The position numbers were made by a program, and so were the translations under genes. From sequence record PX441839.1: a stretch of DNA of 64,000 bases. One strand, written 5' to 3'. The notes under the pieces were generated by a model. The model did not search any database, was not told where the DNA came from, and was given only the letters and a program-made list of their open reading frames with translations. The DNA comes from a phage. Positions 1 to 64,000 of this stretch are shown in pieces. Every line of letters starts with the position of its first letter. Positions within the stretch are counted from its first letter, which is position 1.

Positions 1-2769
1 ACACTGGAAATTCGGCAAGGTGCTCTGTATGTGCGCCCACAAGAGACCCAGATCTCTCAAGATCCTGCAAACAAGATTGAACTGAAACCTGACGGTATCT
101 TTGTAGAAACCGTAAAAGGTGATAAGGGAGATACAGGTGAGCAAGGACCAGCAGGTCCAGAAGGTCCTCAGGGTCCAGCAGGTAAAGACGGCGCACCTGG
201 TGTAGAAGGTCCTCGTGGACCAGAAGGTGAAAGAGGTCCGGCTGGAATCGGCATCAATGTTATTGCTCAGTTGGCAACTGTTGATCAGCTTCCTCCTGTA
301 GAGAACTACGAAGATGGTGACACCTTCGTTATTGATGGTCACTTCTGGACTAAAACTACAGTAGGTGATACATCCCAGTGGACTGATGTCGGATCTTTCA
401 TTGGACCAGAAGGTCTGGATGCCTATGAGGTTGCTGTACAAGATGGTTTCGAAGGTACAGTTGATGAATGGTTGGCAAGCCTTCGTGGTGCTGACGGTAT
501 CGGTCTGCAACTCTTAGGTTCATTCAGAAGCGTTGATGACCTCCCAATGGAAGATAACAAGGCAGGTGATGCCTATATCGTCCAAGAGCAGATGTGGGTT
601 TGGGACACTGTTCAGTGGGCACCTGTTGGACAGGTTGGCCCAGAAGGTAAGTCAGCGTATCAAGTTTGGTTGGCTAATGGTAACACTGGTTCGCAGAATG
701 ACTTCTTGGCATCCTTAAAAGGAGAGAAAGGAGACAAGGGCGATAAAGGTGATAAAGGAGACAAGGGTGAAGACGGTAAGAACGCCAACGCCGTAAACAT
801 TCTTGGATCTGTTGAAACCGAGGCTGACCTTCCTGACGGTGCTGATGCCGGGGACGCATACCTGATCGGAGAGAACGTATGGGTATCCGATGGCGCAGGT
901 AAATGGACAGACCTTGGCTCTTTCCGTGGTCCAGAAGGTCCTCGTGGAGTACCTGGTGAAAAGGGTGACAAGGGCGATACTGGTGCTCAAGGTGGTACAG
1001 GTAAGAGCAACTATGACCTCGCTGTAGAGGAAGGATTCACTGGAACTGTTGCCGAATATTTGGAATCCATCAAGGGTGAAAAAGGAGACCAAGGTCCACA
1101 AGGTCCTCGTGGACTGACCGGACCTAAAGGCGACAAAGGTGACACTGGAACAGGACTTACAGTTAAAGGATCTGTTGCATCTGTAGAAGACCTACCTGCT
1201 GCTGGAAATGCAGAAGGTGATGCCTATTTCGTTGGTACTCATATGTATGTTTTCCTGTCTGGTGCATGGGAAGATGTCGGTGAGTTGAAAGGTGAAAAAG
1301 GCGATAAGGGTGACACAGGACCTAAGGGAGATACAGGCCCACAGGGTCCAGCGGGTGAGCGTGGTCCTCAGGGTGTTCAAGGTCTTAAAGGCGACACTGG
1401 CCCAGTGGGTCCTCAAGGACCAGCAGGTAGGGACGGTGTAGACGGTACAAACGGAACCGATGGTAAAGACGGAACAGGTCTGATGCCAAAAGGCACCGTT
1501 GCAACTCAGGCGGATCTCCCTGCAACTGGTAATTCTATCGGTGATTTTTATACGGTAGAAGAGGAAGGAAGGGGTTACGCTTGGAACGGAACAGAGTGGA
1601 TCTACTCCGGTGTGGCTCAGGGTCCTCAAGGACCAGCGGGTGAAAACGGTGCTGATGGTGCTACAGGTCCTCAAGGCCCACAGGGTCCTAAGGGTGACAA
1701 AGGAGACATGGGGCAAGGTATTCTGCCGAAGGGAACTGTCCCGACTCAGGCTGACCTTCCTACCGAAAACAATGAAATTGGTGACTTCTATGTTGCTGAT
1801 GACACTGGAATCGGTTACGCTTGGAATGGCACAACCTTCATTAACTCTGGGATTTCTCGTGGTAAAGACGGGGAACAAGGTCCACAGGGTGAACAGGGTA
1901 TTCAAGGTGAGCAGGGTCCTGCTGGTCCTAAGGGAGATACGGGGGATACTGGTCCTCAAGGCCCACAGGGGGATATTGGCCCAGGTGTAGAAATCATCGG
2001 TAAGCTGAATGATCCTTCTGAACTTCCGGCAACCGGAGAACTTGGTCAAGGATACCTGATCGAGGGTGACTTCTGGGGTTGGACAGGTCAAGCTTACGAG
2101 AACTTGGGACAGATTCGCGGACCTGCGGGTCCGGTTGGTCCACAAGGGAACCCAGGTCCTGTAGGTGAGCAGGGTGTTCGTGGTGAGAAGGGTGATCAAG
2201 GCTCCTTATGGATCGTCTTTGGTAGAGAACCTACTCCTGCTGATGGTCGCGTAGGTGACTACTTCATGAACTCTTCCACTCTGGAGTTCTTCCGTAAGAC
2301 TTCTGCAACCAACTGGGCATCTCTTGGTTACATGGGTGGCGGTAACGTCTACGATGCACCTAAAGATGGGAAGCAGTACACCCGTTTAGATGGTGATTGG
2401 GAAGTTCTTTCTGTTACTGAGGCACCTGAGGACGGTGGGTACTACATCCGTACCAATGGTCAATGGCAAAAATTAGATCGTTACGACCTCCGTGTTGTTG
2501 AAACTACAGGTGCTATGGACGTATCTGTGAGTAACTGCTTCAAGGTTGACGGGACGGCTAATAAAACCATGTCTCTCACAGGACTCCCTCCTGACAGGGC
2601 GATGACTATTGTTATTCGCTTCTTGGGTAAAGGGGCGCAGTTGACTTGGCCTTCAAACCTTGCTTGGTCAAATGGTACACCTCCTGCTCTTGGCACAACC
2701 CGTACAGTGGTAACTCTGTTCTGGGACGGTGAATTCCTGACTGGGACTCAGGCGATGACTGTTGACTAA
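1..2769 (+). CDS. collagen-like repeat fiber protein (5-prime partial)
   Basis: ORF 31..2769 has no in-frame stop back to the window edge. Long Gly-X-Y tracts ([25 protein letters not shown]...) are interrupted by at least 6 copies of a ~50-aa module (DLP...GD.Y...W.W.G). TAA stop is followed by a terminator. Confidence 0.8.
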   Translation, partial: TLEIRQGALYVRPQETQISQDPANKIELKPDGIFVETVKGDKGDTGEQGPAGPEGPQGPAGKDGAPGVEGPRGPEGERGPAGIGINVIAQLATVDQLPPVENYEDGDTFVIDGHFWTKTTVGDTSQWTDVGSFIGPEGLDAYEVAVQDGFEGTVDEWLASLRGADGIGLQLLGSFRSVDDLPMEDNKAGDAYIVQEQMWVWDTVQWAPVGQVGPEGKSAYQVWLANGNTGSQNDFLASLKGEKGDKGDKGDKGDKGEDGKNANAVNILGSVETEADLPDGADAGDAYLIGENVWVSDGAGKWTDLGSFRGPEGPRGVPGEKGDKGDTGAQGGTGKSNYDLAVEEGFTGTVAEYLESIKGEKGDQGPQGPRGLTGPKGDKGDTGTGLTVKGSVASVEDLPAAGNAEGDAYFVGTHMYVFLSGAWEDVGELKGEKGDKGDTGPKGDTGPQGPAGERGPQGVQGLKGDTGPVGPQGPAGRDGVDGTNGTDGKDGTGLMPKGTVATQADLPATGNSIGDFYTVEEEGRGYAWNGTEWIYSGVAQGPQGPAGENGADGATGPQGPQGPKGDKGDMGQGILPKGTVPTQADLPTENNEIGDFYVADDTGIGYAWNGTTFINSGISRGKDGEQGPQGEQGIQGEQGPAGPKGDTGDTGPQGPQGDIGPGVEIIGKLNDPSELPATGELGQGYLIEGDFWGWTGQAYENLGQIRGPAGPVGPQGNPGPVGEQGVRGEKGDQGSLWIVFGREPTPADGRVGDYFMNSSTLEFFRKTSATNWASLGYMGGGNVYDAPKDGKQYTRLDGDWEVLSVTEAPEDGGYYIRTNGQWQKLDRYDLRVVETTGAMDVSVSNCFKVDGTANKTMSLTGLPPDRAMTIVIRFLGKGAQLTWPSNLAWSNGTPPALGTTRTVVTLFWDGEFLTGTQAMTVD

Positions 2770-2775
2770 TAAGCT

Positions 2776-2796
2776 GGGGGCTTCGGCCCCCTTTTT
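2776..2796 (+). terminator. rho-independent terminator
   Basis: GGGGGC-TTCG-GCCCCC hairpin followed by TTTTT, directly after the stop at 2769. Confidence 0.7.
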
Positions 2797-2810
2797 AAAA
2801 GGAGATTTAA

Positions 2811-3461
2811 ATGGCAGTAGATCCAAACAGCAAGATTGAAGCTTGGACACCCATGATCAGAATTTCTGACATGAAATATCCAGTTTACCTGCGTGACTAT
2901 CTTGAGGAGTACAAAAACGTCAGTATCGGGTCTTTCGTGTGGGAAAGCGGGATGCGTGAGGTTGGATACTTTAAAGTCCACGATGTAGAAATCCCTATTG
3001 GGGATGTAGTCGTAGAAGGTGAACCAGCCTATAACGAGGAAGATGAACTTTGGTATAAGACTTGGATTGTCAGGGATTTCACCGAAGAGGAGATTGCTCA
3101 CAATCTCTATATGGCAAAAGAGGACGCTAAGTCTCAAGCTTATCGAATTTTTACCAATGATCAATCTTCCGGTGTTCTGGTAGATGGAGATCAGTTTAAT
3201 GTTGAGCCTCGTGAGATTACCAACTTAAGAGGTACACTCGAACTTGCCAATTTAGCAGGTGATGAGGAGAAGTTTCTTGTTCGCAAGGCAGACTTTTCAA
3301 TTCTGGAGCTTACTGCAAAAGAGACTGTTGAAAAGGTCACAAAAATAATTCTAGAGCAAGGAAAGTTACACCAAGCCCTTCTGAGCCATGTAAAAGAAAT
3401 CATGGATGCGGAAGACAGTGATTTAATCCCACCAACCCCACACACTTTCTTAGGAGAATAA
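2811..3461 (+). CDS. hypothetical protein (structural module)
   Basis: 216-aa ORF, AAAGGAG RBS about 7 nt upstream of ATG, co-oriented with structural genes. Confidence 0.6.
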   Translation: MAVDPNSKIEAWTPMIRISDMKYPVYLRDYLEEYKNVSIGSFVWESGMREVGYFKVHDVEIPIGDVVVEGEPAYNEEDELWYKTWIVRDFTEEEIAHNLYMAKEDAKSQAYRIFTNDQSSGVLVDGDQFNVEPREITNLRGTLELANLAGDEEKFLVRKADFSILELTAKETVEKVTKIILEQGKLHQALLSHVKEIMDAEDSDLIPPTPHTFLGE

Positions 3462-3462
3462 T

Positions 3463-3813
3463 ATGTCTGCAATCGGCGGAACATCTTTAGGTCTGATTAC
3501 TGGCTATGCGATCATGGATCAGTCAACTGGTGAAACAAAAACCATCTCCGAGTTACTCAGTGGTGCTGGGGGCGGCACACCGGGTCCTGTTGGACCTAAG
3601 GGAGATCAGGGTGAAGTTGGACCTCAAGGACCTAAGGGCGACACAGGCCCTGCTGGACCGCAGGGTCCTCAAGGGGAGCAGGGTGTAGGTATTGCACATG
3701 CCAATACAAAAATTGATGGACGTAATGTAACCATTATGTTTACGATGACGGATAACACAGTGAAAGAAGTTGTTTTCACAATTCCTGAACCAACCCCGAC
3801 CCCCTCTGCCTGA
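3463..3813 (+). CDS. small collagen-like repeat protein
   Basis: 116 aa; Gly-X-Y tract [37 protein letters not shown]; AGGAG RBS; start overlaps previous stop (TAATATG). Confidence 0.65.
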   Translation: MSAIGGTSLGLITGYAIMDQSTGETKTISELLSGAGGGTPGPVGPKGDQGEVGPQGPKGDTGPAGPQGPQGEQGVGIAHANTKIDGRNVTIMFTMTDNTVKEVVFTIPEPTPTPSA

Positions 3814-3825
3814 TATATTTACACC

Positions 3826-3848
3826 ACCGCCCTTCGGGGCGGTTTTCT
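3826..3848 (+). terminator. rho-independent terminator
   Basis: ACCGCCC-TTCG-GGGCGGT hairpin followed by a T-run. Confidence 0.6.
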
Positions 3849-3870
3849 TGTATCTGCTTAAGGAGAAATT

Positions 3871-4545
3871 ATGGCAAAGCTTAAGGGTATTACTGGAAAT
3901 CAAAATGGGGTATTCTATGGTTATGCCCTCTATGATTTAAAATCTGAGAAGCTTATTCCTTTTAATGAGATTGGGGTAGGAGGCGGAGAAGCAGAGCAAG
4001 GTCCGGTAGGTCCTGTTGGACCACAAGGACCTAAAGGTGACAAAGGTGATCCTGGACCTCAAGGTTTGAGAGGTCCTCAAGGTCCTCAGGGACCTAAAGG
4101 TGATCCTGGCGCAAAGGGTGATGAAGGGATCGATGGTGCTGTTGGACCACAAGGTCCAAAAGGGGATAGGGGAGAACCAGGACCAGAAGGACCACAAGGT
4201 CCAATCGGACCCCGTGGACCAGTGGGACCTGCGGGAGCGACGGGTCTTAACTGGAAGGGACAGTATTCTGACTCTGTTACTTATCTTCTTGACGACGCTG
4301 TCGCGTTTAATGGTGCAACCTACTTTTCTGTCAAGGAGTCAACAGGGATAAGCCCAGCGGAAGATACAGTTCAAGAATACTGGGCTGTAATGGCAGCTTC
4401 TGGGGTAAAGGGAGACCAAGGTCCACAAGGTCCCGTGGGACCAGTGGGTCCTCAAGGTGAAAGAGGTGAACAGGGTATTCAAGGACCGAGAGGTCCAGTT
4501 GGAGAGACAGGACCTGCTGGACCTCGCGGACCGGAAGGGATTTAG
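3871..4545 (+). CDS. collagen-like repeat protein (ends at in-frame TAG)
   Basis: 224 aa with several Gly-X-Y tracts and a globular insert ([24 protein letters not shown]...). The stop is TAG at 4543-4545 and the same frame continues as collagen-like sequence. Confidence 0.6.
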
Positions 4546-4860
4546 GGACCACAGGGACCTCAAGGTATTCAGGGTCCTCAAGGTAAAAAGGGAGTTAATT
4601 GGAGGGGGAACTGGTTTAGAAACACCACATACACGAAAGATGACGCTGTTTATTTTGAAGGTACGAGTTGGATTTGCGATATAGACCATTCCTCGTCAGA
4701 TGACAATAAACCGGGAAGCCCTCAAAGATTTAAGTGGGCAGTTTTCGCCAAGAAAGGGGAAGACGGTCCTCAAGGACCTGCGGGAGAGCCAAAGAAAATC
4801 AACCATGTACTTCGGAATTGCTCCTGGAAATGGGGTGACATCATTCCTTGGACTTCCTAA
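4546..4860 (+). other. collagen-like reading frame continuing after the TAG, no start codon of its own
   Basis: Same frame as 3871..4545 encodes GPQGPQGIQGPQGKKG, a second copy of the NW.G....TY..DDAV.F.G module, and GEDGPQGPAGEP, then a TAA stop at 4858-4860. Confidence 0.4.
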
Positions 4861-5203
4861 TTCACCTACCCTTATGTTGGCGATACGGGGATTGGCGGAT
4901 AAGAATATTTCCGTAGGGCTTGTCTCTGGCGGTGCAGACAAGAGAGTTTCTTACAGATTTAGCTCTTTGTATGGTGGAGGTGGTGTTGATGGTCAATTTA
5001 ACCAATCTTACAACTTAACAAATGGTCTTCCTTTTATGGTTGACACACTCTATTACATGGACTCTCAAGAGAACCAAGTGATACTTATAAGTGATCTTGA
5101 AACTGGACAGGTATGGAGAGCGGATATGTGGGGAATAAACAGAAGATATTTTGTCGAGGTCTTTGAATTGACCGATGGCCCACAAGAGTACAAAATATAT
5201 TGA
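4805..5203 (+). CDS. hypothetical protein (possibly a C-terminal domain joined to the collagen-like gene by a frame change)
   Basis: +1-frame ORF from ATG 4805 (MYFGIAPGNG...); no convincing RBS; overlaps the end of the collagen-like frame. Confidence 0.35.
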   Translation: MYFGIAPGNGVTSFLGLPNSPTLMLAIRGLADKNISVGLVSGGADKRVSYRFSSLYGGGGVDGQFNQSYNLTNGLPFMVDTLYYMDSQENQVILISDLETGQVWRADMWGINRRYFVEVFELTDGPQEYKIY

Positions 5204-5208
5204 TAACT

Positions 5209-5236
5209 AGCCACCTTCGGGTGGCTTTATTTTTTA
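5209..5236 (+). terminator. rho-independent terminator
   Basis: AGCCACC-TTCG-GGTGGCT hairpin followed by TTTATTTTTT. Confidence 0.6.
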
Positions 5237-5264
5237 TGACTTTCGTAACGATATGTGGTAATAT
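5236..5264 (+). promoter_or_regulatory. putative sigma70/sigmaA-type promoter with extended -10 (TGgTAATAT)
   Basis: TGnTAATAT about 25 nt upstream of the RBS of the 5290 gene; weak -35 (ATGACT). Confidence 0.4.
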
Positions 5265-5289
5265 GTAATCTAACAATAATGGAGGTTAT

Positions 5290-5820
5290 ATGACCAACGA
5301 AGAACTGATTGAACTGGTCAGGGCTTTCCTCGGCAACGCTGATTCAGAAACCCTGCCTGATAACATAATCCTTCTGTTTTACAATAAGTGGGGGTTGTCT
5401 ATGGATCTAGACAATCACCCAGAAAGATTTCCAAACGTGCTATACAATACGGTTGTAGACTGCGTAAGATGGTTAATTGCTCAAGAGGTTTCAAGTGGTG
5501 CATCCTCAATAACTGAGCGATTTGAAAAGATAGGTGATGAAACTATCTCTGTGAAGGGAGGTTCATCCTGGAAATCGTGGCAAGACTTCCTTGAATGGCT
5601 TCTTCTGAACCCTGATTACATAGATCCCTCATTGGCTATGAACTCCTCGCTGGTGATCATAGGTGGTGTAAGAAAGGACAGATTCATGTCTGTTAAGAAC
5701 AACCCCAATTCTTATAATGGGTTTATGGAACAGGGGGTTTTCCCTACTCCAGCGATACCGAAGAAGGCTAAATGGCCCGGAGGCGGTGGAGGTTATCGCA
5801 GTAGCCCGTGGCTTCGATAA
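5290..5820 (+). CDS. hypothetical virion protein (possible head-tail adaptor)
   Basis: 176 aa; GGAGG RBS; N-terminus (EELIELVRAFLG...) loosely resembles gp6-like connector proteins; sits between fiber genes and the tail genes. Confidence 0.5.
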   Translation: MTNEELIELVRAFLGNADSETLPDNIILLFYNKWGLSMDLDNHPERFPNVLYNTVVDCVRWLIAQEVSSGASSITERFEKIGDETISVKGGSSWKSWQDFLEWLLLNPDYIDPSLAMNSSLVIIGGVRKDRFMSVKNNPNSYNGFMEQGVFPTPAIPKKAKWPGGGGGYRSSPWLR

Positions 5821-5833
5821 ATAATTGACTTTG

Positions 5834-5862
5834 TTGATTTTGCAAAGCTATTGTGGTAAAAT
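5834..5862 (+). promoter_or_regulatory. putative promoter TTGATT-17-TGgTAAAAT
   Basis: Near-consensus -35 TTGATT, 17-nt spacer, TG-extended -10 TAAAAT about 20 nt upstream of the GTG start at 5883. Confidence 0.5.
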
Positions 5863-5882
5863 AACTTTCATGAGGTAATTCT

Positions 5883-6344
5883 GTGGGTTATAAGTCCAAA
5901 CAAGACCTTTCTGAAATGGAAAGATACTTCGGGCAACTCACTGATTTGGCGGACAAAGAGGTTGAGTATGGCTTTTATGATGAGCAACATTACTCGGGCC
6001 TGAATATGGCAACTCTTGCCGCCATCCATGAGTATGGGTGGAATAAGCTTCCCGAACGTAACTTTATATATTCAACATCTATCCATTACAAGCAAGGATT
6101 GCAGAAGCATATAAGGAATATGCACACTGCAATTATCCAAGGGAAGTCTTTTGACAGTCACCTGAACAAGATTGGAAAGGATGGTGCCGACAGCATCAGA
6201 ATGACTATCCAACAAGGAGGATTTTCCAATCCTAAGGTATCAAAAGACTGGGCGCGTGTAAAAGGATTCGATGACGCAATGATTCACTATGGAGATTTGG
6301 CTTCCGCAGCAACTTACAAGGTTGTCAAATACCAAGGTAAATAA
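5883..6344 (+). CDS. hypothetical protein (connector/neck region)
   Basis: 153 aa; GTG start with GAGG 8 nt upstream. Confidence 0.55.
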   Translation: MGYKSKQDLSEMERYFGQLTDLADKEVEYGFYDEQHYSGLNMATLAAIHEYGWNKLPERNFIYSTSIHYKQGLQKHIRNMHTAIIQGKSFDSHLNKIGKDGADSIRMTIQQGGFSNPKVSKDWARVKGFDDAMIHYGDLASAATYKVVKYQGK

Positions 6345-6357
6345 ATAAGGGGTGAGT

Positions 6358-6798
6358 ATGGCTAGGCGATACCTCTTGTTGAGCAACAGGAACCGACTAA
6401 TCCCCCGTATTGAAGTGACGTGCCGCAGAAGATCTGCGGTAAAGACTGATCCAGACAACCCATTTGAAAATGGCTCCTTGGTAATGCAGTATGAGGAGTT
6501 CACCGCAGTGGAGTGTACTGTTCAGCCAATGCGTGGTAAGGCGGCTCGTGATCAGAACAACCAGTTACAGGTGGAAGGTGAAGTTGATTATGATTCCTAC
6601 ACCGTATACTCGGAAACCATTCTGCATCGTGCTCAAGAAGGTACGAACGAGTATTCTGACCAAATGTTACTTCCTGACTCTGTTGGGAAAGATACTTGGT
6701 TCACAGTCATGAAGGCAGATAGGTTTATAAGTTCAGGCGTTTCACGATACAGATACTATCTTATCGCTGTTCCTGAGGGAACAGAGGGAGGAATGTGA
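6358..6798 (+). CDS. hypothetical protein (connector/neck region)
   Basis: ATG at 6358 preceded by AGGGG; the track ORF begins at GTG 6352. Confidence 0.55.
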   Translation: MARRYLLLSNRNRLIPRIEVTCRRRSAVKTDPDNPFENGSLVMQYEEFTAVECTVQPMRGKAARDQNNQLQVEGEVDYDSYTVYSETILHRAQEGTNEYSDQMLLPDSVGKDTWFTVMKADRFISSGVSRYRYYLIAVPEGTEGGM

Positions 6799-7376
6799 TG
6801 AGTGATGTACCTATCACAGGACTTCCCTTTACAAATTCCGACGAGGTTATGGACTCGCTTACCAAAACCATTGGTAGGTTATGTGCCCAAGTGACAAACT
6901 ACAAAGTTGTTGAGGCAGATGATACACTACCTAAGGTGGATGGTCCATTCATTCTTGTAGATCTTTCATCTTTAGATCCCCTCGACTGGAAATCCGCAGA
7001 ATTGGTAGATGAGCAGGGTAGATATCATGCTGTTCATAACTACCAAGCGACATACACACTTACAGCTTATCGTGGAAAACCACATTGGGCCTTGTCAAGG
7101 GTTATGCAATCTTTCGGCTTGCAATTCATCTATGATAAGTTTTTCCCTTACGGGTCCCCTTATGCATATTCATCGTCTTCAACTATTGCACGGTTGCGTA
7201 TTCCGTTGAATGCCCAATATTTTGAAAATAGGGCACGAGTTCAGATTACCTTCAACGTAGCATTTGTGGAAGGCGATTTTGGTCTGTTTGAGGATCTGGA
7301 AGGAATTAGCATTGACATGGGTGTTGAATACCCAGGCGGGAAGTTGGAAGTTCCTGTAGAGGTGGAGACGGAGTAA
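6798..7376 (+). CDS. hypothetical protein (possible tail completion)
   Basis: ATG 6798 overlaps the previous stop (ATGTGATG); GAGGGAGG RBS. Confidence 0.55.
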   Translation: MSDVPITGLPFTNSDEVMDSLTKTIGRLCAQVTNYKVVEADDTLPKVDGPFILVDLSSLDPLDWKSAELVDEQGRYHAVHNYQATYTLTAYRGKPHWALSRVMQSFGLQFIYDKFFPYGSPYAYSSSSTIARLRIPLNAQYFENRARVQITFNVAFVEGDFGLFEDLEGISIDMGVEYPGGKLEVPVEVETE

Positions 7377-7381
7377 TCCGG

Positions 7382-7430
7382 TTATTGATAGGCATTGCTT
7401 ATCAGTGACAAATCAAGGGGCTTCGGCCCC
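7382..7430 (+). promoter_or_regulatory. inverted repeat plus GC hairpin upstream of the sheath gene
   Basis: TTGATAGGcattgCTTATCAg imperfect palindrome, then GGGGC-TTCG-GCCCC hairpin with no following T-tract. Confidence 0.3.
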
Positions 7431-7479
7431 ATATTGGCACAGAAGTGCTTAGTCAATAATCGTTCAAGTAGAGGACAAC

Positions 7480-8895
7480 ATGGCTTATAATGATAAGGTA
7501 GTTGAAGTTGAGGTCAACCTCGGCACCCAGCCTATTAGCACGGCAGGGTTTGAAACTCCGATGTTCCTTGCAATTCACAACGTATTCCCAGAGCGTGTGA
7601 GATTCTATATCTCCACGGAATCTATGGTGGAAGATGGTTTTGCAGTTGGATCTCCGGCACACCAGTTTGCAACAAACGCATTCATGGGTAACTTCAAGCC
7701 AAGCATGATTGCTATTGGTAGAATGGCTCAGTCTGCTGTCAAGGTAGATTTCACTGGCACAACCAACACTGATCGGGTTGTTGTTAACCTGACTGTAAAC
7801 AGGGTTGTAAAAGCTGTTCAGTTAACTCCGGCACCTGGTTCAACACCAGCGGCAATTGCAACTGCATTGGCAACTGCAATTACAGAAGACCAAGACCTCC
7901 CAACCATTACCGCAGTTGCTAACGGAACTTCTGTTACCATCACCGCAGGTGAAGGTGATGTGATGAGTGTTGGTAAGGGAGAGGGAAATTACAAGGTAGT
8001 TTCTGAATCACCGGAGACTGTGGCAACTGCACTTCCTCAAGTAATGGCAGAAAACCACGACTGGTATTTCCTGTCAACAGAGGCACGATCTGATGCAGAT
8101 ATTGTTGCAGCGGCGGAGTTCGCACAGGCAAACTACAAGCTACATGTTTTCAACAGTTCAGACCCCGATGCCTATGCACCGATGAATGTCAGTGCTTCTG
8201 TTTTTGACACCCTGAAAGCTCTGAGCTACACTTCTTTAGGAACAACTGATGCTGATGCGGATGTTGAGTTCACAGAAGGTTCAGTTGTTGGTGCGATGGC
8301 AGGTAATGACCCATCATATGGTGATTCTCTGCACCTGAAAACCATGCCTGGTATGAAGCCTTTCCAAGGTTCAGAAACCCAGCGTATGAATGCTTGGAAT
8401 AGGAACGCAAACACGTATCGTGCCATGTATGGCGGTAACAGCTACATCGAGGGTCGTGTTTCAAACTCTCAGTATGTTGACGTTATTCGCTTCTCACACT
8501 GGGTTAAATTCCGTATGGAAGAGTCCCTGTTTGCGTACATGAAGCGTCGTTCCGATATGGGTCTGTCAATGAAGATGTCAGACGCAGATCTTCCAGTAAT
8601 TAAATCTGTTCTGATGAACAACCCGATCAACATCGGTATCCGTAATGGCGGGATCTTGACTGGCTATGACTCTGTGAATAAGGTCATGTATGACCCGATT
8701 ATCACTGTGCCACGTCGAGCAGAGATCCCAACCAACGATCTTGCTAACCGTATCCTGCGTGATGTTAAAGTTGACTTAGTTTACAACAACTCACTGCATT
8801 ACGTCAAGATTCGTGCTTCTGTGGTTCTCGACCGTCCAGCAGGTCAAGGCACTAATGCCCAGACCCCTATGACCTCTTCCGCTGTAGGAGTGTAA
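7480..8895 (+). CDS. putative tail sheath protein
   Basis: 471 aa; assigned from gene order only (large protein, then 160-aa protein, then frameshifted chaperone, then tape measure); no sheath motif recognised. Confidence 0.6.
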   Translation: MAYNDKVVEVEVNLGTQPISTAGFETPMFLAIHNVFPERVRFYISTESMVEDGFAVGSPAHQFATNAFMGNFKPSMIAIGRMAQSAVKVDFTGTTNTDRVVVNLTVNRVVKAVQLTPAPGSTPAAIATALATAITEDQDLPTITAVANGTSVTITAGEGDVMSVGKGEGNYKVVSESPETVATALPQVMAENHDWYFLSTEARSDADIVAAAEFAQANYKLHVFNSSDPDAYAPMNVSASVFDTLKALSYTSLGTTDADADVEFTEGSVVGAMAGNDPSYGDSLHLKTMPGMKPFQGSETQRMNAWNRNANTYRAMYGGNSYIEGRVSNSQYVDVIRFSHWVKFRMEESLFAYMKRRSDMGLSMKMSDADLPVIKSVLMNNPINIGIRNGGILTGYDSVNKVMYDPIITVPRRAEIPTNDLANRILRDVKVDLVYNNSLHYVKIRASVVLDRPAGQGTNAQTPMTSSAVGV

Positions 8896-8898
8896 TGA

Positions 8899-9381
8899 AT
8901 GAGCACGAACGCATCTAAGATTATTACGTTTAATGCGTATGACCCAGAGAAAACTTTTCTCTACATGTTCGGTCAGAGAGTCAGCGGCTTCGCTGCTGAC
9001 ACCAAGATCGTCATCACCCGTAACAATGATAACATCATCCCCCATGTTGGTGTAGACGGAGAGATCAGTAACGCACTGGTACGTGACCGTTCTGGTGTGC
9101 TTACTGTTTCCTTACAGAACACTGCGCCGTGGAATGGTTATTTTGCACAATGGCAGAAACAGGCTGATGTGACAGGTCAGATTTATTTCCCTGTCCAGGT
9201 GGAAGGTTCACAGGGCCTGTCGATGAACACAATTGGGTGGATTCAGCGCCAACCTGACTTAACTTATGGTCAGGAAGTTGGGCAGATGGATTGGGAGATT
9301 GGTGTTCTTGACGCATGGCTGGCACCGGACAATATCCAAGGTGCTGCATTCGGACTCGCAGGTCTGATGGGCGTTATGTAA
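8899..9381 (+). CDS. putative tail tube protein
   Basis: 160 aa, directly downstream of the putative sheath and upstream of the chaperone; AGGAG RBS. Confidence 0.6.
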   Translation: MSTNASKIITFNAYDPEKTFLYMFGQRVSGFAADTKIVITRNNDNIIPHVGVDGEISNALVRDRSGVLTVSLQNTAPWNGYFAQWQKQADVTGQIYFPVQVEGSQGLSMNTIGWIQRQPDLTYGQEVGQMDWEIGVLDAWLAPDNIQGAAFGLAGLMGVM

Positions 9382-9457
9382 TAACTCGTGAGCCACAAGG
9401 ATGTGGCCTTTATTCACAGAAGGATTTAGCTACTTATCTGACACAGGAGTGTACACG

Positions 9458-9931
9458 ATGATTAAGTTTAAGAAGTCCACAGAGATTACTCTGTGTGGTG
9501 GAAAGAGATTTACAATTTATCACTGGTCGCCTAGCCAGGTTATCAGAAACATGCCGAAGATTGGGCGATTGGTTGCTGTACCTATGGGGACCATGGCAGG
9601 TTCTGCCCTCACTGGTGGGGAAAACTTCCAAGATGCTGTTCCAACAGCTATCCTCTACATCCTCGACCAAATTGAAGACGGCGGTGATGAGATTATTAAG
9701 CTGATGCTTGAAGGTGTCGAGGTTGACGGAATGGGCGGTCAAATCGATATTGACGAAGTGTTTGATGGTCATGTTAACGATCTGTTTACCCTGTTGCAGA
9801 AAGTCATTGAAGTGAACTACGGCTGTTTTTTCGGCCAGGGCGGTTTCGGGGCACTGACAGGACTGTTCCAAAAAATGGGACTGGTGAAGGCAGTGGAAGA
9901 ACTGGATCAGACTCTGGAAACGGAAGCCTGA
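9458..9931 (+). CDS. tail assembly chaperone (G-like)
   Basis: ATG 9458 with AGGAG 8 nt upstream (track ORF begins at 9401); immediately upstream of the tape measure gene; contains a slippery heptamer. Confidence 0.7.
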   Translation: MIKFKKSTEITLCGGKRFTIYHWSPSQVIRNMPKIGRLVAVPMGTMAGSALTGGENFQDAVPTAILYILDQIEDGGDEIIKLMLEGVEVDGMGGQIDIDEVFDGHVNDLFTLLQKVIEVNYGCFFGQGGFGALTGLFQKMGLVKAVEELDQTLETEA

Positions 9932-10197
9932 GACCGCTGAGTACGGTAGAGAAAGCAATAGAGTTCACGAGAAAGAACTCATCTCTTAAGTGGTTCGACT
10001 ACCTGTACCTTAGAGTTATGGAACGCTTCAACGTTGATGAGTTGTCAATAGAGTCTGGAGACATGGAGGACCTTCTCAAGAAGAATGAATATCTTGATAT
10101 GAAGGACTACATAGAGGAAGCGAACCATAAGGAGCAGGAAGAACAGCGGAAACGCGCTCAGGCCGAAGCCGACGCCCGTAGGCGAAGAGGCTGGTAA
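9458..10197 (+). CDS. tail assembly chaperone -1 frameshift fusion product (GT-like)
   Basis: The -1 frame is open from 9811 to a TAA at about 10195-10197; joined to the 0 frame at T_TTT_TTC 9826-9832; the extension is basic/acidic-rich and ends ...RKRAQAEADARRRRGW. Confidence 0.6.
9826..9832 (+). promoter_or_regulatory. -1 programmed ribosomal frameshift slippery site T_TTT_TTC
   Basis: X_XXY_YYZ heptamer in the 0 frame (codons TTT TTC) inside the window where the -1 frame is open. Confidence 0.6.
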
Positions 10198-10203
10198 AAC
10201 ATA

Positions 10204-10236
10204 GGCCACGGTCGAAAGACCCTGGCCTTTTTCTTT
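10204..10236 (+). terminator. terminator-like hairpin between chaperone and tape measure genes
   Basis: GGCCAcGGTC-GAAA-GACCcTGGCC imperfect hairpin followed by TTTTTCTTTTT. Confidence 0.4.
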
Positions 10237-10248
10237 TTGGAGGGTATA

Positions 10249-12726
10249 ATGGCTTCGAGCAACCAGATCGTAACTAAAACGGTCAACAGGACTACGTTTG
10301 AAGTTGATAAGGCTTCATATAATAGTACGATCAAGAAAATACGCAGCGTCAAGAAGGAATGGGAAAAGGCAGGTGAGCCTATCTCAAAACCTAAGAATGA
10401 CCCTGCAAAGCAGTACAGTAGATCTGCCGAACAGATCAAACTTGTGAATAAGCGTCTCATGGAGACCCGCAAGAGAGAAGAAGAACGTGCAGTTGCTCAT
10501 AGCCTTGCCCTCGCTAAGAAAGAGGCTCGTGCCAAAGAGCAGATTCAGAAGCAGTCTGCGGCTCGTATCCGTCAAACTATGAATCAGATGACTGCAAAGA
10601 ACCCGCAAGCCGCTGAAATGAGGAAGTTTTATCAGCAGCAGGAGAGGGAGGCCAAGAAAGCCAGTCGTCGTATGCAGAATACCTCTCCAACTCCACTTGG
10701 ACCAATGAATATTCAGCGTATGAACTCTGTTCAGCTTCCTCCTAGGGGTGGTGCTGGAACAGGTATGATTGGGAATCCTAACAAGCCATATTCTCCAGAG
10801 ACGATAGCCAGGCAGAACGCAGAAATGGCAAGAGCTATTCGTCAGCAATCCAAACAAAAAGATAAAGCTACAGCAGAGCAGACAAGAAAGGCAAGGATCG
10901 AAGCAAACAGGCAAGCACGTATTCAGGACGTGATGGCACAGCAAAGGATCAGACTGTCTAGCAAGTACGGAAGCACATACAACTCAACACTTGGAAGGGA
11001 TAGCGCTGGAAGAGGTATCCAAGACCTTAACAGACAGTTTAAATCCGGCGCTCTGTCGGCTGGACAGTATAGACAAAGCATACAAGCACTTGAACGCCAG
11101 TTTAGGGCATCTCAAGGTGCAGCAATGTCTTTCGGTAGTGTCTTGGAGAACGTCAGAACAGGACTTGTTAGTGTTGGTGCCGCATATGGGGTATTCAACT
11201 CTGGTGCCGCTGTTCTTCAACAAGGTCAGTTCTTCCAGGGGCTTGAGGCATCCATGCTTATGGTGTCTAACTCCTCAGAAGAGGCTGCGGGAAGAATACA
11301 GTTTGTCCGTGATGAGTCCTACAGATTAGGTCTTTCTCTTAAAGAAGCTTCTCAGGGATATACCCAGATGGCTATCGCGGGTAAAGAACTGATGAGCGGA
11401 GATCAGTTGAACAGTTTGTTCTCTGCGTACTCTGAATACTCAACAGCCTTGCAAGTTGACCCTGTAAGATTCCAGCGCGGTATCATGGCTATCCAGCAGA
11501 TGATGGGTAAAGGCCAGGTAATGGCGGAAGAATTGAAGGGGCAGTTGTCAGAAGCAATACCTGGTTCACTGGACATCTTTGTTAAGGCGGCACAGGAGGC
11601 ATTTAACGATACCTCTATAGATACTGCCAAATTCATGAAGATGATGGAAAAAGGTGAAATCACGGCTAAAAAGCTTATGCCTCTGATCGGCAAGTATTTC
11701 AGCGAAGCAGCTAACCGTGGTGGTGCTCTGGAGAAAGCCTTGCAGGGGAACCGTGTTGCTATGCAGCGTATGCAGCAGTCATGGGTTAACATGCAGAACG
11801 CTATCTTCATGGGTGGATTCGGCGATGCAATGACTAAGATATTCAACGACCTCTCTCGTCTCATGGAAACAAACATGGACACTGCAAAGAGTTTCGGTGA
11901 AATACTCGGTCAATTAATCACTGGTGCCTGGGATGCCGCAACCGCAGTATACAACGCATTCGTGTTCATGGGCAGGGCAATTGAATACTTTGCGGAGAAG
12001 CTGGGTTACGAGGGCGACATACTCTCTGAAATGTTCGACTGGGCAGCGTATGTTGCAGGTGTCGGTCTGTTTATCATGGCCCTTAAGAAGGTGTACGGGA
12101 TTGTCTCATCAATCGCGGGACTGAGAGGAGCATTAGGCGGAGTCCGAGACGCATTGGGCGGAGACTTGGCGTCGGGAGGCAGAGCAGGAGGTCCAAATAC
12201 CGGAGGAAGAGGAGGAAGTCCTTGGGGAAGACCTTCTGGAGGCAGCGGAGGAGGCTGGCTTGGTAAGATCGGGGGAGGTCTAAAAGGACTTGGTGGATTT
12301 GCTCTGAGAAGAAACCCATATGTTACCGCAGCGATGATCGTCGGTGGTGAACAGCTTCTCAGTGAGGAGGGCCAGGCCAGAGGAAAGGCAATAGCTGATG
12401 CTATGGCACCGTCAAGGGATCTTCAAAACCCACTTGCGGCTGCAACTGGCGGTGACATGTCAACTCTTATGGCCCTAGCGTGGAACAGCTTGTCAGGTGG
12501 AGGATCTAAACCATCTCCTAACATAGACCCAGACAGGTTAGCGCAGAACGCTGTAGTTCAGACTAACCCGTTCCCATACCCACTCCCGCTTGCGGCACAG
12601 CAACAGCAAGAAGGTAAGATTACGGTTGAAATCAAGGCTGGTGATCTTAAGCAGTATATTCGTGCGGTTGTTGATGAGAATAACATGATGAACTTTAACT
12701 TGTTAACTCAAGGTGGTCAAGGATAA
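10249..12726 (+). CDS. tail tape measure protein
   Basis: About 825 aa from ATG 10249 (GGAGGG RBS; track begins at TTG 10237); N-terminal K/E/R/Q-rich helical region, Gly-rich segment; directly after the frameshifted chaperone. Confidence 0.85.
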   Translation: MASSNQIVTKTVNRTTFEVDKASYNSTIKKIRSVKKEWEKAGEPISKPKNDPAKQYSRSAEQIKLVNKRLMETRKREEERAVAHSLALAKKEARAKEQIQKQSAARIRQTMNQMTAKNPQAAEMRKFYQQQEREAKKASRRMQNTSPTPLGPMNIQRMNSVQLPPRGGAGTGMIGNPNKPYSPETIARQNAEMARAIRQQSKQKDKATAEQTRKARIEANRQARIQDVMAQQRIRLSSKYGSTYNSTLGRDSAGRGIQDLNRQFKSGALSAGQYRQSIQALERQFRASQGAAMSFGSVLENVRTGLVSVGAAYGVFNSGAAVLQQGQFFQGLEASMLMVSNSSEEAAGRIQFVRDESYRLGLSLKEASQGYTQMAIAGKELMSGDQLNSLFSAYSEYSTALQVDPVRFQRGIMAIQQMMGKGQVMAEELKGQLSEAIPGSLDIFVKAAQEAFNDTSIDTAKFMKMMEKGEITAKKLMPLIGKYFSEAANRGGALEKALQGNRVAMQRMQQSWVNMQNAIFMGGFGDAMTKIFNDLSRLMETNMDTAKSFGEILGQLITGAWDAATAVYNAFVFMGRAIEYFAEKLGYEGDILSEMFDWAAYVAGVGLFIMALKKVYGIVSSIAGLRGALGGVRDALGGDLASGGRAGGPNTGGRGGSPWGRPSGGSGGGWLGKIGGGLKGLGGFALRRNPYVTAAMIVGGEQLLSEEGQARGKAIADAMAPSRDLQNPLAAATGGDMSTLMALAWNSLSGGGSKPSPNIDPDRLAQNAVVQTNPFPYPLPLAAQQQQEGKITVEIKAGDLKQYIRAVVDENNMMNFNLLTQGGQG

Positions 12727-12729
12727 CAA

Positions 12730-12751
12730 GGGGGCTTCGGCCCCCTTTTTT
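12730..12751 (+). terminator. rho-independent terminator
   Basis: GGGGGC-TTCG-GCCCCC hairpin followed by TTTTTT. Confidence 0.7.
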
Positions 12752-12759
12752 ATTGGTCG

Positions 12760-12776
12760 GCTTCATGGTAAAATAC
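12760..12776 (+). promoter_or_regulatory. putative extended -10 promoter element (TGgTAAAAT)
   Basis: Same TGnTAAAAT motif as at 5854-5862, about 20 nt upstream of the 12794 gene. Confidence 0.35.
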
Positions 12777-12793
12777 CACAATAGGAGGGTATT

Positions 12794-13675
12794 ATGCAAC
12801 CAGGAACTTACAAGATGGGGACTTATTCTCCAGAGCAGATTGCTGCTATTGACAAGGCTTACAAAGAGGGTCAGGCAGAGGAAGCAAGAAAGAAGCAAGC
12901 TGTTGACGTACAGAAATCCAAAGAGGGTGTCAGGTACACAATATTTGCATCGGGATTAAGGAATGGACGGTTCAGTGAGCTAGAGGGGAAGAACTCTACC
13001 ACAGATATCGCAATTATTTTCGACGCTGTTGAAAACCACACCTACGGAAAGTCTTACAATAAGACAAGTTATGCAGTAGAATCCAGAGTAAAGGCTTCTG
13101 ATCATGTGGTAACTCAGGATGGGACTTTCTCTTTTACGGGAAGGATAACTTCCAGCCCATATTTCATTGATAACCGTAATATAATTGATGTGGATACGGA
13201 TTGGGAACACCCAATGGAGGCCAAGAGGCCAGAAAAGGCCCTTGAAATACTTCAAAGGGTTGCCGACTCTCATCAACTTATTTCCTTGGTCACTGAGGAT
13301 AATATTTTATCTGGCTATGTGATAACAAGGTTCACAGTAACAAGAACAACAAGCGAAGGTGCAGCCATTGTTGTCAGTGTGGAACTTGAAGAGTTTAGAT
13401 TTAAGCAGGTTGGGAGAACTGTTCTTGCCAGAACCGCAGATCCTAAGAAGGCAGGAAATAAAAACTCAGGATCTAAACAGACAGCCGCAGGTGGTGCTGC
13501 TGACGATGCAGCAAAAGGAAAAAGGCAATCACCTTACTTAGGTGGTTCAAGGGAAGCCTATGAGTACATGGAGAATAAGGGATTTGGCACAACAGACTTC
13601 TCGGGCAAAGCTGGGGCACAAATAAAACCAACCGTTAAGTTTGACCCAGCTTCCCTTCAAAGACCGGGGGCATAA
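12794..13675 (+). CDS. hypothetical tail/baseplate protein
   Basis: 293 aa, first gene after the tape measure; AGGAGGG RBS. Confidence 0.55.
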   Translation: MQPGTYKMGTYSPEQIAAIDKAYKEGQAEEARKKQAVDVQKSKEGVRYTIFASGLRNGRFSELEGKNSTTDIAIIFDAVENHTYGKSYNKTSYAVESRVKASDHVVTQDGTFSFTGRITSSPYFIDNRNIIDVDTDWEHPMEAKRPEKALEILQRVADSHQLISLVTEDNILSGYVITRFTVTRTTSEGAAIVVSVELEEFRFKQVGRTVLARTADPKKAGNKNSGSKQTAAGGAADDAAKGKRQSPYLGGSREAYEYMENKGFGTTDFSGKAGAQIKPTVKFDPASLQRPGA

Positions 13676-14031
13676 TGGCAGATTTTACTCGCACATACGA
13701 TTTCGAACTTGATGGCTACCCTGATCAGAGTTTCAGGGTTGTTTTAGACTCCGCAACCTACGAAGTTAGATTTATCTGGAACGAGAGGGACGAGTCTTGG
13801 CTTTTTGCGATGGGTGACGTTGGGGCTGCGCCAACATTCACCTGTAAGTTAACCTGTTTTGTTGATCTGCTTGCACCATACAGGTACAAGGATAACGTCC
13901 CTAGGGGAAACCTTTACCTATTCCCTTCCCGAGATGTTAGGGAAAGAGCAGGGAGATATAATATTGGTCCTATTTCTGGCGTAGAGATGGCATATGCTTC
14001 AAGAAATGAGGATATTGAGGAGATTGAATAA
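13675..14031 (+). CDS. hypothetical tail/baseplate protein
   Basis: 118 aa; start overlaps the previous stop (TAATG). Confidence 0.5.
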   Translation: MADFTRTYDFELDGYPDQSFRVVLDSATYEVRFIWNERDESWLFAMGDVGAAPTFTCKLTCFVDLLAPYRYKDNVPRGNLYLFPSRDVRERAGRYNIGPISGVEMAYASRNEDIEEIE

Positions 14032-15000
14032 ATGAGAGCGATGGAGAGGACATATACACTGGTTGTTGGTAGGCCAGTATATATCGGAGAGAAGCCTGTC
14101 AACATTGAAAAATATGTCAATACAAATACAGGCGATGCCTATAAGATTACAGACCTCCATATTGAATTTGAGGTTAAGAAGGACAACTCCAAGGAACCAA
14201 ACAAGGGGTATATTACTGTTTACAACTTGTCAGATGAGATGGTAAACTACCTAGATCAGAACCAAAGGGAATCCCTTGCAGTGATGCTCCATGCAGGATA
14301 CAATGGAGATGAGAAGTTAATATTCTCAGGGACTGTTGAGTATGTTCAGGACAGATTTGATGATGAGACAAGAGAGACCAAAATGATACTTGGTGACGCA
14401 ACCCTTAATCTCATGACGGCTCAAACTGCAAGGTCTTACCGTAAAGGGACTAACCTGAATGTTGTTCTTAATGACCTTATTTCTGATCTTAAGTTGCCGA
14501 AGGGGAGGGTTGTAAATTTCTCCGGTCAAACACTTCAACACTCTATGGCATTCTCTGGCACCGCATCACAAAACCTAGAAAATCTGGCGAGAAACACAGG
14601 ATCTACCTTCTCTGTACAAGATGGGGCGGTATACTGGACAAGAGAGGGTTCCAGATTTGAAAGCACGATGTTTGAGATATCCGAAGATGGCGGGATGGTT
14701 GGATCGCCAACACCAAAAAACCCCAAAACGGGCAAAAGAAGATTGGCACAAAGATCTGGAAAAGAGACCGTTGCCGATGCAAGTGAGAAGAAAAAGGCAG
14801 AGGTTAAGGAAGATGCTGGCCTATCTGTGACCACGCTCCTAAACGGAGCTATTCTCCCTGAGTCAACAATATACCTCAAGAGTAGAAGGTACACAGGGTT
14901 TTATAAGGTGGTGTCTTTGAGACATAGGGGTGGTTTTGAGTCAGGAGATTGGATCACTGAAATGGATCTTTCAGAAACCCGTGGGGAATTAATTAAGTAA
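14032..15000 (+). CDS. hypothetical tail/baseplate protein
   Basis: 322 aa; ATG immediately after the previous TAA; position in the baseplate module. Confidence 0.55.
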   Translation: MRAMERTYTLVVGRPVYIGEKPVNIEKYVNTNTGDAYKITDLHIEFEVKKDNSKEPNKGYITVYNLSDEMVNYLDQNQRESLAVMLHAGYNGDEKLIFSGTVEYVQDRFDDETRETKMILGDATLNLMTAQTARSYRKGTNLNVVLNDLISDLKLPKGRVVNFSGQTLQHSMAFSGTASQNLENLARNTGSTFSVQDGAVYWTREGSRFESTMFEISEDGGMVGSPTPKNPKTGKRRLAQRSGKETVADASEKKKAEVKEDAGLSVTTLLNGAILPESTIYLKSRRYTGFYKVVSLRHRGGFESGDWITEMDLSETRGELIK

Positions 15001-15009
15001 GGTTACTTT

Positions 15010-15657
15010 ATGGCTTCCGTAGATCGTTATGATGCTGCATATAATGTGTTTATCAGCAGGTATGTTAGAAACAACCTTCATACAAACATACGTGGAAAGG
15101 TTGTTGGGGTAGATTACAGTGGACCATCAGTAGATGTTCAACCAATGACCTATACCCAATTCCCATCAGGGACAAAAGATTCCTATCCTGTTATTTATGA
15201 TGTCCCCATTCTCCTTCCTTCTGGGGCAAATGGAAAGGCCAGGTTGACAATGCCTATCAAAGTTGGGGATATAGTTGGCCTGTCGTTTTCAGAGAGAAAC
15301 GAGAGCGATGTCATGGATATGAACACCCACCAGCTATTCCCAGGTTGGGCAGTGACTCAAATATTCACAGACGGGAACAGGAAACCAATAGACCCTGATA
15401 ACGTTGTCCTTGAGAACGATAAGTCGATTATGACCTATAAGCCAGATGGGACTATGACATTCAAAAACCCTTCTGTCAACATCGAGGCAAAACCAAACGG
15501 CCAGGTCTTTGTGAATGGCTGTGAGATAACCCCTGACGGAAACGTGATAACCAGGGCTGGTGTGAACCTTAATGAATTTTGGCAGAAATATGTATCTCAC
15601 GTCCACCCAGGTGTCCAATCAGGCGGGTCTTCAACTCAGCCAACAACACAAGTTTAA
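15010..15657 (+). CDS. putative baseplate protein
   Basis: 215 aa; assigned by position only. Confidence 0.5.
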   Translation: MASVDRYDAAYNVFISRYVRNNLHTNIRGKVVGVDYSGPSVDVQPMTYTQFPSGTKDSYPVIYDVPILLPSGANGKARLTMPIKVGDIVGLSFSERNESDVMDMNTHQLFPGWAVTQIFTDGNRKPIDPDNVVLENDKSIMTYKPDGTMTFKNPSVNIEAKPNGQVFVNGCEITPDGNVITRAGVNLNEFWQKYVSHVHPGVQSGGSSTQPTTQV

Positions 15658-15666
15658 GGAGATTAT

Positions 15667-16191
15667 GTGGCTACAAATTTCGTCGATTTTGCTCTGGACC
15701 CTTTGACAGGGGATCTTGATTTCTCAGGACAGGCTATCAACCTAATTGAGTCCAATCAGTTGTCCCTGAGGCAGAGGCTGTACCTCAGGTTTGCGGTATG
15801 GGCAGGAGATTGGTGGTTTGATGAAACTTTCGGATTTCCATATAGAGCCTTTATTTCGAAAAAGACCATCAAATCAGTTCTTGACGGCAGAATAAAATCT
15901 GAGGTGAGAATGGAACCTGATGTCATGGAGATATCTGAGTTCCGGTCTGAGATGGACGTTGTCAACAGGACATATCAATGTTTCTTCACTGTCGTTACCC
16001 AAGAAGGTATTGAGGTGAATATGGCCTTTATGGGCCAAGACAACTTCGAATACCCAACACCTCCAGAAAGTAACGTATCTCTGTGTGGTGATGAGGGAGT
16101 TGTAATCCAGTTCAAGAATAAACTGTACTACTTAATAAACTTCCGTTTACCATCCTATGGTGATGCCACTTGGGTAAATACTTGGAAATAA
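15667..16191 (+). CDS. putative baseplate protein (gpW/gp25-like)
   Basis: 174 aa; GTG start with AAGGAG 6 nt upstream; N-terminal FALD...GDLDFSGQ resembles small baseplate wedge proteins (from memory). Confidence 0.5.
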   Translation: MATNFVDFALDPLTGDLDFSGQAINLIESNQLSLRQRLYLRFAVWAGDWWFDETFGFPYRAFISKKTIKSVLDGRIKSEVRMEPDVMEISEFRSEMDVVNRTYQCFFTVVTQEGIEVNMAFMGQDNFEYPTPPESNVSLCGDEGVVIQFKNKLYYLINFRLPSYGDATWVNTWK

Positions 16192-16198
16192 TAATAAA

Positions 16199-16224
16199 GG
16201 GAGCTTCGGCTCCCTTTTCTTTTA
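16199..16224 (+). terminator. rho-independent terminator
   Basis: GGGAGC-TTCG-GCTCCC hairpin followed by TTTTCTTTT. Confidence 0.7.
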
Positions 16225-16225
16225 A

Positions 16226-16250
16226 TTCGTATCTGAATATGATAAAATAC
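16226..16250 (+). promoter_or_regulatory. putative extended -10 promoter element (TGaTAAAAT)
   Basis: TGnTAAAAT motif between the terminator and the 16286 gene. Confidence 0.4.
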
Positions 16251-16285
16251 GACTATCGCCTAATTTAGGAGCACAGGAGGAGACT

Positions 16286-17773
16286 ATGGCTTCCAATTAC
16301 GGCTTGACAAGCAGCGGATTCAACCTCCCGGCTCTTGATGACCTGACGGAGGAAACCAAGAAGGCTTTCCGCCAGGCTTTCGGAGAAAACTTCAATACCG
16401 GAAGTAACTCAGTTGCTGACAAGCTGATCTACATTCTCAACGAGAGAGAATATCAACTTTATCTTTTAATGGCCTCTGTTTATTCTGCTCAAACAATGCA
16501 GGGTGCCGAGGGAATCTATCTTGACGATTTGCTGGGTAAAAGAGGTATTTACCGCTTAGGCAAAACAAGAAGTACCGGGACAGCAGTTCTTACTGTTGAC
16601 GCTTCCGTTCCCTACAATATGATCTATAACGCTTCCAGTTACAGCATTGACGGTGGAAACTACGAACTGGCAACTGATGTTCAAGTAGCAGGGAACATCA
16701 TAGCACAGGTGATCAGAGGAACTGATCTGGTTGTTGGTAATTATAGATTAACAATTCAAAACGTCAATGATCAATCTCAAAGGACAGTGACCCACAACCT
16801 CACCGCAACGAGCGGTGCCCCTCTGACAGTTTTCTTTAACGTCATAAAAGATTTCATTGTCACAAACACCATTTTGTCCAACCAAGACCGAATTGTCATT
16901 GATTCGGTAGAGGGTGCCATCTACATTGGATACAACACCAGCAAGGAGATGATTGGACTTTCAAGCCGTGTTGATTTCAGAACATCACCGCTGGCAGGGA
17001 ATAAGACAATCCTTATTGATGTAAGATCGGTAGAGCCAGGTGCAATATCACGAGAGGCACACAGTATTAGGTCGATCTCTCCAACCCCTAGTGGTTTTGT
17101 TGCTATAGATAACCTGAGTGCATTTACCGATGGTTCAGACGTAGAGTCAGATAACGAGTACAAGCTTCGTGGGGCCATGTCCGTTAACTCAGGGAAGGCA
17201 ACCCGACCTGCTATCCTCTCTGCCCTTTTGAACGGAGTGGAAGGGATAGAGAAGGTTCGCATATTCAACAACAATACGGATAAGACTAACGCACTAGGTA
17301 TCCCACCTTATCGCTTTCAGGTTGTTGTTTATGGTGGCACAACAGAACAGATCAGTCAAGTCCTTTATGATACGATAGCGGCATCTAATAATACCTTTGG
17401 TACAACTTTCCACGACATCACTACAGAGGATGACCAGGTGGAAAGAATATGGCACACAAAGGCATCAGAAAGAAGGTTAGCTATTCGAGTACGCTACAGA
17501 GGACGACCGTTGTCTATGACTGAGGAGACAGCCATTGCAAACGGGTTGGTCACGATAGTTAACGGATCTAATATCGCAGACACGATCTACAACGTTCAGT
17601 TGGTAGGTACAGTAATGAGTTCCACAACACCGGGTAGATTCACCCAAGTGTTTGTAGATATTAAGAATAAAGGGGCACCTGATTCGGAATTTGTAAACTC
17701 TGACATAACAGCAGGTGTTACCGAGGTATTCAACCTTGAACCGGAAGATGTCCAGTTCAGCCAAGTTGTGTAA
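16286..17773 (+). CDS. putative baseplate J-like protein
   Basis: 495 aa; GGAGGAG RBS; size and position after the gpW-like gene match the P2/PBSX-type order. Confidence 0.6.
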   Translation: MASNYGLTSSGFNLPALDDLTEETKKAFRQAFGENFNTGSNSVADKLIYILNEREYQLYLLMASVYSAQTMQGAEGIYLDDLLGKRGIYRLGKTRSTGTAVLTVDASVPYNMIYNASSYSIDGGNYELATDVQVAGNIIAQVIRGTDLVVGNYRLTIQNVNDQSQRTVTHNLTATSGAPLTVFFNVIKDFIVTNTILSNQDRIVIDSVEGAIYIGYNTSKEMIGLSSRVDFRTSPLAGNKTILIDVRSVEPGAISREAHSIRSISPTPSGFVAIDNLSAFTDGSDVESDNEYKLRGAMSVNSGKATRPAILSALLNGVEGIEKVRIFNNNTDKTNALGIPPYRFQVVVYGGTTEQISQVLYDTIAASNNTFGTTFHDITTEDDQVERIWHTKASERRLAIRVRYRGRPLSMTEETAIANGLVTIVNGSNIADTIYNVQLVGTVMSSTTPGRFTQVFVDIKNKGAPDSEFVNSDITAGVTEVFNLEPEDVQFSQVV

Positions 17774-17781
17774 GGTGAATT

Positions 17782-18432
17782 ATGGCAGAAGAAGTAGATA
17801 ACGTCACGGTGAAAGACGTTAACCACATCCACCCTCTGCCCAATTTCGTCCAAGAGGGTATAGATTACATACCCTCTAATCTTTTCGAAGGAAAAGAAAA
17901 CTTCCTTAAAACATTGACCATCTTTCTTGAAAGGCTGGAGAGCATAGATAAGAAGATGGTTGAGATGGCAGAAATGAGGACGATCCTCAATGCCGAAGGG
18001 GAGAACCTGGATGAGATAGGCAGACAACTGGGGATCTTTAGAAACGGCCTCAACGACCCTGAGTACAGGGCAGTTATCATGATTCTTACAGGTAACAACT
18101 CTAAGAGTGGGACCAGAGCCGATATTATTGCAACTTTGAAGCAACTATTCGGTGATGAGGGCGTTACAACATACAAGGGTCATAATTACAGGCTGGATAT
18201 AAATATATTCAACACCTGTATGGAAGTCACTGACATACTTCCGCAAATATTGGATATGTTGCCCCTTGTCACCCACCTCCGAGTTGTAGAAAACAACGGA
18301 TATCCTTTTGGGTTTGAGGGCGACAACCAATCTTTTGGTTGGTCGTCAGTTTGGGATGAAAGGCCAACAGGCGCGGGTGGAATGGCATCACTGATCTATG
18401 TGTCCGATGATGAAGACCCTTTCTTTTCTTGA
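17782..18432 (+). CDS. putative baseplate/tail protein (gpI-like position)
   Basis: 216 aa, between the J-like gene and the tail fiber gene. Confidence 0.5.
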   Translation: MAEEVDNVTVKDVNHIHPLPNFVQEGIDYIPSNLFEGKENFLKTLTIFLERLESIDKKMVEMAEMRTILNAEGENLDEIGRQLGIFRNGLNDPEYRAVIMILTGNNSKSGTRADIIATLKQLFGDEGVTTYKGHNYRLDINIFNTCMEVTDILPQILDMLPLVTHLRVVENNGYPFGFEGDNQSFGWSSVWDERPTGAGGMASLIYVSDDEDPFFS

Positions 18433-18445
18433 GGAGATTTTATAA

Positions 18446-19936
18446 ATGGCTAAACCACGCAGCCAGCTTGTCGTTTGGGCAAGACAAGATGTTGCTTTGC
18501 CAAACACTGGCAGGATCAACAAAGTAAAACCTATTGATGACCTGTTGAATAAGGGTTATGATAAAGGTCAGAAGCCAGCGGCAGAAGAATTCAACTACAT
18601 CTTGAACATGTGTACCGATTGGGTACGATACATGCACGATGAGAAATTTCCAGAGTTTGAGAGGCAGATAGAAGAGAAGCTTGAAGCCTTCAAAGACGAG
18701 ATGGAAAAGGAGATGGACAAGGTCCGTGGGGAAATGGACCAATTGGAAGCCTCTGTTAATAATAAACTGGCGGCTTTTGAATCTTACCTTGTTCCAGTAG
18801 GGGCGGTTATTGCTTGGCCCTCTACAACAATACCGAAGGGTTGGTTAGAGTGTAACGGACAAGGTTTCAATATTGGTCAGAACCCCCGTCTGTATGCGGC
18901 ACTCGGAAGAGGTAACGTACCGGATTACCGTGGATTGTTCTTGCGAGGATGGGCACACGGTTCTGGTGAATATGATCCTGATGCAGGAAGGACTCTTGGC
19001 TCCATTCAGGGTGATGCCATTAGGAACATCACAGGTCGATTCGCTGCTGACCACGGTGAAACATGGATCATTGGTGCCTACAACGAGGGGGCCTTTTATG
19101 ATGCAGGTGTTGCTGGGTCTGGTGACAAGGGCGGGAAGGCAAACGAAACCCGTCAGATCCGATTTGATGCCAGTCGTGTTGTACCAACTGCGCCGGAAAA
19201 CCGACCTAAGAACATCGCAGTAATGTACATCATAAAGGCAGATGCTGCAACGGCAACTGGTGGTAATGTCCCAACAGGACTGGAAGTGACACCTGAAACA
19301 TTTGAGGGCCTTGTAGGTTCTACTTTCAGAGCCTCTGCTCAAGTTCTTCCAACGAACATGGCTCCTCAGTATCCTGTATCGTGGACCAGTCAAAACCCAG
19401 CAGTGGCAACTGTGGACGCCCAAGGTAATGTAAGAATTGTTGGTCAGGGGACAACAAGCATTATCGCATCAATATCTTCTGGGATGAACTCTAGGATCTC
19501 CATTGTGGGTCACAAACCTCTTACTGGCCTCTCTATCGCCCAGTTTGAAAATTTAGAGGTCGGTGGGAGCATAAGGACGACTGTAGCAAGAATACCATCT
19601 GATTCAACAGAACCCTTAATCTTCTCCACTGGCAACACAGGGATCGCCAACGTAACTCAAGATGGGGATGTTGTTGGGGTTGCAGAGGGAACAACTACCA
19701 TTTCTGCAAGGGGTCGGTTCACAGGGATAACTGCCAGAGCAAGCATAACCGTTGTTCCAGAAGAGGTTGTGACAACTGTTGAAGACATTATGCTGGGTAT
19801 TGAACAGCAAGCTCCAAACGCTGCACCAAAAGGATGTGTAATAACATACGTCGATGGTGGTGAAAACATGGAGTATGTCAGATATAAGCCCATCCAGAAG
19901 AAGGTAAATGGGGTGTGGGTAACTATTGAGGGTTAA
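18446..19936 (+). CDS. tail fiber protein with tail-collar domain and Ig-like repeats
   Basis: Coiled-coil N-terminus; collar-domain-like motif GWLECNGQGFNIGQNPRLYAALGRGNVPDYRGLFLRG; two or three Ig-like (Big_2-type) repeats (VLPTNMAPQYPVSWTSQNPAVATVDAQGNVRIVGQGTT...). Confidence 0.75.
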   Translation: MAKPRSQLVVWARQDVALPNTGRINKVKPIDDLLNKGYDKGQKPAAEEFNYILNMCTDWVRYMHDEKFPEFERQIEEKLEAFKDEMEKEMDKVRGEMDQLEASVNNKLAAFESYLVPVGAVIAWPSTTIPKGWLECNGQGFNIGQNPRLYAALGRGNVPDYRGLFLRGWAHGSGEYDPDAGRTLGSIQGDAIRNITGRFAADHGETWIIGAYNEGAFYDAGVAGSGDKGGKANETRQIRFDASRVVPTAPENRPKNIAVMYIIKADAATATGGNVPTGLEVTPETFEGLVGSTFRASAQVLPTNMAPQYPVSWTSQNPAVATVDAQGNVRIVGQGTTSIIASISSGMNSRISIVGHKPLTGLSIAQFENLEVGGSIRTTVARIPSDSTEPLIFSTGNTGIANVTQDGDVVGVAEGTTTISARGRFTGITARASITVVPEEVVTTVEDIMLGIEQQAPNAAPKGCVITYVDGGENMEYVRYKPIQKKVNGVWVTIEG

Positions 19937-19938
19937 TT

Positions 19939-20454
19939 ATGAAGATGGAAAACTTTGAAGTTTACTCTCCAGAATTTAAAAGGTTTGGAGAGGGCGTCCA
20001 ATATTTTAGGGATGCAGAAGGAAGAGACTTCTATGAGAGTCGTGATCTTTTCACCAAGAAGTATTGCGTGTTCTACGACGAGCATGGGGTTGTAAGGGGT
20101 ATCTGCAAATCAGTGGAGGTTACGAGGGGGAACCCTAACGGTCTATCTATTGCAGATCTCAACTCCTTGCCCAGAGGGTTTGAGATGTTCAAGGGTATCT
20201 GGAAATTCGACGGAAAGAGGATAATTCCTTGTGATTTTGACCCTGCCATAACAACCAAGATGCGGAAGGATAAGTTATTCAAAGCTCTTGCCTCACGACT
20301 TGCCCCTCTTCAAGATGCTGTTGAATTGGAGGAAGCCACAGAGGAAGAGACCTTGGAATATAAAAGGCTCCGTTCATTAAGGGTTAAGCTTCTCCGAGTC
20401 CCAGATGACGAGTCCCCTAGTAATGTAGCTTGGGAAGATTTCTCGGGTATTTAA
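19939..20454 (+). CDS. hypothetical protein (possible tail fiber assembly/chaperone)
   Basis: 171 aa directly after the tail fiber gene; GAGGG RBS. Confidence 0.45.
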   Translation: MKMENFEVYSPEFKRFGEGVQYFRDAEGRDFYESRDLFTKKYCVFYDEHGVVRGICKSVEVTRGNPNGLSIADLNSLPRGFEMFKGIWKFDGKRIIPCDFDPAITTKMRKDKLFKALASRLAPLQDAVELEEATEEETLEYKRLRSLRVKLLRVPDDESPSNVAWEDFSGI

Positions 20455-20463
20455 TAGCTGCCA

Positions 20464-20482
20464 GTGCCGACCCTGTCGGCAC
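20464..20482 (+). terminator. stem-loop (possible terminator or RNA structure)
   Basis: GTGCCGAC-cct-GTCGGCAC perfect 8-bp hairpin, no clear T-tract. Confidence 0.35.
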
Positions 20483-20494
20483 ATAGGAGATAAA

Positions 20495-20833
20495 ATGATT
20501 CTTGATATAATGGCAGTTCTTAAAGCACTCTGGGGATTTGCCACTTTTATTTTGTTGGGGATTCTCAAAATTACGTATTCTGACTTCAAAAAGATGCAGG
20601 AACGTCAGGACACTCTTGAGAAAGATATTATCCGACTCAGGAGTGAGATGGTTACTAAGGACAGTCTTGATGATATTTTTGATCGGAAGATGAAACATAT
20701 TCAAGACACTATCCAGGATATACGTGGGGATCTCGCAGACATGCGAGGAGAAACAAAGGACGAGGTTACTGCCTTACGTAATGAAATCAGGACTGTTTTG
20801 AATGTAGTTTTGGAGAGAAGCAACAGACAATGA
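20495..20833 (+). CDS. small membrane protein with coiled-coil
   Basis: 112 aa; N-terminal hydrophobic helix (LKALWGFATFILLGILKI) then charged helical region. Confidence 0.5.
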   Translation: MILDIMAVLKALWGFATFILLGILKITYSDFKKMQERQDTLEKDIIRLRSEMVTKDSLDDIFDRKMKHIQDTIQDIRGDLADMRGETKDEVTALRNEIRTVLNVVLERSNRQ

Positions 20834-21291
20834 TATCTTCCCTGTTCTACGGGATGTGCTTCCTGATTGTCCTTATGAACCCTTGCGTTCGTACAAAAAT
20901 AATGGCGGGGCTATGCCTCGCCTATATTGTAATAGAGAATATGATGCTTTGGTACACAATAACCAATGTTATCCATTTCGATATTACCCTTTATCATACC
21001 CTCGGGTGGATATTGGATTCAACTCTTTTGTTTGCAGTGGGTTGTGTTTTAAGAGGAAAGAGGCAGATCCTCATCATAGCTTCCGCAATACCCCTTATGG
21101 TGTCTCAAGTGTTAGCAATCCAATATCCTTCTATGTTCCCACCTGATGTATACCAGTGGGTAATTAAAGATGCTCACATGTATTTTATTGAGATGTTTAT
21201 CTTCGCTCATTCTTGGAAAGACAACACAGTAAAAGAGTGGTTAAAGACAGGAACAGTGTTGGGCCTTGTTGTTGCTGCACATTTAGTTTGA
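20830..21291 (+). CDS. multi-pass membrane protein
   Basis: 153 aa, about 4 hydrophobic segments; ATGA overlap with the previous gene. Confidence 0.5.
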   Translation: MISSLFYGMCFLIVLMNPCVRTKIMAGLCLAYIVIENMMLWYTITNVIHFDITLYHTLGWILDSTLLFAVGCVLRGKRQILIIASAIPLMVSQVLAIQYPSMFPPDVYQWVIKDAHMYFIEMFIFAHSWKDNTVKEWLKTGTVLGLVVAAHLV

Positions 21292-21310
21292 TTGATATTA
21301 CAGGTGGTAT

Positions 21311-21583
21311 ATGTTAAAATTCCTAAAGGACTTGATCCGGTCCACAACCGACCCTGCCAAGGCTTCACATACAAAGCTTTGGTCGAATATCGGTATGGCT
21401 TCAATGACTGCGGTGTTTCTCTGGTATGGTTTCAAAGGAACCCTCCCTGAGTGGTATTTGTGGGTTTATGCCCCTTCCGTTGCTGCACCACAGTTATTTA
21501 GCAAACTGATCGCCCTTCGTTGGGGAATAAACCCCAACCAGAAGAATACAGAAGATGAATTAAAAGGAGATCCTCGTGGCTGA
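21311..21583 (+). CDS. small membrane protein
   Basis: 90 aa with a hydrophobic segment (IGMASMTAVFLWYGF); AGGTGG RBS. Confidence 0.45.
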   Translation: MLKFLKDLIRSTTDPAKASHTKLWSNIGMASMTAVFLWYGFKGTLPEWYLWVYAPSVAAPQLFSKLIALRWGINPNQKNTEDELKGDPRG

Positions 21584-24500
21584 TGATATTATTCAACTGA
21601 TCAGTGCAGAAGCTGACGCCGCTGTTGACCAAATCATTGAAGACTCTGTAAGGCTTCATAAAGTTGTAAATGGAACTGGAGTTGAGACAGTTGTAACAGA
21701 AGATGGTAGCATAATCCCTTCTGTTCGAAAAGCCCTGATTGACAACTTGTATTTTAAGACCCCTCCAATTCCTTGGAGACAAGGAACACAGGTAAGAGAG
21801 TTTAACCAACTTTATTCCTTTACCGATGTAAACGGAAAAGCCACTTGGTGGTATGCACCAGGAGCTACAAACAGTTCACCAGTGACGCAAGGTGATCAGC
21901 CAGCTACGGATACAAGATGGAGAGTGTTCTTAGATGCTGGGAATATGGATGGGATCTATGCTCCGATCCTGTCTCCAGATTTCAAGGGAAATCCGAGAGT
22001 ACCCACCCCTGCGGAAGGTGATGAGAGCACCTCAATTGCAAACACACTGTGGACAAAAAATGCGATAGCAAAAGCTATTGACATTGCACTTCCTAACTGG
22101 GATGATGCAATTTTTAACAACATCACTGTTAAAAATAATTCGGTGCTCAATAATCTCAGAGCAGACGGGCAGGTAACTTTTACTGGTCCGAAGGTCGATG
22201 CTGTTGATTCAGAGTTCAACCTTAAAAAGATCAATCTCGTCGGGGAAGATGCAGAAATAAATTTCCTTTGGTCTGATGGATCAGGTTACAGAACAAACCT
22301 GACACCCAACAAGATCTTCACTGCGGAAATGACGGCAAACAGGGTCAAAGGTTCGTATGTTGAATCAGGAGAACCTCGTGCTGTTGGAACAACTATGCGT
22401 GGGCATGGAGAGGCAATCTTTGATACTGTGCATATCTCAAAAAACGAAAGACAGCCAGTGGATGCAGACACATTATCTGTCACTGGGATAACCCGTGTTC
22501 AAAACCTCATTGTAGAGGGAGAGGCAGTAGGGATCAAGTCTAACGTAGATGGAACAACCATCGCACCGAGCAACATAAACAATGATGGGCATATTAATAC
22601 CAAATCCCTGTATGTCTCCGAAGAGACTCAATTGGATGGTATTACAAGGATCGGTGATGTAGAATTCTTAGGGACTGTCAAGGGACTTGATATGAATATC
22701 GAGTTCGACGAGATGAACCTTAAGAGTTTAAATGTCGCAGAATCCCTTGTTGTTGGTGGACAAACAACAATGTCTGCCGCTGTTATCGGAGATGTTGTTT
22801 TCACTGGATCTGTGGCGGGTATCGTATTGCCACCTGCCAATGTCGATGGACAGGAAATAAAACCTGCCTCTGTTGAGACAGAAACTCTCGATGTGTTGGG
22901 AGAGACCGTTCTTGAGAACCTGACAGTAAATGGAACGGTGACTGGCATTGACATGTCTGTAGATGGAACAGACATATCCCCATCAAATGTTACGACAGGA
23001 AACTTAACCGTTAATGGACAGCTTACCATGAACGGGGCTATCCAAATTAACAATATTGATGGTGACTCTGTCAAGACGAAAACGTTAGAGGTCTCCAACT
23101 TAGCAACTGTTCAGAATCTGACTGTTCCAGAGGAAGGGACTATAACGGGTTTTGGAAAGGTTGTCAATGAGCAAGATATCCTTCCAAACTCTGTCTCTGT
23201 AAAAGAGGGGTTGTCTGTAGGAGGAACTACTAACCTGAGAGATGTGAACATCTCTGGGAAAGTAACTGGACTCAATCCCGATTTCGGGCCTGGTTCAACG
23301 ATTACCTCTGACACGGTAAATGCTAAAACGGTAAATGCTGATACTGTCAATGCAACTACTTCCAGGACTGGGAACATAACGGTTACTGGAAGGATCTTAG
23401 ATGCAGAAGGAAATGATTTTGCTCTCCGTGTAAGTCCAGAACAGATTGGTGAAGCTATCAAGGTTCTTGATATCCAGCCAAAAACCATTGTTACTAAAGT
23501 CAGTGATGAGGATAAAGGATCTGTAACCACAGGTACAATCACGGCTGATAATGGAAACATTGGAACTTTAGGGACCAGCAACCTCACCATGCAAAATGGT
23601 ACGGTAAACGGATCTTTGAAGGTGATGGGAGAGATCCTGGACAAGGATGGAAACCCTGTTGCAATTATGGACATTCCGAGCATGATTGCTGGGAAGGACA
23701 TCGCACCGAAGGACGTTAGATCCTCTGGCTCTGTAACTGCCGCTGTGGACCTTACCGTCAATGGAAAGGCCAAGGTAGGTGGAACCTTAGAAACAGGCTC
23801 TGTGACCGTTACAGGAGGTCTCAGCACAACAGGCAGTGTCACTGTAACTGAGCAGCTATCTGTTCTTGGCAACGCTGTTGTTTCTGGAAGTCTACAGTCA
23901 ACAGGTGCGGACATTGGAGGAACGACCTCTGTTGACAATCTGATTGTAGCTGGAACCCTTACAGATGCACAAGGGAACCCAATTGGATCTGTCGAGTCAA
24001 TCACAGGGAAGGATATCAATCCTCGTGCTGTAACTGCAACTGGTAATATTTCCACAACAGGGACTATTACCGGACAGTCTGGTAGAGTAGATGAATCATT
24101 CACTGTAGGAACTGACCTTGGGGTTTCAGGTAAGTTGTCAGCAGGAGAGACAACACTTGGAGTCACAAAAACATCTTCTCTGGAAACAGGTCCAATAAAG
24201 ACATCTGGAATATCTGTCCTTGAGGGTAGTATTTCGACAGGCAAAGCTGTGACTGTAGGAACTGACCTTACTGTAACAGACAATGCCGTCATCGGTCATG
24301 TAGATATGGATTTTGACGGTGATCGGTTGAAGGTTGTGGGGAACCAACGGGTAGAGGGGAACCTGTATGTAACTGGAAACATCAACGGGAACGTAGATAT
24401 TTCTGGGCAGGATATTAACCCGAGATCTGTAACTGCCTCTGGTAATATTTCGGTTGCAGGTACAATTAGCTCCGACATTGGAGATTTCAACTCTGTCGAG

Positions 24501-25064
24501 ATTGGTGTTTCTGGAACTGCGGTTGGCCTCAGGGTCCTCAATAATGCAACTTTTGCTGGAGATCTCACTGTCTCAGGAAAGGTCAATGCAACTATTGACC
24601 AATCCGAGCAAGATGTAGTGACAAAGAACCTGCAAACTGGTAATATAACTGCAACGGCTATAACTGCTGGAAGTTTAAATGTTACTGGTGCTCTTAAGGC
24701 CCCGACTTCGGATGTTGAGGCAAACAGTGTCACTGCAAACAAGTTCATGGTCACACCTCAAGAAAGAACGCTAGATACTGGGGCATTTATCCCTGATGGA
24801 ACAACCAATATCTACAATATTGTATTGACACAGAATACAAGAATTGAGGCCCCTAGTCAACTTATTCAAGGTGGCAAGGGTGGTTCTATCATTATCTACT
24901 TGAACCAGGATGCAACTGGTGGTAGGGAGGTAACATTCTCCACAGAGTATCAAGCTCTTAATGATGGTGAAATAAATATGAACCCTAGTGGTGTTACTGT
25001 GGTCCAGTTGATGTATTCTGGACATGGAAGCATCATTGATACACTTATCCTTCCTAGAGTGTAA
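21576..25064 (+). CDS. large repeat-rich tail fiber/tailspike-like protein
   Basis: 1162 aa; GTG start with AAAGGAG RBS; T/G/V/N-rich with many degenerate repeats of DI.P..V...GN..V.G type (for example DINPRSVTASGNISVAGTISS, DINPRAVTATGNISTTGTITG). Confidence 0.7.
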   Translation: MADDIIQLISAEADAAVDQIIEDSVRLHKVVNGTGVETVVTEDGSIIPSVRKALIDNLYFKTPPIPWRQGTQVREFNQLYSFTDVNGKATWWYAPGATNSSPVTQGDQPATDTRWRVFLDAGNMDGIYAPILSPDFKGNPRVPTPAEGDESTSIANTLWTKNAIAKAIDIALPNWDDAIFNNITVKNNSVLNNLRADGQVTFTGPKVDAVDSEFNLKKINLVGEDAEINFLWSDGSGYRTNLTPNKIFTAEMTANRVKGSYVESGEPRAVGTTMRGHGEAIFDTVHISKNERQPVDADTLSVTGITRVQNLIVEGEAVGIKSNVDGTTIAPSNINNDGHINTKSLYVSEETQLDGITRIGDVEFLGTVKGLDMNIEFDEMNLKSLNVAESLVVGGQTTMSAAVIGDVVFTGSVAGIVLPPANVDGQEIKPASVETETLDVLGETVLENLTVNGTVTGIDMSVDGTDISPSNVTTGNLTVNGQLTMNGAIQINNIDGDSVKTKTLEVSNLATVQNLTVPEEGTITGFGKVVNEQDILPNSVSVKEGLSVGGTTNLRDVNISGKVTGLNPDFGPGSTITSDTVNAKTVNADTVNATTSRTGNITVTGRILDAEGNDFALRVSPEQIGEAIKVLDIQPKTIVTKVSDEDKGSVTTGTITADNGNIGTLGTSNLTMQNGTVNGSLKVMGEILDKDGNPVAIMDIPSMIAGKDIAPKDVRSSGSVTAAVDLTVNGKAKVGGTLETGSVTVTGGLSTTGSVTVTEQLSVLGNAVVSGSLQSTGADIGGTTSVDNLIVAGTLTDAQGNPIGSVESITGKDINPRAVTATGNISTTGTITGQSGRVDESFTVGTDLGVSGKLSAGETTLGVTKTSSLETGPIKTSGISVLEGSISTGKAVTVGTDLTVTDNAVIGHVDMDFDGDRLKVVGNQRVEGNLYVTGNINGNVDISGQDINPRSVTASGNISVAGTISSDIGDFNSVEIGVSGTAVGLRVLNNATFAGDLTVSGKVNATIDQSEQDVVTKNLQTGNITATAITAGSLNVTGALKAPTSDVEANSVTANKFMVTPQERTLDTGAFIPDGTTNIYNIVLTQNTRIEAPSQLIQGGKGGSIIIYLNQDATGGREVTFSTEYQALNDGEINMNPSGVTVVQLMYSGHGSIIDTLILPRV

Positions 25065-25071
25065 TGTAAAC

Positions 25072-25101
25072 AATAGCCCCTACTAAGGGGCTATTTTACT
25101 T
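25072..25101 (+). terminator. rho-independent terminator
   Basis: TAGCCCCT-acta-AGGGGCTA hairpin followed by TTTTACTTTT. Confidence 0.65.
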
Positions 25102-25114
25102 TTGAGGAGACAAA

Positions 25115-27613
25115 ATGATACCTTTCCCATTATTAGGTGGAAAATCACCAACTCCACCACCGCCACTTCCAAAGGGCGTTTCTGGGTACTCAGGAACTAC
25201 CTACATAGGTGAAGATGGTGAAACTTGGTCTTGGAACAGGCAACTGGAGAGATGGATTAAAAAAGATCCGTTTCCAGTTGACGAAGGGCATCCTGAACAC
25301 TTCATGGTGGGGCCTGCAAAGATAGGCACAGATGGTTCTTTCCGATACTTCAATACTGTAACCAACGCTTGGGAAGATGTTCCTAACGGGAGCACCTTGG
25401 GGATGGTCCCTCTGACCCTGACAGATGAAGGCGTAAACATAGGGACATCGGTATTTGTAGAGTATCCCATTTATCAATCCGCTGGGTATGCCGTAGGTCT
25501 TGGAGGGTTCGCAAGACTGCTTGGGACGGAGGTACTGGGAAGACCAGATCTTATGGACCTGTACCTTATAGGAAGAAGAGGGGATTTCTTTTCACCTTCT
25601 CCTGCAAACCCTGACTCCACCAACGCAATTCTCGTAATTCGAAATGTTAAAAGGGATAGGGTGTGGAATACTTACCTGAACATGGTTGTGGAAACAAGTG
25701 ATGGGGAGATGTGGGCTTGGGGAATGAACTTCTATAATCAGTACGGCCCTTGGATAAGAAGCGGAGTAACAAGTTCCAGTCAACCACACATGAAGATAAA
25801 CCCATTCTCTAAAATATCTGATTTTCCAGTACCACCTGAGAAAATAAAAGATATCTTCCCCGGTGTAACAATGGTCATAGTTGCAGACACTGACGGGAAA
25901 TTCTGGTCCAAAGGGATTAACATTGGTCAGTTTAACGATATTGATGACCAAATTAGGACAGCCTGGGTAGAGATACCCGCAGATAGGTTCCCAGGGTTTA
26001 AAAAGTTTTATCGGAGTCTTAACGGAACAGGTGCCGCCAATGATCTTGCTTACACCAACTGCGTTTGGTATTTGACAGATACAGGGATAAGACATTTTGG
26101 AAATGTGTATGGAGTGATGGACGGTTCCCCACTTGTATCTGCAACAACTAGGGATCTCCCTGACAGTAAAGTTCACTCAGCCCCTGTAGGATTGCCTGAA
26201 AGGAATGATGAGCCTAAAATAGTGAGTTTTTCACTGGCCAGATCTTCTGACTATATCCTTATTGCTGTTTGGTATGATGACCCCGAAGAGATGTATGTTG
26301 CCTATCCTACTTCTGGACTTATTTGGGACCACGCAGATGGAGTAACGTATGGGAGGAGATTCAATAAATCCTCAGCCCCTGTAGGGAAGCATAGGAACCC
26401 CATACTGGACTTCAATAAAGAGGCCACCCTTATAACGGGGTTTGATGGAAAATTCTATGCTTCTGGGACCCCAAGTGTAAATAACGGGCTATACTCAAGA
26501 ACCAGCCCAACCACTTTTATCGACCAGAAGATGCCATCCTCTCTCGTTTATCAGGTTGAGCTATCCGACTCTGTAAACGGAAAAACTCAACTGTTGAGAA
26601 ATGATAGGCGTTCTTTAATGATAGCCGACCTTTCGGGAGGAAGCAACTACTTTGGAAATGGAACTTTCTGGAAACCAACTGCAACGATTAAGTGGCCTGA
26701 CTATCCAGACGCAATTCCAATAGTGTTCAAGAATGATGGTGTCACTATCTCGGGATCTGCTGAAAGGGTAGATACGTTTTGGGGGTGGAATGTTAGCAAC
26801 TACAACACTGTCAGCAGTACAGCCGGAGACCAGTACGGTGCTCCCAGTGGGGATGCTGTGCATGTCTCAGGGGAAGGGCACCTTACAATCTGGAAAGATG
26901 ATAGCAGTATCCTTGTTGGTGGTTACAACATAGGTGGAGTGTTTGGTGCTTTTAACCAGTGGAAGCAACCACAAGGTGCTGGAAGGTGGGTAGGCACAGT
27001 AAGAGAGTCTTTTACTGGCACATCGACAGTAAGCTGCGGAACCACTATTGCTTGGGATGGAAAAGATCATTACATATTTGGCAAAAACTACTGGGATGTT
27101 GCAAACGGACAACCAGTAATAAAGTTCAGTTCCTCTGCACCTGTAAAATGGAACAGTAAACAGGGATACCCGAACCTCCCTAATTTTATAAAATGGATTC
27201 CTGCAATTATGGGATATTCTGATGACGAGGGTTCTTTGCAACAACCCTTCTTTATGTATCGGGGTACTGACGGTCTGTTTTATGCTGCGGGTAGCAATAC
27301 AACAGGTGCCTTGGCGACAGGGACCCCACCTGAGACAAGGGATGAGCAAAGATGGACTTTTGAGGTAATGAAGGGATCTGAGGTGTTTGTTGGTAAAAAT
27401 GTTAAGGTTTACCACGGACACGGAAATACCTCTTGTTTGTTGTTCGCTTGCGAGGGAAAGGTGTACGGTGTTGGATTACCTAACAGTATGAAATGGAATG
27501 ACACCGGAACCATCCCTGACCCGTTCTTCCCTGGTTTCAACAGAAGGCTTAATGAAATCACCTACCTGATGGATTTGCCGGATGTTATCTATACCCGACC
27601 AATAGAAGAATAA
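25115..27613 (+). CDS. RCC1-like beta-propeller repeat protein (candidate distal fiber/receptor-binding protein)
   Basis: 832 aa; GAGGAG RBS; at least 5 repeats of [DG].G..[WYF]..G.N..G type (EMWAWGMNFYNQYG, KFWSKGINIGQFND, KFYASGTPSVNNGLY, LFYAAGSNTTGALATG, KVYGVGLPNSMKWND); last gene of the plus-strand operon. Confidence 0.6.
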   Translation: MIPFPLLGGKSPTPPPPLPKGVSGYSGTTYIGEDGETWSWNRQLERWIKKDPFPVDEGHPEHFMVGPAKIGTDGSFRYFNTVTNAWEDVPNGSTLGMVPLTLTDEGVNIGTSVFVEYPIYQSAGYAVGLGGFARLLGTEVLGRPDLMDLYLIGRRGDFFSPSPANPDSTNAILVIRNVKRDRVWNTYLNMVVETSDGEMWAWGMNFYNQYGPWIRSGVTSSSQPHMKINPFSKISDFPVPPEKIKDIFPGVTMVIVADTDGKFWSKGINIGQFNDIDDQIRTAWVEIPADRFPGFKKFYRSLNGTGAANDLAYTNCVWYLTDTGIRHFGNVYGVMDGSPLVSATTRDLPDSKVHSAPVGLPERNDEPKIVSFSLARSSDYILIAVWYDDPEEMYVAYPTSGLIWDHADGVTYGRRFNKSSAPVGKHRNPILDFNKEATLITGFDGKFYASGTPSVNNGLYSRTSPTTFIDQKMPSSLVYQVELSDSVNGKTQLLRNDRRSLMIADLSGGSNYFGNGTFWKPTATIKWPDYPDAIPIVFKNDGVTISGSAERVDTFWGWNVSNYNTVSSTAGDQYGAPSGDAVHVSGEGHLTIWKDDSSILVGGYNIGGVFGAFNQWKQPQGAGRWVGTVRESFTGTSTVSCGTTIAWDGKDHYIFGKNYWDVANGQPVIKFSSSAPVKWNSKQGYPNLPNFIKWIPAIMGYSDDEGSLQQPFFMYRGTDGLFYAAGSNTTGALATGTPPETRDEQRWTFEVMKGSEVFVGKNVKVYHGHGNTSCLLFACEGKVYGVGLPNSMKWNDTGTIPDPFFPGFNRRLNEITYLMDLPDVIYTRPIEE

Positions 27614-27621
27614 CAACCAAT

Positions 27622-27653
27622 AAAAAGGCTCCCGAATGGGAGCCTTTTCTTTT
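27622..27653. terminator. bidirectional rho-independent terminator between convergent operons
   Basis: AAAAAGGCTCCC-gaat-GGGAGCCTTTTCTTTT, A-run on one side and T-run on the other, between the + gene ending 27613 and the - gene ending 27659. Confidence 0.7.
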
Positions 27654-27658
27654 ATGTA

Positions 27659-28858
27659 TTACAGGACATAAATCACGTGGTTAGGATATTGAAGCCCTAC
27701 CGGAGCGAAGGGGATGTCATCATCGAAATCCATAACATCTGGGGTGTAGTCCAGATGACCATCATCGCTTACCGGAACTTGAGGATTAGTATCCTGAGGT
27801 TTTTGTTCCAGTTGAGGTTCAGGGGCTTTTTCTGGAGACGCGTCTTTCCGAACAAGGTCTTCTGTCGCATTGATGAATCGGAAGGTTGTTTCCACATTCT
27901 CAATAAACTGATCAATACCTTCTTGACTGTGTCGAGCAGCCAAGATACCGGATTGGCCCAGACGAGCACCAAACGCATAATCATCCATACCTTTGAACTC
28001 TTCCCGCAGCTTGGCCTTGATGGTATCCATAGCTTTCAGAACCTGCACCACAATAATTTGCTGATCGACGATAGCTGCATTTGGGAACATTGCATCTGTG
28101 ATAGTCAGTGCGTTGCCTAAACGAATCGGCAAGTCATCCTTTCCACCTTTACGGGAACCACCTGCACCACCTGCACCTTTTGGACCATAAGCCTTGAAAG
28201 CACTGATTGAACCATCAGCCGCCCGCTGACCAGCCAAACGACCACCCTCTTGGATCTGGGAGAGTTGCTCGTCTGACAGCTTAACGGTAACATCGCCATT
28301 ATCTGTCTTCACTACAACGTCTGAGCCGCTCACAGAGACGATTTCTCCGTAAACCTTAGTGGTTGCACCACCTGCACCTTGAGAGCCTCCCTGAGGTGTC
28401 TGAGAGCCTTGCGGAGCTACATCTCGAGCACCAGATGCATCGGTAATTTTAATTTTGTTCTTTTTACCCTCGGTGGAGGTTCGTTCATTACCCTCTCGGT
28501 CTTTGTAATATTTAACCTGCACTGGTAGACGAATCTTCATGCCTGGTTTAAGGCTTACATATTTGTCACCTTCTTTGATCTGGAACTGATCTTCGTATTT
28601 CAAGTTCTTAACTTCACCTTCTCCAAAAGAGATCCAAGCTGAATCTTCACCTTCTTTCAACAGGATAGAATAGCGATGGGTAGACTTGATAGTCTTACCT
28701 GCATTTGGACCCTTGTTGATGTGGGTGATTTTAGGACTACCGTCCTCATTGATACGTTTGATATTGATACGTTCAATTGTTCCAGCGGCGACGTGTACAG
28801 TCACATCATTAACAGCATCATAAACAGAGTTAACAACTTGAATTTTAACTTCGGACAT
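27659..28858 (-). CDS. hypothetical protein (Gly-rich linkers; internal DDDIPF motif)
   Basis: 399 aa; contains DFDDDIPF, which resembles the SSB acidic tail motif but is not at the C-terminus; function unassigned. Confidence 0.55.
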   Translation of the reverse strand: MSEVKIQVVNSVYDAVNDVTVHVAAGTIERINIKRINEDGSPKITHINKGPNAGKTIKSTHRYSILLKEGEDSAWISFGEGEVKNLKYEDQFQIKEGDKYVSLKPGMKIRLPVQVKYYKDREGNERTSTEGKKNKIKITDASGARDVAPQGSQTPQGGSQGAGGATTKVYGEIVSVSGSDVVVKTDNGDVTVKLSDEQLSQIQEGGRLAGQRAADGSISAFKAYGPKGAGGAGGSRKGGKDDLPIRLGNALTITDAMFPNAAIVDQQIIVVQVLKAMDTIKAKLREEFKGMDDYAFGARLGQSGILAARHSQEGIDQFIENVETTFRFINATEDLVRKDASPEKAPEPQLEQKPQDTNPQVPVSDDGHLDYTPDVMDFDDDIPFAPVGLQYPNHVIYVL

Positions 28859-28889
28859 TTATTTCTCCTTCGGAATTAAGCCTCGTTTG

Positions 28890-28925
28890 AGGCCGGAACA
28901 ACATATTATCACAAATACTTAGATT
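28890..28925 (-). promoter_or_regulatory. putative promoter (TTGCAA ... TGaTAATAT) for the 27659..28858 gene
   Basis: Minus-strand TTGCAA, about 16-nt spacer, TG-extended TAATAT upstream of the AAGGAG RBS. Confidence 0.35.
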
Positions 28926-28931
28926 TGCAAC

Positions 28932-29306
28932 TTACAAGTAGACACGTTGGACTTCTTTGTCTGCCTTTTCGAACATCATGTTTGCCATGTTAATATCCTT
29001 GATCACCACCTCTGTAATCTCGTCCGGACGAAAAGCCTTAAGTGACCGTTTAAAGATGATAGTCGGATCTTCACATGGATCACCTGATGTGTCAAACAAT
29101 TTCACCAGCATCTTAACAGGAACTTGACAAGACACCTTTCCCCCATAGTTGATTGCATACGCTGCGCCGACCTCTGCCTGACGGTCTCCCAGTTCATACA
29201 CCAAATTCAGGTTTACATATTTACAACCTTGACCTGCCGTTATGTTCTTTGTTGCAGAGATGCAGTTCCAACCTGGTTCAATAAAGGTGTTGTCAAAAAT
29301 GCTCAT
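28932..29306 (-). CDS. hypothetical protein
   Basis: Start moved to the ATG of MSIFDNTF (AAGGAG RBS lies inside the longer track ORF). Confidence 0.5.
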   Translation of the reverse strand: MSIFDNTFIEPGWNCISATKNITAGQGCKYVNLNLVYELGDRQAEVGAAYAINYGGKVSCQVPVKMLVKLFDTSGDPCEDPTIIFKRSLKAFRPDEITEVVIKDINMANMMFEKADKEVQRVYL

Positions 29307-29371
29307 GGTGAAATCTCCTTTCATTAAGTTATGGGTCTATTATATAAGACCCACCTCAATTAAGTCAACAC

Positions 29372-29728
29372 TTAAATACTTTTCTCAAAGCCTTCCGCTT
29401 GGAAGTAGGCTGTTTTCTCAGAGGTCTCAATTGAGAAACTTACCTGGGACAGTTCAGCAGCCAAGTGAGCAGCAATCTGTTTTGCCATGTGGACAATCAT
29501 ACCTTCTTCTTTTGGGAAGCGAGGGTACTGGATAAGTCGCACAGTAAACCCCTTTTCCATCCCTCCCGTATAGATATAGTCAGTTTTAGTAAGCTGAATA
29601 CATCCTCGCTCCGCATGGGTAAGGTACTTCCTAAGAATATGACGAGCAAAGTCAATATCCCCTGCCATGTGGATCGTCACATAGAATGTTTTCTCGGTTG
29701 CCTTTTGAACGAAATTTACATTAGCCAC
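29372..29728 (-). CDS. hypothetical protein
   Basis: 118 aa; GTG start immediately after the upstream TAA. Confidence 0.5.
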   Translation of the reverse strand: MANVNFVQKATEKTFYVTIHMAGDIDFARHILRKYLTHAERGCIQLTKTDYIYTGGMEKGFTVRLIQYPRFPKEEGMIVHMAKQIAAHLAAELSQVSFSIETSEKTAYFQAEGFEKSI

Positions 29729-30112
29729 TTATTTTCTCCCCTTCTTACGGTGATAAACTCCACGTTTGGACAGAGGAATTTCCTCTGCATCTCTTCCATC
29801 AACACCATCTTCACCAGGTTCACCTTGAGGACCCATTGGACCTGCTGGTCCCATTGGCCCCATAGGTCCTACAGGTCCAGTGACAACACGAATGTCTTTA
29901 GGTTTGTACAGAGAATAACCCAAGCATCCAAACCAACCGATAAGTGTAATTACGCTCGGAGGCAAAAGGAAGAAGATAACAGTAAAGACAGAGATCATCC
30001 ACTTATTCCTGTGATCCTTCTTCCATGCGATAATTATTGGGGAAAAACTAATTGCCAATAAAATTAACAGAAAAACAAGACCGAGAGTGATGGCAGCTTC
30101 TGCAATTATCAT
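29729..30112 (-). CDS. membrane protein with C-terminal collagen-like repeat
   Basis: Two hydrophobic helices, then VTGPVGPMGPMGPAGPMGPQGEPGEDGVDG (about 9 Gly-X-Y triplets). Confidence 0.55.
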   Translation of the reverse strand: MIIAEAAITLGLVFLLILLAISFSPIIIAWKKDHRNKWMISVFTVIFFLLPPSVITLIGWFGCLGYSLYKPKDIRVVTGPVGPMGPMGPAGPMGPQGEPGEDGVDGRDAEEIPLSKRGVYHRKKGRK

Positions 30113-30390
30113 TAACGAAGACCCTCTTTGATTTTAAGTTCAATCAACCCTGCATCCAGGGTATACATGTATCCAGTGTTATCCCGAAAGTAACAAAGGA
30201 CTCCCTTGGGTTCGGATTTTCTTACTATGACCCGACCCCTTTGATAACCAGGTTGTGTTTCACAAACCTTGTACAGTTCCTGAATACGGGAAGGCAGAAT
30301 AGTATGAGAATTCTTGTACTTATCCTCACCTTCTTCCAGACACCCTGTCAAAAGTACAGAGCACAGTAGTGCAATAATTAACTTTTTCAT
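30112..30390 (-). CDS. putative lipoprotein
   Basis: Start at MKKLIIALLCSVLLTGC (signal peptide with lipobox LTGC); ATGA overlap with the upstream small ORF. Confidence 0.6.
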   Translation of the reverse strand: MKKLIIALLCSVLLTGCLEEGEDKYKNSHTILPSRIQELYKVCETQPGYQRGRVIVRKSEPKGVLCYFRDNTGYMYTLDAGLIELKIKEGLR

Positions 30391-30563
30391 GCGCAGAATG
30401 CCGCCACAATTAGTGAAAAGGGCCACACGATCCCGAAAATTACAGAGGGTCCTTTGTCAATTCTGCAAAATCGACGATAGAATAGTCGCCCTGCTCCAAC
30501 ACTGATCAGGATATAGAGTAAAGATACAAGTAACTCAAGTGCATATAATGTTAAAAAATTCAT
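30387..30563 (-). CDS. small two-helix membrane protein (not in the ORF track; holin-like topology)
   Basis: 58-aa ORF MNFLTLYALELLVSLLYILISVGAGRLFYRRFCRIDKGPSVIFGIVWPFSLIVAAFCA; AAGGA RBS; stop overlaps the lipoprotein start. Confidence 0.45.
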   Translation of the reverse strand: MNFLTLYALELLVSLLYILISVGAGRLFYRRFCRIDKGPSVIFGIVWPFSLIVAAFCA

Positions 30564-30565
30564 AA

Positions 30566-30943
30566 TCAGATTCCTTTTCTTTCTCTGCGTTTACGGCGGA
30601 TATCCTCTTCAACCTCTACCTCAGCCTTGTCGATAATCTCGTATACGGACGGAACTGATTCAGATGGGGAAAACATCTTGTGCAGGTTCCTGACCATCAT
30701 TACCAACTTCCCCCTTACCTTGAAATCATATCTCCAAGATCTAAAGTGGAAGCAATCATGACGCCATTGGAACATATAGCATATCTCTTTTGCACGGTTA
30801 CGAGTAACACCCAGTAAGTTTGCAAACTCTCCATGAGGATCTCCATTTGGATCTCCAAGAATATATGCTGTTGCCCAATGCTTCTTCGCCAAGTTGTACT
30901 CTTCAACCGTCATGTTTACTTTCGTGTTCATATTGCCCTCCAA
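30566..30943 (-). CDS. hypothetical protein
   Basis: 125-aa ORF, co-oriented and tightly packed. Confidence 0.5.
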   Translation of the reverse strand: MEGNMNTKVNMTVEEYNLAKKHWATAYILGDPNGDPHGEFANLLGVTRNRAKEICYMFQWRHDCFHFRSWRYDFKVRGKLVMMVRNLHKMFSPSESVPSVYEIIDKAEVEVEEDIRRKRRERKGI

Positions 30944-30995
30944 GATACTCTACTCCAAGATTATGGGGAGTATAACGCCCCTTGTCAACAATTAC

Positions 30996-31592
30996 TTAAT
31001 CACAACTGCAAGATGACCCTGAGTCACAGGAAGAATAGCTGTCTGAACCACCGTAGCTGGACGAAGAACTATACGATGAAGTGTAGTTGCAATTGTCATC
31101 ACTGCGGTAAGAACTTGAACCAGACGTCACGATTGCAGTGGAAATACCTGCAACGGTGGCGATATTCAAAATATCATCACTATCCTGGTGAACTGGACGA
31201 GATGGACTTGAAACCGACATTGGACGACCATTTGATCGTGACCGCTTAATGAACTCTTTCTTCGCCTTAGGTGGTAATTTACGACCTTTGGCGTAAGCTG
31301 GGAGTTCAACTTCTTTCAGTTTATCATTCAGAGTCTTACCCTGTTTAATTACAACTTTGGAATCATCCTGTACGATCTCCGCGACCTTGACAGTGTTCTC
31401 TTTGGTATTGACTGCTGTGACCACCTCTTTGTCACCCAGAGGCTTGTCGATAGGTTTGGTTCCCACTTCAACCATTCGAACATTAACATTGGTAGGTTGT
31501 TTACTGATGTATTCATCAACCTTCACTTCGTCAATTTCAACCTTGGAGGAAGAGAACAGACCTTTAAACCAAGATACCAGCTTCTTAAACAT
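30996..31592 (-). CDS. hypothetical protein with Ser-rich C-terminus
   Basis: 198 aa; C-terminal low-complexity S/Y/G/C/D tail. Confidence 0.5.
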   Translation of the reverse strand: MFKKLVSWFKGLFSSSKVEIDEVKVDEYISKQPTNVNVRMVEVGTKPIDKPLGDKEVVTAVNTKENTVKVAEIVQDDSKVVIKQGKTLNDKLKEVELPAYAKGRKLPPKAKKEFIKRSRSNGRPMSVSSPSRPVHQDSDDILNIATVAGISTAIVTSGSSSYRSDDNCNYTSSYSSSSSYGGSDSYSSCDSGSSCSCD

Positions 31593-31602
31593 ATTGTTTC
31601 TC

Positions 31603-31824
31603 CTATTCGCTAATGACTACTAGTTGAGTAATTCCGATCAGACCTGCACTAAACAGATCGTCAATTGCAGCTTGCCCGTCAAGACCTTCTTCATAACATT
31701 CTTTGAGGGTATCATTGTCAAGCAGCCATTTGTTTGCCACGTCCTCTGACGTGAAGACCAAATCTTGCTGACCAATATCCCATTCAGACCAAATAGAGTA
31801 CATTATTTTGCACTCCCGTTCCAC
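31603..31824 (-). CDS. hypothetical protein
   Basis: 73-aa acidic ORF. Confidence 0.4.
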   Translation of the reverse strand: MERECKIMYSIWSEWDIGQQDLVFTSEDVANKWLLDNDTLKECYEEGLDGQAAIDDLFSAGLIGITQLVVISE

Positions 31825-31997
31825 ACTGCGTCCACAACACCCTTGAGTCCAACACTATCTACAGCTTGGATAAGCTCAACAGCGCCCCAAATCATCACAC
31901 CAATACCTACAACGGTCATCGCAAAAACAATACCGATACCGATCTTGATTGCATTTTTTGTCCGGTTAAAGGATTTGTTGAAATCTGAACTAATCAT
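31803..31997 (-). CDS. small membrane protein
   Basis: 64 aa with a hydrophobic helix (IGIGIVFAMTVVGIGVMIWGA). Confidence 0.4.
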   Translation of the reverse strand: MISSDFNKSFNRTKNAIKIGIGIVFAMTVVGIGVMIWGAVELIQAVDSVGLKGVVDAVWNGSAK

Positions 31998-32327
31998 TTA
32001 ATATCTCCCATTATCAAATTCATTTCTTGCCCATTGGACTGCCTTTATGAGCACATCTCCGTGACAAGGTTGCGGTGAGCAGAAGCAGACTAGGTCTTTG
32101 CCCTCCAACTCAAGAAGATCACCAATTGTTATTCTACCTTCTTTTATCTGAGTCCACAACCACTTTCTGTATCTTTCGATTGTGGCCCCTCTCGGCTCAT
32201 CATTTGACAATTTGAAAGGGTTGGCAAATCTCGATTGGAGTAGCCCGAAGTGGGGCATTCTCCTCCCGATATAAACTGCATTCTCTGGTATGACCTTCCC
32301 TAAGTGGTAGAAGTTCAATACCTTCAT
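31998..32327 (-). CDS. DUF4326-like protein
   Basis: Start at internal ATG (MKVLNFYHLGK) with GAAGG RBS; motifs AVYIGRR, FANPF, RYRKWLW, LVCFCSPQPCHGDVL recalled as typical of DUF4326. Confidence 0.5.
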   Translation of the reverse strand: MKVLNFYHLGKVIPENAVYIGRRMPHFGLLQSRFANPFKLSNDEPRGATIERYRKWLWTQIKEGRITIGDLLELEGKDLVCFCSPQPCHGDVLIKAVQWARNEFDNGRY

Positions 32328-32328
32328 A

Positions 32329-32664
32329 TTACTTACCTTCACGGTCCTTGTCAATAATTTTCTGTGCCAGATCGGATAGCTTGTTGCCAATGAATGGCAT
32401 CTTGTCCAGCAATTTTGTGGATTTTCTCTCCAGATCATAAAATAGGTCAGTGGCCTTGTCGAAGATCCATCCTCCAAACTTACCGATATAAACAAAGACA
32501 AGGGCCAGTGTCCTATGGGGATTAATAACCAGCAAGGCAAAGAGTAAACCTGCCATCTTACTGTGGAATTTGACCTCTTTCCAAAAATGTTTTAACTTAG
32601 TCACCATATAGTTGAGTCTCCGGAATAATATCTTCAATAGAGTCGTCCCAAACAACACAGCCAT
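32329..32664 (-). CDS. hypothetical membrane-associated protein
   Basis: ORF with a hydrophobic segment (MAGLLFALLVINP...); exact start uncertain. Confidence 0.4.
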   Translation of the reverse strand: MAVLFGTTLLKILFRRLNYMVTKLKHFWKEVKFHSKMAGLLFALLVINPHRTLALVFVYIGKFGGWIFDKATDLFYDLERKSTKLLDKMPFIGNKLSDLAQKIIDKDREGK

Positions 32665-32998
32665 AATGTCGGTACGGGTTCTCTCCGTAAGTGTTTGGCG
32701 ACACCCAAACTTTGTTTATGTCTGCTGTAACAAGGTTTCCCTTATCTACGTGCATGTAGAAGTGACGGTAAACGGGGATTGGGGTGATTTCCCCTTTCCC
32801 GCTATCACAGCACCAAACTTGATGCTCTTTCAGTTCAACGGGATCTTCATCTTCGTCAATGGACAGTTGTAGGTCAGGGTAGAATCGTAAAATTCGCATT
32901 TCTGCATCTTCTACGGACAACCCATCCAATGAGTTCAGAAACTCCTCGAAATCATCCATTGCTTTTTCATTAATGGATGGACACTGTTCACTCATCAT
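32597..32998 (-). CDS. hypothetical acidic protein
   Basis: Start set at internal Met (MMSEQ) to avoid a 62-nt overlap. Confidence 0.45.
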   Translation of the reverse strand: MMSEQCPSINEKAMDDFEEFLNSLDGLSVEDAEMRILRFYPDLQLSIDEDEDPVELKEHQVWCCDSGKGEITPIPVYRHFYMHVDKGNLVTADINKVWVSPNTYGENPYRHYGCVVWDDSIEDIIPETQLYGD

Positions 32999-33428
32999 CT
33001 TCTTCCTTGCTCCCCTCGACCTTCGTGAATGAATACTCTGTACGTACAACCTCTTTGGAGGTCATGTTTACATAGTAGGCGTACTCCATCCAGTCAATCT
33101 CTTCTGGATTGCCGTGTTTTCCGCCGCCGTACCAATATGTCCAAGATACCCAACCGAACGGTGTTTCACGGGCAACTTGATCACTTTCATAATGGCGACT
33201 CATTTCTGGGAGAAGATTGGTTACAATTCCTGAGCTTCGGAAATCGTATTGAACTTCCCACAGGCTATCTCCATCCACACCCTCAAACTCATTATCTTCA
33301 ACCTTATCCCAGAGTTCGGCAATAGCTTCTTGGTTCATATTACGGATATCTTCCCGTGATACAATACCCTCTAAAACCTCTGCAAGAATTTCTGCACGGA
33401 TTGCGTATTCAGCGGTAACTTTACTCAT
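32988..33428 (-). CDS. hypothetical protein
   Basis: 146-aa ORF. Confidence 0.5.
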   Translation of the reverse strand: MSKVTAEYAIRAEILAEVLEGIVSREDIRNMNQEAIAELWDKVEDNEFEGVDGDSLWEVQYDFRSSGIVTNLLPEMSRHYESDQVARETPFGWVSWTYWYGGGKHGNPEEIDWMEYAYYVNMTSKEVVRTEYSFTKVEGSKEEDDE

Positions 33429-33441
33429 TTTATCTCCTCAA

Positions 33442-33663
33442 TTAAAAGTCAAACTGCTTTGTCAACTTCGCCATAGATTTCTTGTATGAGGGGTGCAGTC
33501 GATAATTACACCCCTTCTCCACACACCAGTCGCTCGCCTTGTTTCTAAGAGCAATTAAGCCGCACCAAGCGCAAACTTGCTTACCTGCATTTTTGTCCAG
33601 ATAGAAGTGGTGACGCTCGTAATGGTATTCTTCCTTCTGGCTCTTGTCAATCTTTTTTACCAT
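33442..33663 (-). CDS. small Cys-rich (zinc-ribbon-like) protein
   Basis: 73 aa with CAWCG ... C..EKGC Cys pairs. Confidence 0.45.
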   Translation of the reverse strand: MVKKIDKSQKEEYHYERHHFYLDKNAGKQVCAWCGLIALRNKASDWCVEKGCNYRLHPSYKKSMAKLTKQFDF

Positions 33664-34325
33664 CCGAATTTCTCCGTTGGAAGGTAAACCTGTTGTTGGT
33701 TACGAAGAACCAAGCGTAGGTCTGTTTGAGGCTCAAGGTAGTCCGTCTCGGTCACACGAATAAGGTATCGCCAACCTGGAGCACGGGCTTGCTGTGCCGT
33801 GTGGATTTCCCACCAATCCCATTCAACAACCTGACCATCAGGTGCGTTGTAAGCGTCAATAAACCCTTGCTGTTCCATCTCTGCGACTTGAGAACTTATA
33901 CCCGCATAAAGGTTTGGAACATCAACGTTAAGGTTCAAGTTACGACTGTGGATAAACTTCGTAGGGCAATCCCCACCCACAACCAAAAGATGATACCTCG
34001 GCGAAGATGCTTGCTCCTGCATGTGGATATTGGGTTCACCTTTTGCAGGGGACATCTTTCCACCACGAGGGACACCATCCGTATGCCAACCAGGGATGGC
34101 GGGAATCATACCCGGCATGAGCATATGGGTCTTTACGTCCACCACAATATGTTTTCGATCACCGTGCAGATTCATGGCTTGTAATGCTGCTCTTGTTAAG
34201 TCCCCTCCGAAACGAAAGGCGTCATCAAAAGATGCATTCCAAAGACCTTGTGTGTTCTTAATATCATCCTGTGAGGGTTTTTCAATTTTGTTTCCGAATT
34301 TTACTACACCACGGTTAAATTTCAT
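33657..34325 (-). CDS. hypothetical protein (possible 2OG-Fe(II)/PhyH-like oxygenase)
   Basis: Contains WHTDG, reminiscent of the HxD iron-binding motif of PhyH-type dioxygenases; weak, motif-only. Confidence 0.4.
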   Translation of the reverse strand: MKFNRGVVKFGNKIEKPSQDDIKNTQGLWNASFDDAFRFGGDLTRAALQAMNLHGDRKHIVVDVKTHMLMPGMIPAIPGWHTDGVPRGGKMSPAKGEPNIHMQEQASSPRYHLLVVGGDCPTKFIHSRNLNLNVDVPNLYAGISSQVAEMEQQGFIDAYNAPDGQVVEWDWWEIHTAQQARAPGWRYLIRVTETDYLEPQTDLRLVLRNQQQVYLPTEKFGW

Positions 34326-34557
34326 CTTTTCCTCCAAATATCGCACAAGCTAGTGATTTATCTATGTGGCCCATTACATTGTGGCCTTCTTTCTTTAAGC
34401 ATTTGCTGCATATTCTGTAGATATTAGACTCTTTTGACGAAGGTGTCAAGTGGGCAGGTGTGTCATGCTCCCTTACAAAATGGACAACTTCGGTTATATG
34501 CCATTGGTGGCTACATACTTTTTTCTTTTGACGTTTAAAGGGCCACATATTAACCAC
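34315..34557 (-). CDS. small Cys/His-rich protein
   Basis: 80 aa with C..W.H ... CSKC motifs. Confidence 0.4.
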   Translation of the reverse strand: MVNMWPFKRQKKKVCSHQWHITEVVHFVREHDTPAHLTPSSKESNIYRICSKCLKKEGHNVMGHIDKSLACAIFGGKDEI

Positions 34558-34735
34558 CTATCAACTTAAAGCTGCCATATACAGACGTTTCGAAGACAAC
34601 CTGAGTTTGAACACCCTCATCGTTGATTACTTCAACCATCTTCTTGTTTGGAGACATGACGAGGATCTTGTATTCCTTACCAGTTGTGAATAATCCCCAA
34701 TCTGCATAGTGGCTGTTGGTGCATAAAAGCTTCAT
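34550..34735 (-). CDS. hypothetical protein
   Basis: 61-aa ORF in the co-oriented array. Confidence 0.4.
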   Translation of the reverse strand: MKLLCTNSHYADWGLFTTGKEYKILVMSPNKKMVEVINDEGVQTQVVFETSVYGSFKLIGG

Positions 34736-34739
34736 ATTC

Positions 34740-34958
34740 TTATACTCCTGGAGGTAAAGTTACGCCGCCTACGCTACGGCAGTTTCCCATACACTGGGTA
34801 TTTGAACGTGCCAGTTGTTCTTCCAGTTCGTCATTCTTGTGCTGTTGGTACGCCATGAATTGTAACATTTCCCACATCTTGTCCATTAGGTGGTCTTTCT
34901 TTAAAGTCTTCCAGTATTTACGGAAGGCCACTTCATCCTCTTTGGTTAATGGTTTCAT
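34740..34958 (-). CDS. hypothetical protein
   Basis: 72-aa ORF. Confidence 0.4.
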   Translation of the reverse strand: MKPLTKEDEVAFRKYWKTLKKDHLMDKMWEMLQFMAYQQHKNDELEEQLARSNTQCMGNCRSVGGVTLPPGV

Positions 34959-35062
34959 TTGTTATCCCTCTTTCGTTTGGTATGGGATCATTATGAGGGT
35001 TCTGAGCAAGGAAGTCAACACCTTTCTGCAAATAAAAAGGCCACCCGAAGGTGGCCTTAATT

Positions 35063-35455
35063 TTATTCCAGTTCTGCCAATTGTTTGCGGATTTCTTCCG
35101 GAGTTAATTTCTGTAACTCACGGGCCTCTGCATCTGCCAATTGCTGCAACAGAGCTTCACGCTTCTGTCGTTTTGCCGTTTCTTCCTGCTGTTTGGCAAT
35201 CTCCTCTTTGCGGACCTTGATCACATGTTTAACAATTTCCATCGCCAGTTCAAGGCGTTCGTCCACAGAAGTCTTGTCATCAACAAAAGATTTTTCCCCT
35301 GCGGCCTTGATTTGCTTGTCAACAGATACTGCGATGGAGTTCAGGCTAACATTGTTACCTTTCAGCGGAAGTTGCCATAAATCTTCAACGGTGATCAGGC
35401 CACGCTGGGTTTCAAAACGCAGTTTTGCACGGGATGCTTTTTCAAAAATAGACAT
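35063..35455 (-). CDS. hypothetical coiled-coil protein
   Basis: 130 aa, K/E/Q/A-rich helical C-terminal half. Confidence 0.5.
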   Translation of the reverse strand: MSIFEKASRAKLRFETQRGLITVEDLWQLPLKGNNVSLNSIAVSVDKQIKAAGEKSFVDDKTSVDERLELAMEIVKHVIKVRKEEIAKQQEETAKRQKREALLQQLADAEARELQKLTPEEIRKQLAELE

Positions 35456-35495
35456 ATTTGTTCTCCTCAGTAATAAGTGATTTCGTGTTAATTAT

Positions 35496-35511
35496 GGGGC
35501 CTTTCGGCCCC
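35496..35511 (-). terminator. GC hairpin without U-tract (possible terminator or processing site)
   Basis: GGGGCC-tttc-GGCCCC between the 35520..37538 gene and the 35063..35455 gene. Confidence 0.35.
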
Positions 35512-35519
35512 GTTGTCAA

Positions 35520-37538
35520 TTAAAATTTAATTTTCAGTGTTCGGGTGAAAGAACCAGACACTTTCACAGTAACTTCGTTTCGCACGGTATCCGAGAAACC
35601 AATACCTGCCAACTGACGATCAGACTTGGCAACCTTCATCTTAGCTGCAAGGTGTTCAAACACCTTACCGTGATCTTTAGCCAAATCGTTACGAAGATAC
35701 TCATTATAGAATCCACGAGTACCCTCTGGATTGGCACAGCCCTCAAGGATGAAGAACATGTGCTTGTTTCCTACTCCTTGACCATCCCAATGGTTAGGAG
35801 AGTTCATCACCATAGAAACTTTCTGGAACTGCTCTGTGGCGATACCCCACACTTCCTTGGACTGCTTGGTGCTGCCAATGGAGTCAAGAACCTTGATCCC
35901 GTGGATTCGAGAATACTCGAACGACAACACCTTGACAGAACCTTTCTCACTTACAGCCTTGTCATAAACAAACTGTGTGGAGTTTCCACGGAAATCCAGT
36001 TCAACAACAAAACCTTCACGGTCACGAAGACGTTTGTTAAAGTTTTGAACCTCTACGCGATACACACCCTCAACCATACGGTTCATGTTAGGCCATGTAA
36101 TGTTCTCAACCGGATTGAAAGCATCAGATTCTCCGTATGCGTTCATATCGACATCCAGTTCAGCACCCGTGTTACCAAAACGGTTGCCAAAGTACACACG
36201 ATTCCCGTTAGGTTCAATCAGGTACAGGTCAAGGTCATCTGGGTTAAACCACGACAGAGATACACGCAGTTCACCAGAAACACTACCACCCGCCGCCTTT
36301 ACACGTTCCTTGATAGAGTCTGTAACTTCACCATTGTATGACCAAGAGAAGTTGTTATCCCATTTCAGCATATTAGGTGCATCTGGGTATACAGGTGCCA
36401 CTAACGTCATCAGATTTGGAACATGACGGTTTTCTACCAGAACTTCCAGAGCCTCTGCTTTAGGCAGGACGTTGGAAATAAAGTCTGCAATGCTGATCTC
36501 TTCTGCCTTGGCAGGTCCAGCCTTGGGCTTCTTAGCCGTGGCTAACAGGTCATCAAATGCATTCATCGCCTTCTTAGCTGAACGATCTGCAAACAGAACG
36601 TTATTGATAGTCAGGTCTTCTGCAACAGCATATCGACGAGGCAGTGAATCCATCATGCCCAACTCTTCAACTTTTTCCTGAGCCTTCTTGATCATGGCTT
36701 CTGTAACCAGCGCTGTCGGACGCTTATAGTTTGCCGGGGCCATTACATTTTCCCAACGCTTAACCGCAGTTTCCAGATCCATGCCGTCAGAAAGATCTTG
36801 CAGCAGTGTACCTACCGCAGTGTTTCGGAACTTACCGAAAGCACCAAGTTCTTTACTCTTGGTCCATAAGAACGCATCACGGGACTCATCATTGTCGATA
36901 TTATCAAACTCACGTTTGATTGCAACAAACTTCTCCAGTGTACCTTTGGCTTCATTGCCACGATACAGGGAGTTCTGAGCAATTAGTTCTAAAGCGGTTT
37001 CAGCAGAATCTGTGGTCAGTTCTTTCAGAGAACGTTCCAGAACTTGCTTGTTTCCACGGCTATCGTTTAACTTGGTCGGGATCTTGTCACCTCGCTCAAC
37101 GTACTGGGACGGGAGAACCGCATGGAAGTGATTGAAGATGATAGTCTTCTCGTCACCAGCGCCTAAAATAACAGACCGCTCAGTACCAACCTTCGCCTGG
37201 AAGTGCAGAAACTCGTCAGTTACCTTTGCAGACTTAATAACATCCGCCATGGTATCAACCACCACCTGGTAGTAGCTTGGTACGGAGATGTCCCAAATAG
37301 TTACCATCTTGCCATCAACGAAAGTTACAACTCGACCAAGGTCACGAATAAACTGCTTGCAGCAGTTGCAATCATATTCACGTCGCTCTTTGTAGATCAG
37401 GTTGGTTCCTTCTGGGAAAGAATCCAGGTAGGTGTTCCAAACAAGATCCTTATCCAAGGCCACCTCAAACAGGCCCGTCTTAGCCATCTTGGAAAGTTGT
37501 TTCTGCATTGCTGTTACAAAACCGTGGAAGTTGCTCAT
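35520..37538 (-). CDS. large hypothetical protein (672 aa)
   Basis: Long uninterrupted ORF with RBS; N-terminal Cys cluster (YDCNCCKQF); no family recognised. Confidence 0.6.
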   Translation of the reverse strand: MSNFHGFVTAMQKQLSKMAKTGLFEVALDKDLVWNTYLDSFPEGTNLIYKERREYDCNCCKQFIRDLGRVVTFVDGKMVTIWDISVPSYYQVVVDTMADVIKSAKVTDEFLHFQAKVGTERSVILGAGDEKTIIFNHFHAVLPSQYVERGDKIPTKLNDSRGNKQVLERSLKELTTDSAETALELIAQNSLYRGNEAKGTLEKFVAIKREFDNIDNDESRDAFLWTKSKELGAFGKFRNTAVGTLLQDLSDGMDLETAVKRWENVMAPANYKRPTALVTEAMIKKAQEKVEELGMMDSLPRRYAVAEDLTINNVLFADRSAKKAMNAFDDLLATAKKPKAGPAKAEEISIADFISNVLPKAEALEVLVENRHVPNLMTLVAPVYPDAPNMLKWDNNFSWSYNGEVTDSIKERVKAAGGSVSGELRVSLSWFNPDDLDLYLIEPNGNRVYFGNRFGNTGAELDVDMNAYGESDAFNPVENITWPNMNRMVEGVYRVEVQNFNKRLRDREGFVVELDFRGNSTQFVYDKAVSEKGSVKVLSFEYSRIHGIKVLDSIGSTKQSKEVWGIATEQFQKVSMVMNSPNHWDGQGVGNKHMFFILEGCANPEGTRGFYNEYLRNDLAKDHGKVFEHLAAKMKVAKSDRQLAGIGFSDTVRNEVTVKVSGSFTRTLKIKF

Positions 37539-37568
37539 GTATATCTCCTTTGTAATTGGTTTCAGGTA

Positions 37569-37883
37569 TTACTTAATTGTGATAAAGTTTACTTTATTTT
37601 CTGCCAGGATGTCAATACGTAATTGACGTTCATTTTCACGATAGTCGTCTATAATCTTATCCAACCTCTCTTTTTCCTCCTCATATTTTTCAGGAGGAAG
37701 TACACGGATTATGCTTTCAGCACGGTAATAGCTGTAATCATTTACCTTTACTGACCCATCCCCTTGAAGAAATCCCTTGCTGACCCTGTATTTTGGAAAA
37801 AGGTCATACTTAACAATCGCCGTAACTGGCATTCCAAGTTCCCCCATCTTACACCACCTTTCTCTCCATATAAGCTTTAGCAA
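37569..37883 (-). CDS. hypothetical protein
   Basis: 104-aa ORF. Confidence 0.45.
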   Translation of the reverse strand: MLKLIWRERWCKMGELGMPVTAIVKYDLFPKYRVSKGFLQGDGSVKVNDYSYYRAESIIRVLPPEKYEEEKERLDKIIDDYRENERQLRIDILAENKVNFITIK

Positions 37884-38088
37884 CTTGAATCCCTAATCGC
37901 TCCTGCGGGGTAGCTTCTTTGAAGCCTTCCCCCATCATTTTACGAAGTTGATACTGAGTCATTGCAGATTTAATGGTCTCTTCGTAACACTCGATTTCAA
38001 CTGTAAACTTGACGATTTTCTTATCAGTCATGTTGGCCCCCTTTGTGCTTCGATGGGTGTATATTACCAGCTTTGATCTTGAAGTCAA
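37849..38088 (-). CDS. hypothetical protein
   Basis: 79-aa ORF. Confidence 0.45.
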   Translation of the reverse strand: MTSRSKLVIYTHRSTKGANMTDKKIVKFTVEIECYEETIKSAMTQYQLRKMMGEGFKEATPQERLGIQVAKAYMERKVV

Positions 38089-38102
38089 CAGTTTTATGCA
38101 AT

Positions 38103-38128
38103 AAAAAACCGCCCCGAAGGGCGGTTTT
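38103..38128 (-). terminator. rho-independent terminator (end of the leader-family cassette)
   Basis: AAAAAACCGCCC-cgaa-GGGCGGTTTT; on the minus strand the hairpin is followed by a T-run directly after the stop of the 38131 gene. Confidence 0.65.
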
Positions 38129-38130
38129 AA

Positions 38131-39258
38131 TTAATCTACACTTGCACTTATTTCAGTCGCAAGTCTAAAGCTCCCTTCGACCAAGCCAGGGATCTCCTCA
38201 ACATTGTTAATTACAACATTTGACACTCTGACAGGAGGAGAACTCGGCAGGTAATCCTCCACCTTGCTTGCCACAACATCACCGTTTGTGTTTTTGACCA
38301 CCAGTTTCGAGGCAGATCTTGATGTAGTGGTTGGAGCCTTTGTGTACGTTGTAACCTGAACAGCTTTTATCTGTTGACCACCTGGTGCTCTCCAGCTTGG
38401 GGACAGGGCTACAATTGGTGCCTTCCCTACAGTTTCAGATGCCAATGAATTCACAGCAGGGGAGTTCATAGCCCTCCCCATTGTATTTGAACCCCCATAG
38501 ACGATATCTGAAATTGTTTGTGTCGTTCCTCCAGAGAAGCTACCTATGTCAGTGACACTTTGTGTTGTTCTTGTTATTTGGGGTTCACCCAAGAACTCAA
38601 AATTCCCTTCTTCATTGTATGCAGTATACATCCTTCCAAACATTAGTGGGTTAACAGTGTCGCCAAAGGCAACTCCATCGTACAAAGCACCAGAGAACCC
38701 TATGAAAAGTCCAGTCCCAACTGGCATACGCTCTGCGAAAGTGTAAGGACCAAGCGGCCCTGCCGGGGCATCTCCGTTGAGTGAGTTCCATGTCTCAAAG
38801 CTATCTTCACTGACCTTTCTTATACACACCTCCATGTAGTTATAACCAGGGGTGTACGATGATCGCATCAGGACTGTAGATGGGTCAACCCCATTGAACT
38901 GGTTTGTAAGTATCCCCGTCCGGAGGAATCCTCTATTAAAGGGGAAGAATACCCGATACCCGAAGGTAAAGGTGGCATTCACTGGAGCTTCAAGAAGTAT
39001 CTTCCTGACATCTATGGTGAACCCACCATAATCTCCAGTGGAGCTTGTAAACCTGATTGCGAACACGGGGGATGATCCTCCACTCTGGGAGGCGGTCATA
39101 AGGGACCCCGGCAAGGTAGGTGATTTTATCATAGATATTGACACACCGAGCTTTTTTGACAGGTACTCCTCAAGACCCTTTTCATAATCGTTGCTGGAAT
39201 TATATGCGAATGGTGTCATATCCAAAAAATCTGTAAATCCGAGTATTGCCATAATCAC
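38131..39258 (-). CDS. paralog family protein, copy 3 (375 aa)
   Basis: Shares N-terminus (MIMAILGF) and internal motifs (YMEVCIRKVS; AYNEEGNFEFLG) with the 39449 and 40752 genes. Confidence 0.6.
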   Translation of the reverse strand: MIMAILGFTDFLDMTPFAYNSSNDYEKGLEEYLSKKLGVSISMIKSPTLPGSLMTASQSGGSSPVFAIRFTSSTGDYGGFTIDVRKILLEAPVNATFTFGYRVFFPFNRGFLRTGILTNQFNGVDPSTVLMRSSYTPGYNYMEVCIRKVSEDSFETWNSLNGDAPAGPLGPYTFAERMPVGTGLFIGFSGALYDGVAFGDTVNPLMFGRMYTAYNEEGNFEFLGEPQITRTTQSVTDIGSFSGGTTQTISDIVYGGSNTMGRAMNSPAVNSLASETVGKAPIVALSPSWRAPGGQQIKAVQVTTYTKAPTTTSRSASKLVVKNTNGDVVASKVEDYLPSSPPVRVSNVVINNVEEIPGLVEGSFRLATEISASVD

Positions 39259-39452
39259 TCCTTAATTGGTGATGTTAAGACTTCTGTTACCACGAGTAGC
39301 GTGTTCTGTGCCAACTCAGGTTGAAGGAGAACCTCTGTGACCACAATGCCGACATTGGCAGAAAATTGTGGTGTAATAAGAACCTCTGTTGTCACTAAAT
39401 AGACGTTGGAAAACATTGCCTGTTCCCCAACGGCGGTCATGATTTCAATCAT
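39255..39452 (-). CDS. leader microprotein with 3 x 17-aa tandem repeats (VVTEVL type)
   Basis: MIEIMTAVG leader, then three 17-aa units with core V(V/T)TEVL; stop overlaps the start of the 38131 gene (ATGA). Confidence 0.55.
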   Translation of the reverse strand: MIEIMTAVGEQAMFSNVYLVTTEVLITPQFSANVGIVVTEVLLQPELAQNTLLVVTEVLTSPIKE

Positions 39453-40525
39453 ACATCCACAACCCTCTCGCTGGAAGCAACGAACGAAAGACCTGCCAAC
39501 TGGTCCCTTCCTGAAAGTGGAATAGTCACCTTGCTAACCCCACGGGCGTAATCTTGACTATCGTTCTTTATGCTTTTCGATTTCAAAAGCTCACCATCAG
39601 AACTTACTATCTGAGATGTGATATCCACAGACTTGCCTTGTACACTTGATCTTCCAACTAGTGTAGAGCTAACCGCAGCAATCTTCACAGAAGGGTCAAG
39701 AGTTGAAAGATTAGCTTTTGCCACTGCTGGGTTTACTAGGGTTGTTGGACCCAGCAATCCTCCCAAGTGATTATAGTTTAATCTGTTGGTAAGTGTTGCC
39801 TCCCCGTTTGGGTTATCACCTCCAGATACCAGTGTGTTTGGTAATGTTCTTACCGAGCAAGTTCCCAAACGCTCCTCAAGACCTTCCTTGTTGAATGCCC
39901 AATATTGGTCCATAAATGTTACCTCCACTTGAGTGGTTGGTAACTTATTGGTGGTAAGAGGGGACCAATTATACCCAGTGCCTATTACCATTTGCTGGGG
40001 AAGAGAGTTTACAGAATCGTTTTGCAAGACAGTGCCGTCAACCCAAGCCCTTAGTCGATATGAGGTTGCAGAAACTTTACTTACTTCAAGCTCCACGTAC
40101 ACTGATCTTTCTGATCCCGAGTACCTCTGCATAGGGTAATCCAAAACTGCTGCCAAAGATCCAGAGGTAAACCCTCCCAACCTTAGGTCTGCGGTCATAT
40201 ATTCTTGGGGGATGATTACTCGGCTTCCGACCGTAAGGGTATCGCCAACATCCACAATCCAAGGCCCAATCGACGTCACAGTTGCTGCGTATGATGTCAT
40301 CGTCGGAAAGAATGACACCTTATTTTGACCAACGGTTCCGTACATGGTGCCGGATGAAATGTAGTAATCGAATCTACCTCCGTTTGAACCCACAGGGGTT
40401 TTTGGAATACAAGCGGCATTTAATGTTTGTAGCAGCAGGAGCGCATCGTTACCTTGTATTTGCCCCTTGTTAGGGAATTCCCTGAGGGAACCGAACCCAT
40501 TGATGTGAAAAATCATACAACTCAC
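39449..40525 (-). CDS. paralog family protein, copy 2 (358 aa)
   Basis: MSCMIFHINGF; DVGDTLTVG; YVELEVSKVS; RAWVDG; FMDQYWAFNKEGLEERLG; homologous to the 40752 gene. Confidence 0.6.
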   Translation of the reverse strand: MSCMIFHINGFGSLREFPNKGQIQGNDALLLLQTLNAACIPKTPVGSNGGRFDYYISSGTMYGTVGQNKVSFFPTMTSYAATVTSIGPWIVDVGDTLTVGSRVIIPQEYMTADLRLGGFTSGSLAAVLDYPMQRYSGSERSVYVELEVSKVSATSYRLRAWVDGTVLQNDSVNSLPQQMVIGTGYNWSPLTTNKLPTTQVEVTFMDQYWAFNKEGLEERLGTCSVRTLPNTLVSGGDNPNGEATLTNRLNYNHLGGLLGPTTLVNPAVAKANLSTLDPSVKIAAVSSTLVGRSSVQGKSVDITSQIVSSDGELLKSKSIKNDSQDYARGVSKVTIPLSGRDQLAGLSFVASSERVVDV

Positions 40526-40713
40526 CCCACAGTATAAAGATATTCTTGAACAAAAGCCGCTGAGTTAATCTCTGACGGGACATAATACAGATATTCTTGA
40601 ACAAAAGCAACAGTATCTGTATTTGTTGGGGAGTAGTACAGGTACTCCTGAACAAAAGTCACAATCTCAGGATTAATGGCTCCACTTCCAGAGGCTGTCA
40701 TCATCTCCAACAT
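40522..40713 (-). CDS. leader microprotein with 3 x 17-aa tandem repeats (FVQEYLY type)
   Basis: MLEMMTASG leader, then (V/A)(T/A)FVQEYLY x3 at 51-nt period; GAGGTAA RBS; stop overlaps the 39449 gene start. Confidence 0.55.
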   Translation of the reverse strand: MLEMMTASGSGAINPEIVTFVQEYLYYSPTNTDTVAFVQEYLYYVPSEINSAAFVQEYLYTVG

Positions 40714-40719
40714 AGCATT

Positions 40720-40745
40720 ACCTCAATAAGACGCCCCGAAGGGCG
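40720..40745 (-). terminator. intra-cassette hairpin (possible attenuator)
   Basis: ACGCCC-cgaa-GGGCGT hairpin between the 40752 gene stop and the 40713 start. Confidence 0.4.
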
Positions 40746-40751
40746 TGTGAC

Positions 40752-41804
40752 TTAAACATTCGGTTCTTTTTCCCTTGAAGATACGAAACTGTAGTTTGTA
40801 AGTTCAGACATTGGTTTATCACTCACATCCAAAACTGTTTCACAGAAACCTCCACGATAATCAGGGGTTACAGATTCCTTTGTGGTTGAGGATACTACCT
40901 TTCCAGTGTGATCCAGAATCTGACTGGTCACCGGAGCAGGAACTCCCGTTACCGACGACTTACCTACAGTTGTCATCTTAAAAGCCTTAATCCTTAGGTT
41001 AGGGTTCGGGCTTGGCATATTCACCTTTTGTACCATAGGGTCGCGAAGGGTTATCGGGTCCTGAGACCCTTTCGAGAGATCCCAATTAACCCTTGCGGTC
41101 CCCCAAGTGGACCCACCAGGGTTTTCACTTCCTGCCGTTAATGTTCTTGGGACTTGGGTCACGGTTGCTCTCCCAATTCTCTCATCCCTTCCCTCAGTAT
41201 TAAATGCAAAATAGATATCTTGGAAATAAAAACTCCCCGCTGGGTTGGTGTTGGATTTCCAAAGAACACTTGTTCCAATAGCACCATAGTTGAACAGTTC
41301 CGACCCTTGACCCGCTTTCCTCAAAAGACCGTTTACCCACATCTCGTAAGTGTATGGGTAATCAGGATGATCTGTTTTTCTAACTACCATCTCCACATAC
41401 GGATTAGCTGTCCTATCTGTGTGGTCACAAACCATGGTTAATGACGACAGATACCCATTTGAAAATCCACCAACCGCAGGTAATGAATTTGCGTGAGTAG
41501 ATGTCATACCCAATCCACAACCAACCGTCAAAGCGTCCCCAACATCAATAATTATGGATGGGAGGTGAATATTCAAACATCCGATCCCTGATGGACCCAA
41601 TACGTTCATTGACAACCTGTTGGTCCCAGGTAAAGATAGATTAGGGCTAGAACTCTGGTATGCATAATTTGCAAAAGTTGCACCTTGCTTTGGGCTTTGT
41701 GGGTGCCCGTACCGCAGAGAAGTTAAAACGGTTTGGATATCGTTAGTGCTTACCAAGTTAGTTAATGGCTCCCACACAGAAAACCCCTGAATTCCGATAA
41801 TCAT
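40752..41804 (-). CDS. paralog family protein, copy 1 (350 aa)
   Basis: MIIGIQGF; DVGDALTVG; YVEMVVRKT; MWVNG; FQDIYFAFNTEGRDERIG. Confidence 0.6.
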   Translation of the reverse strand: MIIGIQGFSVWEPLTNLVSTNDIQTVLTSLRYGHPQSPKQGATFANYAYQSSSPNLSLPGTNRLSMNVLGPSGIGCLNIHLPSIIIDVGDALTVGCGLGMTSTHANSLPAVGGFSNGYLSSLTMVCDHTDRTANPYVEMVVRKTDHPDYPYTYEMWVNGLLRKAGQGSELFNYGAIGTSVLWKSNTNPAGSFYFQDIYFAFNTEGRDERIGRATVTQVPRTLTAGSENPGGSTWGTARVNWDLSKGSQDPITLRDPMVQKVNMPSPNPNLRIKAFKMTTVGKSSVTGVPAPVTSQILDHTGKVVSSTTKESVTPDYRGGFCETVLDVSDKPMSELTNYSFVSSREKEPNV

Positions 41805-42001
41805 ACACTTTCCTCTATAACGTATAAATATTCCGGCATTAAACCTATCGTACTTACATCGGGAATGATGGAGTACAAGTATTCCGGCATAATGCCTATA
41901 AGATTTACCTCTGGGGCCAGAATATAAAGATATTCCGGCATAAGACCTATGACCTCAACTGGGGCCTTTCTTACCCCTGATGCCGTCATCAATTCTATCA
42001 T
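41801..42001 (-). CDS. leader microprotein with 3 x 17-aa tandem repeats (MPEYLY type)
   Basis: MIELMTASG leader, then IG(L/I)MPEYLY x3; stop overlaps the 40752 gene start (ATGA). Confidence 0.55.
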   Translation of the reverse strand: MIELMTASGVRKAPVEVIGLMPEYLYILAPEVNLIGIMPEYLYSIIPDVSTIGLMPEYLYVIEESV

Positions 42002-42013
42002 ACATACCCCCGA

Positions 42014-42850
42014 TTACACTTTTCTTGCATTGCTGGGAAATTCTCGTTTCTCCGTATCACCCCATATGATCCTTACAGCAGATGCACCTGGGGCATTTGA
42101 AGATCCGTGTCCAGACCCACCTCCGAAGTTTCCTCCTCGTCTACCACTCTGGTCTTCGCCTCCAGACCCACCTCTTGCACTTGTGGGGATTTGACCACCC
42201 CTGCCCCCTGCACCATTGACACCTACTCCGTAAATACCCACTCCACCACCGCCACCTGAGTTTTCACCAGATGACCCTGAGAAGTAATATCCTACAGATC
42301 CTCCACCCCCACCACCTTCCCCGCTACCTCCAGCGGAGTAATTTGTAGAAGGGGGGTATGCATTACCTCCGTCCCCTCCCTTTCCTATATACCCTGCTGC
42401 ACCTCCAGCGCCAGCACATCTTTTCCTGTCATTGGCGGAGGAGTTACTCCCTCCAGCACCACCTTTGTTTATTACCGCACCACCCATATCAGGATACGAT
42501 CCTGTGTAAGGTTCCGGTCCAGAACCAAACCCTGCGACAACCAGCGGAGTTCCATCCCGAAAAAGTCCAACAACAGTTGTCCCATCATCGCTGCCTCTTG
42601 TGTGGACCTGTAGAGTCTCCCCAGGTAGCACAGGTATGTGGTTTCTCCATACTAGGTCTCCCCCAGCACCACCTCTACGTGGGAGAGGATCTGTTTGAGG
42701 CATCCCTCCTTGACCGACACACACTACGCTAATATCTTCCACATTGTTTGGAACAACCCACAACTTAGGTGCAGTAGTGAGGGAAGTGTACTCCACATTC
42801 CCTAGTTTAACTGGAGCTTTAGTTTTTACCGTCGCTGTCATTAATTCTAA
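42014..42850 (-). CDS. Gly-rich protein with the shared N-terminal leader
   Basis: Start at internal ATG (MLELMTATVKTKAPV) with AAGAGGAAA RBS; C-terminal 60% is poly-Gly-rich (GGAGGSNSS...GGSGEGGGGGGSVGYYFSGSSGENSGGGGGVGIYG...). Confidence 0.55.
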   Translation of the reverse strand, partial: LELMTATVKTKAPVKLGNVEYTSLTTAPKLWVVPNNVEDISVVCVGQGGMPQTDPLPRRGGAGGDLVWRNHIPVLPGETLQVHTRGSDDGTTVVGLFRDGTPLVVAGFGSGPEPYTGSYPDMGGAVINKGGAGGSNSSANDRKRCAGAGGAAGYIGKGGDGGNAYPPSTNYSAGGSGEGGGGGGSVGYYFSGSSGENSGGGGGVGIYGVGVNGAGGRGGQIPTSARGGSGGEDQSGRRGGNFGGGSGHGSSNAPGASAVRIIWGDTEKREFPSNARKV

Positions 42851-43269
42851 CATAACTTTCCTCTTTAAGATACTAATTCTAGAACGGGTCTCCATCCAAG
42901 ATCGGTATTAGCTGTACCGTTAATCTTCCCACCGAAGATATTCCCAGTAGACTAGGAGATACCTCTGCGTGGAACATGTTATTTTGGTACATTGTGAATT
43001 CAGTCGATAGTGAGTACCTGCCGTAAATTGGAGGGTTAAAGTCCGTAGTTGGCAAAGTCAGAAGTGTCATAAGTACCTCTCTAAAATTCAATGCAATTGG
43101 ATCGCTGTTTATAAAACCATAAAGTCTTCCTTCCAAATTACCACAATTTCAAGCATTATTTACCCTCTGTGTTGCATGGAAGGATCTTTATTGATCCTCG
43201 ACGTACCGCAGGATTCTTATCACTCCTTGCACACTGTTGTCGGGTACTGGTGAGTATAGCCTAGGTATC

Positions 43270-43806
43270 TCAAGTATATATAAACTCCCCTGTAAAGTTT
43301 ACATCCGTGTATATTCCACGAAACGGAGATACAATCTTCATCAACCCGCTTACAGGGTCTAAGTACACAAAATTAGTAACCGTATATCCTAAGTAACTGG
43401 AGTAAGAGTTACTGGTGTGGTTATTCCTTGAAACCGAAATATATTGATTATAAGTAACAGTTACTGTTTTCGTTATAAGGACGGTAGAATTAGTCCGCAG
43501 CAGGGCTTGGTACGTACCATACGAAGGTGAGGCATGTTGCGCTACCAGATACCACCAAGAGTCGTAAGTTACCGAAGTTCCGTATGGGCTTCCCCACATC
43601 CTCCCGTCTGTTGAGTACACTTTCCCGACATCATACGCCATAGTTTGGGCCGGAGCAGTGACCTCGGGTATCCAAGACCCTGCCGCCTGATTGTCAGGGA
43701 TACGGAGTATTCCCCTTTGTTGGTCTAGCCATTTTAGAAACACAGGATAGGTCATGGGGCCCTCGATTGGGGCGGATGCCCCTGATACCGACAGTAACTC
43801 AAGCAT
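43270..43806 (-). CDS. hypothetical protein with the shared N-terminal leader
   Basis: Start at internal ATG (MLELLSVSGASAP) with GGAGAG RBS; the longer track ORF would run through the upstream terminator. Confidence 0.5.
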   Translation of the reverse strand: MLELLSVSGASAPIEGPMTYPVFLKWLDQQRGILRIPDNQAAGSWIPEVTAPAQTMAYDVGKVYSTDGRMWGSPYGTSVTYDSWWYLVAQHASPSYGTYQALLRTNSTVLITKTVTVTYNQYISVSRNNHTSNSYSSYLGYTVTNFVYLDPVSGLMKIVSPFRGIYTDVNFTGEFIYT

Positions 43807-43824
43807 AAATCTCTCCAATATTTG

Positions 43825-43847
43825 AAAGGGGCCGAAGCCCCTTTTTT
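43825..43847. terminator. bidirectional terminator hairpin
   Basis: AAA-GGGGC-cgaa-GCCCC-TTTTTT between the DNA polymerase exon 2 and the leader cassette. Confidence 0.6.
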
Positions 43848-43862
43848 CTTTGTACAGAGGGT

Positions 43863-43895
43863 ATTTTAACACGGACGCTTTGAATTATCCACAAG
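43863..43895 (-). promoter_or_regulatory. putative extended -10 promoter (TGtTAAAAT) for the leader cassette
   Basis: Minus-strand TGTTAAAAT just upstream of the terminator hairpin and the 43806 gene; -35 is weak. Confidence 0.3.
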
Positions 43896-43928
43896 GTATA
43901 AAACCACCCCATAGAACAAGCGCATAAC

Positions 43929-44228
43929 TCAGTGACATTGCCCCCAATTAAGTCCTGTCAGATACTCACCTGTGATATGTACAGGTGCCTTCATCATCTT
44001 AGCTGCTTGTTCAACGCAACGAACAACCATTTCACCGACAGGGCAGTAGATGATAGTGAATATTCCATTCTCATCGGGGTCGCACTTAAACTTACCTTCC
44101 TTGACACAATGACCATCCAGAACCATACGCTTCTTGAGGCAATCCTCAACAAAAGCTTTTGCTTCGACTTCATTGTCAAACTTCCATTCCTTCTTGAACT
44201 TATTTGGAACTTCAAGCTGGTATTCATC
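43929..44228 (-). CDS. DNA polymerase family A, exon 2 (C-terminal end)
   Basis: Begins at DEYQLEVP (second half of the Pol A motif C, HDE...E.P) and ends ...TGLNWGQCH, like the Pol I C-terminus; the leading Met of the track ORF is probably intron-derived. Confidence 0.6.
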   Translation of the reverse strand, partial: DEYQLEVPNKFKKEWKFDNEVEAKAFVEDCLKKRMVLDGHCVKEGKFKCDPDENGIFTIIYCPVGEMVVRCVEQAAKMMKAPVHITGEYLTGLNWGQCH

Positions 44229-44998
44229 CAAAGTTTAGCAGGTTCGTTAATCCTGCCCACACCATTACGTGTTGCCATACGGTTTCCCGTAGGATCGGAC
44301 TATATCACCACCCTTTTCAGGGTGCTCCCCATTTCGACGCCACTTGGTCGCCTACGCCTCTCGGCTAGTCTCTGAACGTTAAGACCACGTATACTTCTCG
44401 GAAATATGCTTCCACTGCCGACGCTGCTTAATGGCTCGTACTGTTGCATAGGGGAATCCCATGTCGCGTACCTCTGCCTGGCTCATTCCGCTTTCAAGAA
44501 GCTGGCAAATGGTCATCACTTCGTCTTCTGTGAGGGCACTATTAGCATTGTTGATACCTTCCGCGCTGCGACAGTTGTGGCGATAGGCGTTCTCTATGTT
44601 TTTGCCTCTCGTAACCCACTGTAGGTTGTCTTTGTGGTTATTCCTTTTATCGGGCCACTTGTGATCAACCTCTGGAAGATTGTTCGGATTGGGAACAAAA
44701 CATTCTGCCACCAAAACATGGACCGCCTTTGTCGTCGCCTTTTTGTTAAGGTAAAGACTGACAATTGCATACCCTCTTCCATTATCAACATGCTTCATAG
44801 GTTTACCTCGACGACCTATAATGGTCCCGTCCTCGTAAACTTTATATCCGAAATAGTCTTTGTACTCCACGTAGTCCTCTTCGCTGCTGATTAACATAGC
44901 TGCACTTTAGTTTATTATTAACCCAGTGTCAACCTTAGCCTTCCAGCAATTAAAGGAGTTTTCGATGTAGGTTGCCCTACAAAGCCACAATGTTACTT
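44229..44998 (-). mobile_element. group I-like intron in the DNA polymerase gene, carrying an HNH homing endonuclease ORF
   Basis: About 770 nt separate the exon 1 end (...VRRIIYYH) from exon 2 (DEYQLEVP), splitting motif C. It contains an HNH ORF and an 80-nt core conserved with the second intron. Boundaries approximate. Confidence 0.55.
44379..44897 (-). CDS. HNH homing endonuclease
   Basis: 172 aa; HVLVAECFVPNPNNLPEVDHKWPDKRNNHKDNLQWVTRGKN is an HNH-type motif; lies between the polymerase fragments. Confidence 0.75.
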   Translation of the reverse strand: MLISSEEDYVEYKDYFGYKVYEDGTIIGRRGKPMKHVDNGRGYAIVSLYLNKKATTKAVHVLVAECFVPNPNNLPEVDHKWPDKRNNHKDNLQWVTRGKNIENAYRHNCRSAEGINNANSALTEDEVMTICQLLESGMSQAEVRDMGFPYATVRAIKQRRQWKHISEKYTWS

Positions 44999-47326
44999 AT
45001 GGTAATAGATAATACGACGAACTCCCTCGTCATACCATCCCTTCTTGACCAGTTGCCAGTGAAGCAAGATTCCAACCAGGTCAAATAGTGCTGCACCACC
45101 ATTCTGCTGAAATGCGTTCAACAGGGAGTGCTTTGAACGAGTCCAAATCTTACGCCCATCCAAACCATAGATGAATCTTTTCCCTGTCGCTTCCCAGAAT
45201 TTCTCCAGCGCTTCTTTACGACCTTTTAATCCGATGTTGCTATCCCAGAATGCGTTGATTACATCCTGTGCCTTATCTACTGTGATTCCAAGCATGGATG
45301 CAATCTTGGGTGCCTGAGCGCCGTACATGATTCCATACGTGATACTCTTTCCCTCGCCACGAGAAACCTTCTTCCCCGCTGCCTTTGTGTATGCCTCTGC
45401 GTTTCGGGTGTGGGCGTCCCCCGACTCCATGATTTCAAGGTAAGCGCCACCATCGAACTCATACGCACCCCAAGCCGCAATCATACCTTCCAGGTTAGAA
45501 CCATCAATACCCACTTGGTACTTACCCTTTGGTGCTCGCCAAAGGGAACGCATCTCATAACCAAACAACACCTTCGGATCAGGCTTAGGCATGTTTGCGC
45601 AGATCGTGTGCTTACGACGCCCAGTGTTGGTAATCCCTGAGAACCTTGCTGGTAATCGACCATCAATCTTCAAGCGTGGGTGGTTAAGAAGTCCAGTATC
45701 AACCTTATCCTCTTTCAGTGGATCAAGGACAGATCGTCGGTTACGTGCAGATAACCACTGAACAATGCCTTTAGCCATCGCACCATCCACCTTTTCCAAG
45801 TTTGGGCACAATCCCTGCTGGTCTTTCAACTGAGGGCTTGTTGGCAATGCACGGGCCTTCTTACGGAAGAATTTGAACATCTTCTCCTTGTCTGCCCACT
45901 GCTTAGGGGTAATGTGCAAGTTCTTAAGGATAAGATCACGATATTCTGTCTGATCTAGTTGCTCAATATACTCCCGCACAATTGCATCAACTTCACCATC
46001 CGGACGTTGCTTTTTAAACTGGTCCTTTGTTGCATCCTTTGTACGCCAAATTGTTGGAATCCAACCCGCATCTCGGATGAGGAACTTCTTAACATCATCC
46101 TGGTTACCGATACGCATCGGAATCATTATATCTGGCATGGTCTTATTCTTCAAGTCCGCCAAAGCCCGTGCCATATCCTCTGGAGGTAGTGGCTCCAGTG
46201 TGGATTGTTTTTCGTTCTGACTACGAATGAACTGAGGCATTTGATCCTCATCTTCCACCCCGTGGTCATTACAGTATTTAATAGCCGCAGCCGTAAGTGA
46301 ACCATCTGCCTTAAATGCTTTAGCCGGAGGCCCCTTGAAATCAAGGGCTTCCCAATTAATATTGTATCCTAACTTCTCCAGCCATTTCCAACCTGTGCCG
46401 GACAATGTCCCGTCACCCTTGAAAGGTTTGGATGGGAAAGTTGGTTGTGCGGATTTAGCCATCTCTTTCTTCGGAAGCTGAGGCTCAACCTCTTCCTCAA
46501 TCTTCTTCATGAAGGCATCAACCGTATCGCGGAGTTTCAGCGCCGCCTCTATGTCAAAATCAACACCTTGGATTTCTTGCTCAATCATCAGGTAATCGGT
46601 AAGCATACCTCGACGAAGAGAGTCTTTCCAGTTGATCATTTTATATTTTGTTGGGACACGCTCATCTTTAAACATGAAGCGTTTATCATCTGGGTACGCA
46701 TCGCAGGTGATTTCCTTCATAAGGGCGTCCCACACCTTTTCGTTGATGATAACGTCCTCAATGATACGGTCACAATACTTCCACAACGGGAGTCCACGCC
46801 AATCATCAATGGCGACTTTCAGGTTGGCTACTCTCATACCCCATGCTTCCAGACCATGAGGGCCAACAGGTTTCATCTTTCCTGTGACAGGGTTTTTAAC
46901 CATTTCTGGGCAACCCTTCGGCAATGGGCGGTCAGGGTAGAGTGTACGAGACATAGACAAGGAGTCAAACAGGTTAACCTGTTTTCCATTGATCGTTCCC
47001 ATGCACTTAGGATCGGCAAACATATCGTATTGTGTACCGAACAGCTTCTTGAACAGACGTAAGTCATATCCAAACAAGTTGTGAATAACAATGCTACTAG
47101 GGACTTCTGTGAACCATCTATTAAGGTCAGAGAAGTTCATTACATGCAGATTGAATCCCTTCGCATTAACGAAGTTCAAAGCCTCTTGATAACCCTCTCG
47201 CGCTGGGTCCATGAAGAGATACCAGTTATCCTTTTTGTACTCCTTGAAGAGGATGCAGTGAGCATGTAAGTTCTCCTCGTCAAGTAAACCAGATGCTTCC
47301 GCATCACCTACCCATAAACCTTTCAT
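44999..47326 (-). CDS. DNA polymerase family A, exon 1 (3-5 exonuclease and polymerase domains through the start of motif C)
   Basis: Motif A-like DGSNLEGM (D.S..E), motif B-like KSITYGIMYGA (K...YG..YG), N-terminal exonuclease-like region; ORF ends abruptly at ...VRRIIYYH-K-stop inside motif C. Confidence 0.8.
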
Positions 47327-47371
47327 CTTGTTCTCCTTTTCTCATACCTTCTGGTAAGATAACCCATTCCC

Positions 47372-47401
47372 CATAAAAGATCAAGCCCAGCTTTCACTGG
47401 G
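47372..47401 (-). terminator. putative terminator after the 47410 gene
   Basis: Minus-strand GCCCAG-tgaaag-CTGGGC hairpin followed by a T-rich run. Confidence 0.4.
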
Positions 47402-47409
47402 CTTCTGTA

Positions 47410-47745
47410 TTAAGGTACAACCTGCATATGGTTAGAATCGCAACCATCGTACCAGTGGTCAAAGAAAATCTTCACTGTGTCATCCCAGGCGAAAACATTC
47501 GCACGTTTTAACTCCTCGTTGAACTCCTTAATAAGTTCATGTGGATTGAAGGATTCAAAAGAGAAATCATAGCTCTCTTCATCACGTTTGATAAAAAGAA
47601 TCATGTTCCCATCGTAGTTCAATTTCAGGTTCGATTCAATTTCTTCCAGCCACTCTTGCAGGTCGATATGCTCAGAATTTTCATAGCCACCTACCGGAAT
47701 AGCCATCTCTGCCATCACGCCGAAAGTTATACGTTGATTACTCAT
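47410..47745 (-). CDS. hypothetical protein
   Basis: 111-aa ORF. Confidence 0.45.
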   Translation of the reverse strand: MSNQRITFGVMAEMAIPVGGYENSEHIDLQEWLEEIESNLKLNYDGNMILFIKRDEESYDFSFESFNPHELIKEFNEELKRANVFAWDDTVKIFFDHWYDGCDSNHMQVVP

Positions 47746-48005
47746 TTCTTATTTCCTCCCCAAATTTCAAAAGATGGTTCCCAGCACAAAGAGATCTTAC
47801 AAGAATAGATCAGTTTGTTGTCCTCATCGTACAGTTCACAATTAACATCACCCTCCTTCCAACTTTCCCAACCATCGTGGTAATCTCGATAATCAGCAGC
47901 GGCCTGTTGAGCAATTGATTCCAGATCCCATTCATCCTCTAAGTCAAAAATGGTCATATCTGGAGCGAAGGTGTACTCGTAACCTTGAATAACATACTTA
48001 ATCAT
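47742..48005 (-). CDS. hypothetical protein
   Basis: 87-aa ORF, ATGA-type overlap. Confidence 0.45.
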   Translation of the reverse strand: MIKYVIQGYEYTFAPDMTIFDLEDEWDLESIAQQAAADYRDYHDGWESWKEGDVNCELYDEDNKLIYSCKISLCWEPSFEIWGGNKK

Positions 48006-48271
48006 TAATACTCTCCTCTCAGAAGGCCATCTTTGTCAGGGAAGGTGGCACCATCACCACCTTCAAACATTCCGTCCAGGTCTGCGATTACAAGAGCACC
48101 CTGCTCACCTGACTGAACAAACCGTAGAGATCCTGAATAAGAACCACCACCAAAAATTTGGATACCTAGGGCCTGAGCTTGTCGCCCGTAACGGGACAGA
48201 CCTTTTGCAATACGCTCAACTTCTTTTGGATCTAAACCTGCTGCTTCACACTCATCAACATTCGCGTACAT
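48005..48271 (-). CDS. hypothetical protein
   Basis: 88-aa ORF. Confidence 0.45.
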   Translation of the reverse strand: MYANVDECEAAGLDPKEVERIAKGLSRYGRQAQALGIQIFGGGSYSGSLRFVQSGEQGALVIADLDGMFEGGDGATFPDKDGLLRGEY

Positions 48272-48639
48272 TATTTCTCCAGATATTCCAAGCGAGGGTA
48301 TTTTTTACCTGCGTAGGTTTCGACATTACCACACTTGTTACAGGTATGTGGGTACTTTATCGGGCTGGACAGAAGTGCATCTCCACGAGACTCCATTTCC
48401 CCACCGCATTCGCAATACATGTGGATAAAGTAAGGTTTTGCCTCTACTCGCCGTTCACCCTTTGTCGGCTTAGGATCTGTGGCCCTCATGTTCCATTGTT
48501 CTTGGAGATAATCAAATCCGTGTTCTGTTCTTTTCTGACAGCCGCAGTTCCCACATTCGGCAACGTACCGATCAGAGTACCTTTTCTCCTCATATGTGTA
48601 TGCTTCACTCCCGCAGAACGGACAAGGTTTAAAGTTCAT
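48271..48639 (-). CDS. Lar-family-like zinc-ribbon protein (possible restriction alleviation)
   Basis: N-terminal KPCPFCGSEA...CGNCGCQ...EQWNMR matches the Lar-family pattern recalled from the E. coli Rac prophage Lar; a second Cys cluster lies C-terminally. Confidence 0.5.
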   Translation of the reverse strand: MNFKPCPFCGSEAYTYEEKRYSDRYVAECGNCGCQKRTEHGFDYLQEQWNMRATDPKPTKGERRVEAKPYFIHMYCECGGEMESRGDALLSSPIKYPHTCNKCGNVETYAGKKYPRLEYLEK

Positions 48640-49081
48640 TATCGACCTCCAGACTTAACTCAACCATAGCTTTCTGCCCTGTTGCGCCATAATAAAAAAC
48701 TTGGAAACTGTCGAAAGTGTAATAAATATCCCACATATCAGGATCTGTAGGCCAGCACTCGATCAATTTACCGCTGTCCCATTCATCCCCTACCCACTCA
48801 TCATAACCCTCAACATTTTTGTAGTGCTTGCTCCCACTTTTCCCATTCGGGTATTCTGCCAAGCAACGTAAGAGGAAATTAACAAAACGTTTAAGGTCCT
48901 TTTCCCCTTCAAATACAAACACTTCATTTTTGTAACCGTCTGCATCACCAATCATCCAGCGAGCTTCAACCGTGTAGACATTGAAGTGTTCCAGAGGGAC
49001 AAGTCCGGTAATGTTAAGATCTTTGACCTTGTAGGTTTTTGTGTCTCGAAACTCTTGAGTTACAAACGTTTTCTTTATCAT
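48629..49081 (-). CDS. hypothetical protein
   Basis: 150-aa ORF. Confidence 0.45.
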   Translation of the reverse strand: MIKKTFVTQEFRDTKTYKVKDLNITGLVPLEHFNVYTVEARWMIGDADGYKNEVFVFEGEKDLKRFVNFLLRCLAEYPNGKSGSKHYKNVEGYDEWVGDEWDSGKLIECWPTDPDMWDIYYTFDSFQVFYYGATGQKAMVELSLEVDNEL

Positions 49082-49090
49082 AGTGTTTCC

Positions 49091-49804
49091 TTATTGGTTG
49101 TGTAGGAAAACTGCCTTTGCCAAACCCCTTGGGGTAAGGGAGCGTATCAGTTTTGTACGTGCCGATTTACCACCTAACTTATTATGCTGCTCAGAATATC
49201 CCTGTGCGACACCGACAGGCGACTTCACTGGCATCTTGAACCCTTTCCCCGTCCAAAGGCATGTCTTCTTAGGATAAGCGTCACGAGCCTTAATGTACTC
49301 AGGGAAAAATGGATTCACATCATCCTCCGGTAAGTAACCACCATACTCATATGGGTGGAACTGGTAGTCAGATTTTCTCCATTTTGTTGCCAAAACACTT
49401 ACAGGGTTTTCTATCATGTAAGGGCAGTCGAAAACAAACTCTGCCAAGTATGCCGGAATTTTTGCAGTACGTACAGCATTTATTTGGAAAAATGGATCTT
49501 TTGCTGCTTTTCTTTTAAAGTGGGCTGCACCGCTCACCGCCATATCTGTGCAGGGAGGGAAGGCAAAGATAATATCTGGGTTTGGGATTCCCAAACTTTC
49601 AACATTCTCTGCCCACTCCATGTCAATCCACGCATCCACATACGTCACGTTCGGGTGATTAACTCTTACATTATCATACAATCCGTGGTCAGCCTCCTTA
49701 GCGTTGAAGCAGAAGCACAGGTGACCAGCTTTTGCCCAATCAAAGACCATTGCCCCAGATCCATCAAACAAAGACCAAACAACCTTTTTAGACATGCTTT
49801 TCAA
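49091..49804 (-). CDS. putative DNA (cytosine-5) methyltransferase-like protein
   Basis: Ordered motifs SLFDGSGA (motif I, F.G.G), FPPCTD (motif IV, PC) and IENPV (motif VI, ENV); short (237 aa) for a complete C5-MTase. Confidence 0.45.
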   Translation of the reverse strand: MKSMSKKVVWSLFDGSGAMVFDWAKAGHLCFCFNAKEADHGLYDNVRVNHPNVTYVDAWIDMEWAENVESLGIPNPDIIFAFPPCTDMAVSGAAHFKRKAAKDPFFQINAVRTAKIPAYLAEFVFDCPYMIENPVSVLATKWRKSDYQFHPYEYGGYLPEDDVNPFFPEYIKARDAYPKKTCLWTGKGFKMPVKSPVGVAQGYSEQHNKLGGKSARTKLIRSLTPRGLAKAVFLHNQ

Positions 49805-50165
49805 ACCCCAAGGTGGTTACCAATTGCTCGTAATCCCAAGTATCCAGGTATGCTTTCTCTCCATGTTTGGCAAAACCTCGCCACTTATTGGTTCGATACA
49901 GGAACCAAAGTTGTTTCGCAACATTCTTATCATCAACATACCCCAGCAGAAATGCCCAACGGTGGGTTGGAATGAGGCCAACAGCAATACGATTAAGTTC
50001 GTCCCATTGGTTTGTTTTCACATTAAAAACCCAAAGTCGTTTCCTGATCACCTCTTTACTTTTCAGGAGGTCACGTAAATGTTCTGCACGTTTAATCATT
50101 GTGTCGTGTACATTCGCGGCACGGATCAGTGTGTTTTTGTTAACTTCGATCAAGGTGTTACTCAT
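49788..50165 (-). CDS. hypothetical protein
   Basis: Start set at internal Met (MSNTLIEV). Confidence 0.45.
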   Translation of the reverse strand: MSNTLIEVNKNTLIRAANVHDTMIKRAEHLRDLLKSKEVIRKRLWVFNVKTNQWDELNRIAVGLIPTHRWAFLLGYVDDKNVAKQLWFLYRTNKWRGFAKHGEKAYLDTWDYEQLVTTLGFEKHV

Positions 50166-50406
50166 GTTCTTCCTCCTCCGCAATCTCACCAATGGCAACA
50201 AACTGATCATGGTCAAGAGATACCCATGCACCAAGGATTCCGTTGTGTACCCAGAAGGTGAACATGTCACCGCTTTCGTCTACGGCGCAGTAATTTACAC
50301 CATCTTCGTCCTCGTATTCATTAATTACTTCAAGGAAGGACCCTACCCGTAAGACATTACTTAACGTTACCTTTATTTTCACCTTTGCCTCCAAAATCAT
50401 GTTCAA
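50158..50406 (-). CDS. hypothetical protein
   Basis: 82-aa acidic ORF. Confidence 0.4.
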   Translation of the reverse strand: MNMILEAKVKIKVTLSNVLRVGSFLEVINEYEDEDGVNYCAVDESGDMFTFWVHNGILGAWVSLDHDQFVAIGEIAEEEEHE

Positions 50407-50415
50407 GTTTAATGA

Positions 50416-50673
50416 TTATACTATCTTGTCACCAATGATGCAAGGAACATACACAGACCCGCCATTACTGTTGGTAATCTTTACTTTTGGGGATGAGGTC
50501 ATCAAAATATCCTCCTCATCCACCCCAAACCAGTCTTCACCATATTCCAGTAAGGCATTCAGTGTGCGAATTACGTAGATAGCTTCCTCTGTACCACAAT
50601 CGTAGAGATCCTCTTCACTCTCTTGTCGTTCAATGGCAGTACGTTTGTCCAGTTTCACAAAATAACGGCTCAT
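50416..50673 (-). CDS. hypothetical protein
   Basis: 85-aa ORF. Confidence 0.4.
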   Translation of the reverse strand: MSRYFVKLDKRTAIERQESEEDLYDCGTEEAIYVIRTLNALLEYGEDWFGVDEEDILMTSSPKVKITNSNGGSVYVPCIIGDKIV

Positions 50674-50876
50674 TTCTTTTTCCTCTTTGATTCAACTTTT
50701 GGTTCCACTAGTCGGGCTTGGTAAGAATGAGGTGTGACGTACCGCCATGTTTTCTTTAAGTGTTCAACAAGTTCTTTCAGGTTTTCTTCGTCGGTGGCCC
50801 AACCCAAGGTTAGGGCAGGATCACCTACCGACATCTGGCACTTGACATACCAACGGGTAACTGTAGGATGTTTCAT
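50670..50876 (-). CDS. hypothetical protein
   Basis: 68-aa ORF, 4-nt overlap with neighbours. Confidence 0.4.
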   Translation of the reverse strand: MKHPTVTRWYVKCQMSVGDPALTLGWATDEENLKELVEHLKKTWRYVTPHSYQARLVEPKVESKRKKK

Positions 50877-51127
50877 TTCATTACCTCCAGAAAGGATTTA
50901 AACTCTTCAACATTCCGTTTGTGTACAATTTGGGGCCAGTTTTTAAGAATATCTCGAAACTTTACATAGCGTTCTCGGAATCCAACCACCCCTCCAATAC
51001 ATAACAGGGTTACCCCTTCAACACCGACAAAAGTTACAACTTCCACAATCTTGGAGTTATCATACCCACGATTAACAACGAGATCCCCGATCTCAAAGTC
51101 AACATTTTCATTTGATGAATAGTTCAT
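50873..51127 (-). CDS. hypothetical protein
   Basis: 84-aa ORF. Confidence 0.4.
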   Translation of the reverse strand: MNYSSNENVDFEIGDLVVNRGYDNSKIVEVVTFVGVEGVTLLCIGGVVGFRERYVKFRDILKNWPQIVHKRNVEEFKSFLEVMK

Positions 51128-51187
51128 TTTGTCCTCTCCTTATTTGATAGGGTAAGTATAAGTGAGATTTTGCCCCATGTCAAATGA

Positions 51188-51214
51188 AAAAAGGCCCCCG
51201 AAGGGACCTTTTAT
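51188..51214 (-). terminator. putative terminator after helicase exon 2
   Basis: AAAAAAGGCCCC-cgaa-GGGACCTTTT, imperfect stem with flanking A and T runs. Confidence 0.4.
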
Positions 51215-51700
51215 TTAGAAAGGTGGTTGGTCATCCCAATCACTGTCGTCTTCCACAACCTCAGGTGTGACTTTAGATTCTTCCGGTTTGGAATCCTCTT
51301 TAATCTCCATCTGCTGTGGTTCAATGTCATCTTCATCATCAGGGATATCGTCTTCCTTGAGATCAGATAGACCTTTCTCCGAGTTCTCTTGTGATAATGG
51401 CTGCATTTTACCAACAGCCTTCTCAACATAATGTTCAGAACTTGGATCATCTTCTGGATGAATCGCATACCACTCTCGAAGAGTTTCATATGGACTGTCC
51501 AAGAAGCCTTCTGGCGGTTCTAAGTAATCACCTGTGTCAATATCATAGAACACAGGGAACTTCCCGCTACGCCCGTGCTTACGGTCATCTAGAATTACAA
51601 ACCAAGAGGTATTTCGCTCTTTCATTGGCAACTCTGGATCTTTGTTACGCTCAATACCCACCATAAAATAAGTGTTCTTTTTGTCCAGTGGGTTCGCTAC
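51215..51700 (-). CDS. primase-helicase, exon 2 (helicase C-terminus with acidic tail)
   Basis: FMVGIERN ... GRSGKFPVFYDIDTGDYLE and acidic C-terminus ending DWDDQPPF resemble the T7 gp4 C-terminal region (from memory); exon start approximate. Confidence 0.55.
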   Translation of the reverse strand, partial: VANPLDKKNTYFMVGIERNKDPELPMKERNTSWFVILDDRKHGRSGKFPVFYDIDTGDYLEPPEGFLDSPYETLREWYAIHPEDDPSSEHYVEKAVGKMQPLSQENSEKGLSDLKEDDIPDDEDDIEPQQMEIKEDSKPEESKVTPEVVEDDSDWDDQPPF

Positions 51701-52532
51701 TCCCACCCGGTGCGATTCCTGGCACCCGCCTACACTTTCGTGCAGGAACAGACTATATCATCACCTTTCGGTGCTCTCCGCTTCGGGACCGCTTGGCCCT
51801 AACGCCTTTCGGCTAGTCGTTGAGGTTTTTGCACGTTCTGGGTACATCTTCCAAGAATACAAGTCCCCGACCTCTTTCCAATCCCTTCGGGAGCGGATAT
51901 TGAGGACTGCTGACCTTGTTACAGGTAATCCACTATTATCGACAATCTTCTGCGCTGACCAACCCTCAGAAAGAAGCCTACAAATTTTGTGAACCTCTGC
52001 CTCTGTGACTTTGGACCTGTAATGATCCTCTCCCCTCTTTGGAAGCTTATTGGCAATAGAGTGCTCAAGATTTTGCCTACCAGTGACCCATTCCAGGTCA
52101 TCTTTGTGGTTAAATTCCTTGCCTCTTTTATGATTAACTTCGGGTAAGTTCAGCGGGTTTGGAATATAAGTCTTAGCTACCAACCTGTGAACATACTCGG
52201 GCGTTCTCTTACCTTTAAGTATCACATTGACAAAATAATACCCTGTACTCTTGTTTCGAATGTTCTTCAAAAATTTATTTGTGAACAAACTAAATACCTT
52301 GCCATCTTCTGTTACAAGATATTTACTACCCTCTTCTATTGGTATCATGTTTCCCCCTTCTTTATTCTAACAAAAGGGTATAATACACAAAAGAATTTGA
52401 ATATGCAACTTACCTGCTGATTACCCAATCCTCTGTCTTTTCAAACATTCACGCCCACCCTTACGGGTCACGTTGTAGTGCCAGAGGCTCTAAGGGCTTC
52501 CCAGCAATTCAAAGAGTTTTACATGCGCTAAA
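51701..52532 (-). mobile_element. group I-like intron in the primase-helicase gene, carrying an HNH homing endonuclease ORF
   Basis: Separates helicase motif H4 (...GSRAMMR) from its continuation; contains an HNH ORF and a core segment homologous to 44300-44380. Confidence 0.55.
51761..52348 (-). CDS. HNH homing endonuclease
   Basis: HRLVAKTYIPNPLNLPEVNHKRGKEFNHKDDLEWVTGRQN, paralogous to the 44379 HNH; the C-terminal tail of the track ORF probably reads through intron RNA core. Confidence 0.65.
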   Translation of the reverse strand: MIPIEEGSKYLVTEDGKVFSLFTNKFLKNIRNKSTGYYFVNVILKGKRTPEYVHRLVAKTYIPNPLNLPEVNHKRGKEFNHKDDLEWVTGRQNLEHSIANKLPKRGEDHYRSKVTEAEVHKICRLLSEGWSAQKIVDNSGLPVTRSAVLNIRSRRDWKEVGDLYSWKMYPERAKTSTTSRKALGPSGPEAESTER

Positions 52533-54071
52533 TCAACGCATCATCGCACGAGAACCTGCAAACTGTGCCGACTGAACCTGACCACCAAATTCATGGGGTT
52601 TTCCAGATTCCGGTTTGTTCAAGTGACAGAAACAATAATATGTGAAACCTAAGTCCTTTGCAAGGATAGAGATCTCATCTGAAAATCGTTCCAGTTCTGT
52701 GTTAGCATCACCTGGTGACATACCTTGCACAAGTCGAGTAATTGGGTCGATAATAATATCTTCACAACCCTCCACCAAGACTGCGTGGCGGATTGCACCC
52801 TTCACCTCGTCCCATACTGCACGACCATAGTTGGAATAATAAATGATCTTATCGCCAACATAATCTGTAGCTTGGATTAGTTCTTCATGCTTGAAGTATC
52901 CACGTTGTCCTTCAAAGATTTCGTTACCCCAAACATCTCGGTAAGTCCCATCTTCCTGAGGGATCATTACCTTTTCTGCGTTAATGAAGTCCTTGTGGTA
53001 AATTTTACCTGCAACCTTCTTACAAGTGATGTCGTTCTCTTCTTCAAACTTAAAGATACCGACTTTCTTCTTGTCTTTTTCAATGATGTGCTCGACAAGT
53101 TGGTTAACAAACTCGGACTTACCGATCTTAACACCTGCACCAAGGAAGTATCCCTCTCCTTTACGACGACCCAGTGTCAACTTGGTCATGGTAGGCCAAG
53201 GCCATGATTTACCAAGTTTTGGAATCTCGTGCGCTTTGTCTCGAAATTGTGCATACGTAGAGAAACCTTCTGGTACATAGTCCTTTGGCTTCATTGCTGC
53301 CCAGAATAATTGGTCAGCCATTCCCTTGATGTACATGTCGCATGGGTCCATGTCCTCTGGGATGTCAACAACCTTCATCTGAGGAATTACTGAGTAAACC
53401 GCTGCAACAGCATCCTTACCTTTCATAATCCCCTTGGCCTTTTCTGCCTCCGTTGCACGATCAGCATCAAAAGCTACAATAATCTCTTCAAACTTGTTCA
53501 GAAGCTTGTAGTTGTTCTTCTGAGCTAGGTTCTGCACGGCATTAGATGTGCCGTTGGAAATTGAGACCACCGTGAAGTTTGGTTTACGTGCATTTCCATC
53601 CTTAGATTTATACTTTTCTCGGAGAACCTGCCACAACACTGCCGCATCGTACTCGCCCTCCGTGATAAAAATCATGCGACGTGAGGATTTATTTGCACCC
53701 TCCAGACCAAACAGGTCACAAGCGACAGATTGGAAACCAATCGTACTAAAGTGGCCCTTCTGTTGCTTAGGAATGGTCAGATCTCGCTTCTTAAAGCCGA
53801 CGATCTTACCCTCCAGTGTGTAGGGAAAATAGTGCGCCTCTGGTGTCATCCCATCCTTGGCAGACAGCTTAGTCCTGATTCCAAAGCGCTCTGCCGTCTT
53901 CTGATCGATACCTCGCTCAGGGATGGCTTTAAATGGGTAAGTTTTTACATCTTCTACTGTTTCTTCAACCTTGTTCATACGACCACCCCCTACTGAACGA
54001 GATACCGATGCCTTCGGGTTCTTGTACCCCGTCTTATAACCACCAAACAGACCTTCACCTAATGTGCTCAC
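52533..54071 (-). CDS. primase-helicase (T7 gp4-like), exon 1
   Basis: GTG start with AAGGAG RBS; TOPRIM-like ITEGEYDA; helicase Walker A GAGVKIGKSEF; DIIIDPITRL; ends within the H4-like region. Confidence 0.75.
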   Translation of the reverse strand: MSTLGEGLFGGYKTGYKNPKASVSRSVGGGRMNKVEETVEDVKTYPFKAIPERGIDQKTAERFGIRTKLSAKDGMTPEAHYFPYTLEGKIVGFKKRDLTIPKQQKGHFSTIGFQSVACDLFGLEGANKSSRRMIFITEGEYDAAVLWQVLREKYKSKDGNARKPNFTVVSISNGTSNAVQNLAQKNNYKLLNKFEEIIVAFDADRATEAEKAKGIMKGKDAVAAVYSVIPQMKVVDIPEDMDPCDMYIKGMADQLFWAAMKPKDYVPEGFSTYAQFRDKAHEIPKLGKSWPWPTMTKLTLGRRKGEGYFLGAGVKIGKSEFVNQLVEHIIEKDKKKVGIFKFEEENDITCKKVAGKIYHKDFINAEKVMIPQEDGTYRDVWGNEIFEGQRGYFKHEELIQATDYVGDKIIYYSNYGRAVWDEVKGAIRHAVLVEGCEDIIIDPITRLVQGMSPGDANTELERFSDEISILAKDLGFTYYCFCHLNKPESGKPHEFGGQVQSAQFAGSRAMMR

Positions 54072-54232
54072 TCACCAATCTCCTTTACCATCGTTGCTAC
54101 AAAAATGGTGTTTCCGTTACCATTTATACCAACAGTGACCGGACCTGCGAGTTTGTAACCGTATCCGTACCACTTCTCGATAGTATCTTCAAGGACCTGC
54201 ATGTTGGTGTAATTTAACAGTTTCACTTCCAT
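54068..54232 (-). CDS. small hypothetical protein (not in the ORF track)
   Basis: 54-aa ORF MEVKLLNYTNMQVLEDTIEKWYGYGYKLAG...; GGAGG RBS; start overlaps the upstream stop and its stop overlaps the helicase GTG. Confidence 0.3.
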   Translation of the reverse strand: MEVKLLNYTNMQVLEDTIEKWYGYGYKLAGPVTVGINGNGNTIFVATMVKEIGE

Positions 54233-54507
54233 CAAAAACCTCCAGTTTCCTCGTTAAATGCACGATTTATTTGTGCATCACGAATTTGGGCCGAGATCTC
54301 AGAATAGATTACCTGCTCTGGAATGTCAACAAGGATCTTCTCTCCTTCGTCGAACACCTCAACAGAGATAATGTCGAGATAATCGCTGGCATCCCAATCC
54401 GATTGAGGATTCTTAATACCCTTGTGGAGCATAAACTCTACTTCAACAATGATCTCTTTAGCCATGTCTACGTTGAAATATGGAAAATCAATAGTTACTG
54501 TACGCAT
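54232..54507 (-). CDS. hypothetical protein
   Basis: 91-aa ORF. Confidence 0.4.
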   Translation of the reverse strand: MRTVTIDFPYFNVDMAKEIIVEVEFMLHKGIKNPQSDWDASDYLDIISVEVFDEGEKILVDIPEQVIYSEISAQIRDAQINRAFNEETGGF

Positions 54508-54528
54508 TGTTTGCTCCTTCTTTTATTA

Positions 54529-54720
54529 TCACTTCTTTCCAGAAATCTGATCTTCTTTTACTTGGGTCTTCACACCATCAGGCATTTCCACGAGGTACGC
54601 ATTGCAGGAGAGGTATTCCTGTTGCATCAAAACCTTCCCGTTTCCACGTAAATCCCACTTCATGGGGCCTTGGTCAAAAACAACCACCTCATTAATTTCG
54701 TACTTGAAAGTATTCTTCAT
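54529..54720 (-). CDS. hypothetical protein
   Basis: 63-aa ORF. Confidence 0.4.
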   Translation of the reverse strand: MKNTFKYEINEVVVFDQGPMKWDLRGNGKVLMQQEYLSCNAYLVEMPDGVKTQVKEDQISGKK

Positions 54721-54913
54721 CTGTAATCACCTCGGTTAGCATTTCAAATCCATCTTTTTCAAGATAGAACTTCATACTGGCCTTATCCACAGGCATTATT
54801 AGCCACATTTCGTCATTTTTGCAACAATACAGGTTTATGCCGTAACCCAGGTCACAAGCCCGATCAAATCCATTCTGTGTTTTTCTTACTTTGCACCGCA
54901 CATTCTTAACCAT
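54692..54913 (-). CDS. hypothetical protein
   Basis: Start set at internal Met (MVKNVRCK) to abut the upstream stop. Confidence 0.4.
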   Translation of the reverse strand: MVKNVRCKVRKTQNGFDRACDLGYGINLYCCKNDEMWLIMPVDKASMKFYLEKDGFEMLTEVITDEEYFQVRN

Positions 54914-55167
54914 TACTCCACCTCCAAATATTTCTTCAATGTTTTGGCAATATGGGTTCTGAGTTGTTGGGTCTTCCCATACGTTACGCAAACTTCCCGA
55001 ATGTCATTCACCATTTGGTTAAAGAGGTGGGGTTTGATCTTAGTACCACCTCTGGAACACTCAAGCTCCTCAAGCGTCTCAATCGCCTTCTGAGCGATAT
55101 CTGTCATTTGCCTAGGGTTATCATGGGCTGCGTCTTCAAAACGCTCCCAGAGGCGGTACGCTTTCAT
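54913..55167 (-). CDS. hypothetical protein
   Basis: 84-aa ORF. Confidence 0.4.
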   Translation of the reverse strand: MKAYRLWERFEDAAHDNPRQMTDIAQKAIETLEELECSRGGTKIKPHLFNQMVNDIREVCVTYGKTQQLRTHIAKTLKKYLEVE

Positions 55168-55344
55168 TTACTCACCTTTCTCCTTGCGTTCTTCGAGAAG
55201 ACTGTGAATTTCGTTCTCGTAGATAATTTGGTGACGGTATTCTTCCGCTAAACGGGCGGTGTTGGCAACCGCCAAGTCACGAAGACTTAGCAGTTGACGC
55301 GTTGTCAGGTTGTTTAGCTCTTTGCTGAAATCAATAACTTCCAT
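55168..55344 (-). CDS. small hypothetical coiled-coil protein (not in the ORF track)
   Basis: 58-aa ORF MEVIDFSKELNNLTTRQLLSLRDLAVANTARLAEEYRHQ...; AGGTAGG RBS; TAATG overlap upstream, TAA-ATG abutment downstream. Confidence 0.3.
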   Translation of the reverse strand: MEVIDFSKELNNLTTRQLLSLRDLAVANTARLAEEYRHQIIYENEIHSLLEERKEKGE

Positions 55345-55583
55345 TATTTACCTACCTTAGTGATCTCTTCTTCCGTAAGAATGTACAGGCGAGAGTACAG
55401 TTTCTCAGAGAACTCCTCCCCCGCAGTGTCATAAATTTCCACGAGGGTTACATCGTAAACAATACCCTCACCATCCTCGGTAACACGTTCACCACGAATA
55501 TACGCAGTGCCATGCCAATAATCGGACCCCCAAGTGGTCTTTTCATTGAAGTGTACGAAATCACCGCTCTTGTACTTACTCAT
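55344..55583 (-). CDS. hypothetical protein
   Basis: 79-aa ORF. Confidence 0.4.
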   Translation of the reverse strand: MSKYKSGDFVHFNEKTTWGSDYWHGTAYIRGERVTEDGEGIVYDVTLVEIYDTAGEEFSEKLYSRLYILTEEEITKVGK

Positions 55584-55585
55584 AA

Positions 55586-56998
55586 TTAACCTCCAAAAAT
55601 TTGTGGGAATGTTCTTTTATAAAAATCAGCCACTTGCTGGTCAACAATAATATCTTTCACCCGCAACGGCTTAGACAAACGCAGACCCTCTACACTTCGG
55701 GCACGAGACAGCATAACATATGTCTGACCTGCTGTAAATGCCCCGTATCCAAGGTCAATATTAACCTTGTCTAAGGTTAACCCTTGACTCTTGTGTCCGG
55801 TAATAGCATAACCCAGTTTGAGTGGAAACTGCAAGAACTTTCCGATCTCCTTATCCACAAGGCGGGTTGCCTCTACCTTCTTCTTGACGGTTTTCTTTGT
55901 CCCGTCAGGCATATCAACTTCCTCTTCCACCTCTTTCCAATAGGTCTCTGGAACCTGAATGTTGTTTTTCCACTCATTTCTTCCCAGCGTCACAGGGACA
56001 CCGTCTACATTAACAACTACGAATGTACGGGCAATACGGGATACAATTCCAACAGTCCCATTAACATATTGTGGCTCACCCTCCCCCTCTTTGGGGTTGT
56101 GGTTTACAGTAATCATTACCTTTAGCCCAACCTTCAAGCTTAAGGTTTCCTGTACCGGACGGTCAGGGAACTCTCCACTAATATGAGCTTGGAACTCATG
56201 AGCCTCTGCCTTAATTTTGGCAAACTCACGAGCATTGATTGCCTCTGCCATCTTGTTTGTTGTGGTCAAGGTAACAGCATCCGCAAGAGGCGCTTTCCCA
56301 AAGCAACAGTTCTTATTGAGGAACTCTACAGCTTCGTTTAAGTTCTTACCAACACGGATGTTGTTCAGATGGTTAGCATACACAGGGTCTGCCTGTCGGT
56401 GAACCTTCGGCAGATAGCAGTTCGTAAAGTTTAAAGAGTTCCATACATCACTTTCGAAAGGGATCTCATCTCCATATAGGCGACGGAATTCCGCAATTTC
56501 GTTACGAACCAGAACAGGCTTAATCTGGAACCCATCCCCAAAAGCGATGACCTGTAGGCCACCAAATGGCTTGTTAACTTTCCGATGGTGTCGGAGTTTC
56601 ATATCCATCTCTTTCAACTTATCTCTCCGCACCATAGAGATCTCATCGATAACAAGAGCTTCTAGGGCATCGGAGGATAACAGCATCGCCGCCTTCCGAG
56701 ATTTCGCCTTGTAGTCCTCGTCTGTCGTGATGCCAAAAGTAAGTCCAAAAGCCTTGTGGCAAGACATCCCCGCAATATTAAGTGCAGCAATCCCCGTTGG
56801 GGCAACGAACAAAAAACTCTCCCCAAAGAACTCCCTGAGAGACGAGATCATCATACTTTTACCAGAACCACCTGGTCCAGTGATGAACACATTCTCCCCT
56901 GCCATAATAGCTTCCATCCCTGCATCATTTCCGATTACTGTTTTACTCACCAATATACTCCTCGATTTCGTCAGGGTAAAGGACGTATGTCTTTCCAT
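55586..56998 (-). CDS. SF1B DNA helicase (Dda/PIF1/RecD-like)
   Basis: Walker A ITGPGGSGKS, Walker B VIDEISMV, AFGDGFQIKPV, ITGHKSQGLT, YVMLSRAR, in canonical order. Confidence 0.8.
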   Translation of the reverse strand: MERHTSFTLTKSRSILVSKTVIGNDAGMEAIMAGENVFITGPGGSGKSMMISSLREFFGESFLFVAPTGIAALNIAGMSCHKAFGLTFGITTDEDYKAKSRKAAMLLSSDALEALVIDEISMVRRDKLKEMDMKLRHHRKVNKPFGGLQVIAFGDGFQIKPVLVRNEIAEFRRLYGDEIPFESDVWNSLNFTNCYLPKVHRQADPVYANHLNNIRVGKNLNEAVEFLNKNCCFGKAPLADAVTLTTTNKMAEAINAREFAKIKAEAHEFQAHISGEFPDRPVQETLSLKVGLKVMITVNHNPKEGEGEPQYVNGTVGIVSRIARTFVVVNVDGVPVTLGRNEWKNNIQVPETYWKEVEEEVDMPDGTKKTVKKKVEATRLVDKEIGKFLQFPLKLGYAITGHKSQGLTLDKVNIDLGYGAFTAGQTYVMLSRARSVEGLRLSKPLRVKDIIVDQQVADFYKRTFPQIFGG

Positions 56999-57125
56999 CC
57001 ACTAAGGATTCACATAAGTAACTTTGAATGAATCCATCGTGAAAATCTAAAACCTTAAATACATGACCCGCCTTTGGGTGGTCGAGTCTGTCACTATAAT
57101 CCGCCGTCAGATACACTTTCTTCAT
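56943..57125 (-). CDS. hypothetical small protein
   Basis: Start set at internal Met (MKKVYLTADY) to avoid overlapping the hydrolase gene. Confidence 0.35.
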   Translation of the reverse strand: MKKVYLTADYSDRLDHPKAGHVFKVLDFHDGFIQSYLCESLVDGKTYVLYPDEIEEYIGE

Positions 57126-57640
57126 TTTACCCTCTCTTTGTAAAATATGTGGTTTCCGATTATTACTGTTCTTACCATACTGGCTATCCAATAGGGCCTG
57201 ATCTTCTTTGTATGGTAATGCGTAGAACCATTCGTGAAATCATAAGATGAGTATACAGCAGGGTACTTGTGCAATGCAAGAATAAATTTGGATAATTTCT
57301 TTGCCTTCTCCCAAGTAGCTTTATCCCTGATCCGGTAATTCTTGCCGGAGTTTGCCCAAGAGAACTGGGAATCTTGATAAACAACACCTTTTACGGAATC
57401 TGGATATCTGTCCTTATCTTTTCTGTTGAGAGTTACAAAACCAACAGCGAGCATACCTCTCTCACCTTCACCAGATGCCTCTTTAAACATGTTACATGCA
57501 AGGGCATTGACTGCATTATCATTCTTCTTGCAGACGTGGACAACGGGTGGGTTTTTCGGTGCGTTCTCTTTAGCCAAAGCCGAGGCGGTGGATAGAGACA
57601 ACGTACAGGCCAAAAGAATGGCGGTTATCCGCTTCTTCAT
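57122..57640 (-). CDS. secreted cell wall hydrolase (SleB/CwlJ-like)
   Basis: Sec-type signal peptide MKKRITAILLACTLSLSTASALA; FKEASGEGERGMLAVGFVTLNR, YQDSQFSW, THYH, IGNHIFYKE match SleB-family motifs (from memory). Confidence 0.7.
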   Translation of the reverse strand: MKKRITAILLACTLSLSTASALAKENAPKNPPVVHVCKKNDNAVNALACNMFKEASGEGERGMLAVGFVTLNRKDKDRYPDSVKGVVYQDSQFSWANSGKNYRIRDKATWEKAKKLSKFILALHKYPAVYSSYDFTNGSTHYHTKKIRPYWIASMVRTVIIGNHIFYKERVK

Positions 57641-57698
57641 GAGGACTCCTAAAATAATAAAGGCCCAGTGTACTTAACTGGGCCAGTGTGTCAATAGC

Positions 57699-59117
57699 TT
57701 ATCGCTTCATTTGTGAAAATAAATATGTTTTAGCTACCTTCGAGATACGGCTACCAACATCCTTCATAGTTAACCCCGAAGTCTCCAGTGTATCGTACTC
57801 CTCCTTGTAGATATCTGAGTTAAGCCACTTTAAAAATTCACCAACTTTAGGCCCAAGTTCAACAGGGTCTTCGCCAAATACCTCAGTAAGGGCTTGGTCT
57901 AGTCGAGATTTGGTTAAAGCATACTCAACAAACTTCTCCACAGACTCCAACTTCTCAGGGTCAACCGTCGCCAGTTTCTTCACCTTTGAAGACGAGTGTT
58001 TTTCACCCTTAACCTTAAACCATGTCCCAGAGTTCTTTGCAAGTTCCTTCTTAAGGGGTTTCCATACAACACCCTCACCAATACCAGTCACCCCAAAGAA
58101 CTTACCGATGGGACAAGCGTCTTCAACCTGGGTGGTGATCTCTACAAGCCGATTTGTTGATTTTTCAGGGTCATTGAAGTCAATAACCTCAGTGAACCAG
58201 CCAAAATCCATAGCATTGTAGACCTTTATATGCGGTGCAGAGAGAGCCATCATTGAAATTGTATTCGTCCACTTCATCCCTTGATTATCTCGACCAAAAG
58301 CCACACCAATAATCATGAATGTTCGCTCAAGCTCAGATACGGCAACGCCCTTTTGAATGCCCTTCCCCATCCACTCACCAGCAATTTCGATAGGGTATTC
58401 TACAGGAATGCCTTTGGATCGTGCAATGAACTTTGCTTGCTCAAAAAGGTGCTCTACTTGGACAATCTTCTTAGCGAAGAATTCAGCAAACCCGTTGTTG
58501 TCTGACACCAAAGGTAACAGTTTACGCTCTTTACTTTGGAAAGCGATCTCTCCATCAGCGTACTGAACGAAACTCCCATTTGTTCCGTGGGCCTTTACCG
58601 TACCAATGTACACCTCTTTTGCATCCGAAGGCATAGGTTTACGAATGACGTTTCCATCCTCATCCACACCTCCAAATGTCAGAGTATTCTGAACATTCTT
58701 AACAACATTTCGGAATTGACCCGTGGAGGGGTATTTAATAGCTGATTTGTCCACAGGTTCAGACTGCATAAGGTCATGTTGACCGGATACGATCCGAGAT
58801 TTTAATTCTTCCCACATTTCAACTAGGTCTTCACCCGTGACAACCTCTTGAACCTTTTCCCCAACCAACTTGTAGGCGCTGTTACGAGTAATTGCGTACA
58901 GTTCACCATCTTTTGCGGCAAATCCGCAAACATAGGATGTTCGGATATCCGAAGAATCTCGGAATCGATTCCCCATATCCTTTTCCAAATTACCAAAAAG
59001 ACAAATTGCCTTACTTCCTTTCAATAGACCTTCCGTGACAATACCGAAGTCAACACTACCTTCAACACGGAGTTCCCCACAATAGCGACGACCTTCAATA
59101 ATCTTATCCAATTTCAC
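57699..59117 (-). CDS. ATP-dependent RNA ligase-like protein (Rnl2-type KxHG motif)
   Basis: Nucleotidyltransferase motif I-like GTVKAHGTNGS (K-x-H-G-x-N as in T4 Rnl2, from memory); 472 aa with an about 170-aa N-terminal extension. Confidence 0.55.
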   Translation of the reverse strand: MKLDKIIEGRRYCGELRVEGSVDFGIVTEGLLKGSKAICLFGNLEKDMGNRFRDSSDIRTSYVCGFAAKDGELYAITRNSAYKLVGEKVQEVVTGEDLVEMWEELKSRIVSGQHDLMQSEPVDKSAIKYPSTGQFRNVVKNVQNTLTFGGVDEDGNVIRKPMPSDAKEVYIGTVKAHGTNGSFVQYADGEIAFQSKERKLLPLVSDNNGFAEFFAKKIVQVEHLFEQAKFIARSKGIPVEYPIEIAGEWMGKGIQKGVAVSELERTFMIIGVAFGRDNQGMKWTNTISMMALSAPHIKVYNAMDFGWFTEVIDFNDPEKSTNRLVEITTQVEDACPIGKFFGVTGIGEGVVWKPLKKELAKNSGTWFKVKGEKHSSSKVKKLATVDPEKLESVEKFVEYALTKSRLDQALTEVFGEDPVELGPKVGEFLKWLNSDIYKEEYDTLETSGLTMKDVGSRISKVAKTYLFSQMKR

Positions 59118-59610
59118 TCTCCTTTAATACATACACGGTAACATCCCAATGAGATAGATTTTTATCAATCATCTTAGAGATAATTTTCCAATCACCTCCG
59201 GCAAGACCTGCACCAAGCTTAGGTAAACCCACCCGAAGTTCATTTTTTGGTACGTCCAATAAACGAACCTTTCCGTGAAGAGATGCGTTCATCATTTTTA
59301 AAGCCTTGTCTAAGGCATCATAATCAAGGTCCATCTTCCCCTGTTTACGTAACCACCAACCAAACTGACCGTAGAGGTTGTACACAAGGGTTGCGGATTC
59401 GAAGCAAAAAGCCTCTGTTATAGTCCCTAGCTTACCTTGATCACCCTTCTTTGTGTTTTGATCAACGTAGTAAGCCTCTGGAAATGATTTTGCAATCAAG
59501 GGAGCAATCCCAGATTTCATAGTGTTGAAACAATTGCAGCAGTGAGCGATAACATCCACCTCTTTGTCTTTAGCTGCCTGGATAAGATCACCAACCTTGT
59601 ATTTTATCAT
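59104..59610 (-). CDS. macro domain protein (ADP-ribose binding/hydrolase-like)
   Basis: GDL...VDVIAHCCNCFNTMKSGIAPLI and GLPKLGAGLAGGDW match the two Gly-rich loops of macro domains; overlaps the RNA ligase gene start. Confidence 0.6.
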   Translation of the reverse strand: MIKYKVGDLIQAAKDKEVDVIAHCCNCFNTMKSGIAPLIAKSFPEAYYVDQNTKKGDQGKLGTITEAFCFESATLVYNLYGQFGWWLRKQGKMDLDYDALDKALKMMNASLHGKVRLLDVPKNELRVGLPKLGAGLAGGDWKIISKMIDKNLSHWDVTVYVLKESEIG

Positions 59611-59816
59611 ACCTTGCCCCGAATTTCCTTAGATGCTTTATCTGCTGCCGAAACAACCTCAGAGAATGATTGCGATACATGAGCAATATCCCCGTCGAGA
59701 TACTCAATAGTCGTGCAAGGTGCATTACCTACCTCATCCGACCAAAAAGATTTAACGAGGTTAACAGGGATGGCAACAGGTGTGTTTGTACGAGCATAAT
59801 TCAGAACCATAAACAT
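59607..59816 (-). CDS. hypothetical protein
   Basis: Start set at internal Met (MFMVLNYA). Confidence 0.4.
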   Translation of the reverse strand: MFMVLNYARTNTPVAIPVNLVKSFWSDEVGNAPCTTIEYLDGDIAHVSQSFSEVVSAADKASKEIRGKV

Positions 59817-59817
59817 A

Positions 59818-60045
59818 TTAAACAACCTCCCCACTGATGTGTTTCTTAGCCTCATTGACAAGTCGGAGTGCAGTATCAAAGTCTTGTTGGATCACAATAG
59901 CCTCGTCATCATAGGTCTCCACGATAACTGCCTTAATCTTATCTCCGTTTGGGCCGTCTACCCAATCCCCCACTAAACGTTTGATGTTACTTGCATCCTC
60001 TGCATAAGGGTTCCCGCCATTCAGGTAGTTAAAAAGTACAAGCAT
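59818..60045 (-). CDS. hypothetical protein
   Basis: 75-aa ORF. Confidence 0.4.
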   Translation of the reverse strand: MLVLFNYLNGGNPYAEDASNIKRLVGDWVDGPNGDKIKAVIVETYDDEAIVIQQDFDTALRLVNEAKKHISGEVV

Positions 60046-60054
60046 ATTATCTCC

Positions 60055-60246
60055 TCAATAGGTCAATGATTTTATTGCTTCGTTGCAAATAGTATAGATG
60101 TCTTTATCGGTTATGCCTGGGAAAATCCTTTTCATTTCATCAAATAAGGGTTTTTTCTTAAAGAACCTTCCAGATCTAGCCAAAGTTACAAATGTGACTA
60201 TGACTTCAAAATCATCAAATTTTAAAGGTACTTCCATATCAGCCAT
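60055..60246 (-). CDS. hypothetical protein
   Basis: 63-aa ORF. Confidence 0.4.
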   Translation of the reverse strand: MADMEVPLKFDDFEVIVTFVTLARSGRFFKKKPLFDEMKRIFPGITDKDIYTICNEAIKSLTY

Positions 60247-60479
60247 TGTGTAGCCTCCTCATATGAGTTAAATACCTTTGACTCTACGGTAATCCATCCG
60301 AGATTATCTATAGCATCTTCCTCATAATCTTCCTCGTCTTCGTCCCAAATTTCTTGGACGTCTACAAAGATCTTCCCTTCAAAATTAACGTCGCTACATA
60401 TCTGAACATCCCCGTGGAGTTTAGCCTCCACTTTGGAGGCAGTTTCATCAAAAATCTCAAATGCTGTATTATCTGTCAT
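60222..60479 (-). CDS. hypothetical acidic protein
   Basis: 85-aa ORF. Confidence 0.4.
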   Translation of the reverse strand: MTDNTAFEIFDETASKVEAKLHGDVQICSDVNFEGKIFVDVQEIWDEDEEDYEEDAIDNLGWITVESKVFNSYEEATQWLIWKYL

Positions 60480-60919
60480 AAATCCCCCAAGCTTAATCTT
60501 CCACCTTTACGCATCTCAAGAAATGCCTTGAGATCCCCGAACTTCCCTGTTTTCACTACTCCACTTGGCGCTTTGTTATAGTCCCAGGCTTCCTTCGCCT
60601 CCTCGATATCACCAACTCGTTTCTCAATCCGCTTTCTTAACTCGTAAGCGGAATATCCTGAACGGATGATTCTGGGCGGTATGTAATTTGAAACAAGATC
60701 ACCGTTTGGAAGATATCTCCCACTTCCAACCTTAGTTGTGTGCATCTTGATACAACGGACAACATACTCCTCGAACTCTTTTTTAAACGCCGGATGAATA
60801 AGAGCCTCTGGTGCAAAGAAATGAACAGTTCGGTACTTACCATCCTCGCCTTTGAAGTATTTAACCTCTGGGCGACCGAACTGGACTGTAACATCAAAAC
60901 CTTCAACTTCAAATCTCAT
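60476..60919 (-). CDS. hypothetical protein
   Basis: 147-aa ORF. Confidence 0.45.
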   Translation of the reverse strand: MRFEVEGFDVTVQFGRPEVKYFKGEDGKYRTVHFFAPEALIHPAFKKEFEEYVVRCIKMHTTKVGSGRYLPNGDLVSNYIPPRIIRSGYSAYELRKRIEKRVGDIEEAKEAWDYNKAPSGVVKTGKFGDLKAFLEMRKGGRLSLGDL

Positions 60920-60975
60920 CTAAAAAGTCCTCACTTGTTACAATGAGGACAGATTACATGATCCTTTTTAAGTTG

Positions 60976-61284
60976 TCAACTCAGGAGTTGAATCTTTGGA
61001 CCTTTTTCTTTATCTTCCTCTCGGATTCGTTGACGAACGTACTTTTCGATATCTGTTGGTCGCCAAAGTTCCACAATAACAACTTCAAATCGCCCAGGGC
61101 ATCCTGATTGAATGTTCATAAAACCCTTCATTTCATTAGCACTTGCCTCATCTGCAAACACCGCCTTGGCCCAAAGAGTGAGTCCTTCTGAGGTCTCACC
61201 GAGAGATAAGGAGGGCACATTGTGACCGTCTTGGGTATCATTGATTGCATACAGCAGCGTAGAACCTAATTCTTTCATGCTCAT
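60976..61284 (-). CDS. hypothetical protein
   Basis: 102-aa ORF. Confidence 0.4.
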   Translation of the reverse strand: MSMKELGSTLLYAINDTQDGHNVPSLSLGETSEGLTLWAKAVFADEASANEMKGFMNIQSGCPGRFEVVIVELWRPTDIEKYVRQRIREEDKEKGPKIQLLS

Positions 61285-61293
61285 AAACTCTCC

Positions 61294-61626
61294 TTATTCG
61301 CCTTTTATTAATTCCAGATCGCTTTCTGGGATGTAGTAGATACCTTTGCGGTAGAACCACTCATAACCTTTATCACCCTCAGTGATCTCTGCTCCGACAA
61401 TGGTGAATGTTTTACCGGAGAATTTATCTTTCACGACATCTCCAATCTTGAACTTCGCCAAACCTACCTCACGTATACCACGAAGACACTCCCGTGTGGA
61501 AATAGCCTCATGCAAGATACCACGAAGGCGACCTATAGGATAATCAATCACATCATCATCGTCAAAACCGGGATACGTTGTCTCGATCTCTTGAAGAATA
61601 TCCTCCATTGACAGTCCATCAATCAT
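61294..61626 (-). CDS. hypothetical protein
   Basis: 110-aa ORF. Confidence 0.4.
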   Translation of the reverse strand: MIDGLSMEDILQEIETTYPGFDDDDVIDYPIGRLRGILHEAISTRECLRGIREVGLAKFKIGDVVKDKFSGKTFTIVGAEITEGDKGYEWFYRKGIYYIPESDLELIKGE

Positions 61627-62341
61627 TCTTAGGACCCTCTAGCATATCCATGTTACCACCAAGTGACTTGATCCCTGTCCGCACAATCATATTATTAATT
61701 GTAGCCTCAACCTCCGCCTGAGCTTTTGTTACAATGATCTCAGAATTCTCCTTGAACGTTGACAAAGCGTGGGCCGTTGTCTCAGGTAGTCGGCTGTGAA
61801 GACGAGACAATTGGCTCAAGACTTTTGTCAATTCTCCTTTGTTGGCCTTACCTTTAGCGACCAAATCACGAAGTTCATCCAAACCTGTGTTGAAATCCTT
61901 TACCAGATCCTTGAGGTTGGCCTCTATGTCGATATTTGCCATCTCTTCACTGGTATTCTGATTTTCAATCAGAGGGATGGCTGGTTCACCTTTCACGTAG
62001 CGTAGCGTACAAGGCACCCCTCTTCCACTGTGACAAGATACCAATGCAGCCCATTGGAAAGATGTCATTTCAATCTCAACGATTGACCCTGTTCTACGTG
62101 GCGCTGTGCGATACTCAGGGATTCCGTATGCTGTTTCCTCGTAACCGACATCAACCCGAAGACTGATTCGCTCATTGTGCTTAATATCTGACCCAAACAT
62201 CTCCACATTGCCACCAGAAGGGTGGCTTACACTAACAATACCATATGCAGGGTGCTCTTGAATAACCCGTGGTGTGGGAAAATCCTCAAATCGAACAGTG
62301 GGTCGAGTTCGAGGGTATCTTGCCTGTTTTTCTTTAGTCAT
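61619..62341 (-). CDS. hypothetical protein
   Basis: 240-aa ORF. Confidence 0.5.
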   Translation of the reverse strand: MTKEKQARYPRTRPTVRFEDFPTPRVIQEHPAYGIVSVSHPSGGNVEMFGSDIKHNERISLRVDVGYEETAYGIPEYRTAPRRTGSIVEIEMTSFQWAALVSCHSGRGVPCTLRYVKGEPAIPLIENQNTSEEMANIDIEANLKDLVKDFNTGLDELRDLVAKGKANKGELTKVLSQLSRLHSRLPETTAHALSTFKENSEIIVTKAQAEVEATINNMIVRTGIKSLGGNMDMLEGPKND

Positions 62342-62342
62342 A

Positions 62343-62570
62343 TCATTTGCTCCCTAGTCCATAAAATTTATCGAACTGAATGCTCCAAAGGTTTACATAC
62401 GCCTTTCCACGAGGTCGTAGCTCGTTGACATGAGTATCGTAAATCTTACCTTTGAGGCGCATCTCATTGCCATATTTATTAACACAGTAGTGGTTAAAAA
62501 TGTTCTTGCTGATACTGTTATCCATGCCAACCTTATCATTTTCACTGAAAAGAATTTGTACTTTAGGCAT
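62343..62570 (-). CDS. hypothetical protein
   Basis: 75-aa ORF. Confidence 0.4.
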   Translation of the reverse strand: MPKVQILFSENDKVGMDNSISKNIFNHYCVNKYGNEMRLKGKIYDTHVNELRPRGKAYVNLWSIQFDKFYGLGSK

Positions 62571-62779
62571 TAAATATCCTCCACTCGTGCGACATAGTCG
62601 CCAGATTTGTTTATTCGTTTAGGTTTCTCAGAGTTACTTACTCTATACTCAATCGTTACCATAGTCAAACTTTTATTGTATCCAACAACCCTGCCAACTC
62701 CCAAACCGTGTCGTTGGAATTCAGAAAATACTACCTTGTCTCCGACAAACAACTCAAGACCATTGACATCCTGGATCAT
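62570..62779 (-). CDS. hypothetical protein
   Basis: 69-aa ORF. Confidence 0.4.
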   Translation of the reverse strand: MIQDVNGLELFVGDKVVFSEFQRHGLGVGRVVGYNKSLTMVTIEYRVSNSEKPKRINKSGDYVARVEDI

Positions 62780-63786
62780 TTCTTTCCTCGCTTCTTAAGT
62801 TTGTTGTGTCCATTACCACGGCGAATCTTCACCTGTTTCCAATCTTTTACTGGCTTTTCCACCTCGGCAATAGCGGAAAATTCATCAATGATATTTTTGC
62901 CAATTGGTTTACCAGCCTCCAGCAGTGCAACTTTATTGTATTTGGACATAAGGGTTTTTACCTTCTCAGAATCTAAAATTTCAACATTAGACAGATCCAT
63001 GTCCTCTTTCCTCGCACCATACATTGTTTGGTACATTGCCGTCTTTAATGCAGTTTTTGTCCCAAAGTAAATTTCAACCTTGTACTCAGAAGCCAGCCTA
63101 ATCAACCTCTTCATTACAGAGTCTATATTGTTAATTGAGGATGCACAACCCGGTACTGACTCTACAAAAATAGGTGTCATGGGCCAACCTGTGTACTCAA
63201 CAGTTGCTTTTGTTCTTTCCAGCATACACTCTAACCTTGTAAATTCATCTGGGTCTTCGACAAGGTCCGTAATTTTGAAAATAACAGGATGCTTGGTGGG
63301 AATATCCTGCATACATAGCTTCTCCAGTTCTTCCCAATCAACGCCGCTCTCCATGTCTAAATACAAATCACCATCCTTTGGGATCGACAATGTCTTTCCA
63401 GATGGGGATGTATTAGGGAGATAATTATAGTTAAGCCGACCAGTTGGTCTACCGTCCCGTTTTTTAATGAAGTCAGCGTAGAGTTTATCACCATCCTCTA
63501 ACACCTCATCAAACCAGACAAAACTGTTTACACCCAACTGATCGGTATCAGAAGTGAACTCAGATCCGGGGGTAGCGATAGCCCTTACATTTTTCAAATG
63601 ATCACGAAAGAAAGGATCTGGAATAAAGAATTCCCTGCTTAGAAACATTCTTGATTTATTCTCATCTTCGTGGGTTGAGATGAGGGATTCTTCAAAATCA
63701 TGACCTTTGGATTTGTAATTCATAAGTTTTAATTCCTTGTTTTGTTTTGATAAGGGGATATTACTCCCCTTTCTGACTCGTGTCAA
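62776..63786 (-). CDS. hypothetical protein
   Basis: 336-aa ORF; no family recognised. Confidence 0.5.
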   Translation of the reverse strand: MTRVRKGSNIPLSKQNKELKLMNYKSKGHDFEESLISTHEDENKSRMFLSREFFIPDPFFRDHLKNVRAIATPGSEFTSDTDQLGVNSFVWFDEVLEDGDKLYADFIKKRDGRPTGRLNYNYLPNTSPSGKTLSIPKDGDLYLDMESGVDWEELEKLCMQDIPTKHPVIFKITDLVEDPDEFTRLECMLERTKATVEYTGWPMTPIFVESVPGCASSINNIDSVMKRLIRLASEYKVEIYFGTKTALKTAMYQTMYGARKEDMDLSNVEILDSEKVKTLMSKYNKVALLEAGKPIGKNIIDEFSAIAEVEKPVKDWKQVKIRRGNGHNKLKKRGKK

Positions 63787-63789
63787 CAG

Positions 63790-63996
63790 CTATTTCATGA
63801 ATATTTCTACGTGGAGCCAGGCATGAATCAAAGTGTCCGCAATTAAATACATCACAAAGGCCATCAAAGGAATGATCAGGATGTCAGCTTTCTTAACTGA
63901 GCTTCGTGTTTCCTTTTTGCACAAACCCCAAGTTGTTTTCAGAATGTGAAATGCATCATAAGCAAACAAAGCAATAGCTGAGATAATGCCCCACAT
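63790..63996 (-). CDS. small membrane protein
   Basis: 68 aa with two hydrophobic segments. Confidence 0.35.
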   Translation of the reverse strand: MWGIISAIALFAYDAFHILKTTWGLCKKETRSSVKKADILIIPLMAFVMYLIADTLIHAWLHVEIFMK

Positions 63997-64000
63997 AACC

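Follow-up and report, generated by a model that had tools for sequence, protein, structure and literature searches.

A segmented collagen-like phage fiber with small repeated domains between its collagen tracts

Introduction

Collagen-like fibers are very common among large phages and remain poorly resolved, as their flexibility defeats cryo-EM. The "tail fiber" label that databases assign to such proteins is owed to the collagen domain only. More direct information is available for the collagens of EHEC prophages. In EPclA the non-collagen domains have a demonstrated function as trimerization modules, and by 2012 EPclB had been seen by electron microscopy as a beaded structure with globules joined by stalks (Ghosh et al. 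2012, PMC3368898).

The orthologs of the fiber described here are SSBI34 QYC52516, phiTE_215, and CB7_10 of Pectobacterium phage CB7. Mass spectrometry of purified virions revealed CB7_10 with 39 unique peptides and 46% coverage (PMC7344957). The phiTE protein is called a tail fiber in RefSeq and only a "virion structural protein" in the original GenBank record. In the available portions of the phiTE cryo-EM study, the capsid is described with a decoration protein and a "Pagoda" protein only, the ortholog is not placed, and a "third putative fiber" is left unmodelled and is given no name in the text. Because RefSeq lists three tail fibers for this phage (215, 236, and 241), phiTE_215 is a plausible candidate for that third fiber.

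The DNA analyzed here is a 64,000-nucleotide stretch of a phage genome (sequence record PX441839.1), called the window below, which opens within a gene of this kind. Its segmented collagen-fiber design is real, but is common among large phages.

Results and Discussion

The gene encoding this collagen-like virion fiber occupies positions 1..2769 of the plus strand (922 codons plus stop), as do all fiber features given below, and ends with a stop codon at 2767-2769. Because the translated frame is already open at base 1, the gene must be cut at its 5' end by the window edge. About 170-200 amino acids of its N-terminal part lie off the window, given that QYC52516 has 173 extra N-terminal residues and that the match to the PHROG 3904 profile (E 1.1e-298) aligns protein residues 2-921 with model positions 199-1085 of 1086. 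Comparison of the translation with the complete SSBI34 and CB7 proteins shows that positions 1..117 encode the last part of the non-collagen N-terminus, where the motif "N.L....dG(L/I).V" recurs. The window is 83% identical in nucleotide sequence to Salmonella phage SSBI34, and by sequence the phage is a large, Salmonella-type myophage of the Vequintavirinae kind.

Collagen sequence is easily recognized in this protein, as Pfam Collagen (PF01391) matches seven stretches with an E-value of 3.2e-38 and 129.7 bits, versus a cut-off of 27.2. There are 99 Gly-X-Y triplets in nine runs (amino acids 40-84, 210-218, 241-261, 310-336, 359-385, 431-493, 541-573, 621-662, and 707-736), which are counted here as eight tracts. 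Tract 1 (118..252) comprises 15 triplets, and tract 2 (721..783) includes a (GDK) run encoded by a 9-bp tandem repeat. Counting of triplets also places tract 3 at 928..1008, tract 4 at 1075..1155, tract 5, which is the longest with 21 triplets, at 1291..1479, tract 6 at 1621..1719, tract 7 at 1861..1986, and tract 8 at 2119..2208. Proline is confined to the X position and charged residues make up 40% of the X and Y positions, a composition shared with prokaryotic collagens. The triple helix is estimated to be ~85 nm long, and the fiber with its domains to exceed 100 nm.

Between these tracts lie copies of a small module. The earlier note had proposed at least six copies of about 50 amino acids; the count holds, with seven clear copies and one degenerate copy, whereas the length is closer to 46. 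When each copy was scored with a hidden Markov model built from the others, M1-M7 reached 29-54 bits, compared with a maximum of 12 bits for shuffled sequences (0 of 500 shuffles as high). The individual modules are M1 (253..405; 28.8 bits versus a shuffle maximum of 11.7), M2 (505..639; 51.3 versus 7.2), M3 (793..930), M4 (1156..1293), M5 (1480..1623), M6 (1720..1863), which is 58% identical to M5, and M7 (1987..2121). The degenerate M8 (2209..2340) scores only 7.7 bits, a value reached by one of the 500 shuffles. A second, 25-amino-acid module was correctly said to occur three times, at amino acids 139-163, 217-241, and 335-359 (S1, 415..489; S2, 649..723; S3, 1003..1077), and its copies score 30-39 bits by the same leave-one-out procedure, against a shuffle maximum of 8.

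Structure prediction agrees with these assignments. An AlphaFold monomer model based on a 42-sequence alignment reaches a pLDDT of 86 as a whole and of 93-97 within the module; M1 is a domain of four beta strands there, and M2 is modelled as well, along with S1, a helix-turn-helix, and S2. In an independent model M8 shows the same four-strand fold as the other modules (pLDDT 91-97). Both models are of monomers only, and their pTM values (0.37 and 0.52) are low because the domains are strung out.

Collagen-coding DNA yields many spurious repeats and overlapping open reading frames, and thus the modules might be suspected to reflect nothing more than the composition of a frame rich in glycine and low in complexity. 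This explanation is hardly conceivable, and is already refuted by the margin between the module scores and those of shuffled sequences. The confident AlphaFold models, the 5,353 protein cluster representatives matched by the module profile at E<=1e-3, and the detection of the orthologous protein by mass spectrometry speak against it as well. Thus, the beads-on-a-string design described in the earlier note rests on solid repeat statistics, and the possibility that the protein is not associated with virions is contradicted by the CB7 ortholog. The suggestion that such an architecture is unusual does not survive, given the number of cluster matches and the beaded appearance already described for EPclB. 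Furthermore, among the 120 homologs listed from searches with the full-length fiber as query, the number of modules always lies between 5 and 15 and that of collagen tracts between 4 and 17. A word-indexed search with the M-S-M-S segment as query returned three proteins only, which share the short module alone. Six of the proteins retrieved by the homolog searches, namely five homologs of the fiber and P0002, which carries the short module, have PF26696 among their precomputed Pfam annotations, and this family may cover one of the fiber elements described here.

Relatives are carried by phages that infect Pseudomonas, Erwinia, Ralstonia, Escherichia, and other hosts. Among 1,194 module instances from phages of many hosts, the best-conserved positions are G5, L13, P14, G21, D22, Y24, W33, W38, G42, and G46. 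This pattern is more in keeping with a structural core than with a site specific to the host. The modules could instead be adhesive beads, such as small lectin-like or flagellum-binding domains, that bind host polymers multivalently along the fiber while collagen serves only as a spacer. Conserved tryptophan and tyrosine residues are abundant in the modules, and fiber orthologs are carried by the flagellotropic phages phiTE and CR3 (PMC7344957, PMC11972413). In addition, conservation among the orthologs is lowest in the central modules M4-M6 (35-52%), which would also suit a role in ligand binding. However, these conserved aromatic positions recur in phages of unrelated hosts, in agreement with a packing core. 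Seunavirus phages also carry orthologs, and Vequintavirinae outside Certrevirus are believed to use LPS rather than flagella as their receptor (PMC7344957).

Searches for relatives of known structure bear on the same question. With single modules as queries, the Pfam copy searched yielded no family at E<=10, and even the best Foldseek hit of the module model in the PDB (E 0.23) was not significant. Profile searches of the PDB with either 7 or 116 module instances produced only weak matches, to JBD30 gp54 and phiKZ gp184. The former is a phage receptor-binding protein that resembles the module weakly in both sequence and structure, which could be taken to favor adhesion. However, the match covers residues 43-61 and 129-146, within or just past the N-terminal "thigh" anchor (residues 1-118) and outside the sugar-binding foot, and no carbohydrate-binding module is found among the structural neighbors. 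Overall, adhesive beads appear quite unlikely.

The reading favored here, with moderate confidence, is that the fiber is a segmented homotrimer in which modules, helical hairpins, and foldons serve as trimerization and registration nodes, and in which a C-terminal knob works with a 216-amino-acid partner protein. The fiber is probably homotrimeric. Its collagen triple helix of about 85 nm would be divided into eight short segments, each only marginally stable by itself, and small autonomous domains, namely the eight ~46-amino-acid four-stranded beta modules and the three 25-amino-acid helix-turn-helix units, lie between them. The last module is followed by two foldon-like hairpins and then by the knob. 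The in-line nodes would bring the three chains into alignment and start off the triple helices on either side, which are free of hydroxyproline, and as joints they would also lend the fiber flexibility.

Positions 2341..2478 encode the two foldon-like beta hairpins in tandem, GNVYDAPKDGKQYTRLDGDWEVLS and VTEAPEDGGYYIRTNGQWQKLD, and hairpins are also present in the AlphaFold model. Pfam Fibritin_C aligns with the fiber at an E-value of 7e-4 and 20.2 bits, slightly below its cut-off of 21, and with phmmer many PDB chains that carry the T4 fibritin foldon are hit at E-values from 1e-6 to 1e-2. Homologs carry one to five tandem hairpins of this type at the same location. A reading of the module itself as an extended foldon is at most conjectural, as an hhalign comparison of the two gave a local P of 8e-4 but a probability of only 25% over 13 columns, with one row of the foldon alignment out of register. 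The protein then ends in a beta-sandwich knob of ~96 amino acids (2479..2766). The C-terminal 186 amino acids are 99.5% identical to those of the SSBI34 ortholog, and the C-terminal region is conserved at 67-74% across hosts. Its structural neighbors include parts that form fiber junctions or attachments, namely gp34, gp9, the CBA120 TSP4 N-terminus, and the N-termini of tailspikes.

The partner gene at 2811..3461 (plus strand) encodes a conserved 216-amino-acid protein of PHROG 4998 and is genetically linked to the fiber C-terminal region. In 4MG (2e-39), Ea35-70 (4e-26), and RSL2 (6e-15) it is the next gene after that of the fiber, and in 31 of 39 IMG/VR partner loci a fiber C-terminal region is found upstream on the same strand. 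Its ortholog CB7_11 has likewise been detected in virions by mass spectrometry (PMC7344957). The knob might act together with this protein, for which roles as chaperone, cap, or adaptor are conceivable. PDB sequence searches with the N-terminal region, the knob, and the partner revealed no relative, and thus the phiTE orthologs are not modelled in deposited structures. The protein gp147 of phiKZ is not homologous to the partner. The partner gene, the truncation by the window edge, the degenerate eighth module, and the hairpins and knob are all additions to the earlier note.

In SSBI34, CB7, phiTE, and 4MG the gene order is capsid gene, small gene, fiber, ~216-amino-acid gene, and small collagen-like gene; for the present phage the upstream part of this neighborhood falls off the window. 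Conservation between Vequintavirinae and jumbo phages does not extend to the gene upstream of the fiber. Three other collagen-like genes had also been listed for the window. Those starting at 3463 and 3871 are real, whereas the one at 29729 encodes a small minus-strand protein with only about 9 triplets and a hydrophobic N-terminal half that looks membrane-spanning.

Three places on the virion can be considered for the fiber, which could be an accessory fiber associated with the tail, a whisker at the neck, or a fiber of the head. As a head fiber it would be anchored on the capsid shell, like the neighboring small collagen-like protein, and prolong contact with cells or flagella. This is very unlikely, as the N-terminus has no similarity to the two small collagen-like proteins, and no long fibers are reported for the capsid in the available portions of the phiTE study. 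Databases also call the homologs tail fibers, though by the collagen domain only.

A functional counterpart of T4 fibritin, namely a neck whisker whose C-terminal end touches the long tail fibers and aids their assembly or retraction, is also unlikely, even though several observations suit it. The foldon-like hairpins and the segmented, probably trimeric rod recall fibritin, and in Vequintavirinae the gene lies between a capsid gene and head-completion or neck genes, distant from the baseplate fiber genes. The estimated length of the fiber is similar to that of the ~102-nm phiTE tail, and the accessible text on phiTE proposes that the long tail fiber bends toward the capsid and touches the third fiber. 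The conservation of the C-terminal region across hosts and its junction-type structural neighbors would also suit an end that makes such a contact. However, the connector reconstruction has neither collar nor whiskers in the part of the phiTE study available, the fiber lacks a coiled coil, and its foldon-like hairpins are not at the extreme C-terminus. The jumbo phages Ea35-70 and RSL2 have no annotated head or neck gene beside the fiber, although most neighbors there are unannotated. Moreover, some homologs carry the tailspike-type N-terminal anchor PF18668, which points to attachment at the baseplate.

Should the modules be self-contained trimerization nodes, the folding of long phage collagen rods without proline hydroxylation would be explained, and recombinant collagens and trimeric antigens could be built with compact substitutes for the T4 foldon. 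The linkage between the knob and the 216-amino-acid protein provides a concrete handle on where the fiber sits on the virion, and also helps to probe what part the fiber plays in adsorption by phages related to the flagellotropic phiTE and CR3.

A broader reading can be put forward tentatively. The ~46-amino-acid module might be a widespread in-line trimerization and registration domain of phage collagen fibers, unmatched in the Pfam copy searched, that shares the fold of the metazoan collagen XV/XVIII trimerization domain through either convergence or very distant common origin. Many short hydroxyproline-free helices would then be stapled by such nodes, and the fiber and its partner would form a mobile two-gene cassette of Vequintavirinae and several jumbo-phage lineages.

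Comparison with Known Systems

The phiTE, CB7, and SSBI34 proteins, from Certrevirus-like Vequintavirinae and members of PHROG 3904, share the module order and synteny of the window fiber and differ in nothing essential. Published notes on these orthologs mention only "a collagen domain", and the modules, foldons, knob, and partner gene are undescribed there.

EPclA and EPclB are phage fiber proteins too, and in them, as proposed for the window fiber, trimerizing domains without collagen sequence cap the helices or lie between them. They have one or two collagen domains and no foldon, whereas the window fiber has eight collagen tracts, and Pfam detects none of their PfN, PCoil, Pf2, and PfC domains in it. 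Phage_fiber_2 (Pf2, PF03406), which covers the repeats of lambda Stf and EPclB, gave no match to the whole protein at E<=0.01 or to single modules at E<=10. For DUF2793 (PF10983), the window modules reach no Pfam threshold, and a fiber homolog, P0076, has a sub-threshold match (E 0.013). In JBD30 gp54, whose thigh domain exemplifies DUF2793, the two halves of the module motif are ~70 residues apart.

T4 fibritin (wac) resembles the predicted structure of the window fiber in being a segmented trimeric rod that ends near a foldon-type beta hairpin, and it is likewise encoded near neck genes. However, its rod is an alpha-helical coiled coil with the foldon at the extreme C-terminus, whereas the rod of the window fiber is Gly-X-Y and two hairpins are followed by a further 96-amino-acid domain. 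Unlike T4, phiTE shows no collar in the available portions of its structural study.

The last comparison is with the multiplexin collagens XV and XVIII (PDB 3n3f and 9bnb), whose chains were not matched at E<=10 by profiles of 7 or 116 module instances. Their trimerization domain folds into four strands and one helix within about 55 residues, and the ~46-residue phage module, modelled with four strands, might share this fold. In animals this domain sits at a helix end, whereas the phage module lies between two helices and is repeated.

Repeat Anatomy and Predicted Folds of the Fiber

Plus-strand frame 1 of the window contains no stop from base 1 until 2767-2769 and yields 922 residues, and because this frame is already open at base 1, the fiber gene (1-2769, +) extends past the 5' edge. 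Its alignment to PHROG 3904 ("tail fiber protein") covers model positions 199-1085 of 1086 (E 1e-298), and the 1,092-aa ortholog from Salmonella phage SSBI34 has an N-terminus that is 173 residues longer than the part within the window. Only a short end of the N-terminal beta-rich region is present. The protein carries eight main Gly-X-Y tracts of 21-63 residues each plus one of three triplets (99 triplets in total, or ~85 nm if helical), two tandem foldon-like hairpins, and a last domain, or knob, of ~96 aa. Interspersed are seven clear copies and one degenerate copy (M1-M8) of a ~46-aa module with the family consensus ..I.G.......LP..G...GD.Y.I....WVW.G..W...G...G., as well as three copies (S1-S3) of a 25-aa short module, SAY.vAv..GF.GT..eWL.SLkG. 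The earlier note's description of a modular collagen-like fiber was accurate in most respects, including its three short modules and its count of at least six larger modules, whose size must be reduced from the ~50 aa originally proposed.

These repeats are statistically robust. Leave-one-out HMMs score M1-M7 at 29-54 bits each, against a maximum of 12 bits among 500 same-residue shuffles, and the three short modules at 30-39 bits, where shuffles reach at most 8. M8 is marginal, with 7.7 bits reached by 1 of 500 shuffles. The collagen tracts (Pfam Collagen, E 3e-38) confine Pro to the X position, and charged residues make up 40% of X and Y positions, a composition that is usual for prokaryotic collagens, which lack hydroxyproline. 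Tract 2 includes a 9-bp tandem repeat (718-761, +; 4.9 copies) coding for (Gly-Asp-Lys)n, which has the same copy number in SSBI34 and is a candidate for length variation through slippage.

AlphaFold monomer models were made in two runs on family alignments, one for M1-S1-M2-S2 (42 sequences, mean pLDDT 86) and one for the C-terminal 186 aa (30 sequences, pLDDT 89). The ~46-aa module is predicted to form four beta strands, the first followed by a one-turn helix (pLDDT 93-97), and the short module a helix-turn-helix. Despite its marginal HMM score, M8 is modeled with the same four-strand fold (pLDDT >90), and is followed in the prediction by two beta hairpins and an eight-strand beta sandwich. 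The predicted module fold may resemble the multiplexin collagen trimerization domain, and structural neighbors of the modeled folds include pieces of homotrimeric phage proteins, the Acinetobacter phage tailspikes. Furthermore, the hairpin sequence GNVYDAPKDGKQYTRLDGDWEVLS aligns directly with the T4 foldon carried by dozens of fusion constructs in the PDB (E 1e-6 to 1e-2), and Pfam Fibritin_C scores 20.2 bits on the fiber, slightly below its cut-off of 21. In homologs, this position holds a tandem array of one to five such hairpins (1 to ~5 between the last module and the knob in the C-terminal segments of homologs P0019-P0231), as if the hairpin were an expandable repeat.

A Probable Role for the Interspersed Domains

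Short triple helices without hydroxyproline have marginal stability and fold slowly unless their three chains are brought into register, a need with which data on the phage collagen EPclA accord (PMC3368898). Small domains with confidently predicted folds flank each helix in the fiber. Conservation in the module is strongest at its glycines, the LP and GD pairs, and three or four aromatic positions. Because these domains bracket the helices, resemble known trimerizing units, and retain identical conserved positions across phages of unrelated hosts, the modules, helical hairpins, and foldons probably act as in-line trimerization and registration nodes. The same nodes would double as joints that make the rod flexible; at more than 100 nm, it would be comparable in length to the ~102-nm phiTE tail.

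Conservation along the orthologs is fairly flat (35-82% identity), with both ends well preserved and 67% identity in the knob among phages of Salmonella, Pectobacterium, Cronobacter, and Enterobacter. This pattern counts against the tip being a strain-specific receptor binder and favors a conserved contact with another protein or a conserved ligand.

Genome Setting and Place on the Virion

The first 6 kb of the window share 83% DNA identity with SSBI34 (Vequintavirinae), and ~1 kb (bases ~1948-3089) is 72-73% identical to Pectobacterium phages phiTE and CB7. In relatives the gene order is portal, protease/scaffold, decoration protein, major capsid protein, a small gene, the fiber, a 216-aa gene, a small collagen-like gene, neck genes, sheath, and tube. 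The GC skew changes sign near 28 kb, where (~27600-28900) long ORFs switch from plus (structural genes) to minus; ORF orientation and GC skew are correlated in CB7 as well (PMC7344957). At the family level, the earlier note's refuting condition, a lack of virion association, is answered by CB7_10, the 112-kDa fiber ortholog: 39 unique peptides of this protein were found in purified virions, where the CB7 orthologs of the two genes after the fiber were also detected (PMC7344957).

Three locations are possible. The fiber may be on the tail, given the database annotation of homologs, the tailspike-type N-termini (PF18668) of some of them, and the unmodeled "third putative fiber" in the phiTE baseplate region; RefSeq gives phiTE exactly three tail fibers, with phiTE_215, the fiber ortholog, among them. 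Its foldon, gene position, and length would also suit a neck whisker, and in phiTE a proposed bend of the long tail fiber toward the capsid would bring it into contact with the third fiber, but a collar has not been reported in phiTE. A capsid fiber is a further possibility, consistent with similarity to the Pa223 capsid spike and with a nearby gene at 3463-3813 (+). This gene encodes a 116-aa collagen-like protein orthologous to phiTE_217, to which the cryo-EM study of phiTE attributed the unmodeled hexamer-center "Pagoda" capsid decoration on the basis of abundance alone. There are no deposited models for any of the three phiTE proteins.

The first ~35 residues of the 116-aa protein (MSAIGGTSLGLITGYAIMD...) resemble the N-terminus of another collagen-like ORF (224 aa; region 3871-4860, +), which suggests that the two are paralogous capsid-bound collagen stalks. 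The latter ends within a Gly-X-Y tract at an in-frame TAG (4543-4545), past which the same frame stays open for ~104 more codons that encode collagen triplets and the conserved motif "GVNWRGNWFRNTT". The SSBI34 codon is Glu, and the TAG may reflect a sequencing error, an amber mutation, or a site of read-through. In both phages the reading frame looks disrupted as far as 5203. Both genes had correctly been listed as collagen-like, along with one at 29729-30112 (-) in the early or lysis region that does not belong with them. Its 127-aa product, distinct in kind from the fibers, contains only ~9 Gly-X-Y triplets (GPVGPMGPMGPAGPMGPQGEPGEDGVDG), and its N-terminal half is hydrophobic and by eye looks like two membrane-spanning helices.

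A Conserved Partner Gene

The 216-aa partner (2811-3461, +; PHROG 4998) has no Pfam match or PDB relative. Its gene lies directly 3' of the fiber gene in close relatives, and also follows the fiber in Escherichia phage 4MG (2e-39) and the jumbo phages Ea35-70 of Erwinia (4e-26) and RSL2 of Ralstonia (6e-15). Adjacency to the fiber's C-terminal region (M8, foldon-like hairpins, and knob) is kept in Vequintavirinae, Agricanvirus, Chiangmaivirus, and other jumbo phages. In IMG/VR, 31 of 39 loci with partner homologs have a same-strand upstream ORF carrying this region. In 24 of the 31 the ORF has 5-10 modules, with 19-145 nt separating its end from the partner, in one (phage EL) it has 8 modules and ends ~1.6 kb upstream, and in the remaining six it encodes a short protein with the C-terminal region only. 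Thus, the partner is linked to this region rather than to collagen.

Fibers paired with dedicated chaperone or tip genes include T4 gp37-gp38 and the fiber-Tfa pairs of P2 and Mu, and by analogy we infer that the fiber and partner are so arranged. An attached cap or adaptor seems at least as likely as a transient chaperone because the CB7 partner ortholog is in virions.

Distribution and Known Relatives

Although the earlier note considered this architecture unusual, it is common. A seven-module profile searched against 1.84 billion cluster representatives matches 5,353 proteins at E<=1e-3, of which 825 reach E<=1e-10; many show 5-15 matched stretches each. Each of the best 120 whole-protein homologs contains 5-15 modules alongside 0-25 short modules and 4-17 collagen tracts, and many also match Fibritin_C. 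The C-terminal 186 aa match 238 phage records, among them Certrevirus- and Seunavirus-type phages, Erwinia and Ralstonia jumbo phages, and Burkholderia phages. The last domain alone also occurs in phiKZ gp146 and phage EL, and the M8-foldon part in phi92 gp151 and rV5-like "lateral tail fiber with collagen domain" proteins. Both module types are found in several PHROG families, about half of which have a tail annotation and the others an unknown function.

Beaded phage collagens likewise have precedent. EPclB appears beaded by rotary shadowing and has a Pf2 repeat between two helices, and the flanking domains of EPclA are demonstrated trimerization modules (PMC3368898). The fiber belongs to the known phage collagen-like virion fibers, and one published ortholog is nearly identical to it. 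What extends beyond published notes is that the module is widespread, with no match in the Pfam copy searched (which lacks PF26696, a family precomputed on six proteins returned by the homolog searches), that its predicted fold may resemble the multiplexin trimerization domain, and that the C-terminal region and the 216-aa partner gene form a conserved pair.

What the first reader, a model, noticed from the sequence alone, without database searches (positions are those of the whole stretch)
4543..4860. In-frame TAG inside a collagen-like gene, followed by a frame switch
The collagen-like ORF 3871..4545 ends at TAG, but the same frame continues directly as Gly-X-Y sequence (GPQGPQGIQGPQGKKG), then a second copy of the globular module seen earlier in the same protein, then more Gly-X-Y, to a TAA at 4858-4860. 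Every other plus-strand gene stop I checked is TAA or TGA, so this is the only TAG among them. In addition, the +1 frame carries a 133-aa domain (4805..5203) with no credible RBS that overlaps the end of the collagen frame. Possible explanations are amber read-through or suppression, a naturally pseudogenised or modular fiber gene, an assembly error, or a genuine recoding event.
Basis: seen in the sequence. Interest (0 to 1): 0.6.

Follow-up and report, generated by a model that had tools for sequence, protein, structure and literature searches.

The report
Broken collagen-like phage fibre gene
A single phage gene for a collagen-like accessory fibre has been cut short by a premature TAG stop and a one-base insertion; this is most likely ordinary recent gene damage and not special decoding, though related phages carry their own separate breaks in the same gene.

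Summary
Positions 3871-5203 are one modular gene of a Certrevirus-like myophage, a close relative of Salmonella phage SSBI34. Its layout is an N-terminal anchor, collagen, a CBM5/12-like knob, collagen, a second knob, short collagen, then a C-terminal beta-sandwich domain.

The gene is interrupted twice:
- TAG at 4543-4545 sits in the Y position of an unbroken run of 22 Gly-X-Y triplets. SSBI34 has GAG (Glu) there.
- One extra base in the A-run 4795-4798 puts the C-terminal domain in the +1 frame.

Intact single-ORF orthologues exist, some with the same two-knob layout (CGG4-1 gp212) and some with the same C-terminal domain (P0002, P0006, P0007).

Evidence against programmed recoding:
- Neither lesion site is shared with any relative examined.
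- No suppressor tRNA was found in the window or in the SSBI34 sequence scanned.
- No stimulatory RNA structure was found.
- No other gene carries an in-frame stop.

Random sequencing error and misassembly are unlikely: I found no other broken gene among ORFs with an SSBI34 match, apart from two split by group I intron-like inserts, and the repeats are only 60-80% alike.

Best reading (about 0.7): young, real inactivating mutations that leave a 224-aa truncated fibre, as in the stf frameshift of laboratory lambda.

One oddity remains. SSBI34 has its own in-frame TAG elsewhere in the gene, and a metagenomic lineage has a +1 shift at AAA GGG TGA. dN/dS downstream of the TAG equals that upstream (about 0.07).

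The parts
3826..3843 (+). Terminator-like hairpin ending the upstream 116-aa collagen-like gene. It marks the upstream boundary of the unit.
3860..3865 (+). AAGGAG ribosome-binding site, 5 nt before the ATG at 3871.
   Evidence: sequence
3871..3999 (+). N-terminal anchor domain (aa 1-43, [23 protein letters not shown]...). It is conserved in CR3 gp011, SSBI34, P0002, P0006 and P0007, and resembles the N-terminus of the neighbouring 116-aa protein.
4000..4251 (+). Collagen run 1: 28 Gly-X-Y triplets.
4252..4401 (+). Globular knob 1 ([25 protein letters not shown]...), a paralogue of knob 2.
4402..4599 (+). Collagen run 2: 22 uninterrupted Gly-X-Y triplets, bisected by the TAG.
4543..4545 (+). 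In-frame TAG (codon 225, Y position of a triplet). SSBI34 has GAG (Glu) at the homologous codon (L001 6114-6116).
4600..4755 (+). Globular knob 2. It gives a CBM_5_12-like match (Pfam E 2.4e-4, below the gathering score).
4756..4791 (+). Collagen run 3 (GEDGPQGPAGEP). It belongs to the cassette from about 4752 to 5203 that differs from SSBI34.
4795..4798 (+). AAAA run, the most likely site of the one-base insertion. Removing one A gives ...GEPKKSTMYFGIAP..., which matches the linker length of intact homologues.
4799..5203 (+). C-terminal beta-sandwich domain in the +1 frame, including TGA at 5201-5203. In eight of the nine hits (P0001-P0008, E 6.8e-18 or better), and in all seven inspected, it is the C-terminus of a longer protein. 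The AF2 model has pLDDT 86.8.
4858..4860 (+). TAA that closes frame 0 after 20 out-of-frame codons.
5209..5226 (+). Terminator-like hairpin just after the C-terminal domain. No terminator lies inside 3871-5203.

Best explanation
Positions 3871-5203 are one gene for a trimeric collagen-like accessory fibre.

**What the protein is.** An N-terminal anchor of about 43 aa attaches it to the virion. The gene sits between the capsid genes and the head-completion and neck genes, so a head or neck fibre is inferred. A collagen stalk carries two CBM5/12-like knobs and ends in an Ig/CBM-like beta-sandwich. The likely role is reversible binding to surface carbohydrate.

**What happened in this phage.** The gene carries two real DNA lesions:
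- a G-to-T nonsense change (GAG to TAG) at codon 225;
- a one-base insertion in the A-run 4795-4798.

Ribosomes terminate at the TAG and release a 224-aa product: anchor, stalk, first knob and a collagen tail. The second knob and the distal domain are no longer made in useful amounts. They are a very young pseudogene remnant.

**Shown and inferred.** Shown: the gene architecture, the two lesions, the existence of intact orthologues, and the lack of recoding signals. Inferred: that the lesions are present in the DNA and are not errors, that the fibre is dispensable, and where it attaches.
For: - **Intact single-ORF orthologues exist.**
  - CR3 gp011 is 456 aa and the PBES 02 orthologue is the same length.
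  - The POP15 orthologue is intact if it starts at a TTG.
  - CGG4-1 gp212 (540 aa) has the same layout of two knobs, three collagen runs and a C-terminal domain.
  - P0002, P0006 and P0007 have the same N-terminus and the same C-terminal domain joined in frame by a linker such as GKTSQKLFGLVP.
- **The TAG interrupts one collagen segment.** The Gly-X-Y register is continuous through the TAG. SSBI34 has GAG at that codon.
- **The +1 ORF is not a separate gene.** The ATG at 4805 aligns with a variable internal residue (K, V, F or Y) and lacks a well-placed SD.
- **It is one transcription unit.** Terminator-like hairpins occur only before 3871 and after 5203.
- **No genome-wide recoding.** In reciprocal tblastn with SSBI34, the only in-frame stops inside genuine coding alignments are those in this gene.
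- **No suppressor tRNA.** There is no tRNA in the window. SSBI34 has 10 tRNAs and none is a suppressor; positions 50001-50930 of SSBI34 were not fetched.
- **No stimulatory RNA structure.** The fold z-score is -0.17 after the TAG and +1.5 after the A-run.
- **Not general poor sequence quality.** No other frameshifted gene was found among window ORFs with an SSBI34 homologue. The 24-mer flanking the TAG is unique, and the collagen repeats are only 60-80% alike.
- **Such lesions are real in relatives.** SSBI34 was sequenced on Illumina at about 500x coverage (PMC8879037), yet it has its own in-frame TAG in this gene.
- **There is a precedent.** Laboratory lambda lost its side tail fibres through a frameshift in stf (PMC12617516, citing Hendrix and Duda 1992).
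Against: - **No decay downstream of the TAG.** The downstream sequence shows the same strong purifying selection as the upstream sequence (NG86 dN/dS 0.078 against 0.070 versus SSBI34). The C-terminal domain keeps all 17 invariant family columns and folds confidently. The lesions are therefore either very recent or somehow tolerated in translation.
- **Too many broken lineages for comfort.** About three of the eight or so lineages I counted carry independent lesions in this gene: this window, SSBI34, and the L012/L013/L014/L018 lineage. That is more than simple drift would suggest. It hints at selection for truncation or at some functional tuning.
- **Two lesions in one young pseudogene is slightly unexpected.**
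- **Raw reads were not available,** so I could not confirm that either lesion is present in the DNA.
Confidence: 0.7

Rival explanations
1. Functional recoding. The TAG is leaky or suppressed, by a host or phage amber suppressor or by near-cognate read-through. In addition, tRNA-Lys slips +1 on AAA_A (4795-4798). The phage would then make a major short fibre and a minor long fibre carrying the extra knob and the Ig-like domain, much as Ig-like domains are attached to structural proteins by frameshifting in other phages.
For: - Downstream purifying selection equals upstream, and the distal domain is intact.
- AAA_A allows perfect re-pairing in the +1 frame and gives exactly the linker expected from homologues.
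- SSBI34 also has an in-frame TAG followed by GG.
- The metagenomic lineage has AAA GGG TGA, which resembles the proven +1 site (AAA) CCC_UGA of the Listeria phage tsh genes (PMC5009743).
- The same review notes that Ig-like domains that land out of frame are sometimes expressed by frameshifting.
Against: - Recoding sites are normally conserved. Here each lineage has a different lesion at a different place, and most orthologues are plain ORFs.
- No suppressor tRNA was found in the window or in the SSBI34 sequence scanned.
- There is no downstream RNA structure.
- The A-site codon after AAA is ATC, a common Ile codon and not a stop or a rare codon (the codon frequency is my own knowledge).
- Full length would need two independent inefficient events. 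A collagen homotrimer needs three long chains, so the yield would be negligible (inference).
- TAG also ends other ORFs in the window.
Confidence: 0.1
2. Artefact. One or both lesions are errors in the deposited consensus, for example an indel in the A4 homopolymer or a miscalled base in repetitive collagen-coding DNA. The real gene would then be a single intact ORF of about 443 codons.
For: - Each lesion is a single base, and correcting both restores a perfect orthologue-like ORF.
- One lesion lies in a homopolymer.
- No second sequence of this allele exists in any collection searched.
Against: - No other frameshift or in-frame stop was found across about 60 kb of coding sequence compared with SSBI34. 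Two random errors falling in one 1.3-kb gene is improbable, roughly 2% (my estimate).
- A G-to-T substitution creating TAG is not a typical consensus error.
- The flanking sequence is unique, and the repeats are too diverged to misassemble.
- The Illumina 500x SSBI34 genome and four or more independent metagenome assemblies carry comparable lesions in the same gene (PMC8879037).
Confidence: 0.1
3. A naturally split gene. The C-terminal domain is translated on its own from ATG 4805, as a separate subunit or chaperone, and the 224-aa protein is a complete functional short fibre.
For: - There is an ATG at 4805 at the very start of the domain.
- The family is modular, with members as short as 234 aa (P0002).
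- SSBI34 annotators also called a separate downstream CDS.
Against: - No SD lies at a working distance, and translational coupling is not possible because the upstream stop is 260 nt away.
- In all seven homologues inspected the domain is fused to a longer protein, and the Met position is not conserved.
- The 252 nt between the TAG and the A-run encode collagen and a knob, with no start codon of their own.
- The SSBI34 'separate CDS' is simply the in-frame continuation after its TAG.
Confidence: 0.05

Closest known systems
Frameshifted side-tail-fibre gene stf of laboratory lambda (lambda PaPa versus Ur-lambda; Hendrix and Duda 1992, as cited in PMC12617516)
   Same: An accessory, non-essential fibre gene of an isolated phage is broken by a single-base lesion. 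This leaves adjacent ORF fragments that read as one gene in relatives. The phage remains viable.
   Different: There are two lesions here (a nonsense change plus an insertion). The fibre is collagen-like and is encoded in the head/neck block and not in the tail-fibre block. No intact 'Ur' version of this allele has been found. Whether loss arose in the laboratory is unknown.
Orthologous intact fibres: Cronobacter phage CR3 gp011 (YP_006383026), PBES 02 ADU18_0118, Salmonella phage CGG4-1 gp212 (YP_009286533), and metagenomic P0002, P0006 and P0007
   Same: They share the N-terminal motif (K/R)GITGxxxGVxxGYxLYD, collagen runs, CBM5/12-like knobs and a swappable C-terminal domain. The Certrevirus members also share the same genomic position.
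   Different: All of these are single uninterrupted ORFs. C-terminal domains differ between lineages. The window's domain type occurs in P0001-P0007 but in no phage of the INPHARED collection.
Programmed +1 frameshifting that adds C-terminal Ig-like domains to phage structural proteins (Listeria phages PSA, A118 and A500, tsh gene, site (AAA) CCC_UGA; PMC5009743)
   Same: An Ig/CBM-like beta-sandwich lies in the +1 frame at the 3' end of a structural gene. A codon that can re-pair in +1 is present (AAA_A here, GGG_UGA in the L013 lineage).
   Different: In the window there is no stop or rare codon in the A site and no stimulator. The site is not conserved, and an upstream TAG would block most ribosomes first. 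Only the L013-lineage site resembles a 'shifty stop'.
Programmed stop-codon read-through (Q-beta A1 protein, at a UGA; from my own knowledge)
   Same: An in-frame stop is followed by a long, coding-looking extension of a virion protein.
   Different: In Q-beta the stop is conserved and the extension is essential. Here the stop is lineage-specific, relatives have Glu at that position, and the extension runs into a frameshift.

Membership tests
Phage collagen-like fibre proteins of the CR3 gp011 / CGG4-1 gp212 type | Collagen triple-helix repeats (Pfam PF01391) | tested here: met
   Pfam E 2.9e-21, 75 bits against a cutoff of 27. Gly-X-Y runs of 28, 22 and 4 triplets.
Phage collagen-like fibre proteins of the CR3 gp011 / CGG4-1 gp212 type | Conserved N-terminal anchor motif and the same position between the capsid and head-completion genes | tested here: met
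   The N-terminus aligns with SSBI34, CR3, P0002, P0006 and P0007. Synteny holds with SSBI34, CR3, PBES 02 and POP15.
Phage collagen-like fibre proteins of the CR3 gp011 / CGG4-1 gp212 type | Interspersed CBM5/12-like knobs | tested here: inconclusive
   Knob 2 matches PF02839 at E 2.4e-4, 21.5 bits, below the gathering score of 26.2. Many homologues carry a precomputed PF02839 hit.
Phage collagen-like fibre proteins of the CR3 gp011 / CGG4-1 gp212 type | C-terminal globular domain fused in frame, with the whole protein as one ORF | tested here: not met
   The domain is homologous (E 2e-26 to 7e-18) but lies in the +1 frame, and a TAG interrupts the ORF.
Programmed stop-codon read-through | The stop codon is conserved at the same position in relatives | tested here: not met
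   SSBI34 has GAG at that codon. CR3, CGG4-1, P0006 and P0007 have no stop.
Programmed stop-codon read-through | A stimulatory downstream RNA structure or a cognate suppressor tRNA | tested here: not met
   Fold z-score -0.17. No tRNA in the window. No CUA-anticodon tRNA in the SSBI34 sequence scanned (positions 50001-50930 not fetched). The rest of this phage's genome and the host were not available.
Programmed stop-codon read-through | The extended protein is detected | not testable with these tools
   This needs proteomics or a western blot.
Programmed +1 ribosomal frameshift (prfB, or Listeria phage tsh type) | A P-site codon whose tRNA can re-pair in the +1 frame | tested here: met
   AAA_A at 4795-4798 re-pairs as AAA.
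Programmed +1 ribosomal frameshift (prfB, or Listeria phage tsh type) | A slow A-site codon (stop or rare) or another stimulator | tested here: not met
   The A-site codon is ATC. No downstream structure was found (z +1.5). The SD-like GGGAGAG ends 6 nt before AAA, not the 3 nt of prfB (the prfB spacing is my own knowledge).
Programmed +1 ribosomal frameshift (prfB, or Listeria phage tsh type) | The shift site is conserved in homologues | tested here: not met
   P0002-P0007 join collagen and the domain in one frame.
Mutationally inactivated accessory fibre gene (lambda stf type) | Relatives have one intact ORF, and the lesions are simple point events | tested here: met
Mutationally inactivated accessory fibre gene (lambda stf type) | The gene is dispensable for plaque formation | not testable with these tools
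   Indirect support only: the viable isolate SSBI34 also carries a nonsense codon in the gene (PMC8879037).

The most novel reading that the evidence does not exclude
The repeated, lineage-specific interruptions of this fibre gene are not decay. The interruptions are TAG in this phage, a different TAG in SSBI34, and AAA GGG TGA in a soil or metagenome lineage. On this reading they are a way of setting the ratio of short to long fibres through leaky decoding: amber read-through, a +1 slip at AAA_A, or a GGG_UGA shifty stop. That would extend the known habit of attaching Ig-like domains by frameshifting to collagen-like head or neck fibres of enterobacterial myophages.
Probability: 0.08. Interest if true: 0.65.

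Novelty: new member of a known kind. Interest (0 to 1): 0.27.

Why it matters
- **Annotation.** The three fragments should be annotated as one disrupted gene and not as separate hypothetical proteins. SSBI34's two CDSs, QYC52519 and QYC52520, need the same correction.
- **Biology.** Independent lesions in about three of the eight or so lineages I counted suggest that this accessory fibre is often dispensable or counter-selected. That bears on host range, adsorption and plaque size in phages being considered for biocontrol of Salmonella and E. coli.
- **Recoding.** If the minority reading were right, it would add a case of read-through or +1 frameshifting in a collagen-like virion fibre. The AAA GGG TGA site of the L013 lineage is the best candidate to test.

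Tried and rejected
**Searches that found no second copy of this allele**
- An exact-pattern scan of IMG/VR for the TAG region, with NNN at the codon, gave no hit.
- Exact-protein look-ups of the 224-aa product and of the neighbouring 176-aa protein were not on record.
- A tblastn of the C-terminal domain against 50,697 phage records gave no match, and IMG/VR gave none.
- Word-indexed protein searches with the C-terminal domain alone and with the N-terminal 65 aa found nothing. Collagen words probably swamped the candidate list in the second search.
- Only the exhaustive HMMER scan and a search with the repaired full-length protein found relatives. None was closer than 56% identity in its best local alignment.
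- The metagenome scan with the neighbouring gene gave only three loci.

**Hypotheses considered and rejected**
- **Genome-wide TAG reassignment.** TAG ends other ORFs, and no other gene has an in-frame TAG.
- **A phage suppressor or Sec tRNA.** The SSBI34 paper claims tRNA-Sec, but ARAGORN finds Tyr(gta) and Ser(tga) instead, and UGA decoding would be irrelevant to TAG anyway.
- **Repeat-driven misassembly**.
- **Internal restart after the TAG.** There is no in-frame start with an SD.
- **A frameshift created by the recombination junction.** Homology with SSBI34 ends near 4751, about 45 nt before the frame change, and the third collagen run is still in frame 0.

Full report
**1. The observation**

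- ORF 3871-4545 has an AAGGAG site at 3860-3865, encodes 224 aa, and ends at TAG 4543-4545.
- The same frame continues GPQGPQGIQGPQGKKG, then a second globular module, then GEDGPQGPAGEP, to TAA at 4858-4860.
- The +1 frame is open from 4685. It encodes a 133-aa domain from ATG 4805 to TGA 5201-5203.
- A regular-expression scan shows that the TAG lies in the Y position of a single uninterrupted run of 22 Gly-X-Y triplets (aa 178-243). The stop therefore bisects one collagen segment and does not end a domain.

In a crude set of 93 non-overlapping ORFs, the 28 plus-strand ORFs of the structural block end TAA 19, TGA 8 and TAG 1. Three minus-strand ORFs also end in TAG. TAG is rare, but it is a normal terminator here.

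**2. What genome this is**

The window is a Certrevirus-like (Vequintavirinae) myophage. Its nearest relative in the phage collection is Salmonella phage SSBI34, MZ520832.

Flanking genes are 95-98% identical in protein to SSBI34: the upstream 912-aa collagen protein at 96.9%, and DNA polymerase and helicase at 98%. The two small collagen genes are only about 78% identical, with saturated synonymous sites (pS 0.72). This locus is therefore a swapped, mosaic hot spot.

A 2026 paper describes phage CF01 (PX441839.1, 142,427 bp, MiSeq) with 96% ANI to SSBI34 (PMC13031394). It may be the source of the window, but I could not verify this.

**3. It is one gene**

- *Same overall design as a single ORF.* CR3 gp011 is 456 aa and the PBES 02 orthologue is the same length. 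The POP15 orthologue is intact if it starts at a TTG. CGG4-1 gp212 (540 aa) has exactly two knobs, three collagen runs and a C-terminal domain.
- *The C-terminal domain belongs to longer proteins.* It found nothing in phage records or by word-indexed search. An exhaustive HMMER scan of 1.84 billion representatives found nine hits, eight of them at E 6.8e-18 or better. In all seven inspected, the domain is the C-terminus of a longer protein.
- *Three hits are clear orthologues.* P0002, P0006 and P0007 have the same N-terminus, and collagen is joined in frame to the domain by a short linker (...GTPGKTSQKLFGLVP...).
- *The frame change is a single base.* The window's Met at 4805 aligns with a variable internal residue. 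Deleting one A from AAAA (4795-4798) gives GEPKKSTMYFGIAP, the expected linker length.
- *One transcription unit.* Terminator-like hairpins bracket the whole unit at 3826-3843 and 5209-5226, with none inside.

**4. Is it recoding?**

Evidence against:
- SSBI34 has GAG (Glu) where the window has TAG (L001 6114-6116).
- No tRNA is encoded in the window. SSBI34's ten tRNAs include no suppressor in the sequence scanned; positions 50001-50930 were not fetched.
- RNA downstream of the TAG and of the A-run folds no better than shuffled sequence, with z-scores of -0.17 and +1.5.
- Reciprocal tblastn shows that the only in-frame stops inside genuine coding alignments are those of this gene.
- The +1 slip AAA_A has a common Ile codon in the A site.
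- The full-length protein would need two independent rare events, in a protein that must trimerise (inference).

Evidence that keeps the idea alive:
- dN/dS against SSBI34 is 0.070 upstream and 0.078 downstream of the TAG.
- The distal domain keeps all 17 invariant family columns.
- Ig-like domains are known to be attached to phage structural proteins by +1 or -1 frameshifting, sometimes after landing out of frame by recombination (PMC5009743).

**5. Is it an artefact?**

- No other frameshifted gene was found among window ORFs with an SSBI34 homologue. The DNA polymerase and helicase genes are split by intron-like inserts, not by errors.
- The 24-mer flanking the TAG is unique, and the collagen repeats are only 60-80% alike.
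- Two random errors in one 1.3-kb gene out of about 60 kb is unlikely.
- Comparable lesions exist in well-covered relatives. SSBI34 (Illumina, about 500x; PMC8879037) has a single in-frame TAG at L001 6228-6230, where the window has GAA. Otherwise it reads in one frame to a different C-terminal domain.
- Metagenome contigs from four assemblies (L012, L013, L014, L018) are identical over the gene. All carry a +1 shift at GAC AAA GGG TGA TGA AGG inside the collagen, with the Gly-X-Y register kept.

**6. Conclusion**

The best-supported reading (about 0.7) is a modular collagen-like accessory fibre gene recently truncated by real point lesions, which leaves a 224-aa product. The closest analogue is the stf frameshift of laboratory lambda (PMC12617516).

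Rivals:
- functional leaky recoding, about 0.1;
- consensus error, about 0.1;
- a naturally split gene, about 0.05.

The unexplained residue is the recurrence of independent lesions in about three of the eight or so lineages I counted. This suggests selection for truncation or tolerance of it. The AAA GGG TGA site resembles the Listeria phage tsh shifty stop and deserves a direct test.

Noticed in passing
L001 5442-6731 (SSBI34 MZ520832 56372-57661): The SSBI34 orthologue is one reading frame with a single in-frame TAG (L001 6228-6230, TTT TAG GGG). The window has GAA (4657-4659) at that codon. GenBank annotates the gene as two hypothetical proteins (QYC52519, QYC52520). This is a nonsense lesion in the same gene, independent of the window's.
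   Followed up: yes
L013 2992-3990 (also L012, L014, L018): A more distant relative, assembled identically in four metagenome samples, has the orthologous gene split by a +1 shift at GAC AAA GGG TGA TGA AGG (stop at L013 3301-3303). The Gly-X-Y register is kept in the +1 frame. The site resembles the (AAA) CCC_UGA shifty stop of the Listeria phage tsh genes. No downstream structure was found (z -0.4).
   Followed up: partly
window 44276-45008 (-): A group I intron (Rfam RF00028, 54 bits against a gathering score of 50) interrupts the DNA polymerase I gene. It carries a 172-aa ORF (44379-44897) with a weak HNH_3 match. SSBI34 lacks the insert: its polymerase aligns to 47326-44999 and 44228-43932.
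   Followed up: partly
window 51729-52597 (-): A second insert splits the DnaB-type helicase/primase. SSBI34 aa 1-512 align to 54071-52536 and aa 493-665 to 51742-51218. The insert holds a 195-aa ORF (51761-52348, no Pfam hit) and gives a sub-threshold group I intron match (23.8 bits, E 0.0012).
   Followed up: partly
window 3400-5300 versus flanks: The two small collagen-like genes (3463-3813 and 3871-5203) are only about 78% identical in protein to SSBI34, with saturated synonymous sites. Genes on both sides are 95-98% identical. The C-terminal cassette from about 4752 to 5203 has no counterpart in SSBI34. This looks like a recombination hot spot for fibre modules.
   Followed up: partly
window 31-2769, 3463-3813, 3871-4545: Three collagen-like genes lie in a row between the capsid and head-completion genes. 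The 116-aa and 224-aa proteins share a similar N-terminal segment (about 40% identity over 75 aa). This suggests a common attachment site on the virion.
   Followed up: no
L004 41252-43443 (SSBI34): The SSBI34 paper reports two tRNA-Sec genes said to allow use of an internal stop codon. ARAGORN finds ten tRNAs there, including long-arm Tyr(gta) and Ser(tga), but no Sec and no suppressor anticodon.
   Followed up: yes
L020 2267-3448 (Pectobacterium phage POP15): The POP15 orthologue is annotated from an internal Met (2324). The conserved N-terminus (M)KGITGEQNGVYYGY begins at a TTG at 2267, preceded by AAGGAG. The deposited start is probably wrong, and the gene is intact.
   Followed up: yes

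Follow-up and report, generated by a model that had tools for sequence, protein, structure and literature searches.

Conserved extended −10 elements resembling sigma-70 promoters in the structural gene module of a Vequintavirinae phage

A MEME search of late-gene upstream regions in phage rV5 yielded eight copies of the motif TggTAaAAtA, which its authors named a putative late promoter, akin to the T4 late consensus TATAAATA (Kropinski et al. 2013, Virol J 10:76; PMC3606486). The published site list (Table S4, with late promoters in S4C) includes P056 and P048. Homologues of gp33, gp45 and gp55 were reported to be absent from rV5, and an Srd-like protein, gp11, was suggested as an anti-sigma switch (PMC3606486). 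The sigma-70 consensus, for its part, consists of TTGACA at −35, trTGn from −17 to −13, and TATAAT at −10, with a pyrimidine at −17 and a purine at −16 making up the weaker part of the trTGn consensus (PMC2613000). Extended −10 promoters form a class that is independent of sigma region 4, and the middle and late promoters of Thermus phage P23-45 belong to this class (PMC3950348). A search of the literature library used here found no start-site or transcriptome study for Vequintavirinae, and a full-text search with the motif string returned unrelated papers only.

We analyzed a contiguous stretch of 64,000 nucleotides (PX441839.1; hereafter the window) from the ∼140-kb genome of a Vequintavirinae (rV5/CR3-like) myophage. 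Over a 10-kb stretch around the interval 5834–5862, the window matches Salmonella phage SSBI34 (Vequintavirinae) at 86.6% identity and Certrevirus-like phages of Cronobacter, Enterobacter and Pectobacterium at ∼73%. Its genes fall into two blocks:

1–27,613, plus strand: structural module, containing genes for collagen-like fibre, Neck1, sheath, tube, tape measure, tube initiator, baseplate and tail fibres
27,659–64,000, minus strand: small genes without known function plus replication and lysis genes, those named being DNA polymerase, primase/helicase, Dda-like helicase, RNA ligase, methyltransferase and endolysin

The syntenic region was compared in eight relatives, namely SSBI34, CarlMeissner (Vequintavirus), CR9 and phiTE (Certrevirus), A7_1, BIS47 (Mydovirus), SSE121 (Seunavirus) and JohannJBalmer (Stephanstirmvirinae).

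A preliminary description of the window had listed five 9-mers of the TGnTAAAAT type as promoter elements. Read directly from the sequence, all five are present: TGGTAATAT at 5256–5264, TGGTAAAAT at 5854–5862 and again at 12766–12774, and TGATAAAAT at 16240–16248 on the plus strand, and TGTTAAAAT at 43863–43871 on the minus strand. The four plus-strand elements lie upstream of genes of the structural module, and their predicted arrangement is as follows:

5236–5264, plus strand: putative promoter with −35-like ATGACT (5236–5241), 17-nt spacer, and TGG + TAATAT (5256–5264); downstream gene 5290–5820 (phrog_2663); start predicted near 5271
5834–5862, plus strand: putative promoter with TTGATT (5834–5839) and TAAAAT (5857–5862), then A; downstream Neck1/tail-completion gene 5883–6344 (phrog_222); start predicted near 5869
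12766–12775, plus strand: putative promoter TGGTAAAATA, without recognisable −35 (best match 3/6); downstream tail tube initiator gene 12794–13675; start predicted near 12781, 2–3 nt before the AGGAGG RBS
16240–16249, plus strand: putative promoter TGATAAAATA, with a poor −35, TTTTAA; downstream baseplate wedge gene 16286–17773 (phrog_6); start predicted near 16255

At the 5854 site, as at 12766, the RBS would begin 2–3 nt after the predicted start.

These elements resemble the rV5 late promoters in consensus, in their location upstream of structural genes and in often lying right behind a terminator. Matches to the rV5 consensus in the window comprise two copies of TGGTAAAATA and one of TGATAAAATA, and TGGTAATATG is a variant. 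The element at 5854 is the orthologue of rV5 P056 (TTTGTGGTAAAATACATTAGTGAGG), a string that also precedes the Neck1 orthologue in CarlMeissner, and the element at 12766 is the positional orthologue of P048. More generally, CarlMeissner and other genera have elements at the corresponding places before their Neck1, tube initiator and baseplate wedge genes. The two phages are nonetheless distinct, with tube initiators of ∼42% protein identity and the window phage in a separate, Certrevirus-like lineage. As motif, location and orthologous sites are already published for rV5, what we describe is a new instance of a published motif, a sound but ordinary finding. The rV5 authors emphasized how closely the motif resembles T4 late promoters; the footprint described below, obtained by comparing relatives, points instead to a sigma-70 extended −10 architecture, and a footprint that looks sigma-70-like rather than T4-late-like is the addition made here.

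Abundance of the motif is by itself not significant. TGNTAWAAT occurs 9 times in the whole window versus 5.5 ± 2.3 times in shuffled sequences, and 11 of 100 shuffles reach 9; we therefore dropped over-representation as evidence and used a placement test instead. Of all position-strand slots, 3.1% are sense-strand non-coding DNA, and four of the five copies of TGNTAAAATA fall there, a significant bias (binomial P = 4.8e-6), with the caveat that intergenic DNA is richer in AT, raising the chance rate of such 9-mers. The TGNTAWAAT copies at 20503, 21312, 39123 (minus), 51405 (minus) and 59601 (minus) are within coding sequence or overlap start codons and were not taken to be promoters. A near-motif, TGGTAAAAC, at ∼10190, before the tape-measure terminator, was likewise set aside as a chance occurrence, since its TG is not kept in SSBI34, A7_1 and phiTE. 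Counting k-mers in 12 late upstream regions gave three signals and no others, namely TGGTAAAA/TAAAATA, the Shine-Dalgarno sequence and the terminator hairpin. The elements had been described as lying 20–30 nt from the RBS, which the measured gaps do not bear out: those to the Shine-Dalgarno sequence are ∼16, 9, 8, 18–28 and 46 nt, and those to the start codon are 25, 20, 19, 37 and 56 nt (sites 5256, 5854, 12766, 16240 and 43863 on the minus strand).

At the orthologous position, a TGnTAnnnT element is found in six phages for the 5256 site, eight for 5854, nine for 12766 and five for 16240. This gives 28 orthologous sites in four groups (window plus eight relatives), although the sites are homologous and hence amount to ∼4 independent promoters. 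Retention of the four plus-strand sites at orthologous positions across genera rules out chance. Because the initial site table was built with the search pattern TG.TA...T, five of its positions were set in advance, and we rechecked the pattern on the free positions and in unanchored MAFFT alignments. Position −17 is T in 20 sites and C in 7, position −16 is a purine in 27/27, and all four bases are seen at −13. Position −10 is A in 26/27 sites and T in none (0/27), A is found at −8 throughout (27/27), and −6 is A in 20/27. T-12, A-11 and T-7 are invariant among orthologues, with variation within groups at −9 and, rarely, at −10.

The TG lies one base before the hexamer at all five listed sites and forms an invariant column in the unanchored alignments. 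For the 5256 site (six phages), the invariant columns are ATGAC, within ATGACW, and TG.TAA.AT, and the 17-nt spacer between them has diverged and is not conserved. For the 5854 site, GTTGMTTTTG, 9 variable bases and TGTGGTAAAATA are kept in eight phages. The −35-like hexamers of these two sites (ATGACW and TTGMTT) thus stand at exactly 17 bp in every phage holding the site. The alignment for the 12766 site spans nine phages from seven lineages (five named genera and two unplaced Vequintavirinae) and two subfamilies; invariant here are the terminator stem, the T-tract and TT..TG.TA.AAT. The element at 16240 is kept in SSBI34, CR9, A7_1 and phiTE. At both 12766 and 16240, the terminator T-tract occupies the −35 position, where the best −35 match, 3/6, is at background level. 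The preliminary description had credited the 5834 copy alone with a good −35. TTGATT is indeed present there, 17 nt before TAAAAT with a spacer ending in TGTGG, but it is not the only one, as the 5256 site has ATGACT at exactly 17 bp, conserved in five related phages.

Two further features of the Neck1 upstream region were noted. TTGATT is preceded, 9 bp upstream, by another −35-like hexamer, TTGACT, which has TATTGT as its partner at a spacing of 18 bp (5825–5854, plus strand). The surrounding GTTGACTTTGTTGCTTTTG is kept in CR9 and phiTE, has GAGT for GACT in A7_1, and is not found in Mydovirus or Seunavirus; the TTGACT/TATTGT pair may be an overlapping alternative promoter. In T4 middle promoters, the consensus places the MotA box ∼12 nt from the −10. 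We considered and rejected TTGCTTTTG of the Neck1 promoter as a MotA box, since its spacing to the −10 is 15 nt and a single site is concerned.

Conserved and free positions of the elements are distributed as in E. coli sigma-70 extended −10 promoters: TG at −15/−14, a free −13, a pyrimidine at −17, a purine at −16, and T-12, A-11 and T-7. The −35 behaves alike as well: if partially present, it stands at 17 bp, and its absence is tolerated. Unlike the E. coli promoters, the phage elements nearly always have TAAAAT in place of TATAAT, and A is favoured at −6. This bias to A at −10 and −6 is not predicted by plain sigma-70 selection and counts against a plain sigma-70 reading. The motif is a lineage-specific variant, TAAAAT(A), never TATAAT, and the preliminary description was too firm in preferring host recognition to a phage-specific late promoter. 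Sigma-70-type recognition of the elements is well supported by the footprint, and the four plus-strand elements are probably functional promoters of the structural (late) gene module. Sequence, placement and conservation of the elements are shown here; sigma-70 dependence, start sites and promoter strength are inferred. Sigma region 3.0 would contact T-15 and G-14, and A-11 and T-7 of TAAAAT would be captured by sigma region 2. The promoters at 5236–5264 and 5834–5862 would also offer a partial −35 at 17 bp; those at 12766 and 16240, with a terminator T-tract in the −35 place, would have to depend on the TG motif. Transcription would start ∼7 nt past the hexamer, giving leaders of ∼13–30 nt.

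Three intrinsic terminators and four further hairpins bear on how these promoters might be used:

5209–5235, plus strand: intrinsic terminator, stem 5209–5226 with UUCG loop, T-tract to 5235; −12.7 kcal/mol, z = −4.4; adjoins the end of ORF 4700–5203
12728–12753, plus strand: intrinsic terminator, stem 12728–12747 with UUCG loop, T-tract; −16.0 kcal/mol; located after the tape-measure gene and kept in nine phages
16196–16225, plus strand: intrinsic terminator, stem 16196–16217 with UUCG loop, T-tract; −14.7 kcal/mol, z = −4.1; located after gene 15667–16191
2776–2791, 3826–3843, 10203–10227 and 25075–25093, plus strand: terminator-like hairpins without promoter, each with RBS and start codon within ∼20–27 nt

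The earlier proposal that each element lies directly behind a terminator holds at 5256, 12766 and 16240. It fails for the minus-strand element and at 5854, where there is no terminator upstream and the element directly follows the stop codon of gene 5290–5820. With three promoters directly behind intrinsic terminators, transcription stopped after one tail or baseplate operon would be restarted for the next. The broader idea that each late gene block is reinitiated in this way is borne out at these three junctions and not at the four hairpins that leave no promoter space. Read-through must feed the genes downstream of the latter (2776, 3826, 10203 and 25075), tape measure included, which implies leaky termination or antitermination; terminators of the module with no promoter behind them would have to be leaky. 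The result is a usable map of promoters and terminators for this new member of the Vequintavirinae, covering its tail and baseplate module.

On the minus strand, three candidates were considered:

43862–43871, minus strand: candidate element TGTTAAAATA, just after the last DNA polymerase exon, upstream of hairpin 43844–43825 and gene 43806–43270
28903–28930, minus strand: extra candidate, TTGCAA, 16 nt, TGATAATAT (TGA + TAATAT), then a hairpin; upstream of gene 28858–27659 (phrog_4477)
38061–38088, minus strand: extra candidate, TTGACT, 16 nt, TGGTAATAT (TGG + TAATAT); upstream of gene 38031–37849

The element at 43863 had been placed downstream of a terminator hairpin, but the hairpin actually lies between the element and the RBS, and a transcript from this element would meet it ∼12 nt downstream. 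Among the relatives, the element is conserved only in SSBI34, where the hairpin has a full T-tract and the TGnTAAAATA-hairpin-RBS cassette is followed by another gene; phiTE lacks the element. We regard it as a weaker promoter candidate. The other two candidates were absent from the preliminary list, and that at 38061–38088 has both a −35 and an extended −10. The gene at 43270–43806 (minus strand) encodes a 178-aa protein (phrog_6409) that has no homologue in other Vequintavirinae. Its matches, at 28–37% identity, come only from phages of Erwinia, Serratia, Proteus and Salmonella with genomes of 210–370 kb, mostly Erwinia jumbo phages.

A second style of promoter is seen in the minus-strand early/replication block. 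Intergenic sites of the form TTGACW-N16–18-TAnnnT occur on this strand at 63786, 60979, 57694, 51183, 44932, 38088, 37615 and 29368, and seven of the eight lack TG. They match the early promoter reported for Certrevirus phage CB7, given as AAAA-N3-TGTTGAC-N19-TATAAT in the text and AAAA-N4-TGTTGAC-N17-TATAAT in the Figure 7 legend (PMC7344957). Two promoter styles thus coexist in the window, TTGACW sites without TG in the minus-strand block and TGnTAAAAT sites in the late block, although both classes are defined by sequence patterns and the contrast between them is partly circular. In the rV5 tables, T is found at −10 in 0/8 late versus 15/22 other promoters (Fisher P = 0.002). We considered the same base, the third of the −10 hexamer, as a class contrast in the window, where it is unclear because the TTGACW class has A there in 5/8 sites.

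The likeness to TATAAATA seen by the rV5 authors raises the question of whether sigma-70 is involved at all: TGGTAAAATA could be a phage-specific late promoter, read by a phage sigma-like factor (an analogue of T4 gp55, with or without co-activators) that replaces sigma-70. T4 late promoters, too, are short A/T-rich −10-region elements before late genes, with the 3′ end AAATA in common, and the lineage-wide A at −10 and A at −6 exceed sigma-70 needs. However, only 5/8 positions of TATAAATA match. T4 late promoters need neither a TG motif nor a −35, and the TG, the purine at −16 and the pyrimidine at −17, signatures of sigma-70 region 3, are not characteristic of them; moreover, the −35-like hexamer kept at 17 bp by two of the sites would be of no use to a gp55-type factor. 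The window contains two exact copies of TATAAATA, both inside genes and none upstream of a gene, and a T4-type late promoter was rejected. In agreement with the rV5 report, PHROGs revealed no gp55-, gp33- or gp45-like protein among the window proteins scanned (64 kb of the ∼140-kb genome). Nor did PHROGs reveal a sigma, anti-sigma or transcription factor among nearly all minus-strand genes plus six plus-strand genes of the 64-kb window, and the RefSeq annotation of phiTE positions 1–50,000 has no such factor. Later work reportedly showed that T4 Srd stimulates RNase E, and the suggestion that the Srd-like gp11 of rV5 acts as an anti-sigma switch is doubtful. On balance, replacement of sigma-70 by a phage factor seems very unlikely. 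We give almost no credence to the view that the conserved blocks are not promoters at all and represent RNA-level signals (processing sites or 5′ UTR elements) or chance AT-rich strings. Such a view would fit the read-through that several late terminators need regardless, the AT-richness of intergenic DNA, and the minus-strand copy at 43863, which precedes a terminator-like hairpin and is conserved no further than SSBI34. Yet the spacing between element and RBS ranges from 8 to 46 nt among the listed elements, whereas that to the −35-like hexamer stays at 17 bp from genus to genus, a combination that argues for a DNA-level promoter rather than an RNA signal. The conserved and free positions fit the sigma-70 contact pattern, and chance is excluded by the placement statistics together with orthologous conservation.

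Recognition by sigma-70 leaves a question of timing, as nothing in the sequence explains late expression of the structural genes by an unmodified host polymerase at these sites. One refinement, compatible with host sigma-70 recognition, is that the extended −10 promoters form a dedicated late class dependent on a phage protein that remodels sigma region 4/β-flap, such that polymerase would move from TTGACA-type early promoters to TGn promoters. A switch like that of P23-45 gp39 or T4 AsiA, blocking −35 recognition but sparing TGn, would explain late timing: gp39 and AsiA spare extended −10 promoters (PMC3950348; PMC2613000), and in P23-45 structural or late genes likewise lie behind extended −10 promoters without −35, while early and host promoters are of the −10/−35 type (PMC3950348). 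The two promoter styles of the window, the lack of a −35 at two of the four late sites, and the TTGAC/TATAAT type of Certrevirus early promoters (PMC7344957) are consistent with this. Unlike in P23-45 and T4, half of the window sites keep a partial −35, and the temporal switch is hypothetical here. TTGACA is also found at rV5 P036, P051 and P074 and in JohannJBalmer; with a good −35 at some orthologous late sites, the late class is not uniformly without one. PHROGs detected no AsiA-, gp39- or anti-sigma-like protein among the window proteins scanned (64 kb of ∼140 kb), which is weak evidence, since proteins of the anti-sigma type are small and fast-evolving; most window proteins scanned are of unknown function. 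We consider such a dedicated class unlikely. A 1990 paper by Chan and Lebowitz reports, in its title, suppression of open-complex formation when the lacUV5 −10 region carries a dA4.dT4 tract; TAAAAT contains a tract of this type, which provides a lead only. It is conceivable, if rather doubtful, that Vequintavirinae have a late class TRTGn-TAAAAT-A whose A4 tract is poor for the unmodified host holoenzyme, with a small phage protein switching the polymerase. If true, a functional analogue of AsiA/gp39 would set late timing in enterobacterial rV5-like phages. For host sigma-70 recognition as such, the 2013 reading of a "T4-like late promoter" in rV5 is sharpened to a full sigma-70 extended −10 signature across several genera, with a −35 at 17 bp at some of the sites, and the question is narrowed to how late timing arises with host sigma-70, in a phage group widely used for therapy and biocontrol.

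Several other features of the window were recorded. The collagen-like fibre gene (region 3871–5203, plus strand) stops at an in-frame TAG (4543–4545), past which Gly-X-Y repeats run on in the same frame to ∼4870; ORF 4700–5203 is in another frame and has no PHROG match. This may reflect one gene that is disrupted or recoded, or else sequencing errors. Upstream of the tail sheath gene, 7377–7479 (plus strand) has no TGn promoter. It holds three conserved hairpins (GATAgGC/GCtTATC; GGGGCTTCGGCCCC, without T-tract; and GGCAC-loop-GTGCT, with varying loops) followed by a conserved GTCAATAATCGT block, all common to CR9, A7_1, phiTE and SSBI34 and partly to SSE121, and may represent a leader RNA structure or processing site.

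Two genes of the minus-strand block are interrupted. The primase/helicase gene (phrog_239; 51215–54071) is split into 52533–54071 and 51215–51706 by an HNH ORF (51761–52348), with no Rfam intron at gathering threshold at this split. In the DNA polymerase gene, a group I intron (44276–45008; Rfam RF00028, 54 bits) is flanked by 44993–47326 and 43929–44126 and carries another HNH endonuclease ORF (44379–44897). The promoter-like site at 44932, TTGACA-17-TAAAGT, is inside this intron, upstream of the HNH ORF.
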